From the NCBI GenBank assembly GCA_964016885.1, contig OZ024746.1, forward strand, positions 10,168,001 to 10,232,000: 64,000 nt of DNA, read 5' to 3'. The translations under genes were made by a program, and so were the position numbers. This document shows, one piece after another, positions 1-64,000 of the stretch; the stretch's first letter is position 1; the number at the start of each line of letters is the position of its first letter. Source of the stretch: Eledone cirrhosa. Lineage: Eukaryota. A model generated the notes under the pieces. The model was not told the DNA's origin and did not search any database. It was given only the letters and a program-made list of their open reading frames with translations.

Positions 1-14845: not shown

Positions 14846-15185
14846 GGAGGCACATGGCTCAGTGGTTAGAGCATTGGCCTTGCAATCGAAAGGTTGTGAG
14901 TTCAATTCTCAGACCGGGTGATGTGTTGTTTCCTTGAGCAAGACACTTTATTTCACATTGCTCCAGTTTACTCAGCTGTAGAAATGAGATGATAGTGACT
15001 GGGGTCCCTATCATTCCACTGTAAAGTGGACGTGTAGGTGCCACGGCAAAAAAAACGCACCCAGTACTCACTGTAAATGAGGTTGGTGTTAGGAAGGGCA
15101 TCCAGCTGTAGAAATCAAGCCAGAATTAGTTCCAGTCCCACCCTTGCAAGCAGGGAAAAGTGGACGTAAAATGAAATGAAATGAT
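14846..15185 (+). mobile_element. CORE-SINE family R, full length, inside (TA)n
   Basis: As above, plus ggaaaagtggacgtaaaatga tail. Confidence 0.9.
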
Positions 15186-15245
15186 ATATATATATATATA
15201 TATATATAGAAAGGATAAAAAGGACGATTGATTGCATTTATTGAT

Positions 15246-15324
15246 AGGTGACGCACGTTTCGCTACTCAAGGTTCGATCTATATCGATCCTACCCGACTC
15301 AATAATCCGCAGCTCGACAGACCC
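15246..15324 (-). ncRNA. Type I hammerhead motif with long stem II and core variant CUGUCGA
   Basis: Minus strand: gggt-CTGTCGA-gct...agc-GAAAC-gtgc-GTC-acct then AATAAA; unit is flanked by (TA)n. Confidence 0.65.
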
Positions 15325-15461
15325 TCTTAAAATGCTATAAGAAAATGAAATATATGCTCCCGGGTGAACCTGCAGTAACTCCTAGTTACACCCCCTGTAT
15401 ATATAATATATATATATAATATATATATATATATAATCATCATCGTTTAACGTCCATCTTC

Positions 15462-15493
<32 letters not shown>

Positions 15494-15689
15494 ATATATA
15501 TCATAAAATTATATCTGTATAAATACGGAGTGTGTAACTGAGAGTACACCAATGATATACACATATCTAATATGTAGGCCTGTAAACATGCCAGAAAATG
15601 CGAATTTCCCTGTAAAAATGAATGGCTATAAGTAATAGAATAACAATGGTTATTTCTATCTCTGCACCACAATCAGGACTAAATAAGGA

Positions 15690-16977
15690 ACAAAAGGACC
15701 TTTTCTATTAGGAACTCTTACAGACAATTTTCAGTAACAGATGACAAAGTCTTCATCATCCTAGCTGTTGACTTCAATGGACATGGTGGGCAGTACCAGG
15801 ATGGATACACTGGAGTGCCCAATGACTATCATTATAGCTGAAGAAATGTAGAGAGAGAAAGGTTCTTAGAATTCTATGCTGCAACACTAACTTCAGGAAA
15901 TTGGCCAGCTACTTGATCACCTACTAATCAGGTGAACACATTCTTACTTGTTAGAAAATGGGATAGACAGATTGTTATGAATAATGGTTTCCCAGAGAAA
16001 AATGCATCACCCAATATAAATGAGTTATTACTGACATCAGAATAAGCACTAGACGAAAAAAGAAGTGCAGGGAAATCTGGAGAAGAAGATTGTAGAAGCT
16101 TAGGGTATTTTCTGTTAAATATAGATTCAGAAGGGCTTTACTTGACTTATACTATGATAGAGAAGAGAAGTTAGATACATATGAATTATGAAAGTGACAG
16201 TATTCTAGCACAGCTAATTAGGAAATGAGTCACATTAGATGGGATGCAATTTGGTTTCATACGAGAGAGAAACATCACCTCTTCTTAGTGAGACAAAAGA
16301 AGTTCCTTGCTAAGTGTAAGCCACTATATCGAGCTTTCATTGTTCTGGAGAAGGCATCTAATAGAGTACCATGATCTGTCATTTGGTTATCCATAAGGAA
16401 ACTAAATGTAAATGAGTGGCTTGTGAGAGCAGTGCAAGCCATCTACAGAGGAGCTGTCAGTAAAGTGAGAGTAGGCAAATGAGTTTAGTGAGGAATTCAA
16501 TGTGAAGTTAGATGTTCATCAGGATTCAATCCTCAGCCCACTCTGAGTATGGTGTGTGATACTACATTGTAGCCAGACATGGACAATGAATGCAGAGAAC
16601 ATGCCAAAGGTGGAAAGAAATTAATAAAGCAGGCTTTGATGGATGTGCAATCTTAATGTATGTGAACAATGAAGCAGAGATGAGCTAAGAAAAAACTGGA
16701 ATCAGGTGTAGTGTACAAGAGAGAAAACTGCACTGGTATGGGCATTGTATGCATAAGGACAATGATTGTTAGGTGAAGAAGTGCCAAGAGATTTCAGTGG
16801 AGGAATATCGAGGAAGACTTGCGCAGAGGTCTTAAGAAGTGATTTCAAATCACAGAACTTCATAGATTAAATGATGAAAGAACACAATGAGTAGGGGGAA
16901 AATATGTTGGAAAACACCTTTCCAACCCATGCAAGCATGGAAAAGCGGGCAGAAAATGATAATGATGATGATGATGA
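15690..16977 (+). mobile_element. Old, internally deleted RTE LINE with APE endonuclease and RT remnants
   Basis: Decayed DFNGH, NFRK..LITY, MQFGF, AFIVLEKA..RVP, VHQDSILSPL and LHWYGH motifs; RTE-type tail with (TGA)n. Confidence 0.8.
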
Positions 16978-17347
16978 AAACTTTAAGCCATGTTTTATAT
17001 AGAAATGTCTTCACATTTCTTTCTTTGCCATTTTTCTATTCCTTTCAAATCCTTTCAAAGCCACCATTTTAATCTCTGCCACTCCTCAAATAACTCCACC
17101 GTTTATACAGTTTGCTTCTTTTTTTTTTTCAATCTTTTCTTATTTCAGTTGATTCTACAGAGTCACTCCCTAAAGTATTTACTCTTTTCTAAGCTATCTC
17201 TCTGCAATTAAGCTTCTTTTGTTCCAAATCTTTTTAATGTTTCTTTTTGGAAATAGAGATTTCCTCTTTTTTTCTTCTTTTCCTTTCATTTTTTTTTTTT
17301 TTTCATTCTTCTCTTTCATTCCATCCTATAATTTTATGCTATGTTGA

Positions 17348-18415
<1,068 letters not shown>

Positions 18416-18721
18416 TTAATTATATGCATTCTAAAAAAAATCCTTGATGTTGTTTGTAGCCTGTCATGCAAACAGAAAGCTTTCTTTTATATTTTTATAA
18501 ATCTTCTCTATTCCTATTTTCTGTCATTCTTTAAAATAGATAATACAACCTACACAACACACCAACTTCAATAAATATATAACAAATGTGTGTGTAATAC
18601 TTTGGCATGTATTTATGCGTGTGTCAAAAGAAGGAAAGAAATATATGTTTGTGTTTTGTGTGTATAGAAATATTCAATTCATCTAATTATATATGTCTGT
18701 ACACGCACATATATATATATA

Positions 18722-18912
18722 TCATCATCATCATCATTGATTAACGTCTATCTTCCACACTAGCATGGGTTAGACAGGTTTGTCGCATTTGAAGCAAGTT
18801 TGGTTGGGTGACCATGTCTCACTCGTATAGGACTGTTTCTGGCTGGTTTTTGACAGTTGGATGCCCTTCCTAATGCCAACCACATTTACAGTGTGTGCTG
18901 GGAGCTTTTTGG
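18722..18912 (-). mobile_element. RTE-type 3' UTR and tail fragment
   Basis: (CAT)n, ttccacactagcatgggttagac, ggatgcccttcctaa. Confidence 0.7.
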
Positions 18913-18916
18913 CATG

Positions 18917-18965
18917 TCTTCTACAGGACTAGAACTGTTTCATTCAAAAGAAAACATCAGGAAAG
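18917..18965 (-). ncRNA. Degenerate hammerhead, same family as 42551-42601
   Basis: Minus strand: ttc-CTGATGT-tttcttttgaat-GAAA-cagttctagtcctg-TA-gaa. Confidence 0.5.
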
Positions 18966-19211
18966 GGCGTATATATGTATATATATATATATATATAGGT
19001 TGAACATGGCCACAGCAATGTATTTGTGCCATTCGCTGGACTTTTTAGTTTTATCCCTTTGACAGCAAGAACTGTATTTTTAACAAAACTTATTTAATGT
19101 CCTAACTGTGGCAAAATTCATCAAATTTTCTCAATTTTACAGACATCAAGCTGTTATCTGAACAATATTCTAAAAAAAAGTATTTGATGTCACTGTGTTT
19201 GTATTGCAAAA

Positions 19212-19390
19212 ACAATGCACCCAGTAAACACTCATAAGTGGTTATGTTGGGAAGGGCATCCAGCCATAGAAACCATTCCAAATATGTAATGTATAAGCAA
19301 GATGAAGTCACTCCAATATGTCTAGTCTCAGACTGCAACAATCTGTCCAACACATGCCAGTGTGGAAAGTGGACATAAAATGAGGATGGT
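19212..19390 (+). mobile_element. Diverged RTE-type 3' UTR and tail fragment
   Basis: gcacccag..ggaagggcatccagc..ggaaagtggacataaaatga. Confidence 0.6.
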
Positions 19391-20964
19391 TAGAATTTTT
19401 TTAATTTAATACATGTTTGTATAACTTTTCAATTCCAATTAGTTACACCAGCTGACTTTGATATGTAAAATTGGGGGTTTGGTGTGTATTCTAATTTTTT
19501 GTATATGAGGGGCACCGCCAAACATGATATGCTCTGAGCCCCCCAGGGTCTAAATCTGGCCTGGGTGAATTAAACCAGCATACTGTTTTGTTGCTTTTCA
19601 TGTACATTTTTTCTCCATCACTCATCCAGCTATTTAATTCTTATGATGTCTTTAAATAACTCATTGATACCATAATCTATTAGTTGCAAAGTTCTCATCC
19701 GTCTTCCAGGAATTGTCATTTGTTGTGGTGTTATCAACAAAATTCTTCACTCAATGTGAACTAGATTAGTCCCAGATGAGTAAACTCTTTACCTGGTCTA
19801 ATCCACCAGGCCAGTATTTATCATAGTCATATGATTTTATTTATGATTTCTCAGTGGATTATTTAATAGGACATGTGTTTTGATGTCTACTTCAGAAGAT
19901 AATAGCATAGAAAAATTAATTTCCTCATTGTAACATTTGTGTTTAGGATAATATCTTGTTGATCTGTTGTTGAAGAAATAGTTGGCTTTTACAAGGAATA
20001 CATGGAAAAATTCAAATTTTGGAGCAAAAGAATGGAATCGGATTTTACATGAGTGTATACAGTGTATATATGTCTGTGTGTGTGTGACCAGTTTGACCAC
20101 AAATCTTGGTAGTACTCAATACATACTCATATATATATAGTCACATTCATGCAAGCATTTGTATAAGATGTGACTATATTCACGTCCTGGCATCAACTCA
20201 ACATTACATCAGTAATTCTGTAGTTGTGAAGCTATAACTCTTTCATATTAAGTTTTACTTGGAATGTTTCTGTTTTATTGATTCAATTCTTGCTGCATTT
20301 ATTTATTTATTTGCTTATCTTTTTCTCTTTTAAATATATATATAATTTTTTTCTTTAATCAATTATTCTATATTGAATATTTGACTCTTTAAATATAAAT
20401 TCATTCGTTCAAAAGTTTTAACAAGCTTTTGCTCAGTTCTGGTATTTCAAGGGTTTGTTTTCTTTTTCCTCATTTACTTCTCTGAATGAATTTCAACAAA
20501 TAATTTTCTCACAAGTGTAGTAAACTTTTCAAATGTTTAAAATATACATATTTCTGCCAAAAAGTCTTCACTCTTGTATATTTTGTTTACACTAAGACAA
20601 ACATACTTTTTAATTACCTAAATTAAACTAAAAAAATATCTTTCCTTGTTTGTGAGAATAGATTAATTACAACACAAACCATCATCATTTCAAAATGTTT
20701 CCAATAACAACATATTTAATATTTTCTAGTTTTCAGGGAGTTTTATCATAGAAATATCCAATTACATTGTCTTTAAATACTGAAAATGCCGACAAATCTT
20801 TCTGAAAAAAATATCAGTTCAATCAAATTTATAAAAGCATCTTATTCTGTTTGTTTGTAAAAAAAAAAGTGGAAACCTTGGTTCTTTATATATAAAAAAA
20901 AAACCTATTGGACTTGATATGTAGGTCAGTTGTAAAAGCTTCTATATGTCTAATGTCTAAAGTG

Positions 20965-21222
20965 TGTCTCAAGCCATGAGGAGGCTCACCAGGCCCATGC
21001 TTATCCCGGTTTCATGGCATGAAGTGACTGAGAATACAAGACTACCTCCTGGACAAGATGCCAGTCCATCACAGGGTTAAACCCCCAGCTATTGCTGGTA
21101 CTCATTTTCAGCCGAGTATACTGGAGCAATGTGAAATGAAGTGTTTTGCTCAAGAACACAAAACCCAACCCAACCCAGGGCATTATGATCATAAGTCCAA
21201 CTACCTTACCACTAGACCACAC
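20965..21222 (-). mobile_element. CORE-SINE family V (aaccctgtgatggactgg 3' module)
   Basis: Reverse complement of 49788-50063. Confidence 0.8.
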
Positions 21223-21895
21223 AAAATATTGGTGCAATAAAATTAGTTTAGAATTAGTCTTAGTTTAAAAAAGGAAGCATAAAAAAAGCAGTTGATCTGA
21301 AGCTTAGAAAAGAGTTAAGTGCAGTCTTTAAACCAACCGAGTAAGAGTATCATATAAGTAGAAATAACATAAACATAGATTGAGCTATGATACATCTTAT
21401 AATAGTTGGTGTCATTGTTACCATAGCCTTTGTGGTTACCACAGTTGTCATTGTTCTTTCTGTTTAGACCAGGCATTCCCAAGAATTTTTTTTGCATAAT
21501 CACCCTCTTTCAAAAGCATACCAAAAATATTTGGTAAAAGTTTGTTACTGGTTCCTTATTCCCATTAACCTCCTGTTTTTTATACAGGTTCTTTAAATAT
21601 CTTTCAATGTTTGTTTTCGAGTAGCATATGTTGAAATACTTTCTTAATAGTCAAAATCCTATATCATCCAGCAACCCAACCCATAACCCTGCTACCCACT
21701 TACATTTTTGCTCAAGGTACTGCATAGTGTAATTGAACACAAAAACATGAATATCACCCTGTCTTGTTAACATATTTATTAACATCAAAATATGGAAAAA
21801 CCAATTCCTTAACATAAAACTTGGTAACTCTTAGTTGATATTCATTAAAGACAGGGATACAAACACACACACTTATAAATATATATATATATATA

Positions 21896-21966
<71 letters not shown>

Positions 21967-22014
21967 AATATATATATATATAGTTATGTAATAAACAACA
22001 TAAGGCAATTATAT

Positions 22015-22071
22015 TCATTTACCAGTGGTTTCTTAAAAGCAAAAGAATTTTGCTTTCAATCATCAGAATGA
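22015..22071 (-). ncRNA. Type I hammerhead ribozyme with intact core
   Basis: Minus strand: tcatt-CTGATGA-ttgaaagcaaaa/ttttgcttttaa-GAAA-ccactgg-TA-aatga; inside fold-back unit 21981-22164. Confidence 0.85.
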
Positions 22072-22225
22072 GAAAATCCGGGAGGAAAAGAGGATTTTCT
22101 CATTCTGATATTATATTTACCTCTGGTAAATATAATTGCCTTATGTTGTTCATTACATAACTATTAAGCTCTGTTACCTACATAGAGCACTCTTTTTTCC
22201 TGGACTTTTCCGACGGAATTACTTC

Positions 22226-22265
<40 letters not shown>

Positions 22266-22599
22266 TACTTTCACTCTCTCTATCTCTATTTGTCTGCCTT
22301 TCTCTTTTTATAGGAAAGTTATCAATTTACATGTTTTCCATATTTTAATACTTTCTTTTCTATATTTTAGTATTTTTAGTTTATTATTATTATTATTATT
22401 TATTATCTTTTTTTAATTCCAATCTGATGCTATCGATTTTTTTGTTCTTTCCTTTTGATCTCCTTGTCACGGTTCTCGTAGGAGATGTTTTAACAAGACA
22501 TCATTTAGTCATATGTTATTTAATCATAACCTCAGGTAAAGTTTCATCCAACAACTTCCAAAGCTATAATTACTGTGTGCTAGGCCTCATTTACAACTA

Positions 22600-23292
22600 A
22601 CACCACTGCCACCATTACTGTTGCCACCACTACCCCCACCATCACCAACACCACCATTGTCACCGTTGCCATTACCATCATCGCAACAATCACCATCATT
22701 AATAACACCACTGTCAAGACCAACACCACCATCATCACCATTGCCATCACCACCACCACCACCACCACAACAATCATCACCACCGCCATCACCATTACCA
22801 CCACTACCACCATTACCACCACCACCATCCATCATCATCACAACAATCACACCATCATCAACACCACCATCATCAACACCATCACCACCACCATCATCAA
22901 CACCATCACCACCACCACCACCACCATTACCACCACCATCATCACAACAATCACCATCACCACCACTACCAACACCAACACCACCACCATCATCACAACA
23001 ATCACCATCACCACTACCAACACCAACACCACCACCATCATCACAACAATCACCATCACCACCACCACCACCACTGTCAATCAAGATTGACAGCATCACC
23101 ACCACCACCACCACCACCACCATTACCACCACCATCATTACAACAATCACCATCACCACCACCAACATCAACACCACCACCATCATCACAACAATCACCA
23201 TCACCACCACCACCACCACCACCATCACAACAATCACCACCACTGCCACCACCATCAACACCACAATCCCTACAACAACAACAGCAACAACA
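22600..23292. repeat. (CAC/CAT/CAA)n trinucleotide array with higher-order units
   Basis: Repeated catcatcacaacaatcaccatcacc unit. Confidence 0.9.
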
Positions 23293-23581
23293 ATATACTT
23301 TGGTCAGTAATTATTTCTCTGTTTAAATTTAAAGTGATTATCTCCTAAAATTATTTTCTAGCTTCTCTGTGATTAAGTTGGAAAAGTTTTTATATTCTAG
23401 AAAGACAATTTCCTAACTGGGCAAACACACTTTTGATATTCCTCCTCATCATTGTCGTCACCATCATCATCATCATCATCCTCAGTGATGTTAGAGCAAT
23501 CATAATGGAAGACTGGTGATGGTAGAGGTTGTAGTAGACAATGTAGTGGTGCTGGTGGTGGTGGTGGTGGTACAGCCAGTT

Positions 23582-23769
23582 AATAATTGTTTCTACTTTA
23601 GGCACAAGGCCAGCAATTACCCCCAGCGCATTACTGGTACTTTATTTTATCGACCCCGTAAGGATGAAAGGCAAAGTCAACCTCGGCGGGATTTGAACTC
23701 AGATCGTAAAGGGACGTAACTATGCTGGAAAGCATGGCGTCCGACCCTCTACCGATACTGCCAATCCAC
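23582..23769 (-). mobile_element. SINE family M, young, TSD cagccagt
   Basis: Near-identical to 57315-57503. Confidence 0.9.
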
Positions 23770-26526
23770 AGCCAGTAATAATGGTTACTAATTTACATAC
23801 AAGGCCAACAATTTTAGTGGGAGAGGAAACAGTAGATTATATAGACCACAGCATATAACTGCTACTTTATTGTAACCCTTTCATTACCATATTCCTAATG
23901 AAAAACACTGCCTATGGTTTTTAACTTTAGGAGGCTGAATTTTGTTTATGAATTGCTTCCCTTGACACAGTATTATGTATTAAAGGGAGATTGCTCTATC
24001 TGCGACTTCTGTCACCCACAGCACCAAGAGGAATAAATCATTTTAAAAACAGTAAAGTATTTGGAAAGATTTAGTAATATATCTAGTGATGAAAGCAAAG
24101 TTAAATAACATGTGCAGACAGTAGAGTCAATAATTATTACTTCATCAGTTCTCTACTAACCACATGATTTCATATGGTAAAGGAGTATCATGTATTTTAG
24201 GCTAGCTCATGTAACAGAAGAAATATATTGCAGAGTTGCAATATAAAACTGAACAACCAATATAAAAAAGAAATGTTCAACTTAAACAGGAAGCAAGTAT
24301 ATATATATACTTTTCAGACACCCTATACATATATACAAATAAAATGTAGAGTTATTAACTCATATTGATACTCTGTAATTAACAAGCTCAAAGTATAAAT
24401 ACTGAGCATTATATAATAATATATGTAGTAATAAACACAGTAATTTGTGTGTCTAAAATTACAAGGGTTGAAATACCACGTTGGTTTGACAAATTTAACC
24501 TGAAGCAAACGGAAAATACATAATAAAATATACTGACCGTCTCAATAACTATTTCATCTCCCGGACAGATTAGAGATTTTATCATTTTCGCCCTGAGAAT
24601 TGTGTTTGTAACAAATAATCCGTAGGCTTCATCAGCAGGAGATTAGATTAAATGTGACAAACACCTAAAGCTAAAAGCCACTCGAATGAACATTTCACCT
24701 CGTGTGCGGGAAGTCAAAAGTGGTGTGAGTAGATAGGCTAGAAACAATAGCCTTATTACACCCAACTTATAAGCTCACCTAGTTAGGGAACCGTAATATA
24801 TATATATACATACATATATATATAATGTCAAAGTAGTAGATAATCCAAGGCTTTATAATAGAAGACACTTGCTTAACATTCCATACAGTGAGATTGAACC
24901 AGGAAGTCTATGGTTATGAAGCAAACCTCTTAACCACATAGCTAAGTGCAGTCACATAAAAAAACAGAAAAAACTTACCCCCATTATTCCCATTCTCAAT
25001 AGAATTATTACAGAAATGGTTGACATCAGACGCAATTGAATATTTTGCACATGACTTGTTTACAAACCTTATTTATTCTTATTAAATTAGATATAGATTG
25101 CTTAAAGCTATTTCACAAAATACCATTGGATGTTTGCAAACTAAATAATGCATTGAGTGTTAGGAAATTCTTGTTTCTGCCTTGTTGATTGATATTCAAT
25201 AGAAGCACCTTTTACATATTCACATGTATTTATTGTTTTATAGGTGGAGGTGGTGCTGGTGAGGGGGGGGGGGGATGATGATGAAACCTAGAGCAATATA
25301 TCATTGATCTCGCTTTTACCTTTGATTTTCTACTTTCTATCTTCAATACTGTTTCCAATGGTATATTCTTCACCTATCTTCCATAACAACATAGATTGTC
25401 AGAATCATGAGGACATCTAACAAAATACCTCACAGTTTTCAATTATGTATCTTTATTTTCTAAACTGACCAAGGTTAACTTTGCCTTCCTTCCTTCCAAA
25501 ATCAATAAATCCTATAAAAGTAACTTAACAATAGATTCTTATGTATAAATTTGAGAGTAAGCTTAAATTTAAATAAATCACTTTAAAATGGACTATCTAA
25601 CCAAATTGAAGTTAAATGATGATGACGATGATAAGTTTTGTATCATAAAACTAGAGGCTGTTTCATGTGGGTTGGTGTCAAAGGTCTTATACTTGGAAAG
25701 TAACACTAACATAAACTAATCTCAAATATCTCTTAATGAAATACATTTTTGTTGTACCCACGAGAAAGTGTGTATAACATAAAACAAAACAAAAAGCTGT
25801 TATGGACCTATTCTTATGGGAATGTTTCTGATTTAAATTATATTTGTATTCAGTTTCAACATAATATTTCTGTACTGCTTTAATGAAGAGCAAAGGCTTG
25901 ACAATACCAGTGTGCAGTTGAAGGGAGATAATTCTGATACTTTACACAGTAAACAGCACAGTTGATTTTTTTTGCTCTCTACTAAACAGATTTTTTGCTG
26001 GTGCATAACACCATTAGTTGCCTTGAATTCTAGCGTTTGACAGTGTTTTATTTTACCTTGAAGCTAATCACTATTGCTTTACTACAATAGTATCTGCTTC
26101 TATTGTCTTCATTATCATTTACAAACTGATAATTCACTCATGCAAAAATTTCCCATTAAATATTATGAAATATGAATTCAAGTTCTCTTTTTTTTATTTC
26201 AAATAAACTTTATGATTTTATTAAGTTGAATAACAGCAAAATAATTTTGATTTGTTTTATCTTATTGTTTTAGTTATATTTCAAATTTATTTCAGTTCAT
26301 AATGTATATATGTATATATATAATGTGTATACATGTGTGTATTGATGTGTGTGTGTGCATGTGTGTGTTGAGTTATTTATTGAAGTAGTTGAGTCTGTGT
26401 GCCGTAGATTGAATGATCATATGAATGCATGTATCTATATATCTGTGTGTATATAATGTGTGTGTGTGTGTGTGAATACTGAAGTGATAGGATCCCGACC
26501 ATGAGCCCTGTAGTGTATATATATAT

Positions 26527-27053
<527 letters not shown>

Positions 27054-27145
27054 GGAAAGTTATATTTAAATTGTTGGGTTACAACTAGTAAAAGTTGAAC
27101 TGCCAATTCAACTTTTCAAATACAAGTCGATGTTGTTACGGTATG

Positions 27146-27211
27146 TATTTTGTCTGAGGAAGGCATAGCATATTGTTAATATGATATCCCTGAAATATAT
27201 ATAATGAAATA
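27146..27211 (+). ncRNA. Minimal hammerhead, diverged relative of the 3391 family
   Basis: tattttgt-CTGAGGA-aggcatagcatatt/aatatgatatccct-GAAA-tatata-TA-atgaaata (stem I kept by G-U pairs); same downstream ggttttataaatatagtttcca end. Confidence 0.8.
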
Positions 27212-27248
27212 AATGTGGTTTTATAAATATAGTTTCCATTTATTTAAT

Positions 27249-27294
<46 letters not shown>

Positions 27295-27316
27295 TTCAGT
27301 AAATACACACACACAC

Positions 27317-27917
27317 ATCATCATCATCATCATCATCACCGTTTTACGTCCGTTCTTCCACGCTAGCATGGGTTAGACGGGTTGTCCTGTTGTGTGCAGT
27401 GTCTGGTCGGCTGACCATGTCTTGCTCGTACAGGAACTAATCTGGCTTGATTTCTACAGCTGGATGCCCTTCCTAACACCAACCTCATTTACAGTGAGTG
27501 CTGGGTACTTTTTTCGTGGCGCCTACACGTCCACTTTACAGTGTGGGCTGGGTGCTTTTTTGCCGTGGCACCTCCACGACCACCTTGCGGTGGGGGGGGG
27601 GGGCATATTGTTTATATGCTTCAGCATGTACCCATGGGAGGTCGGGTACTCTGTATTACTGCGTGACGCCAGAAGTCACGGTCGTGTGTCATTGTCTTTG
27701 AGAGGTGTAATTGGGTACGGTCGGCTTTTATCACCTCATCCCAGGTCATCTTGGGTCTCCCCACTCCGTGGTTTCCATCAACTTCTAGTGCTCTGCACCT
27801 TTTTATGCAGCTGTCATCCTTCATACGCATCACATGTCCATACCAGCGCAACCGCCTCTCCTGCACACAGCATTTGATTCCTCTTATGCTCAGTCTCTCT
27901 CTCAATTCATTTATGCT
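27317..27917 (-). mobile_element. RTE LINE 3' end, same family as 12870-14118
   Basis: ORF 27621-27905 is almost identical to the C-terminus of the 12881 ORF; same UTR and (CAT)n tail. Confidence 0.95.
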
Positions 27918-28107
27918 TTATATATATATATGTAGGAGGTGAGTTTTATTGTAGTACAATAGTACAATAAAGCAATGCAGATATTTATTGTAGTACAATA
28001 GTACAATAAAGCAATGCAGATATCGGATAAGTAGCACTCTACAGTTTGTAGGACTGGAGTATAAATAATAATATATAAGATCAAAAGGTGGTTAAAAGAG
28101 TTCCATG

Positions 28108-28178
28108 TATTTTATTATGCGCATTTCAAAAACAAATATCATCATGCAATAACATTTGCGTTTTCGTCAGATAAAATA
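28108..28178 (-). ncRNA. Hammerhead, opposite arm of the 28068-28413 palindrome
   Basis: Reverse complement of 28303-28373. Confidence 0.85.
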
Positions 28179-28302
28179 GGGAGACATGATATGCAGGTTA
28201 AAACACACTTGTGAATAGTGCAGTTTTAAATCAACATATATATATGTTGATTTAAAACTGCACTATTCACAAGTGTGTTTTAACCTTCATATCATGTCTC
28301 CC

Positions 28303-28373
28303 TATTTTATCTGACGAAAACGCAAATGTTATTGCATGATGATATTTGTTTTTGAAATGCGCATAATAAAATA
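28303..28373 (+). ncRNA. Minimal hammerhead with palindromic stem III TGCGCA
   Basis: tattttat-CTGACGA-aaacgcaaatgtta..tgatatttgttttt-GAAA-tgcgca-TA-ataaaata. Confidence 0.85.
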
Positions 28374-28403
28374 CATGGAACTCTTTTAACCATCTTTTGA
28401 TCT

Positions 28404-28490
<87 letters not shown>

Positions 28491-28689
28491 TTATATACAC
28501 ATAGATATATAGATACATGCATTCATATGATCGTTCAATCTATGGCACACAGACTCAACTACTTCAATAAATAACTCAACACACACATGCACACACACAC
28601 ATCAATACACACATGTATACACATTTAAACACAATTTGAACTTGTTCTTCTTTACCCTTCTTTCCTCAATAAAAAAACATTTATGTACT

Positions 28690-28905
28690 TTTTCACAACT
28701 TCATCACTTTATTTTGTCTCTCACCACCTCCGCCCATGTTTCCCGTGGTCTTCCTCTACTGCGTCTTCCTTCCACCGGGATTTCTTGGTACTTCTTCACC
28801 CAGCGGTCATCTTGCAAGCACATCACATGGCCATACCAACGCAATCTTCTCTCCTCTACACTACAGTTTATCCCTCTTATACACAGTTTCACTCTCAACT
28901 TGCCT
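28690..28905 (-). mobile_element. RTE LINE fragment of a different subfamily
   Basis: ORF 28704-28898 ERRLRWYGHV...GRRSRGRPRETW. Confidence 0.85.
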
Positions 28906-29087
28906 ATATATGTTACTTTGGAATTATTTATTAGTCACAACTATGGATGGTCCATCCAAAATATTGGGACTAATAAATATTATGGTTCTTATTGTTCTTC
29001 CTCTTCTCCCAATTTTGGAACCTTGATATTTACAGCTCCCTACCCCTTGCATTGTAGCAGCTTTCTAGACATAACTACGTTTCATAT

Positions 29088-29167
29088 ACAGGGTGTCCCA
29101 AAAAAATGTAAGCATACTTCAACTGCATTCTAATCAAAGTGTACATACATTTTTGGGGACATCCTTT
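29088..29167. mobile_element. Tc1/mariner-like mini-MITE (~80 bp)
   Basis: ta-cagggtgtcccaaaaaaatgta ... tacatttttggggacatcctt-ta. Confidence 0.7.
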
Positions 29168-30269
29168 ATATATATATATATAAGGGCGGTGCCTCAGCAT
29201 GGCCTCAGCAGGATGGCTGAAACAGGTAAAAGAGTAAATATATTCATATGAATCACCATCAATATCATCATTATTTTACATCTGCTTATCCAATGGCTAA
29301 GACTTTTAATATATATATATGATAAACCTATATAATACAATTACAAGCATGACATAAAATGAAAAGAAAATTATACACCTGCACCCTCACACACCTGCAC
29401 TCTCACACACCCCAGCAATATGCTACTGTGTGGAGGGTAGATTGGCTGAGTGTTTTGATCTCCATTTGTGTCTTTGCATTGACATTGCCTAAGCAGCTGG
29501 TGATATTTGTTTATGTTCTGCATAAACAATATGCCCTACAGTTCAGTGGTTTCAAATGTGAAGATCAATGCAAAAGTTCTTTATTAGAACAAGCATAAGT
29601 TGCCATCATATTCACCTGTACATAGTGGGTTTTCAAAGGGTACAACATTTTACATAATGTACTCTGTAACTACATAATCATTTTAAAATTTCATCCCTTT
29701 ATGACAGCAAATTCTTTTCATTCTCCTTTACCACATCTTCTATGCTTCCAAATGGTAAAGTTACCTTCCCTGATAAATAATGGTTTCTTGAAAATTCCCT
29801 TTGTCTCAAAACTTATGCAATTTGTTTAAATAAAATATTAGCAACTGCAATCTTTAACTACCTCAGATATAAATGTAGAATATACATATTTTATATCAGT
29901 ATATTTCTGATTTAATATTTCATATACAAAGGCAACATTAATTTCTTAATGGGCAAATATGTTTATGCAGATGTACATAGCAAAAGTGTATGTAAATTAT
30001 ACAGAGCTGAAGGGAAACGAGATTTGAATTTCATAAATAATTTCTGAATATTTACACATTCTTATTATAAATATATGTATATATTTCATGTTTAAGCAGA
30101 CAATCTTCAAGCTATTCCTCTTAATTATTTCAGTATCCTTATAGTCTTGAAGCCATTTGCTTATGTTTCTACACTAGAGATAAGATTTGTCTCATTTAAT
30201 TCAATGGTTGACAATTGAATGAAGATTGTGTATGATAGTTTTGTCAAGAATATGACAATCTCTTTAGTG

Positions 30270-30602
30270 ATAACACCCAGTGCACTCTGTAAAGTGGTTG
30301 AAGATTTAGTGTTGACAATGTAGAGTAGAGAGGACTCTTTAGTTTTGTTGAGGACATGACAACCTCTCTAGTGCTGGTGCCCTGATAACATACACCCAGT
30401 ACACTCTGTAAAGGAATTGGTGTTAAAAAGGGCAACCAGCTGTAGAAACCTTACCAATATTTGCCATGTATGAGTGTGACATAGTGCTTGACCCATATAG
30501 GAGGCCAGTAACACTGAATAAGAACTGACTCGGAGCATGGCAAACTGTGTAACCCATGCAAGCATAGAAAGTAGACATAAAATGATGATGAAAATGACGA
30601 TG
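30270..30602 (+). mobile_element. Diverged RTE-type 3' UTR and tail
   Basis: cacccagtgcactctgtaaagtgg, ccagctgtagaaac, aacccatgcaagcat, (TGA)n. Confidence 0.65.
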
Positions 30603-31456
30603 TGGAGTTCACTTCCCAATGGAAACATTAATAGTTTCTAGTTGCCATGAGTGCAAAATTGTTTCAAAATTGGCTAAAATACATATATTATTCTATAAAC
30701 ATTTAAAACATAAAAGTGTTACCTTCAATTTTTGATTTGATGTATAGATTGGTATTTATGCTGTTGTTGCTGTTCCACATTAACTTAAAATCTATGGTCA
30801 GTCAATACTTTACTGTGGTAATGCAGTTTAACTCACCCTTCAAATGGTTTTAATAAAACTGATATTAATGTTAACATCTAGCTAGATGAAAAGATATTCT
30901 GCTAAAACTAGAGTTTCAGAAAGACAACTTGAAAGATTCCATCAAGATGTTTTTGATATAATTTAGGCATTTATTGTGAATATTTTCTTTAATATTGAAC
31001 CACCACATGCTGAGAACCATCACATAAGTTTCTGATGATCTAAGTCCACGCCTTTCTTTTTAATTCCCAGTTTAAACCATTGAATTTCATTCATGAAATT
31101 AAAAGACCTCCAAGGAAAGTATAATTGTCATGACATTACATTTTCCCCCTTATAAATCCAAAGCTAAACAAAACACTGAATCCTAGCCATGGCTCTAATA
31201 TGAAGGAAACTATGGTTAGTAATATTTCTATATTATCTGAACAGCTGGACCAGCTCAGGAATACCAGGAATAAGCTGTTGAAATACTTGTTGGTGCAGTT
31301 TGTTCTCGGGTAACTGTATTGCACAGGAAATATTGCAAAAGTTATTAAGGGTTGTTTCCAGGCATGAGGGTATATATTGTCAAACTTACAACCTGTTTTA
31401 GACAGTAGATATGTTGTATGCCTGGACATATCAAATGAGTACAGAGAAATTATTGA

Positions 31457-31587
31457 CAAATACAATTTGTCAATATGGTATTGAAGTACAGATACAATTT
31501 GTCAATATGGTATTGAAGTACAAATACAATTTGTCAATATGGTATTGAAGTACAAATACAATTTGTCAATATGGTTTTGAAGTACAA
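31457..31587. repeat. 32-bp minisatellite, about 4 copies
   Basis: Unit aaatacaatttgtcaatatggtattgaagtac. Confidence 0.9.
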
Positions 31588-31836
31588 TTTTGTTTCCTAT
31601 TCACTAGTTATTAATCCCATGAGAAAACATCTGTATTATATGAAATACAACATATATGGTGAAAACTTTAACAAAATTATCAATGATTGTAATTCATATG
31701 ATGTTTATTTTGACACTTAAATTGCCACAAAGGAAACAATATATTTATTTATCCTTGTTTGTTTATTGTTGTTATTCTTTAAAGCTATTCATTTTTTTAA
31801 TGACAAATAATTTTCTTTTTTAATCATTCTACTTAG

Positions 31837-31959
31837 GAGTCTCACAAGCATATGGATGAGGATGCTGATTTTGAAGCTGAACTTGAGGCTCTCAGCAAAG
31901 CACAAGAGCAAGCAGCACTTAACAATTTAAAAAATCCCAAAACTATACAAGAAATAGAG
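31837..31959 (+). CDS. Internal coding exon B (ESHKHMDEDADFEAELEALSKAQEQAALNNLKNPKTIQEIE), phase 0-0
   Basis: Polypyrimidine tract plus acttag|G acceptor, donor GAG|gtataa, 123 nt open, coiled-coil-like. Confidence 0.8.
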
Positions 31960-34253
31960 GTATAATATCATCATCTAATATCTTGATTCATTATTTAAAT
32001 ATCACCGAACCTAAATCTCTTCTCTTTCTCAATTGAAAGGCATGAGATACTGTTCAATTAATTTCATTCAACAAATTCATTGTTTTATATAACATTATCT
32101 AACGCCCATGTGTATATGCAAATGTATATTTTATTTTTCAAAGAAAAGATAAACAGCAACTTCAAAATTTTGCCTGTGATTGCTTTTGAAATTTTCCAGC
32201 AGTCTGACTATGGCAACCACAAGCAAAACTTCAATGTCACTATCAATGCTTTCTTTGTAAAATAAAATTTATTGTTTTTATGTTGCTTGTAAATCAAACA
32301 TATTCATTATGCACATCTATTTATCCATCTTGCTATCTCTTTCTCAAGTTGGTACTGAGTTAAAAGCTTGTTAGACTGAACTTTTTCTTCAAATTATATG
32401 TATTTAACAAGAGAAATAAAGATGTCAAAATAATTTTACTCTAAAAATGTAAAAATATAGGAAAGAATAATTCTTCACTATTATATAATAAAACAATGTA
32501 GAATTGATACTATAAATTATAAATTTAATAATTAAGGCAAACCTTTGTATATGTAAAGCTTTCTATGGCTGGGTGTCTTTCCTATGTTCCTATATAAAGT
32601 CAATCTCTGGAAATCAAACTTATAAACTTAGGTGTGTACATCTAGATAATAAAAGAATAAAAAGAAAAGAATAAAATTATACCTGACTGATCTGAAGATT
32701 GAACTCACAAATGTTGCATCATTAACAGAACACTCTAATAATATGATAATAATAATGAAAATTATTGTGACAGTGCTCAGATGGATTACAACTTATCAAT
32801 AATCTACTGAGGTAACCAGTGTTTCATTGTTTTGACTTTAGAAATTAAGGAGTAGATGGAACACATACACAGACAAATATTTAGAAATAAATCATGTGTG
32901 TGTGTAAATGCAATGTTGAAGATATAGGTTTCCATACACAAGTTGGTTACTGTTGCTGCTACTACTACTACGACTACTACTAACAAATACATATACTTAC
33001 AACAGCATGCACATACATAATACAACACTTATACACACTGAACACATAGACACAATAGCTAACAATAAAAGTTGGCTCACCAGAAGCATTTGACTTTTCC
33101 TACTAAACCCCACAATGTAGCAAAGAGCATTCTACTTGCTATCTTATATGATCTGCTTAATATGTTACTATTGGTTAACATTGACACAACTTTCAAGTGG
33201 AGCTTACTATAATATGAGAAATAATACACAAATGGAAGATTGAGAAGTACATGAAAGCATTTTGCCGTGACTCCTCAAAATGATTCCACATCATTGTCAT
33301 TGTTCCACTATTAAGATGGCTGCATAATATTGTCACATTATACACACAGACACCAGCAGATTTCATGAATATTCTTATATTATACATGATACAAACATAC
33401 AAGTGAACTTCATACTATGAACTCTATAGTATTCATATAATGCTATGTAAACATCATACCTGTTATATGTTCAATATTTTTTATGTACTACAATGTCCAT
33501 TATATGAATTTACAGTATTCCATTGCTATCAATAAATAGTTGAAGGTAGACCAGGTTTATTCCTCTTTCTTCATTATTTATTCAGTATCAATCAATTCCT
33601 TGGAGAAATTGCCTTTATAACATATCTAAATGATTATCCAAGCATTCCTTTTGATCTTGATCGAGATGAATGTTTGTAAATACTAAAACATCAAGTGTAT
33701 CCATGACCAAACAATAAAATAATGACAAAAGATGACATAATAAAAGTAATGTGTCTAATAAGGTATAGAGACCTAAAATAAATTATAAAAGAAAGGGTGA
33801 CTCTGATATTAAACAATAAAATAGCCACTGTCTCTAATGAAATATAACCAGCATATGTGATAACATATCTATATTGGAATTAAAAGGATACAGCATTTCA
33901 CGAATACATGTTTGGTTGTTGCTTTTGTTGTTGTTATCATTTAGTCCCCAGGCCAGACCTGATAGCAAAGTCATGTGATTAAAGATATTCCAGCTGTGAC
34001 AACCCATTATTTTATCTATAGTTAGGACTATAATGAGCCACTGGACTACAATGTCTTGATTGGCAGAGTTGTTAGTGCAGGCGTGGGCAACCAAGCAGTT
34101 GGTCGCATGGGATGTGGCTCATCATAAGGCAATCTTTAAATTAGGCATGCTATTCAGAAAGCCAATCAGACCACATGCAGCTGGTGGGCCACAATTTTCC
34201 CATCACTATATCAGAGTGTGGATTAAATGTTTTGGTAATTGTTCTGGGCCTTC

Positions 34254-34479
34254 TTAACCTTTTAGCATTCACATTACTCCATATTTACTATTGTATTTTC
34301 ATGGTAAACACTTTATTTCACATAATTATCTCACATATCAAATCTACGAGATTTTGATATTATATATTTTGAGAACAATACCTAAACATCAGTATGAGTG
34401 GCCGGTTATGGCCAGTTTGAACAGAAAGAAGTGAGAGAATTCTGGCCGTATACGAACAGTTTAAATGCTAAAGGGTTAA
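34254..34479. mobile_element. piggyBac-like MITE (TTAA ends, tttagcatt TIR)
   Basis: ttaaccttttagcatt ... aatgctaaagggttaa; second copy in opposite orientation at 11675-11890. Confidence 0.7.
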
Positions 34480-35207
34480 ATGCCTGGGTATTTGTTCTGG
34501 GCTCACTTAATCAAACTTAGTGACTCCCTAAATAAGGCAAGTAACAACCTGAAATAAGTAATCAGCACAACATGATCAACTAAAACTTTTGAAGGCAGTC
34601 TCCCAGCATGGCTGCAGTCTAATCACAGTAAAAGGGTTGTAATAATATATGAACAATGATATATTTTATTATACAGCTCTTCTTATAATTTGATAAACCA
34701 TGTTTTGGTTTTCTAAATTGTTTCTGCACATTTTACTACTTAATTAGTGATGACCATATACCTATCATCATACCAGAATTTGGTAACCCTGTCATTAACA
34801 ACTAAGAAATGAAAAAAATCATAAACATTGATATTGTATGTTTTCTTCCATTTATATATACAGTATATATTAATTAAAGATTAATTAATCTCTAATACCC
34901 AAACATCTCAATGAAAGAAATCTCTCAGAGAAGCAATATTATATATTAAAATTAAATGAGAAAAAAACTCTAATTCTGGGAGTATGGCAGATTCTTCAAT
35001 TATTGGTGGTTCCAATAATAATTCTTCCCCAGGGAGATCGTTATATAAGCAAAGTTAGATAGAATAATGATTTTGTTTATCTTGTTTATACTCCCAGAAT
35101 TAGGGTTTTCCTCATTTAATTTTAATATATATATATATAATTAAAATAACAGCTGCTTTCACCCTTAACAGAATCTTTGCTTAAACTTTAATCTGTTATT
35201 TTAATAA

Positions 35208-35363
<156 letters not shown>

Positions 35364-35365
35364 TA

Positions 35366-35708
35366 GGAGGCACATGGCTTAGTGGTTAGAGCATTGGCCT
35401 TGCAATCGAAAGGTTGTGAGTTCAATTCTCAGACCGGGTGGTGTGTTGTTTCCTTGAGCAAGACACTTTATTTCACATTGCTCCAGTTTACTCAGCTGTA
35501 GAAATGAGATGATAGGACTGGGGTCCCTATCATTCCACTGCAAAGTGGTGGTGCGGGTGCCACGGCAAAAAAGCACCCAGCACTCACTGTAAATGAGGTT
35601 GGTGTTAGGAAGGGCATCCAGCTGTAGAAATAAAGCCAGAATCAGTTCCCGTTCCACCCCTGCAAGCAGGGAAAAGCGGACATAAAATGATGAATGATGA
35701 ATGAATGA

Positions 35709-35711
<3 letters not shown>
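35366..35711 (+). mobile_element. CORE-SINE family R, full length, about 100 bp upstream of exon C
   Basis: Homology to 14846-15185. Confidence 0.9.
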
Positions 35712-35762
<51 letters not shown>

Positions 35763-35807
35763 CATGTATATACATACTTTGACTAGTGTTTCTTGTTGTC
35801 CTTACAG

Positions 35808-36045
35808 GAAAAGCCATCAATAGTGATGACAACAGTCGCCGACACGATGCCTCCTATCAATACAGGAGACACACTTGAAGTGACTTGCATGGAAGAAAAT
35901 GAAAATGAATTGAAAGTGAGAAATGCTGTAACTAAGCAGATTTCACTGCCTCCAAATTTTACCTTTAATGTAAGACCGCCAAGTGGTGAGCCCCAATTGC
36001 TCGATGATAATGATGATGCTACACCAGGAACAAGTACTGGAATAG
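35808..36045 (+). CDS. Internal coding exon C (EKPSIVMTT...GTSTGI), phase 0-1
   Basis: Acceptor tgtccttacag|G, donor ATAG|gtaatt, 238 nt; lies within track ORF 35793-36092. Confidence 0.85.
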
Positions 36046-38899
36046 GTAATTTTATTGTTGAATTCTTTAATGGTTTTTGTTGTTTTCTTTAATAGTATTT
36101 TGAATGAAGGAATATTTTGCTGCTCTCCTATTTTAGAACTTATAAATCAATTACTTGTTTTTGTTTTGTATTTTTTGTGGGGGTGGGGTATTTTGTTGTT
36201 GTTGTTTTTTGTTTTGTTTTGTTTTTTTCAATATAAGATTTAGATAATTATGGGTTGATAAGTTAAGATTCTGAATTAGATGGGTTCAAATACTGATATT
36301 TACATTTGCTGTAGTTACAAAACATTTTACCATGAAGAAGAATTTATACTTGTTTTTCACGAGGTTACCACAGTCAGAGATGCATATCTCAGGGTTTACA
36401 GGTTACCACAGTCAGAGATGCATATCTCAGGGTTTGCAGAGACAAATGCTCACTTTTTGTACTGGTTACTATTGAGACTTCCAGTGTACTCCCCAGATGG
36501 GTGATTTCTTCTGCCAAATCAGGATGAGGGCATCACAACTAAGGAAGGAGGTCTCAAGTGTGGAATGGCTGATGCAGCAGGTATACATGCACACACACAT
36601 ACACACACACACACACACACGTGTGTGTATGTGTGTGTTGACTATCAAAGTATTTATGAATGACAAAGAGAAAAAAAGCCGTGGGTGAAATGGGGAAGGA
36701 GAAAACTTTATACGCTTGGCTAAATGGTATATCTCGGTTTCTGCAAAAAACAGCCAGCAATATCCACTACATCAGCCACTCCATATCATGAGGCTCTTTC
36801 CTCAGTCGTGATGCCCTCACTCTAATTTGACAGAAGAAAATAACCATCTGGGACGTAAGGATACTGAAGATCTCAATGGTGACCTGTACAAAAAAATACA
36901 TTTGTCTCTGTAAACTTTCTAATATATATCTCTGTTGAGAAACAAATATAAATCCTTCTTGTTGAGAATATAGATTTTTTTTTTAAATGTATCATAATTA
37001 TCTAAATCTTAAATTGAAAAAAAAATAAACCGATAAAAAAATTAAAACAACAAAAAGCAATAATAATACCCCAGCCCCCACAAAAAAATGGTTTGTAACA
37101 ACAACACTATTCCATACTACAATGAATAAAGGAATATAAAATTTAACGATAATTAACCTTGTCATCAATATTTGTATTCCACCATTTCATGGAGAAAAAG
37201 TAATCAACTTCATAAACTCTTTCTAACGAAATACACTGCATTTGGCTTAATTAATGAAGAATTTTGAGGGATTTATTATAATTAAGATAATGTTGATGGA
37301 AAACGAAATAATATATACTTTAGTTTTGAATACCAAATATAAAGTCAAGAAAAGGTAGGAAAAAACTAATCGTTCACTGATTTCTGATTAAAAAAACATT
37401 TTCCTGTCCTGTAAAATGTTGAACAACCACTTCATGATGTTGAGGGTAATTTGTGAGAAAGAAAGACAAAAGCAAAATTAAGTAATGAGCAAGGGGTAAG
37501 GAAGGGCAGATTGGGTTGTATGGGAAAGTAAAGGACTAAGATAATATTTGTAACTCAACTTATCAAAAGGTTCCTGCAGCAAATTGTGTAGGAAGATTTT
37601 AGTTTAAATAGGAACCATTTGTTTCATAGAACCAGAAGCAGGTTTGGGCAGGTTGGTATCAAAAGGATGAACAGATCTAAAGTCTTCAATACTCTCTACT
37701 AGTTTACCATACTACCGATGGCAAGTGTTTTGAAACCATTTTCCTTGTTAAAACAAGGGTTAAACTTATGGCCCCTATGACAAGATTAATCATACTCATC
37801 ATGCAGTCCTTTATGAAGCAATGTTTTATGTCCAGATGCTCTTCCTGGTACTAAACACTTTTAGTTTCCTCATATGACATACAGGGAGGAGTGACTAGAA
37901 AGTTTGTCTAAGAAGAGCATCTAAACATAGAATAATACTTCAAAAAGGATGTCATAATGAGTACAAATCTTACTACATAAATAATTGTCATATCTTTGTT
38001 CATTTGAAATTTTTTTTACTTCAAAATCACTCGATTAATTTCATTTTTTCTTTTTTCAATATCACAATAATCATAATTTTATTGCTCCTTGTTGTTTTCC
38101 TCCCAGAACTTCCTACTCAGGGTTTTGCTCTCCAGCTACTTATATGTAACAACATTCAGTTTAGAACTGAATGTTAGCCATACTAACTTCACACCAGTTA
38201 GAACGAGCTCAAAATGGCTAGAAACAGTCTTTCTACCATTTGTATCCCAAACCCTCATACAATATATATATATATATATATATATATTGAGAAAACTCAT
38301 CGCTAGAAAGCTGCTAAAGCAGCTTACTGTTGTCTTCTGGGGTATTTTTGCCTATCACTGTCACTGCGGCTTTCTAGCAATGAGTTATTTTCATTTTTAT
38401 ATGAATTCAAATACACTCTCAATTTGTCTCAATCAGAGACAACAATGTTATTCTTACATATATATATGCTAGAAAGGACATCTTGAAGAAACCATGCCAA
38501 ACAAACGACTGAGAGAACTCTTCATTCATGTGAATGACATAACAACCTCCCTAGTGCTGGTGCCATAATAAAATATAAAGTAGAAACAATATCAAACTGG
38601 AATGTGTGTGAGGTGTCACTCCTGGCTCATTAAGAAAGACAGTAACTCCAGTTAGTCTGTAATTATTGAAACTACAATATGAATGGTAGACAGTGTGTAA
38701 CTTAATTCTTTTAACCTCAATGAGGATTATGAGCCAAATTTTAATAATGTTACTAGAATTATCTTGTTATGTATGTATTAATTGACTCCAAAATAGTTAA
38801 GGATTAAGAATTAAGGTTCAATTCAATCCTTTTTGTTGTATTTCATGTATTAATGTTGTCAAAACCAGTAATAATAATTGCTAATTATTTTAATTGCAG

Positions 38900-40227
38900 G
38901 TCTTTATTATGGTCCTGAATGTTCATCTCTAGCAGTGGACAACTCAGCTTTTCAAATGATGTGTCCGACAACATACAGTTCATCAACATCATCAAGCTCA
39001 GGATCAAATAGTGCTTTGAAAGGAGTATATTTACAGACAATTCCTATTGATCGACCAGACCAAGATCTGGAACAAATAAAACAATTAACTGCTATACCTA
39101 GGAGAAATTCCCTTAAGTGGCCATGGAATTTTGTCAATCAAAGTTTTCCTAATGTACAACATTCTTCTGATGGAGAGTTTGATCCAAGACACAGTTCTCA
39201 ACAACATGCACGTTCACACCCTCACCTCGGGCATAATTTTAATTTTGTAGATATAAACAAAGTTGACTCACCTTCTAAACGCCATTCACGTCATTTACTT
39301 CGGAGTCAAAGTACTGGAGCCAAATATACAAGAATCAGAGATAAATTCTTAAAAACGAAGTGTGCATCAACAGAAGATAGTACAGTTGCACTTTTTCATT
39401 CAAAACAGCAGTCAGGTTCTGCTTATGGACAAGATTCAGTGGAGTCAGCATCTGAGTTTGATGAAACAATGTCAAATGATTGGGCTGATGAAGAAGCTGA
39501 ATGTGATGAAGAGGTTAAAAAAATCACTGGGGAAGAGGAGGATGATGATGTGAAACCAACACTTAGTGTTTATGCATCACAAGAGTCTGAAAATGTATTC
39601 TCAGAACTTTCACAGCATTCTCCCTCAAATTTGCTGACTCTAACAGAGATAAGTGACAGCACACGGCTGCTTCACAACATAGATTATAACACTCAACACT
39701 CACAACAGTGTCAATTAAAAACTGGTACTGCCACCTCTAGCCGAGAAAACAATTTGCACATGTTAGACTATCCTTACCATTCTCGAGGAGGAAGCAGTCA
39801 ACCAGGAATTGATAATTCTAGTTTTGTTTTGGGGGAGATATCAAATAACTCAAATGATACGGAGGGGGCTGCTGGAACAGGTTCGTCTCTTTTGGAATCC
39901 CAATCGACGCACTCTGACATAGAACTTGCTGCCGAATCCAAAGACATTCTCCCAACTGCCACCATAAAAACAAGTAATGTTACAAGCAGCCCAAGCAATG
40001 TTTATATCAGTGACAATACTTCTGTTCCCAGCACATCAGTAGGGTTAACTAATTTGCCTGCTGAGGAGATGCACTTGATGGTGCCATCATCACAGCAACA
40101 GGTGCAACATTCTATTCCAACACTGCCCTCCCGTAGACTTAGCTGTGTCAGTTCAACAAGTTCTTCACATGAACAATTTTATGATAGTGCCACTAACCCT
40201 GGTTATCAAGGTGATGAACTTGTATGA
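38900..40227 (+). CDS. Terminal coding exon D: about 440 aa Ser/acidic-rich, probably disordered C-terminal tail ending ...GYQGDELV*
   Basis: Acceptor ttttaattgcag|GT in phase 1 completes a Gly codon with exon C; long non-repetitive ORF 38878-40227 ending in TGA. Confidence 0.9.
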
Positions 40228-40809
40228 CAAATGCTTTTCTTCTTTGTGTCCATTGTATTTCATTGTCTATCTAACACCTACCAACCTATTTATTTATTTA
40301 TCCTCTTCAAATACTCCTTAATGTTTTATTTGTTTCAATTTTCAATTACCTACTGTTTGAAGTTTTGTTATTTTCTTTATTTTCTCATAACTGCAACAGT
40401 TTCATCAGTACCCTTCAATATTTCTTTCTGCTTTTGTTTTGCAAATATTTCTAGGTTTTTAAATATCTATTTTGTTAGAATGTTTCCTTTACATCGATAT
40501 TCCTGGGATTTTCTACAAAAAAATTCTTCAAAGGAAAATTATGAAAGAAGAAAAAGCAAGCAAGACATAAAATACTGTATGATGAATTTAAAAGAAAAAT
40601 ATGAAACAACTGTCTTCACTTGAAATATTTTAATGAAAGAATATATATGAGATATCTCTTGAAGAAATTAGATAAATAAGAAAGAAGAAATTAACACATG
40701 GTCAATCACTCAAAGCAAAACTAGTAAAGTTTCATAAATTTCTTATATAAATATTTACCATCCGTTAGCAAAATGTGAGGCCAAGCTCATGTTATCCAAT
40801 AGGTTTATA

Positions 40810-42214
<1,405 letters not shown>

Positions 42215-42295
42215 TTATTCCGGGTTGAATCGGAGGTAACCACAGTAAGTAAGGTACTCAATACATAGCAGAGTATAACAGTTTTAATATAGATG

Positions 42296-42346
42296 AGATT
42301 CTATAGGACTAGAACTGTTTCATTCATTAGAAATCATCAGGAATCT
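42296..42346 (-). ncRNA. Hammerhead, opposite arm of the 42280-42617 palindrome (one stem III mismatch)
   Basis: Reverse complement of 42551-42601 except ctg>cta. Confidence 0.7.
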
Positions 42347-42550
42347 GGGTATCAAAAAATAAATATGGTATTTATAGGTCTCTACAAGTGGTAGGAGAGG
42401 GTGGGGAGTGGGATGGGTGCAGGTCATTGGGTGATAGAGAAGGGAATGAATTCCCTTCTCTATCACCCAATGACCTGCACCCATCCCACTCCCCACCCTC
42501 TCCTACCACTTGTAGAGACCTATAAATACCATATTTATTTTTTGATACCC

Positions 42551-42601
42551 AGATTCCTGATGATTTCTAATGAATGAAACAGTTCTAGTCCTGTAGAATC
42601 T
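42551..42601 (+). ncRNA. Type I hammerhead, predicted GUA cleavage site
   Basis: agattc-CTGATGA-tttctaatgaat-GAAA-cag ttctagtc ctg-TA-gaatct. Confidence 0.8.
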
Positions 42602-42951
42602 CATCTATATTAAAACTATATGTATATATATGTATATATATATATATATATATATGTATATGTATATATGTATATATATGTATATATATATGTATATGTA
42701 TATATGTATATATATATATGTATATATATGCATATATATGTCTATATATATATGTATATGTATATATGTATATATATATATATGTATAGGTATATATATG
42801 CATATATATGTCTATATATATATATATATAGTTAGGGAAGCAGGAAAATGCTTATTGTGATCCAGTTCGTGGTTAAGAAACGGTCGTAAATACCTGGATA
42901 AAATCCTTTTCTTACCTGTGTTTTCTCTTTTATACTATATATATATATGTG

Positions 42952-42986
<35 letters not shown>

Positions 42987-42999
42987 GCATATATATGTC

Positions 43000-43032
<33 letters not shown>

Positions 43033-43051
43033 GTATATATGTATATATATG

Positions 43052-43082
<31 letters not shown>

Positions 43083-43147
43083 GTATATATGTATATATGT
43101 ATATATATATACGTATATATGTATATATGTATATATATGTATATGTA

Positions 43148-43238
<91 letters not shown>

Positions 43239-43418
43239 GTATATATATATATATACATATATATACTTATATATATAGACACACTCACATATATGTATGT
43301 ATACACACATACGAATGCATGTGCAGATGCATACATGCACATATATACACAGACATAGATGTATATCTTTTGGGAACTGGTCAAAACCAGTTATGTTGCA
43401 TAAACTCTATACTCACTT

Positions 43419-43523
43419 GAAGAAGAAGAAGAAGAAGAAGAAGAAGAAGAAGAAGAAGAAGAAGAAGAAGAAGAAGAAGAAGAAGAAGAAGAAGAAGAAG
43501 AAGAAGAAGAAGAAGAAGAAGAA
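43419..43523. repeat. Pure (GAA)n microsatellite
   Basis: About 105 bp uninterrupted. Confidence 0.95.
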
Positions 43524-44068
43524 AAAAAAGCTAATTTTTTTTTTTTAAATAATAAATTAAAAATTAAAATTAACTTTACACACAATTTTTGTAGAAAACC
43601 ATGCACAAAAGTCTTTCAAAGTATTGTTACTATAAGAAATAAGTTTGATTAATAATTAACTGTTTCAGTTATATCTTTATACTTTATACAAAGTATTCTG
43701 CCATTATGATTGAACATAGAATGAAATTAGAAACCAAAGACTCAACCAAAATGTAGTGGGGGAGGGGAGGAAAAACTGGAAATTGTACAGAAAAAAAATC
43801 ACAGAAATGGTTTGTTTTTGTTTTTGTTTTGTTTTTTGTTTTTCTCTCCAACCACAATGTTAACATATGAAGCAAATCTTTTTTGCAAGTTTTTTTTTTT
43901 CTTTTCAATTAAATTCTATGCCAGTATTGAATAGTGATATTTGAGCATGCACAAATTATTATTGAATTAACACATTTTTACAACTCTTTTTACAAAATGT
44001 ACAGAATAAAAATGAAAAAAACTAAAGTGATATATCCATTATATTTATAGAATATATATATATAAGTA

Positions 44069-44189
<121 letters not shown>

Positions 44190-44733
44190 TTAATAAAATC
44201 TTAGTTACAGTAGGATTATAATTATAATAATATTTAAGAATTAAAAATTATTTATATCAAACAATATCTAAATTTATATATATATATATTTATTTATTTA
44301 ATATTTACAAGCTATCAAGAATAAATTGTTTAAGAATTCTTTCCATTTCTTTTTAAATATATTTACTATATCAACCTTAGATGGAGTTTTAAAAAAAAAA
44401 AAAGGAATATATATAACAAAGTAAAAAAAAATGAAGCAATATTGAAATATTATAATTTATAATCAATTTTTTTGAATTTTCCTTAATTTTTTCTCTCTCC
44501 AAAATTTAGTTATGCATTATTTGTTATAACTTATAAGGTGCACTGAGTTATCTCCTTTCCTAGTATCAGATACCACGATCCTCCTTCCATTATATCTCAG
44601 AATCTATTCATCTAGCTTATTTATTCCTCTCTCTCTCATCATCATTTAACATCTGGAAAAATAGATGTTAAATGATGTATATATATATATATATATATAT
44701 ACATCATTTAACATCTGGAAAAATAGATGTTAA

Positions 44734-44771
<38 letters not shown>

Positions 44772-44797
44772 TTAACATCTGGAAAAATAGATGTTAA

Positions 44798-44840
<43 letters not shown>

Positions 44841-59577: not shown

Positions 59578-60698
59578 TATTGCATAATCGGCAGTAAGGC
59601 TGGCCTGCACGATATGCTGAAGCACTAGAAAGTTTTGTCCATTTCAAAGTGTATTGCAGGATAACCGAAGATGGCACTATATCGGCTGTACCTCTACCAC
59701 TTTTAAATCTCGTTGGTACCAACACCGTAGTTCGATAAAGAACATCAAATACCGTTCCGTAACTACCTTAGTCAATACAATTTGGCAGTTGCGCGAAAGT
59801 AACCTGCAATACACTTTGAAATGGACAAAACTCTCTAGTGCTTCCGCATATCGTGCAGGCCAGTCTTACTGCCGATTATGCAATATGGAGCTATTTTACA
59901 TACTAAAATCCAATTATACTCTTCTCAACAACAGAACGGAAAGGACTCTATACTGCAATCACAGACTCAAGGCTACCTTCTCTAAATACAAACCTGGCTT
60001 GATTTGATCCTGCGACTTCTGCCTTCCTCTATCTTCCTTCTACCTCCTCTATCTATCCCCATGGATTATTGCTATGCCTTCTATTAACCACATCTCCCCT
60101 ATTCAACATCTCCTCCTACATACTTTACAAGTCACTCGACATAATCTCCCTTGCCTCCATCTATCATAGATCGTAAACCTATCAACGTCTACCATCTCTC
60201 TAGCACACACACATAGTTGGACTAGTCCATATCTAGACTTCATTATCATATTTTATCCTCCCCTCTGTTTTACCTCAACAACTATGAAAAACCCCCCTAT
60301 CTCTCTCGTCTTTGTCACATCCTCCTTCTTCTCTACTTCAACTTCACATGAATTCCTATAAAAACCTGAACATTCTGGTGCGGTAAACATAATCTCTGAT
60401 GATATGGGATCGATTGTGCATTGGATGTCGAATGCTCTACTAAATATATAATATTATAGATGTAGCGAGATCTAGGCAAATTGATGTCTATTGAAACGTA
60501 CGTAAGAACTGAATAAATCTCTTTTACTGCATCTTTCTGTTCTTTTTAATTCTTTATACACGCCCCGGAATATAGCTAAACTGGAATATACACCTTTTTT
60601 CTGCATTTCGTTGAGCACCACTCTGTTGTAAGCTGACATTCCCCTACACGGTACATAACACTGTGTCCTGGAAAACATTAATGCACTCGTGCATAACC

Positions 60699-60701
<3 letters not shown>
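59578..60701 (+). mobile_element. 5'-truncated Penelope-like element: GIY-YIG C-terminus (to 60007), 5' inversion, 3' region with hammerhead
   Basis: YIGCT..FKSRWYQH..IWQL...CRLCNME..LNNRTE...CNH; 59578-59660 is an inverted copy of 59803-59885; ends in (TA)n. Confidence 0.85.
60393..60507 (+). ncRNA. Hammerhead with ~90-nt stem II in the 3' region of a Penelope-like element
   Basis: tct-CTGATGA(60396)-tatgggatcgatt...aattgatgtctatt-GAAA(60493)-cgtacg-TA-aga, AATAAA at 60512. Confidence 0.65.
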
Positions 60702-60736
<35 letters not shown>

Positions 60737-61005
60737 TATATATATAATATATATATATATATATAATATATATATATATGAACCACCTAATAGAATATTA
60801 GTCTACAACTTCTTTTATACCATAAACGTGGTTTTGTCTTTGCGTGTAATTATTTTTCACCGCTCCTAATAATGACGTATTATATTCGTTTTTCCCGTTC
60901 TTTGCCAGGGAACGTTTCCATGAACCAAAGTATCGTCTTCCTGTCTTCCTCCGGTTGCAACGTTTTTTGAAATATTCACTTCTGCTTTCACAGATTGACC
61001 TTGTT

Positions 61006-61056
61006 AGTTTCAGAAGATCCCATTAAGGATGAAAGCAGCGATTCTTTGCTTAAACT
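61006..61056 (+). ncRNA. Hammerhead-like motif with variant core CAGAAGA
   Basis: agttt-CAGAAGA-tcccattaaggat-GAAA-gca..tgc-TT-aaact then AATAAA. Confidence 0.5.
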
Positions 61057-62084
61057 TTAATCTGTTATTTTAATAAATATTTGCTCTACGGTTCTTATAT
61101 ATCCGATATATATTTATCCTTATCGAGCCCTCTTTGGATTTTAGTCTTCTAATTTATTATTATTACTATATATAATATATATATATAATATATATGAATA
61201 AAGTTAGTCCTTCATCAGTGATCTTCCAACCTTCATTGGTATTTCATCGCTTTAAAGACCATATACCTCCGGTTGGTGCGAGCAACGGCTAAAGAAAGTC
61301 GTTGGGACACGTAAATAAGGGGAACGAGCGAGACTGTAAACAATCAAAGATGGTAATGCAACGAAAAGTGAGGAAGAAGGAGTCAAGTCCCAGAATTCTA
61401 TGAATATAAGTTCTGTGAAATCGTGGACGAGAGAGAATAAAGACCATCAAACCTAGTCGAAATGTGAGCAAGGAAAGAATTTTACACAGGTTAAACGGGA
61501 GGAAGAAGGAGTCTAGTCCCTGAATTTGGTGAACATAAGTTCTGTGAAATCGTAGACAAGAGAGAAAAAAAAGGAACAACCAACCTGGTCAAGTGTGCGC
61601 GAGGAGAGAATTTCGCACAGGTCAAACGGGAGGAAGTAGGAGATGGAGTAGCAGAGAGTGAGTGAGTGAAGGGTGAGGAAGAGGCTAACAGAGAGAGTGG
61701 CTGTTAGAGAGGGTAAAGGGAGGTGAAAGATACAGAGAAAGAGGAAGCAGTAAGAATGAAATAGATGGGTCACAGCGGAGGAAAATATATGTGTGAATAT
61801 GAAAACACGACGTGCTGCGTGGTTGCAAATGGGTTACATATGAATAAAGTTAGTCCTTCATCAGTGATCTTCCAACCTTCATTGGTATTTCATCGCTTTA
61901 AAGACCATATACCTCTGGTTGGTGCGAGCAACGGCTAAAGAAAGTCGTTGGGACACGTAATATATATATACATACGTATATATATAATATATATATATAA
62001 TATATGTATATATATAATATATATATATATATAATATATATATATATATAATATATATATATATTTATTAAAATAACAGATTAA

Positions 62085-62135
62085 AGTTTAAGCAAAGAAT
62101 CGCTGCTTTCACTCTTAACGGGATCTTCTGAAACT
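62085..62135 (-). ncRNA. Second copy of the CAGAAGA hammerhead-like motif
   Basis: Reverse complement homologous to 61006-61056, followed by AATAAA and (TA)n. Confidence 0.5.
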
Positions 62136-62593
62136 AACAAAGTCAATCTGTAAACGCAGAAGTGGATATTTAAAAAAACGTTGCAACCGGAGGAAGACAG
62201 GAAGACGATACTTTAGTTCGTGGAAACGTTCCCTGGCAAAGAACGGGAAAAAACGAATATAATACGTCATTATTTGGAGCGGTGAAAAACAATTACACGC
62301 AAAGGCAGAACCACGTTTATGGTATAAAAGAGGTCGTAGACTCTTAGGTGGTTCATAGAGACGTTCTCTGGCAATGAACGGAACAAACGAAAATAATACG
62401 AACCACCTAAGAGAATATTAGTCTACGACTTCTTTTATACCATAAACGTGGTTCTGTCTTTGCGTGTAATTGTTTTTCACCGCTCCAAATAATGACGTAT
62501 TATATTCGTTTTTTCCCGTTCTTTGCCAGGGAACGTTTCCACGAACCAAAGTATCGTCTTCCTGTCTTCCTCCGGTTGCAACGTTTTTTTAAA

Positions 62594-62980
62594 TATCCAG
62601 TTATATATCCACTTATAATATCCACTTATATATCCACTTATAATATCCACTTATATATCCACTTATATATCCACTTCTATATCCACTTCTATATCCACTT
62701 ATATATCCACTTATATATCCACTTCTATATCCACTTATATATCCACTTATATATCCACTTATATATCCACTTATATATCCACTTATATATCCACTTCTAT
62801 ATCCACTTCTATATCCACTTATATATCCACTTATATATCCACTTATATATCCACTTATATATCCACTTATATATCCACTTATATATCCACTTATATATCC
62901 ACTTATATATCCACTTCTATATCCACTTCTATATCCACTTATATATCCACTTATATATCCACTTATATATCCACTTATAC
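62594..62980. repeat. 12-bp minisatellite (atccactt[a/c]tat)n
   Basis: About 30 units; explains the ISGY/HLYI pseudo-ORFs. Confidence 0.95.
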
Positions 62981-62991
62981 TTATATATATC

Positions 62992-63153
62992 GCCTGTCCA
63001 AAGGCAAGCTGAAAAGAGGCCAACAAAGATGACCTGGTGACGAACATTCCAAACTGACCTACAAACTGTCAACATCACCTGGCATGGATGTCAACAAGCT
63101 GTCGCTGACTTATGTTCCCCGACGGAATAAGCATGAATGTAAGTGAATGTAAT
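62992..63153 (+). mobile_element. 3' end of another RTE-like LINE
   Basis: Decayed KRPTKMTW*RTFQTDLQTVNITW and LCSPTE* followed by a taagtgaatg-type tail. Confidence 0.5.
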
Positions 63154-63399
63154 GTGTGTGCATGAATGTAAGTGTGCTTAGTGGGATGTTTGTATGTGCA
63201 TGCATGAATGTAAGTTTATGTAGTGCAAAGTGTGTGTAAATATGTATATAATAAAATGGGGAAAATATGTGTGCGATGTATGTGTGTGTGTGAGTCTAAG
63301 TGTATGTATGTATGTGTGTGTGAGAGTCTAAGTGTGTGTATGTATGTATGTGTGTGAGTCTAAGTGTGTTTGCCTAGTGAGGACATAGATTTAATTTGA

Positions 63400-64000
63400 A
63401 AGAAAGAATGAAACTGGCCGCTGGGATGTTGGAATACAGGCTTTAAATTAGCCATTCAGGTGCACTTCTTTCCATTCGATTATTGATCCTAGGTTTTAAT
63501 TGCTTAATTAAGAGGGCTTCCTTAATTCTCAGCGTGCCTAGACTGCATTCGGTAGCTAAGATTGTGGTGGTAATATTGTCCCAGTTTCCACATTTGATGA
63601 TGTGTTTGTGGAAGGAAGAGGAGTTGGTGTTAACATGTTCTTTAATAAGGAGATGGAATGGTCGAATACTGCTGCCTATGTAAAATAGATTGCACTTGTT
63701 ACATTCTAGCTGTATACTACGTAGGTACGTAGGCAATAATTAGTGTTACAGATAGGGCCATTCGCTAGGGTGCATCCGTTATCCCCGCTGGAGGCATCTT
63801 CGCAGGGAAGGTCCAGAGTGAGCTAGTTTGATATTGAGGCCCTCACTTCTGATGGCTTTGCATATGACGTTGGTGGTTTCCTCACTGAGAAGTGGGATCT
63901 TGAAGAAGCAACTGTTGTTTGTGTTGATTCGGTCTCTGGGCCTTGGGTAGAGAAGGAAGCTGGGTAGCTGTTAATCACTAGTACCTTGTGGATTCGTCTA
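63400..64000 (-). mobile_element. Penelope-like element, frameshifted: RT-EN linker and GIY-YIG endonuclease, running off the window end
   Basis: QLECNKCNLFYIGSSIRPFH..IKEH...FHKH...LRIKEALLIKQLKPRINNRME; upstream INSYP and FFKIPLLSEE linker. Confidence 0.85.

Follow-up and report, generated by a model that had tools for sequence, protein, structure and literature searches.

How does a stretch of Eledone cirrhosa DNA (the window, 64,000 nucleotides) come to hold a palindrome without a spacer, at 28068..28413, in which each arm carries a hammerhead motif, and why does a second locus of the window, at 59.5 kb, turn at the same sequence? An earlier note made from the window alone offered two answers, copying of one arm by fold-back priming or gene conversion between the arms. 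Comparison of family copies across the genome points to a different one.

The palindrome and its hammerhead motifs

The centre is at 28240/28241 and divides the palindrome into arms of 173 bp each (28068-28240 and 28241-28413), 98.8% identical and differing at the pairs 28194/28287 and 28088/28393; the description first given, of spacer-less arms of ~173 bp with two mismatches, is thus accurate. A hammerhead on each strand had also been claimed, and both arms have the motif and the stems of type I. Read outward from the centre, each presents an 8-bp stem I (TATTTTAT/ATAAAATA), CTGACGA, a long stem II, GAAA and a self-complementary stem III, ATGCGCAT; core and stems I-III fit the type I motif by motif and folding. 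An Rfam search gave no hammerhead family match at the gathering threshold or at E<=10, just generic hairpin matches below the gathering score, so that the ribozyme call depends on motif and stems. Core and stems are kept in 72 of the 98 arms of the junction set, and two copies of the hammerhead co-fold in silico as a dimer via stem III. The whole insertion unit, 27932-28413, is larger than the palindrome first reported: the left arm has a tail of ~85 nt (27932-28059) and the right arm has none. Over 156 nt the right arm is 100% identical to each of 40 scored genomic copies. In what follows the locus is L002 of the locus set, and family position 0 is the T of TTGATTTAAAAC, window 28247. The features are:

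27920-27931, left flank: (TA)n next to the tail
27932..28059, minus strand: tail of a Penelope-like element (PLE), found on the left arm alone, extending ~85 nt past the point where a tailless copy ends, and adjoining (TA)n
27945-28023: 39-bp tandem duplication inside the tail
28068..28239, minus strand: left arm, the tail-bearing pLTR copy, running outward from the centre
28108..28178, minus strand: left-arm type I hammerhead motif (stem I, CTGACGA, stem II, GAAA, palindromic stem III)
28235..28246, unstranded: head-to-head junction CATATATATATG, in which the A of ATATG (family position -5) opens each arm, with 2 additional bases
28242..28413, plus strand: right arm, a pLTR copy whose tailless end enters (TA)n
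28303..28373, plus strand: right-arm type I hammerhead motif, with the predicted cut between 28365 and 28366
28404..28478, unstranded: (TA)n target microsatellite, right flank

A rod with a ribozyme in each polarity invites comparison with viroid-like or retrozyme-like ambisense RNA, a reading that has next to no probability here. The motif does stand on both strands and is retained at the frequency just given, but with one sense hammerhead per strand no unit-length monomer would be released, a read-through RNA would fold to a 170-bp duplex (-273 kcal/mol) that buries the motif, and retrozymes are head-to-tail arrays whereas the palindrome is head-to-head. The viroid likeness had been called superficial, and rightly: a protein-coding retroelement has this arm as its 3′ end, and a single motif together with its inverted copy makes up the pair of hammerheads.

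The arm as the 3′ end of a Penelope-like element

Each arm is almost certainly the 3′ end (a pLTR with a type I hammerhead) of a PLE encoding RT and GIY-YIG, and the palindrome a stub of that element. Upstream of the arm, in L045 and others, is a 596-aa frame in which RT motifs and a GIY-YIG-type domain are recognised from motifs and homologues, of which the PLE protein has 33 at 30-40% identity. Pfam gave no RT or GIY-YIG match in three frames, and an intact full-length ORF was not found among the copies examined, that of L052 being frameshifted. The order pLTR, tail, ORF, pLTR is present in L043, L052 and L005, in an element unit of ~3.7 kb. The Hydra-clade motifs are there, namely the CxCX5C linker (CNCPVKNKC), DKT (HSDKT), CxxC (CNLC) and CxH (CLH), the last two surrounding the conserved E and N of a GIY-YIG core without CCHH, and (TA)n flanks nearly all the printed loci. 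Judged by these motifs and by target site, the element would be classed as a Hydra-type PLE. The Hydra clade, in the parts of PMC8557442 drawn on here, has the same CxCX5C, DKT, absence of CCHH, CxxC/CxH, hammerhead and (TA)n target; its described members are generally <3 kb, whereas this unit is longer, has an Asn-rich insert before the linker and has RWI for RWK (RWI in L052; RWK in 3 of 6 aligned homologues). The insert, of ~70 residues between RT and linker (residues ~300-440 of the L045 ORF), is one that most homologues lack; Adineta Penelopes have been described with N-rich inserts (PMC3846280).

Copies of the family have two 3′ ends, at positions 171 and 256, and the 85 nt between them are the tail, a 23-mer of which has 12,980 exact matches genome-wide. 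A GAGTRC-type motif is seen in the tail of all three hammerhead PLE families of this DNA (here at window 28030-28045, minus strand).

Two other classifications were considered. A separate non-autonomous lineage is unsupported, with the same subfamily haplotypes occurring in stubs (113 arms) and in read-through arms (36). A MITE or foldback DNA transposon was rejected: the ends are asymmetric, the junctions are variable and an RT ORF is linked. The window locus itself is an ordinary dead stub.

A centre fixed in position and formed at each insertion

The junction pattern has 1,864 exact matches per strand genome-wide, and its reversed control none, so many more than chance would give (genome counts are by exact patterns; the first 50 junction matches represent 49 loci). 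About 1,800 loci have the same centre, and the fixed turning point proposed from two loci is amply borne out. Native read-through of the junction site gives 5,452 matches. Rates of stopping were taken from arms not chosen for their 5′ end, excluding samples selected to reach position 0: among 157 such arms 47 stop at -9..-2, 40 of them at -5/-6, while 84 run through and 26 stop elsewhere over ~135 nt.

At 59.5 kb the features are:

59351..59519, minus strand: full tailless arm, of another subfamily, with GATA for GAAA in the hammerhead core
59516..59523, unstranded: junction CATATATG, at the same family position
59520..59581, plus strand: right arm, cut off at 62 bp by the element listed next, with no hammerhead and no tail remaining
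59578..59885, unstranded: unrelated MITE-like element with 86-bp terminal inverted repeats (95%), adjoining the shortened arm

This locus had been taken as a second member of the same family folding at the same point, which it is (94.8% identity, centre 59519/59520); it has one full arm only, however, and no second hammerhead. Variants mirrored on its two arms had been read as specific to the locus. They are not: L065 and L074 have the very 42-mer that carries them, and among 230 further loci of the family that were checked, one of the two single variants is present in 93 and the other in 33. The mirrored variants are alleles of subfamilies.

The position is fixed, and the bases at the very middle vary, with 20 forms in 49 junction loci (among the matches listed), the commonest, CATATG, accounting for 19 of the 49 among those same matches. 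That the middles vary means that each junction was made at its own insertion, as one part of the earlier suggestion, a mirror arm made at each insertion, had it. As a separate observation, the junctions of L207, L210, L011, L028 and L029 repeat the arm's first 5-8 bases, which resembles repeat addition by template realignment.

An assembly or amplification chimera would be a trivial source of such palindromes, and it too has next to no probability. The arms differ at two sites here and by up to 6.9% elsewhere, the one-sided tail and the (TA)n flanks are repeated in dozens of loci, and strand-switch joints at family position -5 also turn up in raw reads from three further individuals (78, 89 and 112 reads). 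These joints have 2-3 starts each, come from amplified RAD libraries and belong to loci other than the window locus, so that in principle the window palindrome itself could still be a chimera.

The hammerhead cut was considered as the turning point and rejected, lying as it does ~124 nt from the centre; in the tail-sampled set it coincides with 1 of 22 early stops. Arm 5′ ends are found at the predicted cut in L110 and L019 (family position 119) and L154 (118), and run X15 has a read joint at that position (3 reads). Arms that start there may reflect cleavage in vivo and run-off, though their number is too small for them to serve as evidence.

Why the arms match

In 32 pairs the arm-to-arm distance averages 1.25% and the locus-to-locus distance 5.6%, though the partner arm is usually no closer than the nearest of the other loci. 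The arms are alike, then, because they have a common source subfamily. Median arm-to-arm divergence is 0.6%; in old pairs it reaches 6.9%, and of the private changes 40 are confined to a single arm and 9 appear on both. Gene conversion homogenising the arms, the second of the two original suggestions, is with these counts not needed. All subfamily sites are common to both arms in 56 of 67 pairs, and in 2 of the 67 the arms differ at such sites (L195 at 5, L085 at 4), differences that fit either two templates or later ectopic exchange. The sequences read as those of arms that came from one source RNA and would have aged separately thereafter.

The same data bear on the possibility that the palindrome is one inherited unit, MITE-like or a master hairpin, with its arms kept alike by gene conversion. 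The 19 identical CATATG middles (among the matches listed) and the 9 private variants on both arms are what it would predict. Against these stand the 20 different middles and the 40 one-armed variants, the extent of divergence in old pairs, a centre common to subfamilies ~5.6% apart, and arms that elsewhere continue into the RT ORF; such a unit is very improbable.

Two cDNAs or fold-back

If the arms derive from one source, was the second copied from the first? Which arm has the tail, and how far each arm extends, are informative. Exactly one tail is present in 48 of the 49 junction loci (45 by script and 3 by reading, among the matches listed) and in 70 of 73 in a larger, overlapping set, where none has two; one two-tailed pair, L153, is known from outside the junction sets. 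Were the start chosen independently on each side, the one-tail share would be at most half. There is also an order in how far the arms reach. Among 56 tail-sampled pairs (8 of the 90 loci in that set being unmappable) the tailed arm falls short of its partner in 31, is level with it in 21 and goes beyond it in 4, of which 2 face a full-length partner. Taken by length instead of position, the tailed arm is shorter in 21 and longer in 14, and the rule is weaker overall. In pairs whose tailless arm extends more to the 5′ side and whose tailed arm extends more to the 3′ side, neither arm can be a simple copy of the other.

This is the main difficulty for fold-back priming, in which a strand would fold at its end and be copied back: many pairs have unique sequence on each arm, which fold-back cannot give unless the first arm's tail is later trimmed. 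It survives only with that extra step. Trimming would mimic the order rule, and the near-identity of the arms (the 0.6% median) and the 56 pairs with all subfamily sites in common are as fold-back would have them. Yet trimming would sever the target-primed strand from its primer, zero-loop junctions (CATATC+ATATG) leave no space for a priming hairpin, the extra G considered below occurs on either arm, and two pairs have arms of different subfamilies. The junctions most favourable to fold-back are 48 that join -5 to +41, the expected product of cDNA snap-back on a local hairpin. Of the 30 of these that were examined, 24 have the tail on the +41 arm, which fold-back would make the copy, and 5 on the -5 arm, where fold-back predicts it; 1 has no tail. 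Fold-back, the first of the original suggestions, is in consequence disfavoured and looks unlikely even when trimming is allowed; the evidence favours two separately made cDNAs.

What sets the stop

Two cDNAs that end at the same place call for something that ends them there. The base before -5 is G 2,557 times and A 783 times genome-wide, where the native base is C. Within 70 loci the extra G is on the tailed arm alone in 15, on the tailless arm alone in 7, on both in 4 and on neither in 44; microhomology accounts for some of the G cases. Position -5 is the A in TTTTCA, a pyrimidine-purine (CA) step. A block to RT by RNA structure upstream was rejected as a candidate, the bases upstream of -5 being predicted to be unpaired in the native context. 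In L1 untemplated G has been linked to cap copying (PMC9341517), and the promoter of Penelope is internal to its pLTR (PMC2377424). Taken together, the G, the CA step, an internal promoter and the lack of an upstream fold fit a capped RNA start at -5, so far as sequence can indicate one. Seven copies in which a pLTR precedes the ORF leader at the 5′ end start at -432, -277, -165, -37, -22, 54 and 124, none at -5, from which it follows that their RNAs extended further upstream.

A hairpin could stop the RT instead. A predicted hairpin has a 5′ strand that begins exactly at -5 and pairs with +37..+41, and two cDNAs of the same element could each halt because the cDNA snaps back on this -5..+41 structure, leaves the RNA and adds 1-4 templated bases, the first read as G. 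The coincidence of its start with -5 speaks for this, as do the junctions that contain CATG, which such a snap-back would produce by extension (5 of 70, among the commonest classes), and a related family, that at 3.3 kb in the window, in which no G excess was seen (30 matches). But its outer stem is merely 5 A-U/G-rich pairs, the completed +41/-5 junctions number 48 against the 2,557 with G, 84 of the 157 unselected arms read through the site, and the GG junctions of L106 and L167 fit untemplated addition, not snap-back. As what sets the stop, the hairpin is doubtful, a shade less so than fold-back; a brief snap-back on it could, as a model, also supply the G.

A proposed order of events

The reading that we prefer, and consider rather probable, is double priming by a PLE, with run-off at the probably capped 5′ end of the RNA and joining of the cDNA 3′ ends. 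Both broken ends of the (TA)n target would each prime cDNA on one RNA. The two fixed 3′ ends, 171 and 256, would be two RT start sites; a PLE protein studied in vitro uses both DNA strands as primers, and its RT begins at two sites bounding the tail (PMC11167929). The RT that starts at 171 would lead and that from 256 trail, and with a trailing RT the tailed arm would stop level with or short of its partner. If position -5 is a transcription start inside the pLTR, both cDNAs would run off a fixed RNA 5′ end there, the extra G being presumably the cap copied by RT. The cDNA 3′ ends would then be joined, with the self-complementary ATAT helping, which would yield the spacer-less CATATG centres.

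Relation to known elements and to other families in the window

The architecture is not in itself new. Inverted pLTRs, palindromic junctions and one-sided tails have been published for EN+ PLE insertions (PMC3846280, PMC8557442, PMC2377424), and the EN+ PLEs of Craig et al. 2021 (PMC8557442), Arkhipova et al. 2013 (PMC3846280) and Schostak et al. 2008 (PMC2377424) are like this family in head-to-head pLTRs, a junction palindrome, one tail, a microsatellite target and a pLTR hammerhead. Compared with the insertions in the portions of those papers drawn on here, here nothing but the pLTR is left of either copy, ~1,800 loci have one fixed centre, and the tail is ~85 nt as against 30-40. Self-priming on an antisense template was proposed in PMC3846280, whereas two cDNAs are favoured here. 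PAc, the Poseidon of Anolis (Frangieh et al. 2024, PMC11167929), has the same two RT starts bounding a tail, cutting and extension of both strands, an AT-rich target and a predicted dimer. Its start sites in vitro are alike between the strands, whereas the two arms here almost always use different ones, and the joined head-to-head product seen here is not described for PAc in the relevant parts of that paper.

The type I hammerhead with a short palindromic helix III, for which a dimer is expected, is shared with PLE hammerheads (PMC4209133) and non-LTR retrozymes (bioRxiv 10.64898/2026.07.22.740005). Retrozymes, as that preprint presents them in the part drawn on, are head-to-tail tandem arrays giving circular RNA, whereas this is an inverted pair; no pLTR-only head-to-tail array was present among the family loci mapped.

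L1 offers a further comparison. Its 5′ inversions arise by twin priming, in which two primers come from one target break, as in the model preferred here; in L1 the second anneals upstream and the segments do not overlap. Here, in contrast, the two copies overlap, each having its start at the 3′ end, and a palindrome results. Full-length L1 copies have an untemplated 5′ G (PMC9341517), comparable to the extra G at the proposed RNA start here.

The window has hammerhead palindromes of two further families. That at 3255-3483 has a 30-nt spacer and ATATATAT as stem III, and belongs to another Hydra-type PLE family, with 4,947 exact matches and a GIY-YIG frame upstream in L290, L280 and L273. Its 5′ ends cluster loosely, ~65-75 nt before the query motif (11 of 30 within 11 nt), and the 10 pairs fetched, two of them one duplicated locus, have by eye apparently one tail each. 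That at 42215-42627 belongs to the third family, with 179-bp arms, a centre at 42448 at native GAATTC and a tail on the left arm; beyond the tail, L236 and L243 have an RT-like frame, and no 5′ hot spot was seen in 30 matches. Its hammerhead motif has skewed strand counts (3,826 and 1,648), and at G000:C1:83679806-83688437 there are at least 9 head-to-tail copies of it at ~1.07-kb spacing, in a retrozyme-like or satellite array. Of other RNA-like sequence, 14855-14912 (plus strand) and 26803-26859 (minus strand) in the window give partial tRNA-like matches just over the Rfam threshold and are likely tRNA-derived SINE heads.

Significance

The origin of the tandem and inverted ends of PLEs has been described as an open question (PMC8557442). 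The literature searched, mainly main texts outside subscription journals, gave no earlier account of a PLE junction that is fixed in place and bears an untemplated G, of PLE twin priming or of such ordering rules; within it, what is new is the fixed junction with its extra G and the ordering rules. Thousands of young junctions supply base-level rules that any PLE mechanism must explain, namely one tail per pair, a tailed arm that does not pass its partner, and a fixed stop with an extra G, and these can be tested in the existing in vitro PLE system. The ~1,800 near-perfect 340-bp palindromes are also likely to give rise to hairpin RNA where transcripts read through them, and to cause difficulties in assembly. 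More tentatively, and with somewhat less than even confidence, PLEs in general may integrate by double priming, an RT dimer on two fixed sites of one capped RNA making two ordered cDNAs that are joined head to head, with thousands of stubs that would record the RNA start to the single base via the untemplated G and may propagate in the manner of a SINE. The tailed arm would regenerate the promoter and both start sites, so that stubs may propagate themselves; if true, this would be a SINE-like class of which every insertion is a palindrome.
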